A stretch of 64,000 bases of DNA, taken from positions 2,848,001 to 2,912,000 of the forward strand of contig CM000151.3 in NCBI GenBank assembly GCA_000004695.1, in the 5' to 3' direction. Positions 1 to 64,000 of the stretch are shown one piece after another; the first letter of the stretch is position 1, and the number at the start of each line of letters is the position of its first letter. The notes beneath the pieces were generated by a model. That model ran no database searches and was not told where the DNA came from. It was given only the letters and a program-made list of their open reading frames with translations. Source of the stretch: Dictyostelium discoideum. Its lineage: Eukaryota. Made by a program: the position numbers and the translations under genes.

Positions 1-240
1 ATGATTTTTTTTTTTTTTTTAATAATTAATTAATTTTTTAATTTTTTTAATTTTTTAATAATACACTCATAAAAAAAAAAATTATCACTCAATAATAATT
101 AAAGTATAATTACATAAAAAAGATGGGATTTCGTTTTCATTTTTGGTGGCATCATAAAGGATCAAATAATAACTGTCCAGGTGGTGGTAATTATATTTAC
201 AATTATTTTAAAATTTCTTTTCTTAAACCCAAATTATTAA

Positions 241-295
<55 letters not shown>

Positions 296-300
296 TTTAT
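241..300. repeat. (ATT)n microsatellite
   Basis: About 20 perfect tandem ATT units read directly from the sequence. Confidence 0.9.
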
Positions 301-729
301 TTACTAATTTCTAGGAACTTCACACCCACCAAAATTCCCTCAATAAAAGTAATAATTTAAAAATTACATGCAAACAAAATATCCAATTTTAAATAATAAA
401 TTTTTATAAGTTACTCCAAATAATTTAAAATATTTTATTTTCTTTTTTAACAATAATACGCTATTCTTATTAGTATTGTTAGGACTTTTTTTTTTTTTTT
501 TTGTAAAGTTATTAAAAGTTGTTATAATTTATAGTTTAAGTTTGCAAAGTTTCAAATAAAAGAATATTCTTGTTTTAAAAAAATGATGAATTAGAAAATA
601 AAAAATATGTTTTTATGAATAAAAAAAAAAACAAAGAAAATAATTTAAAACACAATCTTTTTTTTTAGGGAACGCTTTTAATTTTTTTTATATTATATTT
701 TTTTATTATAGAACAAGAATTTAAATAAT

Positions 730-2628
730 TTAATCTAAATCTTCTTCAGTGGTTTTGGCACCAGAGAAGTTACCTGGGTTTTCACCACCTTGTTGACCGT
801 AAACTTTAGAGATGATTGGTGAACAAACAGCTTCTAAATCTTTCATGGCTTTTTCGTATTCTTCTTTAGTGGCAGAGTCGTTGGCATGTAACCAGTTGAT
901 GGCTTCATCGGATTTCTCTTCGACGGTCTTACGATCTTCTTTTGATAATTTGGCGGCGATCTTATCGTCTTTAATGGTGCTACGAACGGTGTAAGCGTAG
1001 TTTTCTAATTTGTTCTTTGATTCAACAACTTCACGTTGGGCTTCATCTTGAGCTTTGAACATTTCAGCATCTTTGACCATCTTTTCGATTTGTTCAGCAG
1101 TGAGTCTACCTTTATCGTTGGTGATGGTGATTTTGTGTTTGTTACCAGTGCTCTTATCTTCAGCAGAGACATTTAAGATACCGTTGGCATCGATATCGAA
1201 AGTAACTTCAATTTGTGGGACACCACGTGGAGCTGGTGGGATGTTGGTTAATTCGAATTTACCTAATAAGTTGTTATCACGAGTCATAGCACGTTCACCT
1301 TCGTAGACTTGAACTAAGACACCAGTTTGGTTATCAGAGTAGGTGGAGAAAGTTTGGTTCTTTTTGCATGGAATGGTAGTATTTCTTGGGATGAGGGTAG
1401 TCATGACACCACCGGCGGTTTCGAGACCCATTGATAATGGAGCAACATCTAATAATAAGATATCGGCAACTTTAGCACCACCTTCGTTGGAGAGAATGGC
1501 AGCTTGGACGGCAGCACCATAGGCAACGGCTTCATCTGGATTGATGGATTTGTTGAGTTCTTTACCGTTGAAATGATCTTGTAATAATTGTTGAACCTTT
1601 GGAATACGAGTTGAACCACCGACTAAGACGATTTCGTGAATGGTCTTCTTGTCTAATTTGGAGTCTTTTAAGACTTTGTCGACTGGGTCTAAACAACCAC
1701 GGAAGAGATCAGCGCATAATTCTTCGAAACGAGCTCTGGTGATTGAGGTGTAGAAATCAATACCTTCAAAGAGGGAATCAATTTCAATTGAAGCTTGAGC
1801 AGATGAAGATAAAGTTCTCTTGGCACGTTCACAAGCAGTTCTTAAACGACGGAGGGCACGTTGGTTGGTCATTAAGTCTTTCTTGTGTTTACGTTTGAAT
1901 TCATCGACAAAGTGGTTGACGAGACGGTTATCAAAATCTTCACCACCTAAATGGGTATCACCAGCGGTAGCTTTGACTTCAAAGACACCATCTTCAATGG
2001 TGAGGAGAGAAACATCGAATGTACCACCACCTAAATCGAAAATTAAGATGTTACGTTCACCTTGTGATTTCTTTTCGAGACCATAGGCAATAGCGGCGGC
2101 AGTTGGTTCATTGATAATACGTTGGACGTTTAATTTAGCGATGGCACCTGCATCTTTGGTGGCTTGACGTTGGCTATCGTTGAAATAAGCTGGAACGGTG
2201 ATAACGGCGTTGTTGATGGTTTTACCGAGGTAAGCTTCAGCGGTTTCTTTCATCTTTAAGAGAACCATTGAAGAGACTTCTTCTGGTGAGAAAGTTTTAA
2301 CTTCACCTTTGAATTCAACTTGGAGATGTGGTTTGTCACCTTCTTTGGCGATAACTTTGAATGGCCAATGTTTCATATCGGATTGGATAACTGGATCAGA
2401 GAATTTACGACCAATTAAACGTTTGGCATCAAAGATGGTGTTGGTTGGATTCATGGCAACTTGATTCTTAGCAGCATCACCAATTAAACGTTCAGTTTCG
2501 TTGAAAGCAACGTATGATGGGGTGGTTCTGTTACCTTGATCATTAGCAATGATTTCAACACGATCATTTTGCCAGACACCAACACATGAGTAAGTTGTAC
2601 CTAAATCAATACCAATAGAGGAAGACAT
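730..2628 (-). CDS. Hsp70-family chaperone (Hsc70 type), 632 aa, no intron
   Basis: Single minus-strand ORF. The N-terminus [12 protein letters not shown], the [10 protein letters not shown] ATPase motif and the substrate-binding domain are all present. The C-terminus is acidic (EEDLD) rather than canonical EEVD. The 632-aa length matches what I recall for Dictyostelium Hsc70-2 (hspE), but that symbol is not verified. Confidence 0.93.
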
Positions 2629-2776
2629 TTTATATTACTTTAAATTTGTATAAAAAAAAGAATTAATATTTTGAGAAAAAAGATATTATATGATTTTTAA
2701 TTTGATTTAATTGATTTTTTTATTATATAAAAAAAAAAAAATTATTTTATAACTTTGTGATATATTTTAAAAATTA

Positions 2777-2811
<35 letters not shown>

Positions 2812-3915
2812 AACAATTGTGTTTAATTATTATATTATTTATTTAATAAGTGTTTTTTATTATTTTTTTGAATTGATAATATTTTTTTTTTTTTTTTTGT
2901 TTCTTATTTATATCCAAAATCAAAACTAAATTTTTTTTTTTTTTTTTTATTTATTTTTTTTTTTAAAAAAATATAGAGATAACATACTCTGTAAAATACT
3001 TTCGATGATTACACAAAATGAAAAAATAAAAAAAAATTACTTAAAAACTCCAAGACTCTCAGCATATTTTTTTTTAAAAAATTGAAAAAAATTAAATAAA
3101 ATTCAATAAAGACGAAAACGAACTTTCAAATTAAATATCATCAAATTTTCCCTCACTATTCCCCCAAATCTATTTATAAAATCGTTTTTTTTTAAATTTT
3201 ATTTTTTTTAATTTTTATTTTTTATTTTCAATTTTTTTTTTTTTTTCTCAAAAACTAAATATCCGAAAAAAAAAAAAAAAACGAAAGTGTTGTTTTGAAG
3301 TACCATTATTACGATTTTACTTTTTTTTAATAAAAAAAAAAAAAAACCGAACGAATTTCAAATGTGTAGAAAATTATTTAATAAAATAAATAAAAAGAAA
3401 AAAAAAATAAAAAATTAACTGATCACTTTTTTTTTTTTTAAAATTTATGATTTACTTTTTTAAATAAATAAAAAAAAAAAAAAAAATTAAATTTTTATCA
3501 TTCCAAAAATATATTTATAGGATAACTAAATAAAATTATCTTTTTTAAATGAGTTATTAACAAATAAAATTAATTATAATAAATAATTATCTTAATTAAA
3601 TATTTAGAGAAAAAAAAAAAAAAATAATAAAATAAAAGAATACAAAATAAAAAATATATCCTAATTTATCACTACCTCTCGGTGATTCTATTAAATTCTA
3701 AGGCTATCACCTTTTTTACTTTATTAAAATTATTTTTGTTTAATAAAAAAAAAAATATAAAAAAAAATAAAAAAATAAAAAAAAATAAAAAAAAAAATTC
3801 CTTCCAATATCATTTTTTTTTTTTTTTTTTTTAATTTTTTTTTTATTTAATTATTTTTTTTTTTTTTTTTCATTTATATATTTACAAAAAAATAAAAATA
3901 AAATAAAAAAATACA

Positions 3916-5363
<1,448 letters not shown>

Positions 5364-5797
5364 AATAAAAAAGATATAAAAAAAGAATAAAATTATTAAA
5401 AAACATGGAAATTTTTTTTTTTTTTTAAACATAGTTTAATTTAATTATTTTTTATTCATATTTTCTTTAACTTCTTAGAGTATTTTTAAGGAAAATAAGT
5501 ATCCTAATTTAAGGGAAAAAAAAAAAATTTTTGTATTTCTCTTTTTAAGACTAAGAATTCCGACAAAAATTTGAAACGAGTGGTTCCAATAATTTAGTGA
5601 GCTATATGGTCTTGTTTCGAGAAAATTTTGAAATGTGGATAGGTTAGGCTGCCATCCATGATCTGTAAATATTATCTCTGGATATTATATTCTTTACCTA
5701 CAATTTAATAATAATAATATAAAAAAAAAAAAGTTAGTCTTTTTTTTTATTTTTTTTATTTATTCTCGTAACAAAAACAAGTTTTTTTTTTTTTTTT

Positions 5798-5872
5798 TAG
5801 TCAGGTTAAAATTGTAAAAGTCATCTATCATAAGTTTCAGCTAATGTAGATAATTTGGATCATCATTTCAAA
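5798..5872 (-). ncRNA. Candidate box C/D snoRNA (copy A)
   Basis: Minus-strand reading gives 5' gaaATGATGA (C box, 5866..5860). A guide-like atctacattag of about 19 nt follows, then CTGA (D' box, 5840..5837), then TGATAGA (C'-like), then CTGA (D box, 5804..5801). The candidate lies in an intergenic GC-richer patch. A near-identical copy sits 300 bp downstream. Confidence 0.5.
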
Positions 5873-6093
5873 AAAAAAAAAAAAAAAATAATTATAAAAA
5901 ATAAAACAAACAATAGCTAAACTTACATAGTTAAGATATAAATAAATCCTATTTACATTGTAAATTAAATAAAATGCTACACAAAAAAAAAATAAAAAAA
6001 AATAAAAAAAAAATAAAAAAAGTTAGTTTTTGTGATTTTTTTTTTTTTTTTTTTTTTTTGTATTTCGTTTGATATTTTAAATGATTGATTGAT

Positions 6094-6168
6094 TGAATCA
6101 GTTGTAATTTTTAAGAATCGTCTATCATAAGTTTCAGCTAATGTAGATATTTGGGTCATCATTTTATA
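6094..6168 (-). ncRNA. Candidate box C/D snoRNA (copy B, paralog of 5798-5872)
   Basis: Same architecture as copy A: ATGATGA at 6162..6156, D' CTGA at 6137..6134, C'-like TGATAGA, D CTGA at 6101..6098. About 45 nt from the C box through the D' box are nearly identical to copy A (tctatcataagtttcagctaatgtagata). The flanks and the second guide region diverge. Confidence 0.5.
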
Positions 6169-6352
6169 ACCAATCTTTTTTTTTTTTTTTTTTTTTTGAA
6201 CGAAATAATTATAAATATAAATACTTACAAGCAACGGTTTATTTTGGAAGTAAACTAAAATGCAAAATGAATTTTTTTTTTTTTTTTTATGGCAACAAAA
6301 CTTTTTAAAAAAAAAAAAAAAAAGTAAAAAATAAAAACACAGGCAAAAATTT

Positions 6353-6386
<34 letters not shown>

Positions 6387-6786
6387 AATTAAAACAAAAT
6401 ATTTTTTTTGTCACATTGTTTATATTATCTTATTTATTTATTTATTTTTTCCCCTTCATTTCCTTTTTTATTTGGATTTTTCTATTTGCTTTGGTTTAAA
6501 AAAGTTTCCTTTTTTTTTATTTGGATTTTTTTTATTTTTATTTATTTTTTTTTTTTTAAAAATTTATTTTATTTTTTTCTTTGGTGTTTGTTAATGTAAT
6601 CACCAAAAAGAGAACTCGAATTAATTCCTTATCAATTTTATTATTATTTTTTTTTTTTCTTTTTTTATTTTTTATTTTTTTATTTTTTCATTTTAATTTT
6701 TTTTTTTTTAATTTTTTTTTATTTATTTGGACGGAGAGAGATAAAGATAGAGAGAGAGATAGAGGGATAGAGATATATATGTTTAA

Positions 6787-6814
6787 ATGACTGATCACAG
6801 TAATAATTCAACAG

Positions 6815-6884
<70 letters not shown>

Positions 6885-7242
6885 TAATAATAGTAATAAT
6901 AATAATAGTAACAACAACAATAATAATAATAGTACTAATAATAGTAATACCAATACAAATGTTTTATCACAAGAATTATTAGATATATTAAATTCATTAG
7001 CCGATACATTTATAAATGAGTCAAATTATTCTTCTTTTGAAGATTTGTTTATGTCAATAGAGGAAGCGTATTGGTATTACATCGATATACATTTGATTCA
7101 AAATACTAGGTTACCAAAACCTGATTTACAAAATTTTGCGGAAATGAGTAAGTTCTTCATTTTCATTTTCATTTTAATTTTTTTTTATTTTTTTTTTTTA
7201 TTACTGTGTAATATATTTTTATTTTATAATTCCAATCAATTG

Positions 7243-7296
<54 letters not shown>

Positions 7297-8263
7297 AAAA
7301 TAAATTAAATAAAAGTATTACAAAATAATGAAAGATTATTACCATTTCATACAGCATTATTAAATACATCAACTTATAGTGGTATGGTTAAAAAATTTGA
7401 AGTATTCAAAAGATTAATACCGAAATATGGTGCAATTATATTAAATAAAGATATGAGTAAAGTTGTATTGGTTAAAGAACAATGGTGGGGATGGGGTTTT
7501 CCAAAAGGTAAAGGTAAAGAGGGTGAAACTGAAACTCAAAGTGCATCAAGAGAAGTATTTGAAGAGATTGGTTTCGACATTTCATCTTATATAAAAAAAG
7601 ATGCATTCATTCAAAAAGAAAGTCATGGTGTAATTAAAAAATTTTTCATTTGTGTTGGTGTTGATGAATTAACTGATTTTGAAACTCATACAAGATATGA
7701 AATTAGTGTAATGTATTAAATAATTAAATATAATAATATTAATAAATAAAATATTAATATATGTATATTTATTTAAATATAGAGAATTAAATGGCATTTA
7801 ATTGATGATTTACCATTATTTCATAGTAGACAATCACACCAATTTGCAGCTATTATATCATATGTTAAACCATTAATAGCATGGATCGATAATAAAAGAA
7901 TGGAGAATGGTTTAGAACCAATTCATAGAACCAATTCCAATAATAATGAAGGTGGTAATATAGGTGATTTCTCATTTAAATACAAATGGACACCACAAAA
8001 AAACAAAATTAAAAATACTCAACAACATCATCAACAACAAATTCCAGAGGATGATAACGAAATCATTTTAAGTAATGAAGTTGAAAGTATTCAATTATCA
8101 CAGTATATCGATGAGTTTAAATCATTTCTAAATGAGAAACAATCATTATCAACTAGTGGTAATAATACTCCTAAATTAAATTCAAATTTATCTAAGAAAA
8201 TTGAACAACAACAACAGCAACAACAACAACAACATCCACAACAACAAAATCAAAATCAATATC

Positions 8264-8351
<88 letters not shown>

Positions 8352-8847
8352 GCAACAACATCAACAACAAAATCAATATCAGCAACATCAGCATCCACAA
8401 CACAGCAACAACAATAACAACAATAACAATCAACAATTATATCTTCCAAGCTATCAACAACAACAAAATATTCAAAATCAACAAAATTTTCAAAATCAAT
8501 TATTAAACTTTAATAATCAACAACAAAACTTTCAAAATCAATTACGACAACAAAACTTTCAGAACCAACAACAAAACTATCACCAAAATCAGCCAAACTT
8601 TCAAAACCAACAACAACAACCAAACTTTCAAAACCAACAACAACTAAACTTTCAAAACCAACAACAGCAACAAAACTTTCAGAATCAAATGCAAAACTTT
8701 CAAAACCAACAACAAAACTTCCAAAACCAACAACAAAACTTTCAAAACCAAAATCAACAACAACAACAAAACTTCCAAAATCAACAACAAAATTTTCAAA
8801 ACCAACAAAGATTTATGCACCAACAACAATATCAACAATATAAATAA
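6787..8847 (+). CDS. dcp2: mRNA-decapping enzyme subunit 2 (Dcp2) homolog: Box A plus Nudix hydrolase, long Q/N-rich C-terminus; 3 exons (6787..7147; 7355..7707, or alternatively from 7315; 7783..8847)
   Basis: Exon 1 carries a Box A-like motif (MSIEEAYWYYIDIHL, compare Dcp2 QIEEAHWFYEDF) after a poly-N N-terminus. The exon-1 donor is GTAAGT at 7148. Exon 2 carries the Nudix box GWGFPKGKGKEGETETQSASREVFEEIGF. Upstream of it is FEVFKRLIPKYGAIILNKD, matching yeast Dcp2 FNEYKKRVPVRGAIILNED. The exon-2 donor is GTAATG at 7708 and the acceptor tatag at 7781-7782. Exon 3 begins RIKWHLIDDLPLF, matching the Dcp2 KIEWHLLMDLP region, and is in frame with the 7900 ORF. The intron-1 acceptor is ambiguous: acag at 7353-7354 or aaag at 7313-7314. 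Both are in frame. Confidence 0.8.
8213..8350. repeat. (CAA)n microsatellite encoding polyQ inside dcp2 exon 3
   Basis: Long near-perfect CAA run, followed by 13 imperfect copies of a repeat encoding QQQNFQNQ. Confidence 0.9.
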
Positions 8848-8938
8848 AATTAAAAACTTTTGTAAATAAAATTAAAAGTAAAATAATATATATGTTTATA
8901 TATTCATTTATTTTATATATTATTAAGTAAAATTATAC

Positions 8939-8970
<32 letters not shown>

Positions 8971-9064
8971 TTGTAAAAATATTATTATCATAAACTATTT
9001 TTATTATTAGGAAAAGTATACATCTAAAACAATTTTACATTGCTTTTTTTTTTTTTTATTATTA

Positions 9065-9134
<70 letters not shown>

Positions 9135-9156
9135 AAGTTAAATACTAAAGATTAAT

Positions 9157-9799
9157 TTAGTTTCCACCTTTATCTTCACACCATTCATTTTCTTTTCTAA
9201 TTTGTTCTTCTTCTTCTGGGGTAAAATCATTTTTAATATTGAAAATCTTTCTAATTTCTTCTGGGGTTTTGCCTCTAATCATGTTGGCAACTGTTTTACA
9301 GGTAACATCTAATAATGGTTTAATATCCAAATAGTTGGCAGCCAAGATTAATTCGAATAAGGTTGGTTGATCGACTTTACAGAAATCTCTATCATATGGT
9401 GGGATATCATCTAATCTCTTTTCATCCTTTTTATCGTCACCTTGTGGTGATGGATGTTGGTGGTGGTGTCTGCAATAGTCAAGAACTTTTTCTAAAATAG
9501 TGGAAGTAACATTTGGTAATGGAATTGGGGCGTCTGATTCACCGATATCTAAAATAAATAAATAAAAAAAAAGAATATTAATATTTTTCCGAATTATTTT
9601 TTATTTTTGTGTGTGTGTGTTTATTTGATTTTTTATTTTTATTTTTATTTTTATTTTTTTATTTTTATTTTATTTATTTATTTTTTTTGTTTAATTACAT
9701 ACCTTCAATCATATTCTTGATTGTAACAGACATACAAGCGATTTCTTTTTCAATCTCAAAGACTTTTTCATCTGATGATTCTAATTTTACTAATGACAT
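9157..9799 (-). CDS. fpaB: SCF ubiquitin-ligase subunit Skp1 (162 aa); 2 exons (9703..9799 and 9157..9548)
   Basis: Exon 1 encodes [32 protein letters not shown] and ends in phase 1 at a GTATGT donor. Exon 2 follows a ttttag acceptor and begins [23 protein letters not shown]. The C-terminus [27 protein letters not shown] is identical to Dictyostelium Skp1 and includes the Pro143 hydroxylation/glycosylation site. Residue 39 is Ala. As I recall, that corresponds to Skp1B (fpaB) rather than Skp1A, which has Ser39. The A/B assignment is the weaker part of this call. Confidence 0.9.
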
Positions 9800-10532
9800 T
9801 ATATTTTAAAAAGTGTGTATTGCTTTATTGGGACACTGGAATTTATATGAAAGATTTTTTTCAAATTGAAATTATTTTTAAAAAATAAAAAAAAAACTTT
9901 TTTTTAAAAAAAAATTAATTTATTTTTAAAAAAAAAAAAAAAAAATTAAAAAATAGAAAAAAAATAGAAAAAAAAAAAAAAAAAAAAGTTAGGCATCATC
10001 GTCATAAAATATCTTTAAAAAAATTTCAACGAAATTTTTTCTTCATTTCCTCTAGTTTATTTTCTTTTAATTTTCTTTTTAACATTAGTAATTAAAAATC
10101 CAATGACATTTTATTTCTTTGTTTTAAAAAAAAACAATTAAAAAAAAAAAATAACTAAATGAGATAAAAAAAAAAAAAAAAAAGTATAAAAAATAATTAA
10201 ATCAACAGATAAAGATTTAAAAATAAAAAAATTTGAAAATAGAAAAAAAAATAGAAATGTAAAAAAAAGGAAAAAAACCAAAAAAAAAAATAAAGTAAAT
10301 ATTTATCTTCACAAATATCTTAAAATTTTATTTGTTCCTAAATTAGAAAAAAAAATAAAAAAATAAAAAATATAATAAAATAAAATAAAACAAAATAAAA
10401 AATTTTAAAAAAAAATTATAAATTGACCACATCAAAATAATAAAAATGCAAAAAAGAAATTACAAAAAAAAAAAAAGAAAAAGTAAAAAAATAAAAAAAG
10501 AAACCCTAATTATTTGTAATATTATAAAAAAT

Positions 10533-10590
10533 TGCTAAATGGGGAAATGTTTGGAATGTGATCTCAATTTTCACATTATTTTTTTATTTT
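10533..10590 (+). other. Conserved hairpin element, copy 1 (possible small ncRNA or regulatory element)
   Basis: Sequence ctaaATGGgGAAAtGTtTGGAATGTGAtctcaatttTCACATT followed by a T run. There is a 7-bp inverted repeat AATGTGA/TCACATT with a 9-nt loop. A homologous copy lies at 11165-11225. Confidence 0.3.
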
Positions 10591-11164
10591 TTTTTTCTAA
10601 TCATTTTTTAATTATAAATATGTTATGACCTCAATAATTTTCATTCAATAACATTTCTACAATTTTAAGAATAATCTTAAATCTCAGAATTAATTTTATT
10701 ATGGCAGTTCATAATTCAAGCCATATCATTAATAGCAATTAGTTATTACCAAAATCTCAAAAAATGATGTTTTTTTTTTTTATTTAATTAAATGATCATC
10801 AAAAATAATTAAAAAATAAAAGATTAGTATTTAAAATAGTATTTTATTTTAAAGAATTCTAAAACCATCATTATTTGTATTTAGATCTAATAATTTTATT
10901 TTTCCAAACGAAGGGTCATTTTATTTATTTCAAAAAAAAAAAAAAAAAAAGTGGACAAATAAAATAATCATCAAAAAAAAAAAATAAAAAAAAAATAAAA
11001 AAAAAATAAAAATGGACAAATAAAACAAAGATATAAAAAAATAAAATAAAAAATAAAACAAAAAACAAAAAAAAAAAGTAAAAAATATAAAAAGACACCC
11101 CCCAATCATATCCAATATATTATTATTTTTACTAAATATATTTTTTTTTTTTTTTTTTAAAAAA

Positions 11165-11225
11165 ATACTAAAATGGACGAAAGTGTGGAATGTGTGTGAT
11201 GCTCAGTTTTCACACAATTTTTTAT
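11165..11225 (+). other. Conserved hairpin element, copy 2
   Basis: Sequence ctaaaATGGacGAAAgtGTGGAATGTGTGTGAtgctcagtttTCACACAATT followed by a T run. It has the same leader as copy 1 plus a 10-bp stem with one bulge and a 10-nt loop. Confidence 0.3.
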
Positions 11226-11895
11226 TATTATTTTTTTTTATTGTTTTTTTTTTTTTTTTTATTATTTTTTATTTTTTTTTTTTTTATTATTTTTTTTTAA
11301 TTTTTATTATTTTTTTTTAATTTTATTTTTTTTTTATTTTTTTTATATTTTTTTTTAAATTTATTTTTTTAATTTTTATTTTTGTTTTTTTTTTATTATT
11401 AAATAATTTTTTTTTTTTCATTTTGGTTATTATTTTGGGTAAACTCATTCAAATTTATAACTCTTAATTTTATTATTTAATAATTATTTTTATAACAATA
11501 TTGTTCATTCAGAAGATAATGTAAGGATAAAAATAGAAAATTAGTATTTTTTTTATTTTTTTTTATTTTTTTTATTTATTTTTGGTGTTTCCATTTTGGG
11601 TTCGAACGAAAAAGGTTTTTTTTGAATTAAAATTTTTTTTAATTTTTTTTTTTTTTTTTAATTTTGGAATGGATAACAATCGCACGAGTGGCTATTTTTA
11701 ACCCATTTTTTTAAAATTTTTATAAAATATCCTATTAGAAAAAAAAAAAAAAAAAAAAATTCAAAAAAAAAAAATTTATCTTCTCATTTTTTTTTTTTTT
11801 AAAATTTTTCTTTTTTATTTTTATAGCTATTAATTATATATTATTTTTTTTTTTATATAAAAAAAACTTTATTAAAAAAAAAAAAAAAAACTAAA

Positions 11896-12140
11896 ATGTC
11901 ACCAAGACCAGAGAGTATCAAGAAAGTAATGGATGTATTAGGTGATTTTAATCCATCAGAAGATAAAATTAAGAAAACATTGGGTATAGACGAAGATGAA
12001 ATGAGGATGATTAACGAAGAGAAAAACACCGTAATTTCACCAGCAAAAGATAGAATCCCAATAAATAGAAAATTAACTAAAAAAGCTCAAGATACATTAG
12101 GAATTAATTTATCAAAAGAAAAAGTAAATTATAAATTTTT

Positions 12141-12198
<58 letters not shown>

Positions 12199-12720
12199 AA
12201 AAAAAAGAGTAATAAAGATTTTTTAACAATTTTAATATTTTTTATTATTATTATTATTTTTTTTTTTTTTAATAATATTTAAAAGTTAATGGATGTTTTA
12301 GGAGTTGATGAAAATACAATAAATTGTGCAGCATCAGAAGAGAGTGAACATAAAGAGAATAAAATCAAATTAAAAAGAGAGAATTCAATTACAACAAATA
12401 AAAGATCATTACAAAAAGCACTTTCAAAAATGGGTATAGATGCATCATCTGTAAAATTAACAAGAACCTTGGGTGTCCCTAAAAATGAGCTACCAAATCC
12501 ATCAAACAAAGATACTACCTTCAAATCTTCATCATTACAATTTTTATTTTTTATAGCAGTTGGTATACTTTTAATTGCATTGGCTTTTATTTTAAAACAA
12601 AGAGGAAATATAATGAATTTTAAAAATATTATGCAACAACAACTACAACAACAACAACCATCTCATACTCAATTTAATACAAATCAACATCATCACCACC
12701 ATCATCATTTTGATAATTAA
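11896..12720 (+). CDS. Hypothetical C-terminally membrane-anchored protein with repeated short (D/T)LGI(D/N) motifs and a His7 tail; proposed 2 exons (11896..12123 and 12286..12720)
   Basis: ORF 1 ends ..SKEK and then reads through a GTAAAT donor into poly-K, which looks non-coding. An acceptor aaaag at 12284-12285 joins in phase 0 to the second ORF (LMDVLGVDENT..). Both halves repeat a KKxMDVLG / TLGI motif. One predicted transmembrane helix is FLFFIAVGILLIALAFIL. There is no recognisable homolog. Confidence 0.4.
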
Positions 12721-13363
12721 AATTTTAATTTAATCCTTTTCCTTCTCCCTCCCTTCCTTTTTTTTTTTTTCTAGTTCCTTTTTATTAAAATTATTGATTT
12801 TATATAATAATATTAATTAATAATTAATAATATAATTAATAACAATAACAACAAAACAATAGTAATAATAATAATAACCAAACAACACATTTTAACAATC
12901 AATGGTTTCAAACCAATTGTATCATTTTCAGACCTAATTGTATATATTTTTTATAGAAGACCTAATTGTATAATTTTCTTTTTTTTTTTTTTTTCTTTTT
13001 TTTTTTTTGATTTAAAAAATAAAATAAATAAAACACTAAATATTTCCATAACGATAAGAATTTTTTTTTTTTTTTTTTTTTTTTAATTTATTAATAATAA
13101 GATTTAATTTATTTTATTCTAAATAATTTTTTTAAATTGTTTGAAATATCTAAAATAAAATAGATTTGTAATTGGAAAGTTTTAGAATTAATGTTGGAAT
13201 TAATCTTCCAAATAAACTAAAATTATAACTTTTTTTTTCTTTTTTCTTAATTCATTTAAATTTAAAGATTCACATACACAACAGAATAGGTTTAGGAGAC
13301 ATATATACAAAATTTTATTTTATTATTATTTATTATATTTTTTTTTCTAAAAGTTATTAAATT

Positions 13364-13442
13364 TTATTGTTCTTTATAATCGGAGATACCATCACTGTAA
13401 ATACCAAAAGGCTAAATAATAAAATAAAAAGTTAGTGAATTG

Positions 13443-13482
<40 letters not shown>

Positions 13483-14597
13483 ATTATTATTATTTTAAAA
13501 AAATTATTTACCTTTTCACTTTCAGGAAGTGATGGAGAATCATAAATTTTACAAATTCTCATTTCACCTTTACCTTTACGTAAAGATAAACGAGTTGTTG
13601 AAGAGTGGGCCATAATATGACCACCAATTGGCTTCTTTGGATCGGGATTAAACATACCACCAGCACCATCAACAGATGCAACGACTTGATTTGTAATAAC
13701 GACGGCAACACCAAACTCATCGGCTAATCTTTGAAGAGTACGTAGGAAACGTGCTAAATGTTTTTGTCTATCTGCCAACTCACCTCTACCGGCGTAATCT
13801 GTTCTATATAATGCGGTTGCGGAATCAACAATCAATAAAGCATAACGTGATTCACTCATCATTGCAGATGCTTGAACTAATAACTCTAATTGATGATCAC
13901 TATTGTATGCACGAGCATATGAAACATTATCCAAAACATGTTCACCATTTAAATTATATCTCTCTGCAATTGCTAACAATCTCTCTGGACGGAATGTTCC
14001 TTCTGTATCAATATATAAAGCACGACCTTCACCACCACCTTGACTATAACCAAGTTGACATGTTACACATAATGTATGACAAATTTGAGTTTTGCCAGTT
14101 CTAAACTATAAAAAAAAAAAAAGAGTTATTATTATTATTAATTATTTTTTGAGTTATTATTATTATTATTAAAAAAAACATACTTCACCAAAAATTTCAG
14201 TAATTGAACCAGATTCAATACCACCATCTAATAAAGAATCAAATTCTTTTGAACCAGTTGTAATTTGAATAATTTCAGCTCTTGCTTTATTAATATCGGT
14301 TGCAGTACGAAAGCCCATAAAAACTAATTTCTTTGCTTCTGCTAAAAGTTTATCAGCTTTTTGCTCAGAGATACCTTTGATACCTGTTAATGTTTTCTTT
14401 GTTGTAAAAGCAACTGCTTGTACTGTATTTAAACCTTGTTCTTGAAGTTTCTTTAAATCTGCTGCATTAATACCATTACCTTCTAATTTATTAATTGATA
14501 AATATGACTCTTCCTCCTCTTCTTCTTCTTCCTCTTCTTGTTGTTGTTCATTTTCAATATCAACTTCTTCTTCTTCTTGTCTTTGTCTTGATGCCAT
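13364..14597 (-). CDS. rad51: Rad51 recombinase (about 351 aa); 3 exons (14184..14597; 13512..14105; 13364..13411)
   Basis: Exon 1 has an N-terminal HhH region ending ITEIFGE, followed by a GTATGT donor. Exon 2 follows a tatag acceptor and begins [18 protein letters not shown] (Walker A). It continues [28 protein letters not shown]...[33 protein letters not shown] and ends ..SPSLPESEK at a GTAAAT donor. Exon 3 follows a tatttag acceptor and encodes [15 protein letters not shown], compare Rad51 AMFAINADGVGDAKD. The sequence is Rad51-like rather than Dmc1-like. The N-terminus has a Dictyostelium-style poly-E tract. Confidence 0.92.
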
Positions 14598-14844
14598 TTT
14601 AATTTATATATTTATTTAATTTATTTAATTTATTTTTTTAATTTACAAACTATTATTATTATTATTAGATTATGATATATTACTGCTTTAAATGTTGAAT
14701 GAAAATAAAAAAAAAATTTAAATGTAAAAAAAAAAATTTAAATGTAAAAAAAAAAATTTTAAAAAAAAAAAATAAAAATAAAAAATTTCATTTTTTCTTA
14801 GAAATTTTGGAATATCTTTAAAAACTGTGTTTTTAATAAAAAAA

Positions 14845-14889
<45 letters not shown>

Positions 14890-15137
14890 ATTTTTAGTAA
14901 GGGTGGTTGGATTTGTCGCCTTTTTTTTTTTTACTTTTATTTTTTTATTTTTTGTGCTGCTCCCCTTAATTTTTAGATAAATTCTAAGTATGCCAATTGA
15001 TAAAAATAAAATAAAATGAGAAATACAATAAAATGAAATAAATAAAATGAGACAAAATTAAATTAATTAAATAAAATAAAAATAAAATAATATAATAATT
15101 TATGTACACATTTATATAATTATATACTAAAATTTAT

Positions 15138-15343
15138 TTAGGATTTAAATATGTTAATGACTCTTGTTATTCTACTTCTACAAATTGGGCACTTTTTTAA
15201 TTTTACTGAACATAATGAACAACAACTTAAATGACCACATTCTAAAAAAACAGTATTAATTTCGTTATCCATACAAACTGTACAAAGATCTTTTGATTCA
15301 TCAGACCCATTATTATTATTATTCCTTTTAGTTGTGCTACTAC

Positions 15344-15408
<65 letters not shown>

Positions 15409-15469
15409 CTACTACCATTTGATGTAGTTTGATGTGTTTCTTTAATGTTACAATTATTATTATTACTAC

Positions 15470-15550
<81 letters not shown>

Positions 15551-17002
15551 CATTTTCATCTTCAGAATTTAAAAATGTTGGTAAATTATCAAAATTTTCA
15601 TCTGAAACTCTTTCTTTTTCTTTTTCTTTATCTTTACCTTTTTCTTTTTCTTTTTCTTTTTTATCTTTATCATTTTTAAAAGATGATTTTCTAGATTTGG
15701 TTGGTGATTTATTTGTATCACTACTATTACTCGAATCAATAGTGAAAAATGAACTTGGTGATGTTGAAAATGTATTTATATTATTATTATTATTATTTTG
15801 ATTATTATTTTGATTATTATTATTTTCATCAGGTAAAATTAAAATTGGATTATTATTAATTATTGATAATGGTGGTAATAAATCATTATCTAAAGGACCA
15901 ATTGGATATTTTAATTTTGAAGAAAAAGATAAAATAAAAGATAAAATACTTTTAAAAATATCGGGTGGTTTTTGAAGTGTTAAACCACCATTGATTGAAG
16001 AAGTCACTGGATAGAGTAAACAATGTCTAATATGATTTGTAGAATCAACAAAAGTGATAGCGAATGCACCAACAATAGTTTTACTACAACGTAATAAATA
16101 ATAACCAACTTGTTGTCTCGATAACAATTGTGTTGCCTCTATACCAGATATGAAACCACTGAATATCTTTGAGTTTATAACATCTTGAAATATACCAAGT
16201 GATACAGGTAATGCTCCAAACCATTTTATAAATACTGATAGCTTGAATGGTGTAACATAACCATCCCGGGTGAAATCTAATGTATATCTTAAACTTGATT
16301 CATAAGCTAATATCTCCTTATTGAAAAACTTTTGAAATCCTTTAAAAAATATTGACCATGGCACAAATGTTATTTTATTTCCACCAAATTGATTCCACAA
16401 TACTTTTGCTTCATTACTTAATAATTCATATGGATTATAATTATTATTATTATTATTATTATTTTCATTATTCAATGATGACGATGATGGTGGAAATAAT
16501 GCTAATAATTGGTCAATTGATTGTTTTAAAATTGAATCAACTTTTAAAAGATTATTTATAATTAAATTTGAAGTAAAAGAATTTGTTGAATTGATTGTTG
16601 TGTTAAAGGTGATTGTGGTTGGAGGTGATGAAAGTTTTAATAAAAGTTGTTGAAATTGAATTAAATCTTGATAAAGTTTACATATTGAAAATATAAATGA
16701 TTCAATACCATATTCAATGATTTTAATTTCACTACAAATTATTTTTGAATCTGATAGATTGAAATTGATTTTATTTTCATTTTCATAATGAATATAATTA
16801 ACTAATGATGTTTTTGTAAATTGTATTGTATTATTTAATTCTGAAAATTCTTGATCATTTAAAACCGTTTTTGATTTAAAATTATTTAAATCTTTAATAA
16901 TTTTATCAATAATTGTAATTAATTCACTTATATTATTTTTATATGATATTGTTGTTATTGTAGTTGTTGTAGTTGTTGTGGTTGTACCATTATTGTTACT
17001 AT

Positions 17003-17033
<31 letters not shown>

Positions 17034-17135
17034 GTTATTATTATTATTATTAATGTTGTTATTGTGAGCTAGTAAAGGAATACTTAAAAATGAAGGAGCA
17101 TTTGATTTATTACTTGTTATTGTGGCTCTATTCAT
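15138..17135 (-). CDS. cblA: Cbl-like E3 ubiquitin ligase: TKB domain (4H / EF-hand / variant SH2) plus C-terminal C3HC4 RING
   Basis: The centre matches the Cbl TKB domain. VLWNQFGGNKITFVPWSIFFKGF compares with Cbl EFWRKAFGEKTIVPWKSF. The variant SH2 FSGFISGIEATQLLSRQQVGYYLLRCSKTIVGAFAITFVDSTNHIRHCLL compares with Cbl [37 protein letters not shown]. The C-terminal RING is CTVCMDNEINTVFLECGHLSCCSLCSVKLKKCPICR. Dictyostelium has a single described Cbl homolog, so I used cblA, but the symbol is an inference. The ORF track starts at 17264, but those 43 codons lie on a (T6-11 G)n microsatellite. The first ATG after that tract (17135, MNRATITSNK) is the likelier start. Confidence 0.72.
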
Positions 17136-17484
17136 TTTTTTTTTTTCTTTTTTTGTTTTTTTTTTGTTTTTTTTTTGTTTTTTTTTTTTTTGTTTTTTTT
17201 TTTTTGTTTTTTTTTTTGTTTTTTTTTTTGTTTTTTTTGATTTAAAAATTAATTCATGGTACAAAAATAAATGAACAAATAAATAAATAATAAATAATAA
17301 CTACAACCCAACACAAAGAAGAAGAAAAAAAAAAAAAAAAAGAAAAAAATTTTCTGTGTAATTTGATAATAAAAAAAAAAACTTTTTTTTAGAATTGGTC
17401 AATTTGGTGTTACGCACACTTTTTTTGATTTGAAAATTAATCAGCTAAAAAAAATTCAAAAAAATTTCTGATTGTTTGCTTAAT

Positions 17485-17521
<37 letters not shown>

Positions 17522-18003
17522 TTTTAATTTTTTTTTTTTTTTTTAACATTTTAAATTTTTTTTTTTTTTTTTTTTTTTGGACTGGTATAAAAAAATTTTC
17601 ACTTTTTAACCAAAATAATAAAAGTTGGCAAAGCTAATTAAATAAAATACCAGCAAACAAAACCCTTCCAATCCATTTTATTTCTCTTTCTTAAAAAATT
17701 TCATTTTCTAAACAGATATTTTTCAAAAATGACAAACCCCAAAAAATATCTTTATTTATTTTTTTTTTTGTTTAAAAAAAAACATTTTAAGTGAAAAATA
17801 AACCAGGGTTATGTTTTTTACACAAATAATATATTTTCATTTTTCTATTTTTATTTTTATTTTTTTTTATTTTAAACTTTAATAATCTCATGTTGAAGAA
17901 TCAATTGATTCAAGGAAATAAATTAACAAAAACCACCAATATTTTTTATTCTATGTTTTTTTTTTTTTTTTTAAAAGTACAATTTGTTTATTATATTATT
18001 TAT

Positions 18004-18388
18004 TTATTTTGAGGTTACATATAATCTCATGATAAAAGAATCAGTGCCATCTGGAAATTCAATTGAAGAAGCATTAACAAAACCTAAAGGGTAAGCTTTC
18101 TTTACACAATCAATAGTTAAATACTTTGTCCAATTAATTGCTTTAACTATTTTAGTTTGATCAGCTGTATTTGGTGATAATGAAATAACTAATGAATCTT
18201 CATTTGAACCTGGAATTGATTGTGCAATAGTTTGTTTTAATTGTTTAATTGTTAATGATTCTTGAAAAAATACTTTTACAATACCACCATTTGGTAATTT
18301 TATCTAAACAATTTTTATTTTATTTTATTTTATTTTATTTTATTTTATTTTATTTTATTTTATTTTATTTTATTTTATTTTATCAAAA

Positions 18389-18422
<34 letters not shown>

Positions 18423-18525
18423 AATTATAATTATAATAAAAAAATTAGAAAACAATTATTTTTTTTAAATAGTTATTTATATTATGTAATAAAATTACAC
18501 ATACAATACAATTGTAATCGGCCAT
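18004..18525 (-). CDS. Candidate small 2-exon gene, about 106 aa, absent from the ORF track (exon 1 18505..18525 MADYNCI; exon 2 18004..18303)
   Basis: An ATG at 18525 is followed after 7 codons by a GTATGT donor. The intron holds the (TTTTA)n repeat. An acceptor gtttag at 18304-18305 opens a 99-codon frame (IKLPNGGIVKVFFQESLTIKQLKQTIAQSIPGSNEDSLVISL...FIMRLYVTSK, stop at 18004-18006). This frame has ordinary amino-acid composition, unlike the surrounding DNA. I recognise no family for it, though it may have a ubiquitin-like or roadblock-like fold. Confidence 0.3.
18301..18385. repeat. (TTTTA)n microsatellite
   Basis: 17 tandem tattt/atttt units. Confidence 0.9.
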
Positions 18526-18566
18526 TTATTTGTTTATTTATTTTTGAGAAACTGTATTTTGTTTTT

Positions 18567-18601
<35 letters not shown>

Positions 18602-18811
18602 ATTTTTTTTTTTTTTTTGATTTTTTTTTTTTTTTTTATGACTTTTTATTTTTAAACCCATTTCTTTCAAAGAAAAAAAAACTCAGCAAGGGCTTTTTAT
18701 AATAAATTAAAAAATAACAAAACTTTTTATTTCAATATTTTTAGATAGTTTTATTTTTATTTAAATTAAAATTTAATTGTTTTTTTTTTTTTTTTATTTT
18801 TTTTTTTTTTT

Positions 18812-20857
18812 TTAAGAATTTGGTTGATACATTGGATTATCACCATTTCCAGTTGGATTTTCATATAAAGGATTTGAAGTTAAAGATGCAAGAGAATTAT
18901 TATTTGAAGCAGCCCATGCATCATAACCTTTTTTAGAAGCAACTACAATAGCAATGGCAACTACAGCAGCAGCGACTGAAACACCAACAATAACAGAGGT
19001 TGATATGATTGCAGCGGGTTTACAAACAAAAGGTTTTGGATCAAAATCAACCGATTCACATCTTCCTGGTTCAGTTGAAGTAGCATTTATACAAACACCA
19101 GTTTCACATTTTGGATTTGAAGGTATACAAACTTTATCGAAAACAATACAACCAGTCACATCGGAACATTGAGAAATTTGACAAAATGAAGGTGAGTCAC
19201 AAATACGATCTTTTAATTTACATTCACCAGCATCACAATAACCAATTAGACAATTACCTTTGTTTGGACAAATTTTTGGTACACCAACACAGCCAATATC
19301 AGCATTACAAGTATAATCCATACATGGATTGGTGATATTACATGATAGAGGTGTGTGAATACAACTACCATTGTTCATACATTGATCAATGGTACATAAA
19401 TTACCATCATCACAATTGGATTCAATTGGAATACATTTTCCATTATTACATTTGGTACAACCAGAACATTCCATTGGAGTATGTTTAACACTACCAGTTA
19501 TTTTATCACAAATATCGATTGTACATGGATTACCATCATCAATGGTATCAATTGGTAGTGGGGAGCAAACTGGTGGATTTACACTTTGATCACAGTTATT
19601 CTTTTGACATGGGTTTAATTTACAATTACAATTACATTCTGTACTATTTTGAGTGTATGTACCACAAACACCTTTATCAGCGGAGCAAGTTGGAATAACA
19701 CATGGATTGGAGGAGGAAGGGGAAGTACATTTTGGAGTTGCCATACAACCACCATTCTTTGCATTACAACTATAAATTTTACATGGATCTTCACCCAATT
19801 CATTGGAACAATAATCAGCATCCATGCTGGTACATTTACCATTATTACATTCACCAGTTAAACATGGACCAATACAATTTGATTTATATTGACAACCAAG
19901 TTTTGGATCACAACCAGTTAGCGTCATACAATATTTAGATTTATCGGCACATTCTAAATTACCAATTACTTCACATTTACCATTGGTATCTTTTGAACAA
20001 CCAGTGATTACACATTTATTATTTGATGGTTGTGTACAAGTGATATTGGTATGTCTACAATATTTTGAAATTTTATCACCACCTGGAATTGGTAAATTTG
20101 GTAATGGACAACTATCAATGGTGCATGGATCATCGTCATCACAATCAAGGTCTTTATTACAACATGTTGAACCATCACCTTGACAAACACCACAATAATC
20201 AGACCATGCACAAAATGCTTGAATATCAGTTTGAATTTTCATTTTACTATAGGGTGTATGTCTTTCACAATAAAAGAAATCAAAGGAATAGGTTTTGTTA
20301 ACTTGTAAACCCAACTTTGTCAAATCAACAGTACCTCTTCTAGCAGGATGTAAACCACCTAAATCCAAGACCAACTTCTTATCAATAAATACCCAAACAT
20401 CATCATCACCTTCAAATTTAAAAGTTTCAGTACCTTGATAAAAGAATACTGAATTAATCTTTAAACAATAATGAAAGTTATGATAGGCTGTAAAAATTCT
20501 ACCACCATAATAGATTCTATTACTCTCATCAACATCCCAACCTTGATAATCAATTGGAAAGAAATCATCCTTTACAAATGAATAAATATTTGATGATTTA
20601 TCCAATGTTAAATTTAATTTCTTTAATAACATTACATTTTGTGTATGGTTTTTATTAAACCATGTTGGAAATAAATTTAAATTTTTTAATTTACCATTTA
20701 CAAATGGTTTAAAATTTGGATCATTTGATGCTAATGTTGGACTATCACCTTCCAATACATTTTTTATCATTCCAACTGAAATATCACCATAATCTGGTTC
20801 AAAATCACTATTTAATTTTGGTAATTGATCAAAAATTGAACAACTTAATAATAAAAA

Positions 20858-20897
<40 letters not shown>

Positions 20898-20911
20898 TTT
20901 ATTTGTTAATT

Positions 20912-20960
<49 letters not shown>

Positions 20961-21066
20961 ATTATTTAAAAATAATATACATACGACTTTTTGTTACTTC
21001 TGAACTAACAAAATTTAAATTTTTATTTAATGAAAATAATATTATTAATAATGTTAATATTATTTT

Positions 21067-21069
<3 letters not shown>
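18812..21069 (-). CDS. psi-family-like secreted/membrane protein: signal peptide, PA14 domain, Dictyostelium Cys-rich (CTDC-type) repeats, C-terminal TM helix; 2 exons (20985..21069 and 18812..20775)
   Basis: Exon 1 encodes MKIILTLLIILFSLNKNLNFVSSEVTKS, ends in phase 1 and has a GTATGT donor. An acceptor tttcag at 20776-20777 joins to the 652-aa ORF. The PA14-like region is GWDVDESNRIYYGGRIFTAYHNF..VWVFIDKKLVLDLGGLHPARRGTVDL..YSFDFFYCERH. It is followed by about 350 aa of Cys-rich repeats (DGNPCTIDxC..), a TM helix IVGVSVAAAVVAIAIVV and a short cytoplasmic tail. The 85+1964 nt total is divisible by 3. Confidence 0.72.
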
Positions 21070-21100
<31 letters not shown>

Positions 21101-22212
21101 TTGTTAGTTTTATCCGTTTGTTTTATTTTTTTATTATTATAAATTAAAGTTGTAAAAAAAAAAAAAAAATAATTAAAAATGTTGCTTTTTTAAAAAAAAA
21201 AAAAAATTAAATTGGTTTAAAAAAATAGTTCGGTAATAATTTAATAAAAATAATTAAAATTACAATGAAATAATAATTTATTAATTTAAAAAACCAAAAA
21301 AAATAAAAAAAAATATTATCATTATTTATAAAAGTTTAATATTTTCATTTTTTTTTTTTATTTTTTTTTAAACCAATCCAATTCCTTTAATTTTTTGATA
21401 AATCAAATTTTATAAATAGTTTTAGATTGATTCCATTGGTTATCTCATTTTTTTTTTTTTTTTTTTTTTGCAACGAACATTTTATTGTAAAAAAATAATT
21501 ATTTTTAAAAATAAGTTGGATAAAAAAAAAAAAAAAAAAAAAATTAAAATCTGAAAAAATTAAATTTACCAAATTGAGTTATAAAAAAAAAAAAAATAAA
21601 AAATCTCCCACTTTAACTTTGAAAAGTTTTTTATTAATAAAACAATAAAATCAATGAATATTTTATAAAAATAGTTTGTGAAAAACATAAACTAATATGA
21701 TTTCATTTATTTTATTATTTTATTTTTTTTTATTTTATTATTTTTTTTTTATCCAGTATGACTCATGGTTTAGGTCGGTTGGGTCTTGTTTTTTTTTTTT
21801 TTTTTTTTTTTTGGGATTTTAAAATTATTTTTTTTTTTTTTTTGGTATCAACCAAAAAAACTTCATTACATATTAACCAAGATAAACAATGGTATAAAAT
21901 TAATTTTATATAAAAATATGAATAATTAATAAAATATTTTAAAATAATATGAAATATTTTCAAATAAATAAAAAAAAAAATAAAATAAAAGATAAAAATT
22001 AAAACAAAAAGAATGAGATATATATAAATAAGGAAATTTTTAGTGAAACAAGAAATTATGTGATTTTATTAATATTTTTAGAATATGAAAAACAGAACCC
22101 ATACCAAGAGGATTATTATTTTTTTTTTTTTCCTTTTTTGGATAAAAAAAAAATGAAAAGAGATTTTAATTAGGGAAAATCTCAGCATTTTAATTGGTTC
22201 AGTGTAATATTT

Positions 22213-22485
22213 TTATTTTTCTTTTTGGAGTATTGTTGGTGGAATTGATTGCTGTTGTTTAATTGAGTTTGAAGTTTCAATTATATTTGGATTAATAACA
22301 CGATTACCTTTTTCTAATAACTTTTCATGTTCTTCCATTTTTTTAATTAAATCTTTATGGCTACTATCAATTTCTAAGTGCCATGGATATAATACAGTAA
22401 TTTGAAAACCTAATGCACTAGTTGCAATCACCAAATTAACCAATGGTAAGTTTCTTGAGAAAATTGGGAACTTTGATAAAACCAT
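22213..22485 (-). CDS. Hypothetical small membrane protein (90 aa), one predicted TM helix
   Basis: ORF MVLSKFPIFSRNLPLVNLVIATSALGFQITVLYPWHLEID.. with a K/E-rich C-terminus. No family recognised. Upstream exons cannot be excluded. Confidence 0.3.
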   Translation of the reverse strand: MVLSKFPIFSRNLPLVNLVIATSALGFQITVLYPWHLEIDSSHKDLIKKMEEHEKLLEKGNRVINPNIIETSNSIKQQQSIPPTILQKEK

Positions 22486-22798
22486 TCTTTTAAATTAATA
22501 TTATAATATTTAGTTTTTTTTTTTTTTTTTTTTGGGGAGGGGGAGGGAAAAGAGAAGGGGATATAAACAAATAAATAAATTTCTTTTTAAATAATTTTTA
22601 ATATAAAAATTTTTTAAAATAATAAAAATAATAATTAAATAATAAATTTGTGAAAATTGATTAAAAAAAAAAAGGATTTTATAATTTACGTCTTTTTCTA
22701 TTCATATTATAAATAAATTTATTAAAATATTATATTTATTAAATTTATTTATTTATATATTTAATTGGTTTTATAGTGATTGCACTTTTTTTTAAATG

Positions 22799-22829
<31 letters not shown>

Positions 22830-23172
22830 AATATGTGATGATAATGATGTGGTTAAAAAAAAAAAAAAAAAAAAATAAAATAAAAAAATTATTATTAGGA
22901 ACCCACTTATCTTCTTTTACTGTTCTTTATGAAAAAAAAAAAAAAAAAAAAAAGAAATCCAATTTTATTTTTTTTTTATTTTTTTTTTAATTTTAATTTT
23001 TGATATTGATTGGATTGGAAAATTAAATGAAATTTTTATAACTTTCTGACCATTTTACAATGGTGGGAAAGTATTTATTGTATATTAAAAGAATATTTTT
23101 TTTTTTTTTTTATTTTTTTTTTATTTTTTATTTTTTATTTTTTTTTTAAAGTTAATATTAAATTAAATTAAA

Positions 23173-24411
23173 TTATTGTGGAATTTGACATAATGGGATA
23201 CCATTTAACCATTCAACATTACCATCACAATGAGTACAATCTAAACCACTGAAATTATTAACACATCCACAAGTACCATTACAAGTGAAATATGGAGTTG
23301 GACCACAATCAACACTTGTGAAACATTGAGCAGGGATACCACCTTCACCTAATGGAGTACAAGTTGGAATACCATTATACCATAAGGTTTTACCTTTACA
23401 AACACCATCAATTGATTGGAAACCAACAGCAGCTTGACATTGATGATTGGAAGTTGGTGTATAAATAGTTTTACCATTTTTACCATCAATACCAATTGAT
23501 TTAACAATACCATCTTTAGTTGTATAATAAATGACACCACCCTTTGAAACCATTGAAATTACATTTTCACCAGTGATTAATTTAATGGCTTGATTAGAGT
23601 TAGCAGATTTTGAATAAGCAGTTATACCATTTGAATGAGAGAATACAATTAAATCACCCTCGACTAAGAAATCAGTTAAATGACTTGCATCAGTATCACT
23701 ACCAATTTCAATCAATTGATCTTTTGTACAATTTGAACAATCAGCTTTACCTTTTAAGAATTTACCATCATAAGTTGACATATATAAATCATTACCATCT
23801 TTTGCTAAACCATTAACAATTTGTGATTGATAAATTAATGTTGCATCTTGAGCATCACTTCTTTGTGTTGGTAATTTATTTAATTTATAAATACCATAAG
23901 CACCATAGATCATTGATTTTTCAATATCATCAAAAATTGGAACGAATGGTGTATTGAAAATATTGAAAACATATTTAACTTTATCACCACCATTATTTGC
24001 ATCTATAAGTGAGAAAATTGGTGCTGATCCACCTTGATTCATTAATACATAATAATAATTTGATTGGGGTAAATAATCATAGAATGAATAAAGTTTGAAT
24101 GATCCTGCACCACTTTCAATTTCACCATTGATATTAATTCTTTGAGAAATTTCATTACTTCCATTACCTGAAGTTGGAATATTAAACATTTTTGGTGTAC
24201 CAAATGGACCACCTTGTGAACTATTAAATTTACCTGCAATAATTAAATTATCATTCCCATCCATACTAATACCTGGATAAACATTTAAACCACCATTACA
24301 TGCTGCATATGGATATCCAACACCACATTCATAATCTTCATTACATTGATTACTTGATAATACTGCACCAACAATTGAAAATGCAATAATTAATGATTTT
24401 AAAATTTTCAT
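23173..24411 (-). CDS. Secreted protein, 412 aa: signal peptide, probable beta-propeller-like repeats, C-terminal EGF-like Cys-rich module
   Basis: N-terminal signal peptide MKILKSLIIAFSIVGAVLSS. Repeated blocks resemble propeller blades (DLYMSTYDGKF, LIVFSHSNGITAYS, VIYYTTKDGIVKSI). The C-terminus reads CFTSVDCGPTPYFTCNGTCGCVNNFSGLDCTHC. Confidence 0.55.
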   Translation of the reverse strand: MKILKSLIIAFSIVGAVLSSNQCNEDYECGVGYPYAACNGGLNVYPGISMDGNDNLIIAGKFNSSQGGPFGTPKMFNIPTSGNGSNEISQRININGEIESGAGSFKLYSFYDYLPQSNYYYVLMNQGGSAPIFSLIDANNGGDKVKYVFNIFNTPFVPIFDDIEKSMIYGAYGIYKLNKLPTQRSDAQDATLIYQSQIVNGLAKDGNDLYMSTYDGKFLKGKADCSNCTKDQLIEIGSDTDASHLTDFLVEGDLIVFSHSNGITAYSKSANSNQAIKLITGENVISMVSKGGVIYYTTKDGIVKSIGIDGKNGKTIYTPTSNHQCQAAVGFQSIDGVCKGKTLWYNGIPTCTPLGEGGIPAQCFTSVDCGPTPYFTCNGTCGCVNNFSGLDCTHCDGNVEWLNGIPLCQIPQ

Positions 24412-24566
24412 TTTTTTTTTTTTTTTTTTTTTTAAACAATTTTTTTTTTTTTTTATTCTTATTATAATAAATGAATATATAATTAATGAATAAATAAATA
24501 AATAAATAAATAAATTAAATAGTATAATTTTTTAAAAAAAAAAAAATATTTACAATTTAAATACTA

Positions 24567-24597
<31 letters not shown>

Positions 24598-24859
24598 TTA
24601 AAATAAATTAATATTCATGGTTGGCAATAGTATAATAATCTTGTGTATATAATTTCAACTATAAAAAGTGACATTAATTAACCCCACTCTAAAAATAGAA
24701 AAATAAATATTAAAAAAAAAAAATAAAATAAAATTAAAAATAAAAAAAAAAAAAAAAAATTAAAACTAATATACTATCGTACTTTAATATTTTAATTAAA
24801 AAAATTATTTTCTTTTATTTTTAATTTATTAATTTGTATCAATTTGATTTTACATAAAT

Positions 24860-24888
<29 letters not shown>

Positions 24889-24893
<5 letters not shown>

Positions 24894-25953
24894 GAGTATT
24901 TGGATTATTTTGGTCATTAACACGATATAAGAAATCAGTTAATAAACCAGTACCAATTTTCTTTATTGAAGTTGCAGAATATTCTTGAAATTTTGAAGGT
25001 ATTTTATTAATTGATTGGCAAGGTTTACCCAACCTATCTACACCAGCCCAAGCAATAAAAGATTTAACTTGACAACCATTAATTGGTATTCCATCTCTAA
25101 TTAAAATCGGAGTAGAAGATGGTGTAGTTGTTGATGTGCCAGTAGTAGTTGTTGTTGTTGTTGTTGTACCATTAATTATTGTTGAATTTGATAATTTATC
25201 ATTATCTCTTAATTCATTACATTTCATATCCTTAACTTTTACACCACATTGAGAATCAATACATTGATCACACTGTTTTTCACACATACCAGGAATTCTA
25301 TCACCATCCCAAACAGCATCAACAATTTTACCATTCTCTAATTGAACAATAATTGTAAAATAATTTACAAATGATTGAGTTAAATTTGAAAATATATGTT
25401 TTGGTGGTAAAATTATTGGATACAATTTAAAAGTTTCAGTATTCACTATAACTTCTTTTGTATAATTTCCACTTGTATTATTTTTACAATCTGTATAATT
25501 TGTTAGAGTTTCCATTACACCAATACTATTATTAAATGTGCATGGAAATGTTTGATTCTCTCTAACACTTGTAAATGTTGAAATATTTTTTAAACCTGGG
25601 AATTCTGCCCAAACTGTATAATGCTCATTTTGAACCATGAAATTAGTATTTGGTATTTTTATTGTAGTGAATTCGTCAACTCTTGGATGATAATCTGTAG
25701 ACATTAATAATTTGCTTTTATTATTATGTATGAAAAATCTCATAAATGACCAATCATATCTTTGATACATTTTATTTGAATCATTAGTAATATTATTAAC
25801 TGTGAAATTTATACCTTGATTTAACATAAATGTTGTATCTATAATTTGTTTTGACCAAATTTTTGGTCCTTTAACAATTTGACTTTGATTTTTATTAATT
25901 ATTAAAAATATTAATAAAATTATTAAAAAATAAAAATTATAATTTAATTTCAT
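24889..25953 (-). CDS. Secreted N-glycosylated protein, 354 aa, intronless; paralog of 43955..45160
   Basis: Signal peptide MKLNYNFYFLIILLIFLIIN. The mature N-terminus is QIVKGPKIWSK ([10 protein letters not shown] in the paralog). Conserved blocks shared with the paralog: [38 protein letters not shown], CxxCxQCIDSQC, AWAGVD..[15 protein letters not shown]. It also has a poly-Thr linker and many N-x-S/T sites. I recognise no family for it. Confidence 0.6.
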
Positions 25954-26425
25954 TATTTTTAAAAATAAATTTAAATATTATTATAAATAAAAAAAAAAAA
26001 AAAAAAGAAAAAAAAAAAGAAAGAAACTATTATTTTATCAATGTGTGTTGTATATGTAGAGTGAAAAAGAAATATGTGTTATTATTTTTTATTTTTATTT
26101 TTTTATTTTTTTTTTTAAATGATTAATTATTTTATTTTTTATTTATTTAATTTTTTTTTTTATTTTTAATTGTTTTGAATTTATTTATTTTTTTTTTTTT
26201 TTATTTGTAAGTGTGTGAAATTATTGTGTGTTTAAAAAAAAACATTACAAATTTGGGTGTGTTTGTTTTAATGTTAGATTTAAAAATTAGCCATCTATTT
26301 TTAACCGTTGATCAGAATAAAAAAAAAAAAAATAAAAAAATAAAAAAACCATAAAAATAAAAAGGTTTATTTTTTTTTTTTTTTTTTTAATTAACTATTA
26401 TTTATATTAATATCTATATTTTTTT

Positions 26426-27405
26426 TTATTTTTTATTTTTATCCTCCAATAAAGATTTAGTTAATTTTTTTAAAGTTTCAACTTCATTTGGAGTTGATAA
26501 ACCAGATGATTTCCAACGAATTTTACCATCAACAACTAAAAATATATATGATGAATATGGATTTGTAACACCAAAATCTTCAAAAATTGTATTTGATTCT
26601 GAAAAAAAAAAAAAAAAAAAAAAAGATTAGTATTATATAAATTTAAAATAATAATAATAATAATTAATAAAAATAATAATAATTTACTTTTAATTGCCAT
26701 TGGTAAATTATACCAAGATTCTGTAAGATCATTATTCTTTCCTTTACGAGTACTTTTTAAAAGGGGTGATAAAATTTGATAACCTAATTGTGAAACCAAA
26801 AATATACTATGAATATCCAATTGTGGGAATTCCTTTTTAAATGGTTCAGACCAACTTTTTATAAATTTATCAGCATGAAATGGTTTAACTGAAACGATTA
26901 ATAATGATGGATCATTATTATCTTTATTTAAACAATTTGGAAATTCCAATTTATTACCATCCAAATCTTTTGTTTTAATTTGTGGTACAACTTCTGCTTG
27001 TGATTCATTAATTAAATTTGGTGATCCAACAAAAACTTTCATTGTTGGATTTTTCATAAATTCTTTAACATCCCATAAAACACCATCTTCTAATTCTTTT
27101 TTACTTTTTTTTTTTTAAATTTATTTTTTTTTTTTTTTTTTAAAAAAAAACTAACTATTAATATTAATTCAAAAATAATAATTAATAATAATAATTAATT
27201 ATAATAATTACACTCTTCTTTTTTGTTGAGTATCTGCATTTTCTTTATAATATTTAAATGGATTTAAAAAATTTTTCCAAGACGACATATTCCTAATTTG
27301 TTGTTGTTGTTGAAAAATAACATTTTTAGTAGTATTATTTAGTAAACTTTTAGAAACAATTCCATTTAAGGATTTACATGAATTAATTAATCTATTAGTA
27401 ATCAT
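26426..27405 (-). CDS. Mitochondrially targeted thioredoxin-fold protein, possibly ATP10-family (about 260 aa); 3 exons (27212..27405; 26688..27103; 26426..26598)
   Basis: Exon 1 is MITNRLINSCKSLNGIVSKSLLNNTTK.., a presequence-like region. The donor is GTAATT after 27212 (phase 2) and the acceptor aag at 27104-27105. Exon 2 reads KKELEDGVLWDVKEFMKNPTMKVFVGSPNL..SWSEPFKKEFPQLDIHSIFLVSQLGYQ..LPMAIK and ends in phase 1 at a GTAAAT donor after 26688. Exon 3 follows a tttcag acceptor (AG at 26599-26600) and reads SNTIFEDFGVTNPYSSYIFLVVDGKIRWKSSGLSTPNEVETLKKL... The exon lengths 194+416+173 sum to a multiple of 3. The ATP10 assignment rests on motif memory only. Confidence 0.5.
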
Positions 27406-27743
27406 TTTAGTTTTGATCAAAAGAATAAAATAAAAAAAAAAATAAAAATTAAAAAAAAAATAAAAAAAATAAAAATTAAGAAAAAATGAAAAAAAGTGAA
27501 AAAACGAATTTTGAAAATAATTATTTTAAAATTAGATGTTTTTTTTTTTTTTTTATTATTATTCATTTAAAAATCAACTTAATAATTTTGAAAGATGATA
27601 TTAGTTATTTTGTTTTGTTTTTTTTTTTTGTTTTGTTTTGTTTTGTTTGTTTTGTTTTTTTAATCTATACAAATATTGATTGTACAATTTTAATTTACTA
27701 GTTGAAATATTAATTTACTAGTAATTTTAAAATTGATGACATG

Positions 27744-27777
<34 letters not shown>

Positions 27778-27788
27778 TTAATTATTAT

Positions 27789-29262
27789 TTAAATATTAAT
27801 TGAATTACTATTATAATTTGAACTAAATTCATATTGACCATTTTGATTTATATTTGGTTCAGAATTTTCAGAATCAGAATAATCTGAACTTTCAAAGAAT
27901 TCAATAAGTTCGAAAGCTTTCTTGTAAACATCTTTTGATTGATGCTCTTGAAGATCATAAATGATGGATTCACCTTGCATTTCAGAGATCAAGTTAACGT
28001 ATGGATTAACACCAGTTTTAGTTTTAGTTTTTTCACCTTCTTTAATGATATTGATTAAACCTTCCAAGACGATTTTAAGGATAACTAAATCTTGAGAGTT
28101 TAATAAATCGATAAAATGTTTCAAGATATTGTGACGAACCAAGGTTTGAATTGATTTAGTTGATGAATTATTGGTAGAGTTTGATAAAGCCCAACATGCT
28201 TCACGTTTAATGTCATGTTCACTGTGGGAGAGAAGACTGATCAAGGTTGTCACTGTCTTTGGATTTGATACGACAACATCGATTTGTGATGGTTCACCAG
28301 CGGTGATATTTGATAATGCCCAACATGATTCTTTACGAATGGATTTCTTTTGAACGGCCAAGAGACGAGTGATCAATTCAACACCATTATTATCGATGAC
28401 TATTTGAGTTTGGCTAGATTCACCAGTGACAATATTACCAACGGCACGTAATGCTGGTGTGAAAACGATACTATCTGGATATTCCAATAGTTTGACCAAT
28501 CTTGGTACGACACCACTATCGATGACGGCTTGAATCTTTGTATTTGGACCATCACAGAGGTAAGATAATGCCCAACATAAATCACCATAGATTTCACTTG
28601 GAAGATTTTCAATTCTGATCAACTCGTTGATTGCTGGTAAACATTGACTAACCACAGAGAAATCTGGTTGTGGTTTACCACGACACAAATTTGAAATTGT
28701 CCAGACAACATTTTGAATTAGACCAATTTTACGCTCGGAATTGGCTGAGGTGGTGGTGGCACCATTATCTTCACCATAGTGTAGCAATGGAATTAAAGCA
28801 TTCATTGCACCATATTTCAAGAGATAGTTTCTTGAATCAACTGTATCACCTGCAATATTACCCAATGCCCAAGCACATTGTTCCTTAACTTCATCGGTAG
28901 TTTCTGCACATAATAACTGAATAAAGATTGGTACGGAACCACTTTCCATCACAGTTTGAGTTTGTCTATTATTACCAGATGCAATATTGGTCAATGCCCA
29001 TGCTGATTCAAATTGTACCTTTGGATTATTACATTGTAAGAGTTGATTCAATTTTGGTATAATACCACATTCAATAACTTGATCAATTGGTGGATAAGCA
29101 TGAATTGATAATAACTTTCTAAATTGTACTAATGATGAATAAACATATGCTTGATCGTTTGAATTTAATGCTGTAACTAATCCTGGTAAATTTTTAATCT
29201 ATTAAAAAAAAAAAAAAATAAAAAATAAAAAATAAAAAAAAAAATCGAGAAATTAATATGTG

Positions 29263-29344
<82 letters not shown>

Positions 29345-29605
29345 GATTCTATTATGATTTACCTTATTTTCCATAGTTTCATTTTCATATTTTTGGAATT
29401 GTTCTTGAACTTCTGGTGGAACGATAATTTGATAAGAAGTTGAAGGATTTGGTTGAACGATACCACGTCTCTTTAACATTAACTCTTCTCTAGCATTTTT
29501 TCTAATACCAATTGAGTTTTCTTCTCTCTTTCTTCTTGCTGTTTCACTATCGAGTGATTTTTTAAATTCTTTCTTTCTACTATCTTGTTTATCTCTTGAT
29601 GACAT
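27789..29605 (-). CDS. Importin (karyopherin) alpha, about 550 aa; 2 exons (29363..29605 IBB domain; 27789..29198 ARM repeats)
   Basis: Exon 1 encodes MSSRDKQDSRKKEFKKSLDSETARRKREENSIGIRKNAREELMLKRR (IBB) and ends AAT AAG at a GTAAAT donor. The 164-bp intron carries a long poly-T run. An acceptor taatag at 29199-29200 opens exon 2 with IKNLPGLVTALNSNDQAYVYSSLVQFRKLLSIHAYPPIDQVIECGIIPKL, compare importin-alpha ATTQFRKLLSIERNPPIDEVI. It continues into the ARM-repeat ORF (..ESAWALTNIASG.., ..EQCAWALGNIAGD..). Confidence 0.9.
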
Positions 29606-29817
29606 TTTTTTTATTTTTTTTTTTTTTTATTAATTTATATATCTATTGTTTATAAGTAATGTGCAATTGGAATAAAGGAAAATTAGGTATGAAGTGTAAA
29701 TAAAATAAAAAAAAATAAATAAAAAATAAAAAATAAAAAATAAAAAATAAAAAATAAAGTAAAGTTATGGTAAGACTAATTAGTTTATTGAAATGTTTAT
29801 TTAAATTTGGTAGTGTT

Positions 29818-29851
<34 letters not shown>

Positions 29852-30299
29852 TAGACCATATTCCAAAACTAAACTATATAGATTATCACTTACTGTTTAA
29901 ATTATTTGTGTTTTTATTTATTTATTTTTTTTTGTTATGTTTGTTTGTGAACTATGAAAAAAAAAAAAATTTTGAAATAAAAAGAAAAAACTTTTTTTTT
30001 TTTTTTTGGCCCATTTAAATAAAAAAAATTTTAAAATCAATTCCGTTATTTAGCGCACTTTTTTGTTGTTGGAGGTGGTTTAAATTCAAATTTCAAAAAA
30101 AAATTTCTAATAATTATTTTTTTTCACTGTTTAACAGCAAATTTATTTTATTTTTTAATTTATTTTAATTTTTTTAAATTGTGCATATTAAAAAAAAAAA
30201 AAAACAATACCAAACATTTATTTGATATTTTGATACTGTTTTATTTGCTATTGTTTTTTTTTTTTTTTTGTCTTAAATAAATATTATTATTGAAATTAT

Positions 30300-30322
30300 T
30301 TGATATTGTTTTTATAAACAAA

Positions 30323-30365
<43 letters not shown>

Positions 30366-30520
30366 ATATATAGATAAACAAACAACAAATAGATAAAAAA
30401 ATAAAATATAATAAAATAAAAAAAATAAATAAATAAATAAAATAAAATAAAATAAAATAAAATAAAATAAAATAAAATAAAATAAAATAAAATAAAATAA
30501 AATAAAATAAAATAAAATAA
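30300..30520. repeat. AT satellite: (AAATA/ATAAA)n blocks
   Basis: Block (aaat)n at 30300-30365 and (aaaat)n at 30437-30520. Confidence 0.9.
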
Positions 30521-30584
30521 AGCAATAACTAATATTTTTTTATAATTTTAGAATCATCAAAAATATTTACAGTTGATTTGATGG

Positions 30585-30744
30585 AAGGGAAAATATTGGA
30601 GTTCAGCAACCAACCAAACGGAACAATTAGTAAAACGTGCAGTATCAAGAATGTTTTTGGGTTGAGGAGAATAAACTACAACAAATTTTTTTTTTAAAGA
30701 AAATATACTTACATGAAAAAATGAATATTTGAATTATTTAATTG

Positions 30745-30803
<59 letters not shown>

Positions 30804-31020
30804 AGTATAAATTAAAATTAATTAATTACATTTATAAAAAAAATAAATAAACATTTTCTTTGTTTGTTTGATTTAAAATTTAACCTAAAATTTTAGGATG
30901 ATCCAGAGGAATTAAAGGTGTATTTGATGGATGGAAAATGTTGGAATTCAGCAACCGATCAAATGTTACAATTAGCATACCAATTAAAGAATGTTTTGGT
31001 TTGAATAGAATAAATTACAA
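30585..31020 (+). other. Tandem duplicated GC-richer element, about 130 bp each (30585-30705 and 30925-31025)
   Basis: The two copies share the TGATGGAAGGGAAAATATTGGAGTTCAGCAACC core. Copy 2 reads TGATGGATGGAAAATGTTGGAATTCAGCAACC at the same position. After it come AATTAG-A-A-C, AAGAATGTTTTTGG, GTTGA, AGAATAAA and TACAAC, and then a T run. A one-base indel breaks any common reading frame, so conservation is at the nucleotide level and argues against coding. Confidence 0.35.
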
Positions 31021-31173
31021 CTTTTTTTTTTTTAAAAAAAATGTATATATATAAACATATAAAAAAAATATCTAAATAATTAAAAAAAAAAAAACTGATT
31101 ATATTAAAATTATAAAAAAAAAAAAAGGAAAAAAATAAACATTTTCTTTATTTGTTTTAATTTAAATTTTGCA

Positions 31174-31244
31174 CTAAAATTTTCTTTTTTTAAATGGACC
31201 AGTATCTTCACGAGGATCATCATTTTTATTTCTATTTGTTTCTA

Positions 31245-31278
<34 letters not shown>

Positions 31279-32682
31279 ATTATTATTAAAATTATTATCT
31301 TCATCATCTCCATCAAAAATTAATTCACCATCGTCATATTCAGAGGTATCATATGATTCATCTTCATACTCTTCATCATCAAATGAATGATTTTGAAATG
31401 TAGTTGAAGTTGAGGTGGTTGTAGATGAAGATATGTTATTATTATTATTATTATTGATGTTGTTTTTATTAATAATATTATTAATATTATATTTACTGTT
31501 ATCACTATTATTATTTCCATCACTATTTCCATTATTATTATTATTATTACTATTATTATTGCTATTATTATTATTATTGCTATTATTATTATTGCTATTA
31601 TTATTGTTATTATTATTATTGATATTAATATTAATATTATTTTTATTATTATTATTATTATTATTATTAATATCATGATTTCTATTTGATTGTCTTCTTT
31701 GTTGTGGACTTGTTACTTTTTTATCTTTTTTTCTACTTTTTGTAATTCTTTTATCAGATTCAAATAAATTCTTTTTAAATTGATAAAAAAAAGTTAAATC
31801 GTCATTATCTAAATCTTTCTTTTGAATATGAACATTTGTTAACCATTGTAAATTTTTAAAATCGATTTCAATGAAACGTTGATCCAACCGATAATTACCA
31901 GTAATTCCCCATAACCCATATAATCTACCAAAATATTTATCAATTGTCATCCTATGTGATTCAAATTCTTTTAAATTATCATTTATATTTATTATTCTCA
32001 TTTCATCAATACACTTTGAATTTGTATTTGTAGTTGTAGTAGTTGTCATTGTGGCCGTCGTTGCCGTCATCATGGTCGTCGTCATTGTATATTCCTGTAT
32101 ATTACTACTACTACTACTATTACTATTATTATAATTTTGTGAATTTAATGGTGGTGTAGTTGTTGCACTAGATGGTAAACTATTATTATTACAATAATTA
32201 CTTTGATTGTTATTATTTTGATTATTTTGACTATTTTGATTATTTTGATTATTTTGATTATTTTGATTTTGATTTTGATTAACTATTTGAACCATACCAT
32301 TAACATTTTTATAATAATTTGAATAAGGTAATGAGGAACCTGTTTGAGGATCGAATAAAGTTAAAATTGCCCATGATTTAAATTTACCAGTTTGATCAAT
32401 TTCTGAAGGTGTATCTTGTTTTTGAAGATAGTTTAATAGATTATGTTTTTGTTGATTAAATATGGTTAGATCAGGTGTTGAACCAAGATAAGGTGCAGAA
32501 ACAAAAATTGAATAATGTGGTGAACTGAATTGAACTGCAACCATAAATTTAATGCCATATATGTTATTAATTGGATCAAAGTATTCCTTTTTCTTTGAAT
32601 CTGCTATTGTAGTTTTAATAGTGATACAATCAACTATTAAACCAATATGATATGGATTCTTTTGAATTTTAAAATTATTTTG

Positions 32683-32724
<42 letters not shown>

Positions 32725-32733
32725 ATTATTTGA

Positions 32734-32775
<42 letters not shown>

Positions 32776-33195
32776 ACCATTAACTGATGGTCTAAATATA
32801 TCAAATGGTAAATCTCTTTTTGAAAGTTGATCAATTACAATACGTATCTTTTGTACAACCCGACTAATTGTAACTTGAGTAACGTTAAACATTTTACTAA
32901 TGTGTGTTGTGCTTGATCCTGCTTTACTAAATGCTAAATATAATAATAATTTATCGAAATTATTGAATTTATTCTTTTTGAAATCACTAAAATAATGTTT
33001 ACAAACTTCACATAATACCAAAATTTCCCTCTCTGTAAAATTTATAATTTCATTAAAACTATTCTCTTGTTTTAATTTTTTAAATATATTTGAATATTCT
33101 TCAATATTTAATTCTGAATCTTCACAATTATTATTATTTTGATTATTTTGATTATTTTGATTATCATCACTATAATATTCATCATCTTCTGAAAA

Positions 33196-33264
<69 letters not shown>

Positions 33265-33402
33265 ATTATTATTATTGTTATTATTATTATTATTATTATT
33301 ATTAAATGATGATTTTGAATTTAATGTTGGTGAAGTTGATAAAGGTGTTGTTGATGCTTTTCCTTCAATATATTGTTTCTTTTTATCTAAATATTCAACC
33401 AA
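31174..33402 (-). CDS. N-rich low-complexity protein containing a Harbinger (PIF/HARBI1-type) transposase-derived HTH plus DDE_Tnp_4 nuclease core
   Basis: The N-terminal HTH LLLYLAFSKAGSSTTHISKMFNVTQVTISRVVQKI matches HARBI1 LLVALRFLASGSFQ..GISQPTVSR. HIGLIVDCITIK matches (V)IGAIDGTHIPI, the first Asp. YFDPINNIYGIKFMVAVQ...YLGSTPDLTIFNQ matches YVNRKGFHSINVQ..WPGSxHDSRIF, the second Asp. MTIDKYFGRLYGLWGI matches RNVIERTFGLLKARF. The third acidic residue is D where E is expected. The domains are interrupted by long (AAT)n-encoded poly-N tracts, with no flanking TIRs or TSD. The 5' end is unclear: the first in-frame codon is TTG, and an ATG-initiated poly-N ORF (33453..33647) lies just upstream in another frame. 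Confidence 0.62.
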
Positions 33403-33533
33403 TTCTCCAATATTTTTGGCAATATCGGGTTTACTAAATTGAGTTTGTGTTTTTATTGGTTGATACTTTGAGGGTTTACTATTTGGTTTTGGATCTTGGG
33501 TGTTTTATATCCATTATAATTGTCTTTATTGGA

Positions 33534-33623
<90 letters not shown>

Positions 33624-33802
33624 AGTACTATTAATATTATTATTCATATTTTTTAAATTATTACTATTATTGCTATAGTAATATTTTAATTTTTAAATTG
33701 TAAATCTATTTTTTTTATTTTAAATTTATATATAAAATATATAAATTATTATTATTTGGTTATTGTTTGTTTTTTTTATTTTTTTGGTTTTGGTTTTTTT
33801 CA

Positions 33803-33833
<31 letters not shown>

Positions 33834-34032
33834 CTGTTATATCTATTTTTTTTTATATCAATTTTTTTTTTTTAATTTTTTTTTTTTTTAATTTTTTAAA
33901 TCTTTTTTTTTTTTTTAAAAAAATTTTTTTTTTTGTCTGTAATGGACAAAAAAAAAAAAGAAAAAAAGTTGTGAAAATAGTCTTAAAAACTTTGTTGGTG
34001 CCGACAGTGAATAGTTTGAATTATTAAAATAC

Positions 34033-34092
<60 letters not shown>

Positions 34093-35009
34093 TTTAGTTT
34101 ATTATTATTATTTATTATTATTATTATTATTATTTTACTATTTTTATTATTATTATCATATAGATTTTTATTATTATTTTTATTTTTATTATTATTTTAA
34201 TTATTATTTTTATTTTTATTATTATTATTATTTAATTTAAATTACAAAAAGATAAAGGTAAAAAAAAAAATGCATGTGTGAAATTTTTGTTGGAAAAAAG
34301 TTTATTTACTTTTTTTAAAAGAAAAAAAAGTAAAAAACAATAATACAACAAGATTAAAATGAGTTTGTTTGGAGTGGTATGACAATGCTGTTGTTGGAAA
34401 TGCATTAAACAAAAAAAAAAAATTAAAAAATTAAAAAAAAAAATAAAAAATTTGAATTTTTTCGATTAAAAAAATTTTTTTTTATTTTTTTCAATTTTAT
34501 AATCAAAATGGAGTCGTTTTGAAAAAAAAATTGTTTAGAAAGGTAATGGGAGCAGAAAAAAAAAAAAAAATGTTAAAAATAGAAATTAATTTTGAAGTTT
34601 TCAAAAAATTAAAAAAAAAAATAAAAAAAATAAAAAAAAAAATAAATAAAAAATAAAAATAATAATGATAATTAATAAAAAAAAAAGAAATAAAATTAAA
34701 CAAATAAATTTTTTTAAAAAAAAAAAAAATAAAAAAAAAATAGTAAAAATAAAAAAAAAAAAAAAAAAAGAAAAAAAATTATTGTGTAAAATGGTTTTAA
34801 AAAATATCTTGGTTTTACAAAAAAACCCTGCACAAAAATAAATAAAAAAAAAAAAAAAATAAAAAAAAAAAAGACAAGTCTGCCATGATTTCTCAATTCC
34901 AAATTTTTTTTTTTTTTTTATTATCATTTTTATTTTTTTTTAATTTTTTTTTTCTTCCCACTTGTCCATCAAATTTTAAATATCTTGAAAGATGGGGCAA
35001 TTCTATTTT

Positions 35010-35067
<58 letters not shown>

Positions 35068-35210
35068 AAAATCAAAAACACATTTTTCCCATTTTTCCAA
35101 AAATTTTTTTTGATCAAAAAAAAAATAAAAAAAAAATAAAAAAAAAAATAAAAATTAATTTTATTTTTTTTTTTTTCAAAAATAAAATAAAATAAAAAAT
35201 AATAAAATAA

Positions 35211-35823
35211 ATGTTTAAATCTTTTGATGGATTAAAATTATCGAATTCAGAGTTAGAGGGAAGGTATATTATAGCAAATAGAGATATTGACATTGGAGAG
35301 AGTATATTAAAATGTAAATCATATTTTGCAGTTACATGTGAAGATTTTAAAAAGAATAGTTGTTACAATTGTATAAAGTTAATTAAATCACCATCACCTC
35401 AACAAGTACCAAGATGTTTTGGATGTAATGAAGTTTGGTATTGTAGTGAAAAATGTAAACAAGATAATCAAGCAAAACATCAACATTATGAATGTGCATT
35501 TTTCAACAATATAAAATCACCAAAATTAATTCAAAATTCAAAACTCGATTTCGATTCATACTCTGAAATCAGAATAATACTTGGTTTACTCTCAAGATAT
35601 TATCAAGATAAATTATTAAATAATAAATTCAATTCATCAATAATAATAAATAATCAACAAGATGATGAAGAAGATTTTATAAAAGATACATTGGATGGTG
35701 TATTAGATTTAGTAGAAAATGATATAAATGAAGAAACAAATAGTGTAGCAAAAGAATATATTGATAATATTATTGAATATATTATAAATATATTAAAATT
35801 AACAATAAATAATAATAGTAATG

Positions 35824-35913
<90 letters not shown>

Positions 35914-36452
35914 TTGAAGAATTAATTAAATTAATTAGACCATTAATTCAAAAAGTTAGATGTAATCAATTTGGAATTTGGACAAAGAATGATAAATGTA
36001 TTGGTATGGCAGTATCACCAAGTAGTAGTTATTTTAATCATTCATGTATACCAAATTGTGAATCGGTTAGAGATGGTAGTGATATGACATTTAAATCATT
36101 ATTTCCAATTAAAAAAGGTGACCAAATTAATATCTCTTATTTGGCATTAGATAAATCAACTAAAAGACGTAGAGATTATTTGAAATTTGGTTACTACTTT
36201 CATTGTCAATGTCCAAGATGTAATTCAACAGATATTGATCCAACTGGTAAATTAGAGGATTCATTAGATAATTGGATTTCAAAATTTTATTGCCATCAAA
36301 AGAAATGTACAGGTTTATATTATTCAAAATTAAAATTATCACTACAATCATTAACCAACATTGATAATCATGAAATTCAATTATCATGTTCAACTTGTAA
36401 TGATCAATTAATTGTTAATTCAAATTTTTATTTAAATAAACCAAATTATTAA
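35211..36452 (+). CDS. SET and MYND domain (SMYD-like) protein, 413 aa
   Basis: MYND zinc finger CYNCIKL..CFGCNEVWYCSEKCKQDNQAKHQHYEC. The split SET domain ends ..RCNQFGIWTKNDKCIGMAVSPSSSYFNHSCIPNCESV..ISY, followed by a post-SET Cys cluster (FHCQCPRC). A poly-N insert lies inside the SET-I region. A tandem paralog follows. Confidence 0.8.
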
Positions 36453-36697
36453 ATAAAAAAAAAAAAAAATAAAAAATAAAAAAACATATTTTCTCACATA
36501 AAATTTAAATCCCGATTTCATGCCACTTTTTTTTTCACATTTTTATTTTTATTTTCACATTTTTTTTTTTTTTTTATTTTTATTTTTTTTTATTTTTATT
36601 TTTTTTTATTTTTATTTTTTTTTTTCTAAAACACAGTTTTGTGGTTTTTACTGATCGAAAAAAAAAAAAATTAAAAAATTAATAAATTAATTATTAA

Positions 36698-37858
36698 ATG
36701 TTTAAATCTTTTAATGGATTAGAATTAAAAAGTTCAGAGAATGAAGGTCGTTATTTAATAGCAACTCGTGATATTCAAATTGGAGAAGATTTATTAAAAT
36801 GTAAATCATATTTTGCAGTTACATCAGAAACTTTAAAAACAACATCATGTTTTAATTGTATTAAACAATTACCATCAGTTATTAAATTATCATTAAAATG
36901 TAATCAATGTAATGAAATTTGGTATTGTAATGAACAATGTAAAAATGAAAATATTAATAAACATCAACATTATGAATGTAAATTTTATAAAAAATTAAAA
37001 TCACCAAAATTAAAAGTTTATCCAAATTTTGATATTGAAACATTTACAGAAATTAGAATGATCGTTGGTTTGTTATCAAGATATTATCAAGATATTTTAT
37101 TAAATAATAAATTTATTGAACAACAATTAAATAACAACAATAATAATAATAATGATAATGAACAATTAACAAATACATTAGATGATGTTTTTGATTTAGT
37201 AGAAAATCAAGTTACAGAAGAATCAAATCCAGCAGCAAAAGAAAGAATTGATTCAATCGTTGAATTTATAAGTGAATTGTTTAATTTAGTATTATTAGGG
37301 TCAACAACAACAAAATCAATAATTAATAATGATGATAAAATTGAAATGATTAGGAAAATTAATGAAAAAAGTAGATCAATTATACATAAAACTAGATGTA
37401 ATCAATTTGGAATTTGGACAAAGAATGATAAGTGTATTGGTGTTGCAGTATCACCAAGTAGTAGTTATTTTAATCATTCTTGTATACCAAATTGTACAGA
37501 TGTTAGAGATGGTAGTAATATGACATTTAAATCATTATATCCAATTAAAAAGGGTGACCAATTGACAATATCTTATATTGAATTAGATCAACCAATACAA
37601 GATAGAAAAGATGAATTAAAGTATGGTTATTACTTTGATTGTATTTGTCCAAGATGTAATGGTGATTCAAATTCAATTGATTCAATGGATAATTGGATTT
37701 CAAAGTTTTATTGTTCTCAAAAGAAATGTACAGGTTTATATTATTCAAAACCAATGATACCAATTTTAAATACATTAACTTCAAATCATGAAATTCAATT
37801 ATCTTGTTCAAATTGTAATAATATTAATATAGTTACACCTTCTTTTTTTAATAAATAA
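36698..37858 (+). CDS. SET and MYND domain (SMYD-like) protein, 386 aa, tandem paralog of 35211..36452
   Basis: Same architecture and collinear with its neighbour: MFKSFNGLELKSSENEGRYLIATRDIQIGE..; MYND CFNCIKQ..CNQCNEIWYCNEQCKNENINKHQHYEC; NHSCIPNCTDV; post-SET CICPRCN. Confidence 0.8.
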   Translation: MFKSFNGLELKSSENEGRYLIATRDIQIGEDLLKCKSYFAVTSETLKTTSCFNCIKQLPSVIKLSLKCNQCNEIWYCNEQCKNENINKHQHYECKFYKKLKSPKLKVYPNFDIETFTEIRMIVGLLSRYYQDILLNNKFIEQQLNNNNNNNNDNEQLTNTLDDVFDLVENQVTEESNPAAKERIDSIVEFISELFNLVLLGSTTTKSIINNDDKIEMIRKINEKSRSIIHKTRCNQFGIWTKNDKCIGVAVSPSSSYFNHSCIPNCTDVRDGSNMTFKSLYPIKKGDQLTISYIELDQPIQDRKDELKYGYYFDCICPRCNGDSNSIDSMDNWISKFYCSQKKCTGLYYSKPMIPILNTLTSNHEIQLSCSNCNNINIVTPSFFNK

Positions 37859-38385
37859 ATAAATAATTATTTTAATTTTCACTCTTTTTTTAAATTTTAT
37901 TATTATTATTAAGCTTGTTATAATTTATTTATTTATTCTTTTTAGGAAAAAAAAAAAAAAAAAAAAAAAAATAGTTTCTATTTGTTTTAAAATTAAAAGA
38001 TGAAAAGAATATATTAAACATTAATACTTTTCCATTTTATATAAAAATGGAAATTTTTTTTTTAATTAACACTCTTTTCAATTTTAATATATCAAACAAA
38101 TGAGTAAATAATTGAGGTATCATTTAATTTAAAAAAAAAAAAACAAGTAAATTGTTTGGAGATATTATAAAAAAAAAAGATTAAATAATAATAATTTTTA
38201 AAATCTTTAATATTTTTAAAAAATTTATTAATTTATTTTTATTTAATGTAAAATAACAATAAATTTTTTTTTTTAAAAATTTTTAAATATTTATTATGTT
38301 TGTTATAAATATTTTATGTTTCATTATTATTTTTTTTTATTTTTTATTTTAAATTTTTATTTTTTATTTTTTTTTTTTATTATTA

Positions 38386-38678
38386 CTAATTTTCTAATTG
38401 TACATCACAATTATCTCTACATTTTTGCATTAGTACAACGCATTTTGACCATTCAGTTTTACAAAATTCTCTATTATCATCAACACAATCACTATAACAA
38501 TCACCATTTATTCCATTTGATGATATTATCATTAAATAAACCACTAAAAAAATACAAAAAAAGAGAGTTAATTTCTAAAAGATTAAAATTTGTTTTTTAA
38601 AAAAAAAATATTTTATTGTTAATAAAAAATATGTATAAATAAATAAAAAAATTGTTAAAAAAAATTTTATTTTACCAT
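38386..38678 (-). CDS. Small secreted six-Cys peptide (63 aa); proposed ATG-only first exon (38676..38678), exon 2 38386..38574
   Basis: Exon 2 encodes KLTLFFCIFLVVYLMIISSNGINGDCYSDCVDDNREFCKTEWSKCVVLMQKCRDNCDVQLEN, preceded by an acceptor cttttag at 38575-38576. There is no in-frame Met before the hydrophobic leader. About 100 bp upstream is ATG|GTAAAA, a start codon immediately followed by a donor. That gives MKLTLFF.., a clean signal peptide. The Cys spacing (C-x3-C-x7-C-x6-C-x6-C-x3-C) matches the intronless paralog at 39233..39424. Confidence 0.45.
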
Positions 38679-39020
38679 TATTCTATTTTTATTTTGTTTC
38701 AATAATTAGATTTTATAAATTAAAAAAAAAAAAAAAAAAAAAAAAGTTAAAACCCTTGTCAAATTTAAAAATCTTTTTTTAAATTTTTGTTTTTATTTTA
38801 AAATAAAAAAAAAAAAAAAAAAATATTAAAAAACAAAAAAAAAAAAAAAAATAATAGTAATTAATGGGTGGTATTAATAAAGTTTTTTTCATATAATTTC
38901 ATTAATATTTATACCAAAAACACCCACAAAAAAGGAGATCTTATTAATTATTACCATTTTTTGAAATTATATACATAATTACCCCCAACAAAAAAAAAAA
39001 AAAAATAATTATTTCTTTTT

Positions 39021-39056
<36 letters not shown>

Positions 39057-39232
39057 CTTTTTTATTTATTTTTAAATTTGATTAAAAAAAAAAAAAAACA
39101 TATTATTACATAAAAAATTTAATTATTATTTTTTTAAATTTATATTTATTTTTAATTCATTGATATGTTTTAAAATTTTCATTTATTATTATAATTATTA
39201 TAATTGATATTATTATTATTTTTAAAATTTAT

Positions 39233-64000: not shown

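Follow-up and report, generated by a model that had tools for sequence, protein, structure and literature searches.

Two box C/D snoRNAs, the tandem paralogues CD17 and CD32, lie start-to-start 296–297 nt apart on the minus strand of Dictyostelium discoideum chromosome 2, within a 64-kb stretch of DNA (64,000 nt starting at chr2:2848001; hereafter the window, in whose positions all features are numbered). We put the probability that the two units found here are the catalogued D. discoideum CD17 and CD32, acting as redundant guides for the methylated nucleotide 26S-Um2170, at about 0.96. Both RNAs are already known, and their identification supports an earlier, sequence-only reading of the locus as a pair of box C/D snoRNA candidates.

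Each unit carries a C box and a D box, separated by 54 nt in CD17 and 55 nt in CD32, and between them an internal D'/C' pair in which CUGA, the loop AACUUA and UGAUAGA are the same in both copies (see the table). All of the boxes that the sequence-only reading had placed here on the minus strand were found, and its description of copies about 300 bp apart with a near-identical core is borne out by the spacing given above and by the alignment: from C box to C' box the units differ by one substitution and one 1-nt indel. It had also described the first guide as kept and the second as not. Indeed, the copies share a 28-nt block, ATCTACATTAGCTGAAACTTATGATAGA (29 nt with the preceding T), whereas in their D-side spacers just 11 of 19 nucleotides coincide.

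Table. Features of the CD17/CD32 locus in window positions, listed in the direction of the minus strand
Feature	Position	Strand	Basis or remark
TGTAAGT upstream of CD17	6229-6223	-	shared with CD32 flank
GTAAGT, 58 nt upstream of CD17 5' end (candidate 5' splice site, intron 1)	6223..6228	-	proposed
TATAATTATTT, TATA-like, 48 nt upstream of CD17 5' end	6203..6213	-	11-mer conserved
CD17 (unit A), box C/D snoRNA, 70 nt	6096..6165	-	sequence, published oligo, Table S5, C-D distance
CD17 C box AUGAUGA	6162-6156	-	sequence
CD17 D' guide, 18 nt, CCCAAAUAUCUACAUUAG	6155-6138, pairing part 6149-6139	-	sequence
CD17 D' box CUGA	6137-6134	-	sequence
CD17 loop AACUUA, 6 nt	6133-6128	-	sequence
CD17 C' box UGAUAGA	6127-6121	-	sequence
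CD17 orphan D-side spacer, 19 nt	6120-6102	-	sequence
CD17 D box CUGA	6101-6098	-	sequence
ACTAACTTTTTT, 71 nt past CD17 D box (candidate branch point and pyrimidine tract)	6016..6027	-	proposed
TAG, first AG after CD17-side ACTAACTTTTTT (candidate acceptor)	5979-5977	-	proposed
Putative 50-nt exon 2, AT-rich	5927..5976	-	proposed; bounded by TAG 5979-5977 and GTAAGT 5926-5921
TGTAAGT upstream of CD32	5927-5921	-	shared with CD17 flank
GTAAGT, ~52 nt upstream of CD32 5' end (candidate 5' splice site, intron 2)	5921..5926	-	proposed
TATAATTATTT, TATA-like, ~27 nt upstream of CD32 5' end, then ~20-nt T-run	5886..5896	-	11-mer conserved
CD32 (unit B), box C/D snoRNA	5798..5874	-	sequence, published oligo, mirrored Table S5, C-D distance
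CD32 C box AUGAUGA	5866-5860	-	sequence
CD32 D' guide, 19 nt (one extra U relative to CD17)	5859-5841, pairing part 5853-5842	-	sequence
CD32 D' box CUGA	5840-5837	-	sequence
CD32 loop AACUUA	5836-5831	-	sequence
CD32 C' box UGAUAGA	5830-5824	-	sequence
CD32 orphan D-side spacer, 19 nt	5823-5805	-	sequence
CD32 D box CUGA	5804-5801	-	sequence
ACTAACTTTTTT, 63 nt past CD32 D box (candidate branch point)	5727..5738	-	proposed
TAG, first AG after CD32-side ACTAACTTTTTT (candidate acceptor)	5700-5698	-	proposed
Putative last exon, GC-richer non-coding stretch, 3' limit approximate	5440..5697	-	proposed
AATAAA in putative last exon	5456-5451	-	sequence

Short box motifs arise readily in DNA of this composition, and the units could in principle be C/D-like motifs that arose by chance, or belong to a dispersed AT-rich repeat, and give rise to no functional RNA. 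The combination ATGATGA...CTGA alone is frequent in AT-rich DNA (4 in the window, 1.7 expected), and snoScan returned 577 candidates genome-wide in D. discoideum (PMC8817022). The full C-D'-C'-D layout behaves differently. A regular expression for it has exactly two matches in the 64 kb, counting both strands, and none in 100 first-order Markov simulations, which places the layout far beyond chance. Moreover, ATCTACATTAGCTGAAACTTATGATAGA has just two copies in the window, both at this locus, where shuffled sequences lead one to expect 0. Published expression and a published target site also speak against chance or repeat origin (PMC8817022). Since the units exactly match snoRNAs that are expressed and published, this explanation is already refuted and we give it a negligible probability.

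The match to published RNAs is direct. Diesend et al. 2022 (Sci Rep 12:1952; PMC8817022) catalogued 47 box C/D snoRNAs of D. discoideum, and primer-extension oligonucleotides had been designed for both CD17 and CD32. The CD17 oligonucleotide, TTGTAATTTTTAAGAATCGTCTAT, matches the window exactly over 24 of 24 nt (6102-6125) and that for CD32, GTCATCTATCATAAGTTTCAGC, over 22 of 22 nt (5820-5841) (PMC8817022); both matches are on the plus strand, so that the oligonucleotides are antisense to the minus-strand units. Table S4 of the catalogue gives AUGAUGA and CUGA boxes with C-D distances of 54 (CD17) and 55 (CD32), equal to those measured in the window, and each RNA has a positive RNA-seq expression score of 15 and a distinct 5' end (PMC8817022). 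By the numbering, CD17 is one of the 17 RNAs discovered by Aspegren et al. 2004, and CD32 is one of the 30 (CD18-38 plus OR1-9) that were added in 2022 (PMC8817022). The published RNAs and the units in the window have the same sequence where compared, and the same boxes, distances, chromosome-2 position and target. Comparison with the published Dictyostelium set had been proposed as a check, and oligonucleotides, box distances and coordinates all fit. A spurious 85-aa open reading frame (ORF) across CD17 is not on record. As a find the pair matters little, being two catalogued snoRNAs re-discovered, redundant guides for a methylation that ranks among the most conserved in large-subunit rRNA, and it illustrates that true snoRNAs in a genome of 78% A+T can be recognised from the raw sequence.

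The published coordinates place the two genes differently at first sight. In Table S5 CD17 lies at chr2 2854096-2854165 on the minus strand (70 nt), which is window 6096-6165, and CD32 at chr2 3177912-3177988 on the plus strand, with a length of 71 nt but a start-to-end span of 77 nt (PMC8817022). By that table they are 324 kb apart on opposite strands, whereas in the window they are 297 nt apart on one strand. Chromosome 2 of AX3/AX4 contains a documented inverted duplication of ~750 kb per arm. Mirrored through the arms in AX4, which we take to be 2263132-3015703 and 3016083-3768654, CD32 falls at 2853798-2853874 on the minus strand; this is exactly window 5798-5874, that is, unit B. The conflict in distance is resolved because CD17 and CD32 were assigned to different arms of the duplication. 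That the two genes are adjacent is not apparent from the published table, a point relevant to anyone deleting both: AX4 has four gene copies in all, and AX2, in which the chromosome-2 duplication is lacking, has two.

The D' guides form 11 (CD17) and 12 (CD32) uninterrupted Watson-Crick base pairs with the large-subunit (LSU) rRNA sequence UAAUGUAGAUAA, and both duplexes span the +5 position, with the U of UAAU*GUAG in the target standing opposite the fifth guide nucleotide upstream of D'. This pairing was checked on the LSU rRNA of other eukaryotes and, for D. discoideum 26S rRNA, only by way of a slightly garbled copy of Fig. S6 (PMC8817022), which draws the D' duplexes of both CD17 and CD32. 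At least 120 metagenome contigs contain the 25-mer target TAATGTAGATAAGGGAAGTCGGCAA, and one of them is identified as eukaryotic LSU rRNA with 2731 bits. Table 1 of the catalogue assigns 26S-Um2170 to 'CD17/32', and RiboMeth-seq detected the site as methylated; it is equivalent to yeast 25S Um1888 (snR62), human 28S Um2824 (U34/SNORD34) and Arabidopsis Um1882 (AtU34) (PMC8817022). Both antisense elements are at least 10 bp long with a known methylated nucleotide opposite position five. The rRNA complementarity sought as a check on the guides is present in the right register, and the supposition that the duplicates had kept one shared rRNA target agrees with the listing of both for Um2170 (PMC8817022). 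Guidance of U2170 methylation by CD17/CD32 is reported in the literature (PMC8817022), and the sequences suggest the following course of events.

The two RNAs would first be assembled with protein: fibrillarin, Nop56, Nop58 and Snu13, the core proteins of box C/D particles, are expected to bind at the C/D k-turn and at the internal pair of C' and D' boxes. Next, the antisense stretch ahead of D' (UAUCUACAUUA in CD17, UUAUCUACAUUA in CD32) would pair with 26S rRNA 5'-UAAUGUAGAUAA-3' and bring the uridine that faces the fifth guide nucleotide into the methyltransferase site, yielding Um2170. This register is the canonical one for 2'-O-methylation by fibrillarin. CD17 and CD32 would serve the one conserved site redundantly, and their D-side spacers have drifted apart.

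No D-side target is given for either RNA in the catalogue (PMC8817022), and our search with the D-side spacers found no recurrent site in 120 eukaryotic LSU loci. The pair is therefore best described as two redundant single-guide snoRNAs for one ancient site. The idea of a shared target holds, since both RNAs are listed for Um2170 and neither is listed with a D-box target. The opening 8 nt of each D-side spacer, directly behind C' (UGACUUUU in CD32, CGAUUCUU in CD17), can base-pair with GGAAGUCG, which adjoins the target on its 3' side. We rejected an accessory pairing of the spacer near the target, as the duplex energy is no better than that of shuffled spacers (fractions 0.17 and 0.32).

The two RNAs differ in their terminal stems, which snoScan gives as 7 bp in CD32 and 2 bp in CD17 (PMC8817022); the fold of CD17 is no better than that of shuffled sequence. 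About half of D. discoideum snoRNAs are without a terminal stem (PMC8817022). In the CD32 precursor the flanking T-run pairs with a downstream A17 run to form an external stem of -17.7 kcal/mol (z = -3.35), which lengthens the terminal one. Within the units, part of the D' guide AUCUACAU can fold back on the C' region AUGAUAGAU, to which it is complementary, so that each RNA has an internal hairpin (6149-6121 and 5853-5824, minus strand), and the CD32 fold containing this hairpin is better than those of shuffled sequences (z = -2.66). The C' region resembles the rRNA target because the guide is partly complementary to it.

Outside the snoRNAs the 297-nt repeat units have diverged into low-complexity sequence, in which three short motifs are kept in the same order: TGTAAGT and the 11-mer TATAATTATTT upstream of each snoRNA, and the 12-mer ACTAACTTTTTT downstream. 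The 12-mer has two copies in the window, one behind each snoRNA, where 0.09 would be expected, and two of the three copies of the 11-mer are at this locus. On the minus strand of the 64-kb window there are 8 occurrences of GTAAGT, including 2 at the locus, and 5 of ACTAAC. Confirmed introns of neighbouring genes begin with GTAAGT and have ACTAAY 19-98 nt before the acceptor; among the branch motifs reported from introns of D. discoideum, WCTAAY is the most frequent. A candidate donor, branch point, pyrimidine tract and AG are thus present around each snoRNA on the same strand.

These signals raise the question of how the snoRNAs are released. In the published view the pair forms an intergenic cluster whose Pol II units, independent or dicistronic, have TATA-type promoters of their own, an account to which we give roughly an even chance. 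Maturation would then proceed by endo- and exonucleases without splicing, and GTAAGT and ACTAAC would be leftovers of the duplication or elements of promoters and terminators. Conservation of TATAATTATTT upstream of both units fits this account, as do the intergenic mono- and polycistronic units that have been described (PMC8817022). At CD32 the 11-mer precedes the mature 5' end by ~27 nt and is followed by a T-run of ~20 nt; Dictyostelium promoters classically combine TATA and oligo(dT) in this way. At CD17, however, 48 nt separate the TATA-like motif from the mature end, and an A22 run lies between the two. Nor do separate promoters explain why the two best-conserved flank motifs have the exact consensus of splice donor and branch point, in the right order, or why a non-coding GC-richer stretch follows at 5540-5697.

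The alternative is that CD17 and CD32 each sit in an intron of their own within a single non-coding host transcript on the minus strand, which on the sequence we consider somewhat less than an even bet. Exon 1 would end at 6229, and would be followed by intron 1 (6228-5977), exon 2 (5976-5927), intron 2 (5926-5698) and exon 3 (5697 to ~5440); splicing, debranching and exonucleolytic trimming would free the snoRNAs, as in animal UHG/GAS5-type genes. This arrangement draws on the order and strand of the signals, with GTAAGT at 52-58 nt before each snoRNA and, at 63-71 nt past it, ACTAAC followed by a T-run and TAG, on the absence of ACTAACTTTTTT from the rest of the window and on the scarcity of GTAAGT (8) and ACTAAC (5) on this strand. 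Neighbouring genes share the same signals in confirmed introns, with branch-to-AG distances of 19-98 nt, and the signals fit the WCTAAY motif. It is also favoured by the GC-richer stretch without an ORF longer than 21 aa that begins right at the second TAG, and by three published observations: snoRNA clusters have even spacing, other clusters yield dicistronic precursors, and snoRNA levels do not change when the RNase III DrnB is lost (PMC8817022). Against it, all D. discoideum box C/D genes but CD38 are called intergenic (PMC8817022), and the conserved TATA-like 11-mer would lie inside each putative intron. Furthermore, since the units are duplicates, the motifs shared by their flanks are not independent observations. 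Among the entries listed in a catalogue of lncRNAs (PMC5295588), none has coordinates near the locus on either duplication arm, the region being duplicated in the reference. With respect to coding capacity, the putative last exon contains no ORF longer than 21 aa, and reading exon 2 by eye revealed no start-codon frame running through it. If the introns are real, CD17 and CD32 would not be free-standing intergenic genes but parts of a previously unannotated host transcript spanning approximately 6350 to 5440, a proposal that we hold tentatively, at a little under evens.

The base composition of the locus bears on the same region. The sequence-only reading had placed the snoRNAs in a GC-richer island. 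They are indeed richer (0.28-0.33 GC) than their flanks (0.05-0.15), but the island is modest and its richest patch lies outside both snoRNAs. GC content reaches 0.28-0.38 at 5540-5680, 100-260 nt downstream of the snoRNAs, and is at most 0.15 at 5700-5800. The resulting stretch of ~160 nt (5540-5697) begins exactly at the second TAG and stands amid intergenic DNA of 5-15% GC. It has no ORF longer than 21 aa on either strand and no Rfam match, and its folds do not differ significantly from those of shuffled sequences (z = -0.97 and +0.13 for the two strands). A structured RNA such as an H/ACA snoRNA in the patch 5535-5700 was considered and rejected, there being no fold signal, no Rfam match and no H box by eye. 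The stretch may belong to a snoRNA host transcript as its last exon, or represent an unannotated non-coding RNA of its own.

Other features of the window lie on either side of the locus. A plus-strand gene at 6787-8847 has long poly-N/poly-Q tracts and, in its exon at 7384-7719, a Nudix domain (PF00293); the first intron of this gene, with GTAAGT at 7148, ACTAAC at 7290 and AG at ~7315, is an in-window example of the splice signals. A protein database search with this gene for orthologous loci returned only the identical ORF and one distant match, and the Logan contigs retrieved were short pieces of genomic DNA. On the minus strand an uninterrupted ORF of 632 aa (730-2628) resembles, by eye, cytosolic Hsp70/Hsc70 chaperones. 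There are also 100 N characters in the window, which presumably mark an assembly gap.

Non-coding snoRNA host genes have so far been described mainly in animals and in some fungi. Were the host transcript real, the evenly spaced box C/D clusters of Dictyostelium might generally be host genes with one snoRNA per intron, which would account for the regular spacing of ~300 nt, the dicistronic precursors and the independence from DrnB. Biogenesis of snoRNAs in Amoebozoa would then shift towards splicing-dependent release, rather than independent or RNase-III-processed units. The mammalian UHG and GAS5 genes and Drosophila dUHG would be the nearest parallels, sharing with the putative transcript one snoRNA per intron, short ORF-poor exons and regular spacing. 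The distance from snoRNA to branch point differs, at ~67 and 75 nt here compared with an optimum of roughly 50 nt for intronic snoRNAs in vertebrate hosts.

Comparison with snoRNA families places the pair by target rather than by overall sequence. At gathering thresholds Rfam gave no match anywhere in the window. In E-value mode the only matches were to SNORD111 and SNORD34, all of them sub-threshold; for SNORD34 (RF00147) CD32 scored 22.9 bits (E = 0.1) and CD17 16.5 bits (E = 4.5), against a gathering threshold of 38. As these scores fall under the Rfam threshold, we do not file CD17 and CD32 as members of the SNORD34 sequence family. The SNORD34 alignment brings the guide core CUACAUU and the D' box into the same columns. 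Common descent with the family is plausible, although the likeness resides largely in the boxes and the guide, both of which are set by the common target. In vertebrates, U34 is encoded in an intron of a protein-coding host gene. Like CD17 and CD32, SNORD34/U34, snR62 and AtU34 (RF00147, clan CL00055) address the homologous LSU uridine through the D' element, and both D. discoideum guides are in D' register with the uridine homologous to yeast U1888 and human U2824. CD17 and CD32 are functional equivalents of SNORD34 and snR62.

Follow-up and report, generated by a model that had tools for sequence, protein, structure and literature searches.

A conserved candidate regulatory element and its duplicate in the divergent spacer between fpaB and DDB_G0273387 of Dictyostelium discoideum

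Two related hairpin-containing elements, c1 and c2, lie inside the 2.1-kb divergent spacer between fpaB (Skp1) and DDB_G0273387 on D. discoideum chromosome 2. We hold with moderate confidence that c2 is promoter or cis-regulatory DNA, for which we infer promoter activity and factor binding, and that c1 is a decaying duplicate linked to it by gene conversion. All positions refer to the window, which is the whole 64,000-nt stretch of DNA that was analysed.

Position and relatedness of the two copies

Skp1 is encoded on the minus strand, and its ATG is at 9799. The neighbouring gene, DDB_G0273387/DDB_G0273613, is on the plus strand and starts at 11896. The original prediction placed the elements in the region downstream of Skp1. 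Given this orientation of Skp1, the region is upstream of the gene, not downstream. Position 39 of the Skp1 product is alanine, which we take to be the mark of Skp1B (fpaB). The Rad51 ORFs of the window match rad51-1, which is located at chr2 2,861,364-2,862,597 (PMC7919456 supplement), so that the window corresponds to chr2 ~2,848,001-2,912,000 of D. discoideum AX4. The region holding c1 and c2 is also the point at which the plus strand switches from A-rich to T-rich. c2 is ~720 bp from the ATG of the neighbouring gene and 1.37 kb from that of Skp1, distances that are far for a core promoter and count against a promoter reading. The same spacer contains a second internal duplication, 9985-10075 and 10300-10345.

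Local alignment with a composition-aware score was applied to both strands of the 64-kb window. c1 and c2 were reciprocal best matches with a score of 35.5, compared with 24 for the next match and a background of 12.7 +/- 2.7. The leader pattern occurs twice in the window vs 0.07 expected. The similarity is therefore due to homology rather than to chance in AT-rich DNA, as had been proposed. The perfect inverted repeats, the 9-10-nt loops and the T runs were likewise confirmed, with a 7-bp stem in each AX4 copy. Homology reaches ~70-100 bp further upstream, taking in a C-rich box (ACCCTAAT in c1, CCCCCCAATCAT in c2) and an A-rich tract, and ends shortly past the T runs. The two related stretches are ~130 bp long, and the upstream part of c2 has 38 bases more than that of c1. 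A larger tandem duplication unit was rejected, as the similarity of the c1 and c2 flanks was not above that of shuffled sequences. The features of both copies are listed in the table.

Table. Sequence features of c1, c2 and the DNA between them, in window coordinates
Feature	Position	Strand	Remarks
c1 C-rich box ACCCTAAT	10503-10510	+	degenerate counterpart of the c2 CCAAT box; no intact CCAAT
c1 TATA-like box TATTATAAAAAA	10520-10531	+	lacks the 38 bases (T run) found here in c2
c1	~10534-10584		GCTAAATGGGGAAATGTTTGGAATGTGATCTCAATTTTCACATTATTTTTTT
c1 leader GCTAAATGGGGAAATGTTTGG	10534-10554	+	ATG at 10539
c1 inverted repeat AATGTGA / TCACATT, loop TCTCAATTT	10555-10577	+	arms 10555-10561 and 10571-10577, 9-nt loop; 7 bp in AX4, 3-4 bp in three other genomes
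T-rich tract after c1 (T7, then T10)	10580-10597	+	
Segment X, between c1 and c2	10596-10935		340 bp; no other copy
c2 CCAAT boxes	11102-11116	+	CCAATCATA at 11102-11110; CCAAT at 11112-11116
c2 TATA-like box CTAAATATAT, then T17, A7	11132-11165	+	CTAAATATAT identical in D. firmibasis
c2	~11166-11224		ACTAAAATGGACGAAAGTGTGGAATGTGTGTGATGCTCAGTTTTCACACAATTTTTT
c2 leader TACTAAAATGGACGAAAGTGTGGAATG	11166-11192	+	ATGGACGAAA at 11173-11182 identical in D. firmibasis; TGGAATGTG at 11186-11194 not conserved
Mini-ORF MDESVECV*	11173-11199	+	stop is the TGA inside GTGATGC
c2 inverted repeat TGTGTGA / TCACACA, loop TGCTCAGTTT	11193-11216	+	arms 11193-11199 and 11210-11216, 10-nt loop; perfect stem in AX4 only
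T6 after c2	11218-11223	+	followed by ~190 bp of T-rich DNA

Conservation and history of the copies

The AX4 spacer was compared with the spacers of D. discoideum L124 and L131, D. cf. discoideum L130, D. citrinum L128, D. dimigraforme L129, D. firmibasis L123 and D. purpureum L125. Related spacers were reached via homologues of the neighbouring gene; a search with Skp1 yielded distant species only. Synteny with Skp1 is limited to the D. discoideum-group species. The neighbouring protein is identical to that of AX4 at 96% of positions in D. citrinum, 93% in D. dimigraforme, 92% in D. firmibasis and 68% in D. purpureum.

D. firmibasis has one orthologue of the element, in which CCAATCATA, CTAAATATATTT, ATGGACGAAA and GTGATGCTCA...TCAC are kept in the same order with similar spacing. 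Four conserved blocks of 9-12 identical bases each are shared by D. discoideum and D. firmibasis. GTGATGCTCA, within the c2 inverted repeat, is identical in the two species. So are CCAATCATA and CTAAATATATTT, with the CCAAT box preceding the TATA-like box in both, which is evidence from sequence only. The CCAAT box is ~71-73 nt and the TATA-like box 41-43 nt before ATGGACGAAA. Aligned with D. firmibasis, the AX4 c2 core gave a z of 8.5 and its promoter-like part a z of 4.0, while the intron interiors of both flanking genes were unalignable (z 1.9 for the Skp1 intron and 1.1 for that of the neighbour). Since c2 aligns where these introns fail, its conservation between the two species exceeds the neutral level. 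The original prediction is supported to the extent that one copy, c2, shows such conservation; selection on the hairpin itself found no support.

c1 and the 340-bp segment X were found in D. discoideum and D. cf. discoideum only, and the c1 leader is confined to the same two. D. citrinum, D. dimigraforme and D. firmibasis have no c1. The c1 leader differs from both c2 and D. firmibasis at 4/10 positions of ATGGACGAAA. With D. firmibasis as outgroup, 5/6 informative changes fell on c1, four of them within ATGGACGAAA, and 1/6 fell on c2, which suggests relaxed constraint on c1. By these alignments c2 is the older, ancestral copy and c1 is a young, lineage-specific duplicate that is decaying.

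The c2 core itself has a patchy distribution. D. citrinum has neither leader nor hairpin and retains only ATCCAATATATTA and the TATA-like stretch. D. dimigraforme keeps only AAGTGTGTGAT and lacks both the 3′ arm and the ATG. The CCAATC(A/G)TA of c2 persists in both D. firmibasis and D. dimigraforme. D. dimigraforme carries CCAATCGTA and D. citrinum TCCAATATATTA, so that CCAAT motifs have outlasted the leader and the hairpin in these two species. As D. citrinum, the closest sister species, has no c2 core, whatever role c2 has must be dispensable. The T run that follows CTAAATATAT in c2 differs in length among the compared genomes, and the stretch formed by the TATA-like box, T run and A run resembles the stretch directly before the ATG of the neighbouring gene (family D16). 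Spacers of D. purpureum, P. violaceum, T. lacteum and C. fasciculata gave no significant match; the best (z 2.8) was on the wrong strand in a GT-rich tract.

Within a genome the two copies tend to share the same state. Both read TCAC-A in AX4 and TCAC-C in L124 and L130. Both L130 copies carry ATTTCACC and have lost TGGAATGTG, which is also absent from D. firmibasis. These parallel states suggest gene conversion or palindrome-templated repair, and differences between c1 and c2 therefore cannot be counted as independent events.

Hairpin structure and searches for known RNAs

The original prediction held that loop and stem had covaried, the stem being lengthened while pairing was kept, and that this pointed to selection on structure. 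The window contains 20 perfect stems with a length of 7 bp or more, two or more G-C pairs and loops of 4-12 nt, vs 21.8 +/- 3.5 in shuffled sequences. The 7-bp stems are perfect in AX4 only. Counting contiguous Watson-Crick pairs outward from the loop, c2 has 7 in AX4 and 4 each in L124, L131 and L130, and c1 has 7 in AX4, 4 in L124, 4 in L131 and 3 in L130. In c2 of these three other genomes a T·C mismatch adjoins the GTGA/TCAC core and is followed by two more pairs. In AX4, both copies share a derived base that closes the mismatch beside the core. The D. firmibasis hairpin has 6 pairs (AGTGAT/ATCACT). Folding energies gave z values against shuffles of -1.2 to -1.6 in AX4 and -1.1 to +0.6 in the other genomes, and RNAalifold returned -3.0 kcal/mol with 0 compensatory pairs. 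Selection on the hairpin is not borne out by these results.

Nor is the covariation. In the aligned core, TGTGA-T(G)CTCA(A/G)TTT-TCACA, c2 adds TGTG to the 5′ arm and CA(A) to the 3′ arm. Both additions lie in (TG)n/(CA)n dinucleotide tracts and therefore amount to one compensated length change. When the 7-pair helix was placed on a register-correct alignment of eight Dictyostelium copies, 84% of cells were paired vs 74% in shuffles. Three helix pairs change on both sides among the eight copies, mostly tracking the single split between c1 and c2. Pair 6-25, which adjoins the core, is unpaired in 5/8 copies. The outer two pairs are A-U and A-U in c1, and G-C and U-A in c2. Given the excess of paired cells and the differing outer pairs, a weak hairpin with one mismatch could still be favoured, although the alignment makes no positive argument for it. 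A structured cis element acting at the DNA level is possible. Judged by the sister genomes, the perfect hairpins of AX4 are probably late, strain-specific completions of a short palindrome rather than a conserved RNA structure.

Known RNA classes were searched in several ways. Rfam 15 gave no relevant match in the window at the gathering score and none at c1, c2 or the D. firmibasis copy with E up to 10, and a tRNA scan found none. Class I RNAs are recognized by an 11-nt motif, CCTTACAGCAA, adjacent to a ~6-bp terminal stem, with a covariance-model score of at least 15-25 bits (PMC7919456). A Class I covariance model (R1) was built from 29 published sequences (PMC7919456 supplement). The best score of R1 in the window was 12.9 bits (E 0.33), and there was no match at c1 or c2. 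CTTACAGC with up to one mismatch is absent from 9800-11900, and the curated Class I genes include none near chr2 2.86 Mb.

The promoter boxes of Class I genes were considered as well. The DUSE, [TA][CA]CCA[TC]AA, is located ~60-75 nt upstream of the RNA, and in its MEME matrix CCA is invariant, with A7 at 0.99 and A8 at 0.95 (PMC7919456). The c1 box ACCCTAAT lacks CCA, the c2 box CCCCAATC fails at positions 6-8, and TGCCAATC of D. firmibasis fails too. For the looser pattern WCCCAWAA the window has fewer matches than expected (9 vs 19). The TGTG box reads AAATGTG at all 25 MEME sites and, in the Class I genes compared here, is 57-61 nt from the DUSE (PMC7919456). c1 and c2 carry GAATGTG in its place, 51 and 88 nt from the C-rich box, and neither D. 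firmibasis nor either L130 copy has this motif. The suggested comparison with Class I ncRNA thus gave no Class I match, DUSE or TGTG box at either copy.

Other candidates were rejected. The stems of 4-7 bp are too short for a microRNA precursor, an imperfect hairpin in which ~20 bp or more are needed to give a ~21-nt RNA. The supplementary file of the paper on DrnB and miRNA biogenesis (PMC6161686) held no match to c1 or c2, papers on miRNAs and small RNAs held no matching sequence, and nothing was found in the literature on the motif or on the flanking gene identifiers. A U6- or U7-like RNA lacks ACAGAGA here and has an Sm-like site in D. firmibasis only. A protein-coding relic or a spliced first exon was set aside, as the c1 and c2 frames are not conserved; the candidate donors GTGTGG and GTGAGA would have phases that differ between the two species. 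A transposon or MITE was dismissed because there are just two adjacent copies and none elsewhere in 180 kb.

It had also been suggested that the elements might belong to a family. A sequence profile (R2) was built from seven copies of the D. discoideum group and run on both strands of 180 kb of dictyostelid DNA with E up to 10. R2 found two copies per D. discoideum-group genome and no more. A further 800 kb, comprising 400 kb of D. discoideum chromosome 1 and 400 kb of D. firmibasis, held no copy with leader plus hairpin. A metagenome scan returned at least 120 chance matches, none with the leader and none an AT-rich homologue, the pattern being too loose. The family did not materialize in the DNA covered, a small portion of the genome.

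Candidate function and known systems

In our preferred reading, c2 would be an element of a control region shared by fpaB on the minus strand and DDB_G0273387 on the plus strand. It would consist of two CCAAT boxes, ~30 bp, the TATA-like CTAAATATAT, oligo-dT plus oligo-dA, and the two 10-mers ATGGACGAAA and GTGATGCTCA. The short dyad GTGA-N10-TCAC would simply be part of the second 10-mer. c2 would act as DNA, presumably by binding a factor such as the CCAAT-binding complex, and transcription may start a few bases before ATGGACGAAA. c1 is a copy that arose together with segment X in the D. discoideum / D. cf. discoideum lineage, lost its intact CCAAT and T run and is now drifting, and it probably still swaps short patches with c2 by gene conversion. 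Further points temper the promoter reading. CCAATCA is only mildly enriched in the window as a whole (16 vs 9.8 expected), and to our knowledge CCAAT boxes are not an established Dictyostelium promoter element.

Some of the same evidence can be read as a small RNA gene. c2 would then encode a non-coding RNA of ~58 nt in D. discoideum and ~75 nt in D. firmibasis with c1 as its pseudogene, which we regard as distinctly unlikely. Such an RNA would be transcribed from its own upstream box and TATA-like box, with a start just before AUGGACGAAA and an end in a U run past the short 3′ hairpin. The geometry is suitable: in both species the upstream box is ~65 nt and the TATA-like box ~33 nt before the presumed start, the 5′ 10-mer and hairpin core are conserved, and a T run comes within 2-14 nt after the hairpin. 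The pair beside the core is U-A in AX4 and A-U in D. firmibasis, and the size is typical for Dictyostelium small RNAs (PMC7919456). However, the upstream box departs from the DUSE at matrix positions 6-8, Rfam and Class I features are lacking, folding is no better than in shuffles, the stem is broken in 3/4 D. discoideum-group genomes, and R2 found no further family members in 180 kb. T runs abound throughout this DNA, D. citrinum has lost the element, and the 3′ arm is missing in D. dimigraforme. The fuller proposal of an undescribed ~58-75-nt RNA, made from c2 in part of the D. discoideum group by a promoter of CCAAT/TATA type rather than DUSE type, with AUGGACGAAA at its 5′ end, a 3′ hairpin and a U tail, and with c1 as a young pseudogene kept by conversion, strikes us as very improbable. 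A Pol II transcript whose 5′ end contains the mini-ORF as a uORF of 5-12 codons, possibly the upstream leader of DDB_G0273387, is more doubtful still. The ATG has the context AAAATGG, and the same TGA stop is reached despite indels (MDESVECV*, MNESV* in L130 and MDEKVREFVKPQ* in D. firmibasis), but such an in-frame pattern arises by accident roughly 1 time in 9, and the peptide shows no conservation. D. dimigraforme has lost the ATG, and D. citrinum the entire stretch. The conserved GTAAG at 11520 and TATAG at 11826 suggest that the neighbouring gene has a non-coding exon upstream; a better TATA plus oligo-dT for that exon is found at 11396-11418, however, and the ~190 nt of T-rich DNA downstream of c2 looks like promoter rather than exon.

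It is also conceivable, if unlikely, that neither copy is functional and that the spacer has merely been duplicated. Similarity would then persist via recency, gene conversion and hairpin-templated repair, and the D. firmibasis match would reflect slow chance decay. Hairpins of this class do occur at the chance rate, c1 decays freely, the core is absent from D. citrinum and mostly gone in D. dimigraforme, and the parallel c1/c2 states in AX4 and in L124 and L130 point to conversion, in a spacer with other duplications and large turnover. Against a complete lack of function stand the four blocks of 9-12 bases that survive to D. firmibasis when the introns of both flanking genes cannot be aligned, and the c2 core, which is 98% identical among D. 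discoideum isolates, compared with 87-91% for the adjoining segment X.

With its CCAAT and TATA-like boxes, ATGGACGAAA and GTGATGCTCA, c2 is one unannotated conserved element in the putative fpaB/DDB_G0273387 control region. The spacer documents fast turnover of promoter DNA among very close species. It also illustrates that a tidy pair of seemingly covarying hairpins in AT-rich DNA can be produced by duplication of a local stretch, slippage in dinucleotide tracts and, probably, gene conversion, and that comparison with a few sister genomes suffices to test a claim of hairpin covariation. Beyond this, c1 and c2 look like ordinary, locally duplicated promoter-region DNA, and their wider significance appears small.

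Three kinds of known system resemble parts of this arrangement, apart from the mutational processes that may have shaped it. Like Class I genes, which specify RNAs of 42-65 nt (PMC7919456), c1 and c2 are small units in an AT-rich spacer with a C-rich box, an AATGTG string and a downstream T run. Unlike them, they have neither CCTTACAGCAA nor the GTTGAC/GTCAAC terminal stem. U6-like genes have an upstream element near -60, a TATA box near -30 and a T-run terminator. c2 shares this geometry of upstream box, TATA-like box and T run with such type-3 Pol III or snRNA-type genes, and ATACTAAAATGGACGA loosely resembles the ATACTAAAATTGGAACGA of U6. In contrast to U6-like genes, c2 lacks ACAGAGA and AGC and matches none of the Rfam models for U6, U6atac and U7 with E up to 10; its upstream element is not a DUSE, and the Sm-like AAUUUGUGA of D. 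firmibasis is not kept in D. discoideum.

Completion of short palindromes by template switching or hairpin-templated repair, and homogenization of paralogues by gene conversion, are general mutational mechanisms. The mismatch-closing base shared by both AX4 copies, the slippage-prone (TG)n/(CA)n arms and the parallel deletions in L130 resemble their products, a likeness that involves few sites and assigns the mechanism by analogy. CCAAT boxes and TATA boxes are combined in Pol II promoter modules, and the NF-Y-type CCAAT consensus is CCAATCA. c2 differs from these modules in being far from both annotated ATGs and in having 10-mers and a dyad with no known factor. It resembles them in its CCAATCA and second CCAAT ~60-70 bp before the presumed start, with the TATA-like box ~30 bp on. 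As in Dictyostelium genes, oligo-dT precedes the A-rich start. c2 further shares with CCAAT/TATA modules a place in a bidirectional spacer and a CCAAT core conserved across species, as far as the sequences themselves can tell.

Conserved sequence upstream of DDB_G0273387

The spacer between fpaB and DDB_G0273387 reaches its highest non-coding conservation in two islands, GGAATGGATAACAATCGCACGAGTGGCTATTTTTAACCCATTTTTTT and GTGTTTCCATTTTGGG, the former matching at 82–100% across six genomes. RNAalifold identified neither structure nor covariation in these islands, so that both are best read as probable promoter sequence for DDB_G0273387. In the same region, GTAAG and a T-rich TATAG are present in 5/5 close species. 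Retention of both motifs suggests that the 5'UTR of DDB_G0273387 contains an intron missing from the annotation, with a non-coding exon upstream of it.

Features of the spacer and of equivalent spacers in other species (window positions unless a locus is named)
Feature	Position	Strand	Remark
GGAATGGATAACAATCGCACGAGTGGCTATTTTTAACCCATTTTTTT island	11664-11712		non-coding, spacer
GTGTTTCCATTTTGGG island	11586-11601		non-coding, spacer
GTAAGG	11520		
TATAG, T-rich	11826		cut mark after G
TATTAAATAA + T12, TATA and oligo-dT for the candidate exon	11396-11418		
WCCCAWAA, loose DUSE pattern, 2 matches	11433-11440; 11594-11601	minus	
CCTTACA	11526-11520	minus	75 nt downstream of second WCCCAWAA match
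GGGTTCGAACGA, tRNA B box-like	11597-11608		
Internal duplication, TCA.AAATATCTT.AAAA.TTT...	9985-10075; 10300-10345		second in spacer
GT/CA-rich imperfect palindromes	L125 4563-4625; 4744-4790		D. purpureum
GT/CA-rich imperfect palindrome	L001 5190-5130		
GT/CA-rich imperfect palindrome	L123 ~5333-5360		D. firmibasis

Duplicated and palindromic elements

The paralogous hairpin-bearing elements c1 and c2 were compared in the window (AX4), L124, L130 (D. cf. discoideum) and L131, and were found to have strain-specific states in common. Both AX4 copies read TCAC-A, while TCAC-C is found in both copies of L124 and likewise of L130; in L130 the two copies also have ATTTCACC and have lost TGGAATGTG. 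These shared states hint at gene conversion across 630 bp, or at palindrome-templated repair. Among D. discoideum isolates the match over the c2 core is 98%, compared with only 87–93% among D. discoideum-group isolates for the 340-bp segment that follows c1 and separates it from c2 (10596-10935), which has no counterpart in the other species compared or in the rest of the window. D. citrinum and D. firmibasis each carry a single copy of the sequence that forms the second internal duplication. The GT/CA-rich imperfect palindromes of the equivalent spacers are up to ~20 bp long and lack positional homology to c1 and c2; palindromes of this kind seem to have originated repeatedly within the spacer region.

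Comparison with known RNA genes and coding sequence

A Class I RNA gene layout, composed of the second WCCCAWAA match and CCTTACA, was considered and rejected, as the covariance model built from 29 published Class I sequences gave no match and CCTTACA is what the conserved GTAAGG reads on the opposite strand. The GGGTTCGAACGA motif resembles the consensus of a tRNA B box. It is not retained in D. firmibasis, and no tRNA gene was predicted across the whole window. Elsewhere in the window, 100 consecutive N (40075-40174) presumably mark an assembly gap. A long glutamine/asparagine-rich ORF (7900-8847), adjoining the Skp1 3' end, is low-complexity coding sequence typical of Dictyostelium.

Follow-up and report, generated by a model that had tools for sequence, protein, structure and literature searches.

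The gene on the minus strand at positions 31174 to 33647 of the window, as we call the whole analysed stretch of 64,000 nucleotides of Dictyostelium discoideum DNA, is most probably (roughly 85 %) a host gene derived from a transposase of the PIF/Harbinger superfamily (DDE_Tnp_4) and not a live transposon. We favour this reading because the hallmarks of a transposon have been lost, the locus is shared across at least four species, and purifying selection on it is strong. Hosts have repeatedly recruited Harbinger transposases as genes of their own, in vertebrates and insects as well as in plants. To our knowledge, no Harbinger family has been described among the transposons of Dictyostelium, and our literature search found no report of a domesticated Harbinger transposase gene in Amoebozoa. 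In an 836-genome survey, Dictyostelium is named only in the list of searched genomes (PMC4482050).

The encoded protein has about 824 residues, 29.7 % of which are asparagine. Outside the repeats, it is made up of an HTH, a DDE core of RNase-H-like type and a bundle of C-terminal helices. To these, conserved lineage-specific modules have been added, namely a basic block at the N-terminus and, towards the C-terminus, an acidic tail and a final KKRK motif. As the initial annotation had described, (AAT)n-encoded poly-N inserts lie between the domains. The features, all on the minus strand, are as follows.

31174..33647, minus: whole gene; one exon of about 824 codons in other assemblies, here split by a 1-nt deletion
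33358..33512, minus: basic N-terminal block GYKTPKIPKPNSKPSKYQPIKTQTQFSKPDIAKNIGELVEYLDKKKQYIEGK; conserved and under purifying selection, no Pfam match
33492..33493, minus: frameshift site; one base fewer than in other assemblies
33196..33303, minus: poly-N tract 1, (AAT)n-encoded; length differs among species
32776..33117, minus: helical N-terminal region of DNA-binding type, with the HTH core LLLYLAFSKAGSSTTHISKMFNVTQVTISRV at 32857-32949
32674..32775, minus: poly-N tract 2; separates the HTH from strand beta1 of the DDE core
32281..32673, minus: N-terminal part of the DDE/RNase-H-like core (beta1-beta5), from Pfam DDE_Tnp_4 positions 1-69, alignments and AF2 strands and helices
32629-32631, minus: D258 (IGLIVDC), in the N-terminal part of the core
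within 32281..32673, minus: K285, in the same part
32470-32472, minus: D311 (YLGSTPD), in the same part
32350-32352, minus: D351 (WAILTLFDP…Y, a degenerate DKGY motif), in the same part
32014..32280, minus: about 90 aa of inserted low-complexity sequence (Q/N/S/T), separating beta5 from the helix of the third catalytic residue; pLDDT <50
31717..32013, minus: C-terminal part of the core and helical bundle, with HRMTIDKYFGRL and WLTNVHI, from alignments, AF2 and dN/dS
31939-31941, minus: D488, at the family's Glu position, in the C-terminal part of the core
31423..31641, minus: C-terminal poly-N/S tracts; length highly variable across species
31297..31383, minus: acidic tail FDDEEYEDESYDTSEYDDGELIFDGDDED; conserved
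31177..31200, minus: C-terminal basic motif GPFKKRKF, a putative nuclear localisation signal; common to D. discoideum, D. cf. discoideum, D. citrinum and D. firmibasis, with KKRKL in D. dimigraforme

That one gene occupies 31174-33647 had been recognized in the initial annotation, but the frameshift in the window copy had been overlooked. Here the gene appears as a 742-codon ORF (31174-33402, minus) and an ATG-initiated 64-codon ORF (33453-33647, minus) in different frames. Both belong to one gene, since a near-identical D. discoideum assembly contains a single uninterrupted CDS of 2475 nt and 824 codons, with one extra A as its sole difference from the window. At this site, AAGAT-CCAAAACC in the window corresponds to AAGATACCAAAACC in three assemblies (L001 of D. 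discoideum, L002 of D. cf. discoideum and L004 of D. firmibasis). The A is present as well in L003 of D. discoideum, whose sequence here is AAGCTACCAAAACC, and the frame is also kept in D. citrinum and D. dimigraforme (…KIPKP… / …KIPRP…). The deletion falls after codon 51; everywhere else the window copy matches an intact allele with 100 % identity. The missing base is not a property of the gene itself: either the reference is in error here, or the strain acquired the lesion very recently. An intron restoring the frame was considered as well: only two GT-AG models (with introns of 134 nt and 46 nt) are available, and neither product is on record. We reject it in favour of the 1-nt deletion because the exon is uninterrupted in every other assembly.

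Judged from sequence comparison, the descent from a PIF/Harbinger (DDE_Tnp_4) transposase proposed by the initial annotation is established. A phmmer search of 1.8 billion proteins, using the window segment with its poly-N inserts retained as query, identified 138 relatives, with a best E-value of 5.3e-21 over three collinear stretches corresponding to the HTH, the core and the C-terminus. The ten best relatives scanned from this set of 138 all pass the Pfam DDE_Tnp_4 gathering score, and a profile-profile comparison by hhalign gave 100 % probability (E 3.4e-41) over 306 aligned columns. The AF2 model (pTM 0.75, 238 residues with pLDDT ≥90) has an RNase-H-like fold that resembles DDE transposases and integrases. 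Moreover, the four motif blocks named earlier align, in the order given for them, to conserved columns of real DDE_Tnp_4 proteins.

The Pfam check suggested at the outset gave, taken alone, a weak result: the raw ORF has no match to DDE_Tnp_4 (PF13359), but after removal of poly-N a partial match appears below the threshold (21.5-22.6 bits compared to a cut-off of 24.8, E 1-2e-4), which covers profile positions 1-69 of 158. HTH_Tnp_4 matches weakly (E 0.016-0.3). Profile searches of PHROGs and NCBIfam returned nothing relevant, and sequence searches of the PDB, with the single sequence or a profile, returned no relative. Word-indexed homologue searches yielded 0 and 2 matches, which is uninformative since the collection is missing even the annotated orthologues of this gene. 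For the same reason the lack of a dictyostelid among the phmmer relatives does not imply absence. With three collinear phmmer stretches, the hhalign E-value and a confidently predicted fold at hand, it is hardly conceivable that short motifs of a low-complexity protein resemble Harbinger transposases by chance, as the raw-ORF Pfam result and an empty first word-based search might suggest.

The best relatives (P0001-P0138) form an uncharacterised DDE_Tnp_4 clade of proteins from environmental eukaryotic transcripts and from Monocercomonoides exilis, with 30-35 % identity over the HTH, the core and the C-terminal bundle. They have the motifs TNF-E-E, WDxKNxIYALKKEVAV, GSxHD, FFGR..LW and LLTNEHI in common with the Dictyostelium protein. 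Unlike it, they are compact (370-440 aa), their DKGY and R(3)E motifs are canonical, and a KR-rich tail forms their C-terminus; the insert before the catalytic helix comprises about 20 aa in homologues versus about 90 aa in Dictyostelium. For two of the more distant homologues the surroundings were inspected as well, and neither P0149, from a metagenome contig of 5 kb, nor P0010, from Monocercomonoides, is accompanied by TIRs or a Myb ORF.

What remains of the transposon itself? Inverted repeats around the gene consist only of (AAT)n/(A)n low complexity, and a search between the two flanks for TIRs outside low complexity gave 0 versus 0.3 expected, in line with the earlier impression that there are none. 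The 1.5-kb flanks contain no ORF >100 aa except low-complexity artefacts. One copy is present within the 64-kb window, and one in each 21-kb syntenic locus. The neighbours, importin-alpha and a SET/MYND gene, are ordinary host genes; Myb, SANT or MADF domains are absent from the scanned large ORFs of the window, so that the nearby Myb/SANT partner that had been suggested did not turn up among them.

Conservation in other dictyostelids was examined as the initial annotation had proposed. The position of the gene in the order SET/MYND – gene – importin-alpha – ATP10 is kept in two further assemblies of D. discoideum and in D. cf. discoideum, D. citrinum, D. dimigraforme and D. firmibasis. The syntenic orthologues are single-exon, intact and 747-932 aa long in six other assemblies that include four named species. 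A misassembled chimera is ruled out, because the same contiguous ORF is found in six independent assemblies. Selection was assessed by Nei-Gojobori dN/dS over about 410 codons of the conserved blocks together with a Fisher test. The ratio is 0.029 in the comparison with D. cf. discoideum, 0.087 at a dS of 0.32 with D. citrinum, and 0.074 at a dS of 0.65 with D. firmibasis. Across the comparisons p ranges from 8e-10 to 7e-47, with p < 1e-26 for the values of 0.07-0.09. The block 31717..32013 is the most constrained (dN/dS 0.015-0.02). Unlike these non-repetitive blocks, the poly-N tracts are free to vary in length among orthologues. In D. discoideum L003 the allele stops amid poly-N, so that neither the acidic tail nor the KKRK motif is encoded; the C-terminal modules may hence be dispensable, or the L003 assembly may be wrong.

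Domesticated transposases are commonly recognized by synteny, low dN/dS, missing TIRs and TSDs, and single copy number (PMC9710019). The lack of TIRs, the one copy in the window, the conserved microsynteny and a dN/dS of 0.07-0.09 support the initial proposal of a domesticated transposase rather than an active element. They also bear on the notion that the locus is a fossil, that is a decaying or newly immobilised Harbinger copy without host function. The frameshifted window copy, the Pfam scores under threshold and the truncated L003 allele could be taken to point this way. For a fossil, however, a dN/dS of about 1 and stop codons would be expected, and what we observe are intact ORFs at the same locus in six other assemblies, constraint that persists up to a dS of 0.65, no TIRs, and a window copy that apart from its one missing base equals the intact allele. 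We therefore consider a fossil highly improbable.

A different question is when the domestication took place. The gene could have come down vertically from an ancient DDE_Tnp_4 host gene of eukaryotes, and might then be, for instance, a true orthologue of HARBI1, rather than stem from a domestication within the D. discoideum clade. Such host genes are known from animals and plants (PMC4671723, PMC5339849, PMC9710019), and the closest relatives, at the 30-35 % identity given above, do not indicate any known Dictyostelium transposon. Yet these nearest homologues do not follow species relationships, and the gene is missing from the importin-alpha neighbourhood of D. purpureum and P. violaceum. 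The synteny in D. purpureum that was to be checked was not seen at this locus: no orthologue lies beside importin-alpha, and both species share a different, Skp1-containing gene order. An old host gene thus appears quite unlikely, and independent domestication is more likely than orthology to HARBI1 or ALP1.

Can a protein with this history still cut DNA? Compared to the family signature D..K..D..D..P..R(3)E, D258, K285, D311, D351 and R484(3)D488 are present. The third catalytic position is indeed occupied by Asp, as read initially: D488 in RMTIDKYFGR aligns to the near-invariant Glu of RVxVExFFGR. The assignment of the GSTPD Asp (D311) as second catalytic Asp is doubtful, and the canonical residue is probably D351 in the degenerate DKGY motif. 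D258, D311, D351 and D488 are invariant among orthologues, so that all acidic positions of the family are filled, with E→D at the third. These observations would fit a working DDD-type nuclease or recombinase that processes host DNA, as opposed to a catalytically dead adaptor. The E→D exchange preserves the carboxylate, the helix of D488 belongs to the most constrained part of the gene, and vertebrate HARBI1 reportedly keeps its triad as well. Several features speak against it: DKGY is split by insertions of 2 aa and 9 aa, beta5 no longer has its conserved Pro, some 90 disordered residues are inserted ahead of the catalytic helix, and a D/E exchange at the third position, as Lohe et al. reportedly found in 1997, inactivates mariner transposase. 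Furthermore, since the whole domain is highly conserved at 95 % column identity, finding the acidic residues conserved says little about them in particular. Retained nuclease activity is therefore possible but doubtful.

A more specific and unlikely reading, for which the strict retention of the family's carboxylates speaks, is an active DDD-type nuclease with a part in programmed DNA transactions, be it the control of transposons or the processing of extrachromosomal or repeat DNA. If true, this would make the protein an amoebozoan counterpart of RAG1, PiggyMac or Kat1, and with E→D the PIF/Harbinger fold would have acquired a catalytic variant not seen before.

To return to the domesticated host gene, its protein retains three parts of the transposase: the HTH region at the N-terminus, the catalytic core of RNase-H-like type and the bundle of helices at the C-terminus. 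The gene has stood between the SET/MYND gene and importin-alpha since a time that precedes the split of D. discoideum from D. citrinum, D. dimigraforme and D. firmibasis, and four or five asparagine-rich tracts in surface loops and linkers lengthen and shorten freely. The protein might enter the nucleus via its KKRK motif and bind DNA or a DNA-binding partner through the HTH and the transposase fold. By analogy with ALP1 and HDP1, its most likely role would be that of a sequence- or partner-directed adaptor of chromatin or transcription, possibly with residual metal-dependent DDD nuclease activity.

In plants both proteins function within chromatin complexes, ALP1 together with PRC2 and HDP1 as a partner of a histone acetyltransferase complex. 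ALP1/ALP2, HDP1 and PANDA/POW1 are likewise DDE_Tnp_4-derived, single-copy (for Dictyostelium within the 64-kb window), devoid of TIRs and conserved across species (PMC4671723, PMC5339849). In the plant proteins as in the Dictyostelium one the transposase fold is kept, catalytic motifs are altered and a nuclear location is presumed. ALP1 has the non-conservative DGA for DDE, whereas the Dictyostelium protein retains a carboxylate at every position (D, D, D, E→D). In contrast to the plant proteins, it also has poly-N inserts of large size as well as modules of its own at both termini, and no equivalent of their Myb-derived partners HDP2 and ALP2 was found among the scanned window ORFs. As the two lineages belong to different eukaryotic supergroups, the domestications were almost certainly independent.

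HARBI1 of vertebrates, whose partner NAIF1 is Myb-like, is also a Harbinger-derived host gene that combines an HTH with a DDE_Tnp_4 core under purifying selection. With about 350 aa it is compact, and its DDE and DxGY motifs are canonical; we know of no established function for it. None of the closest relatives of the Dictyostelium protein is annotated as HARBI1. The insect genes DPLG, APLG, LPLG and BPLG, recognized by the same criteria, show a dN/dS of 0.04-0.33 compared to 0.07-0.09 here (PMC9710019). Several insect PIF-derived genes were co-domesticated with an adjacent MADF gene, while no such neighbour is seen in Dictyostelium. With active PIF/Harbinger (PHIS) transposons the gene shares the signature residues D258 to D488 listed above; it differs from them in having no TIRs, no second ORF and a fixed location, and in the loss of Pro and the Glu→Asp exchange.

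A strongly constrained example in a haploid, genetically tractable model could offer a simple system to study the function of a domesticated Harbinger protein and whether it still cuts DNA. The gene has been recorded without any domain because its poly-N inserts conceal the domain from Pfam. As a practical warning, such poly-N proteins are missing from large protein collections.

The gene that the initial annotation placed at 31174-33647 on the minus strand is a true single-exon gene, whose window copy has lost 1 nt at about 33492/33493. In the window it is read as two ORFs:

31174-33402, minus strand: main ORF, 742 codons, first ATG not before codon 171
33453-33647, minus strand: upstream ATG ORF, 64 codons, in a frame different from that of the main ORF

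In another D. discoideum assembly (GCA_054883475.1, locus L001), nearly identical to the window with 4 mismatches over 21 kb, a single uninterrupted gene of 2475 nt and 824 codons is annotated here, so that the proposed boundaries enclose a real gene. Within it, the sole difference is one additional A in L001, the remainder being 100 % identical. At this site (positions 33492-33493 of the minus strand, codon ~51) the window sequence is AAGAT-CCAAAACC; it is AAGATACCAAAACC in three other assemblies and AAGCTACCAAAACC, again with the A, in a fourth. The missing A is found in all other Dictyostelium assemblies compared at nucleotide level there, and the frame is also intact in D. citrinum and D. 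dimigraforme. Its loss splits the gene into the 64-codon and 742-codon ORFs; since the rest is identical to the intact allele, we attribute the deletion either to a mistake in the reference sequence or to a frameshift that arose very recently in this strain. Just two GT-AG intron models could restore the frame, and the product of neither is on record. A misassembled chimera is ruled out by the presence of the same ORF in six independent assemblies.

On Pfam alone, the proposed transposase origin would have been rejected. The raw ORF gave no DDE_Tnp_4 (PF13359) match and HTH_Tnp_4 at E 0.3; after cutting the poly-N tracts, DDE_Tnp_4 scored 21.5 bits (E 2e-4), short of the cut-off of 24.8 bits, over profile positions 1-69 of 158, and HTH_Tnp_4 came out at E 0.016. 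The D. citrinum and D. firmibasis orthologues behaved in the same way. Searched exhaustively with phmmer (query window:31723-33117:-; E ≤ 1e-3), a set of 1.8 billion representative proteins yielded 138 matches of 370-440 aa (best E 5.3e-21, about 30-35 % identity), most of them aligned in three collinear stretches, over the HTH, the core and the C-terminus. All ten of the best matches scanned passed the DDE_Tnp_4 threshold, and hhalign of the Dictyostelium orthologue profile against a profile of 35 homologues gave a probability of 100 % (E 3.4e-41, 306 columns). At the level of sequence, these three lines settle the homology to Harbinger-type transposases: the proposed origin stands, with the protein's direct DDE_Tnp_4 score remaining sub-threshold.

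Is this a mobile element or a host gene? Two SET + zf-MYND genes and importin-alpha are its neighbours, and the remaining large Pfam-matched ORFs of the window are ordinary host genes, none of them transposon-related:

730-2628, minus strand: Hsp70
15138-17264, minus strand: Cbl-like SH2 + RING protein
18812-20770, minus strand: PA14/Dicty_CTDC protein
26536-27057, minus strand: ATP10
27789-29605: importin-alpha
35211-36452, plus strand: SET + zf-MYND gene 1, tandem pair directly upstream of the transposase-derived gene
36698-37858, plus strand: SET + zf-MYND gene 2, second of the pair

All inverted repeats around the gene consist of (AAT)n/(ATT)n or of runs of A/T. A dedicated search between the two 1.5-kb flanks found 0 non-low-complexity inverted repeats, with 0.3 expected from shuffles, which agrees with the TIRs having been reported as missing. 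The 64-kb window holds one copy of the gene, its flanks contain no credible ORF, and the other large window ORFs scanned include no Myb, SANT or MADF domain, which leaves no candidate among them for a nearby Myb/SANT partner. When orthologous loci were fetched via neighbouring proteins as handles, the order SET/MYND – gene – importin-alpha – ATP10 was the same, with intact, single-exon orthologues in place, among others, in D. citrinum, D. dimigraforme and D. firmibasis.

Table. Orthologues in the fetched loci
D. cf. discoideum (L002): 829 aa
D. discoideum, other isolate (L003:4649-6892, GCA_054859355.1): 747 aa, terminates within a C-terminal poly-N tract
D. firmibasis (L004): 932 aa
D. citrinum (L005): 818 aa
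D. dimigraforme (L009): 818 aa

The short L003 allele is without the conserved acidic tail and KKRKF motif; it may be truncated in nature, or reflect an indel error within a tract that resembles a microsatellite.

In the alignment, six blocks are near-perfectly conserved (basic N-terminal, HTH, DDE core, C-terminal bundle, acidic tail and GPFKKRKF), separated by asparagine tracts whose lengths vary widely. Nei-Gojobori dN/dS over about 410 conserved codons, relative to D. discoideum, was 0.087 for D. citrinum (dS 0.32, Fisher p 8e-27) and 0.074 for D. firmibasis (dS 0.65, p 7e-47), with the strongest constraint in the C-terminal catalytic-helix block (0.015-0.02). In insects, domesticated PIF/Harbinger transposases are recognized by synteny, purifying selection, absence of TIRs/TSDs and single copy (PMC9710019). 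The Dictyostelium gene matches this profile in synteny, selection, absence of TIRs and, within the 64-kb window, single copy, and it lacks the TIRs and second ORF of an active Harbinger element; synteny, constraint and missing TIRs thus uphold its reading as a domesticated gene.

The homologues share the motifs IGLLVDSTS, WDxKNxIYALKKEVAV…PHYALF…GSxHD, WAxLxDKGYxGP…RRIxPxK and RVPVExFFGR..LW…LLTNEHI.

Table. Family positions and their Dictyostelium counterparts
First D of the family: D258, in IGLIVDC
Family K: K285, by alignment
D of GSxHD: D311, in YLGSTPD
D of DKGY: D351, in WAILTLFDP
P of beta5: absent, lost in the Dictyostelium protein
R(3)E: R484 and D488, in HRMTIDKYFGR, Glu to Asp

In RNase-H-like DDE enzymes the second Asp comes after beta4, and the IS4/IS5 'N3' motif DxG(Y/F) bears the catalytic Asp (IS10 D161, IS903 D193). 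In the predicted model D311 caps the helix after beta3 and D351 comes after beta4; hhalign pairs D351 with the invariant DKGY Asp, with insertions of 2 aa before and 9 aa after. The second catalytic Asp is therefore probably D351, and its initial assignment to GSTPD probably wrong. The third position was correctly read as D instead of E: D488 aligns to the R(3)E Glu, on a helix preceded by a ~90-aa disordered insert. Whichever Asp is second, the conserved acidic positions of the family are all occupied and invariant across orthologues.

What might such a protein do? It is a transposase-derived HTH and RNase-H-like protein, fixed in place and strongly constrained, with a basic N-terminus, an acidic tail and a terminal KKRK as added conserved modules, and poly-N expansion is tolerated in linkers and loops only. 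It probably enters the nucleus via the KKRK motif, uses its HTH and transposase surfaces to bind DNA or a partner and, by analogy with ALP1-PRC2 and HDP1-IDM1, serves chromatin or transcription complexes as an adaptor. Less likely than this adaptor role, yet a live alternative, is that the protein has kept DDD nuclease activity: its carboxylates are all present, but the loop, the conserved Pro and the DKGY motif are clearly remodelled.

While ALP1 has DGA in place of the triad (PMC4671723), the Dictyostelium protein keeps every acidic position and in this is closer to HARBI1, where the triad is kept; orthology to either is unlikely. Its closest relatives, the 138 phmmer matches, form a compact, apparently undescribed DDE_Tnp_4 clade (alignments A1, A4) of uncharacterised proteins, mostly on 1.2-2.7-kb environmental eukaryotic contigs and also in Monocercomonoides exilis, with motifs of its own (TNFxExE, RRGPxPK, WDxKNxIYALKKEVAV, LLTNEHI) and a KR-rich C-terminal tail. 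Neither TIRs nor a Myb ORF were seen in two inspected contexts of such relatives.

Full-text searches found no literature linking Harbinger/HARBI1 domestication to Dictyostelium, and in a PHIS transposon survey of 836 genomes the sole mention of Dictyostelium is in the list of those searched. No Pfam domain is annotated for the orthologues. Those annotated at 818-932 aa are missing from a 15-billion-protein collection that does contain their less repetitive neighbours; Dictyostelium proteins very rich in poly-N seem to be absent from it or to have been filtered out, so that homology searches there under-report dictyostelid relatives, and a lack of matches from other dictyostelids carries no weight. 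The gene is a credible amoebozoan case, probably the first, unsurprising in principle since Harbinger domestication is recurrent, and a useful example in a genetically tractable organism.

The two SET + zf-MYND paralogues share about 79 % nucleotide identity over ~590 nt and are kept in D. citrinum, D. dimigraforme and D. firmibasis; that a chromatin-type pair adjoins a domesticated transposase may be coincidence. The neighbouring ORF 36698-37855 encodes exactly XP_644411.1 (DDB_G0273589) of AX4 chromosome 2, a protein with two AX4 accessions, presumably reflecting the known chromosome-2 duplication. The synteny did not extend to D. purpureum: beside importin-alpha, the transposase-derived gene was found neither there (L006) nor in P. 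violaceum (L010). Both have a common arrangement of Skp1 and small unannotated genes upstream of importin-alpha, the position of the two SET/MYND genes and the transposase-derived gene in the D. discoideum clade; these three genes may together represent an insertion or a rearrangement specific to that clade.

Elsewhere in the window, region 46718-63929 holds a giant ORF of 4836 codons (46718-61228, minus strand) and, immediately upstream in the same orientation, three ORFs of 191-359 codons. With no Pfam domains recorded, these correspond in other assemblies to one gene of ~5540-5620 aa.
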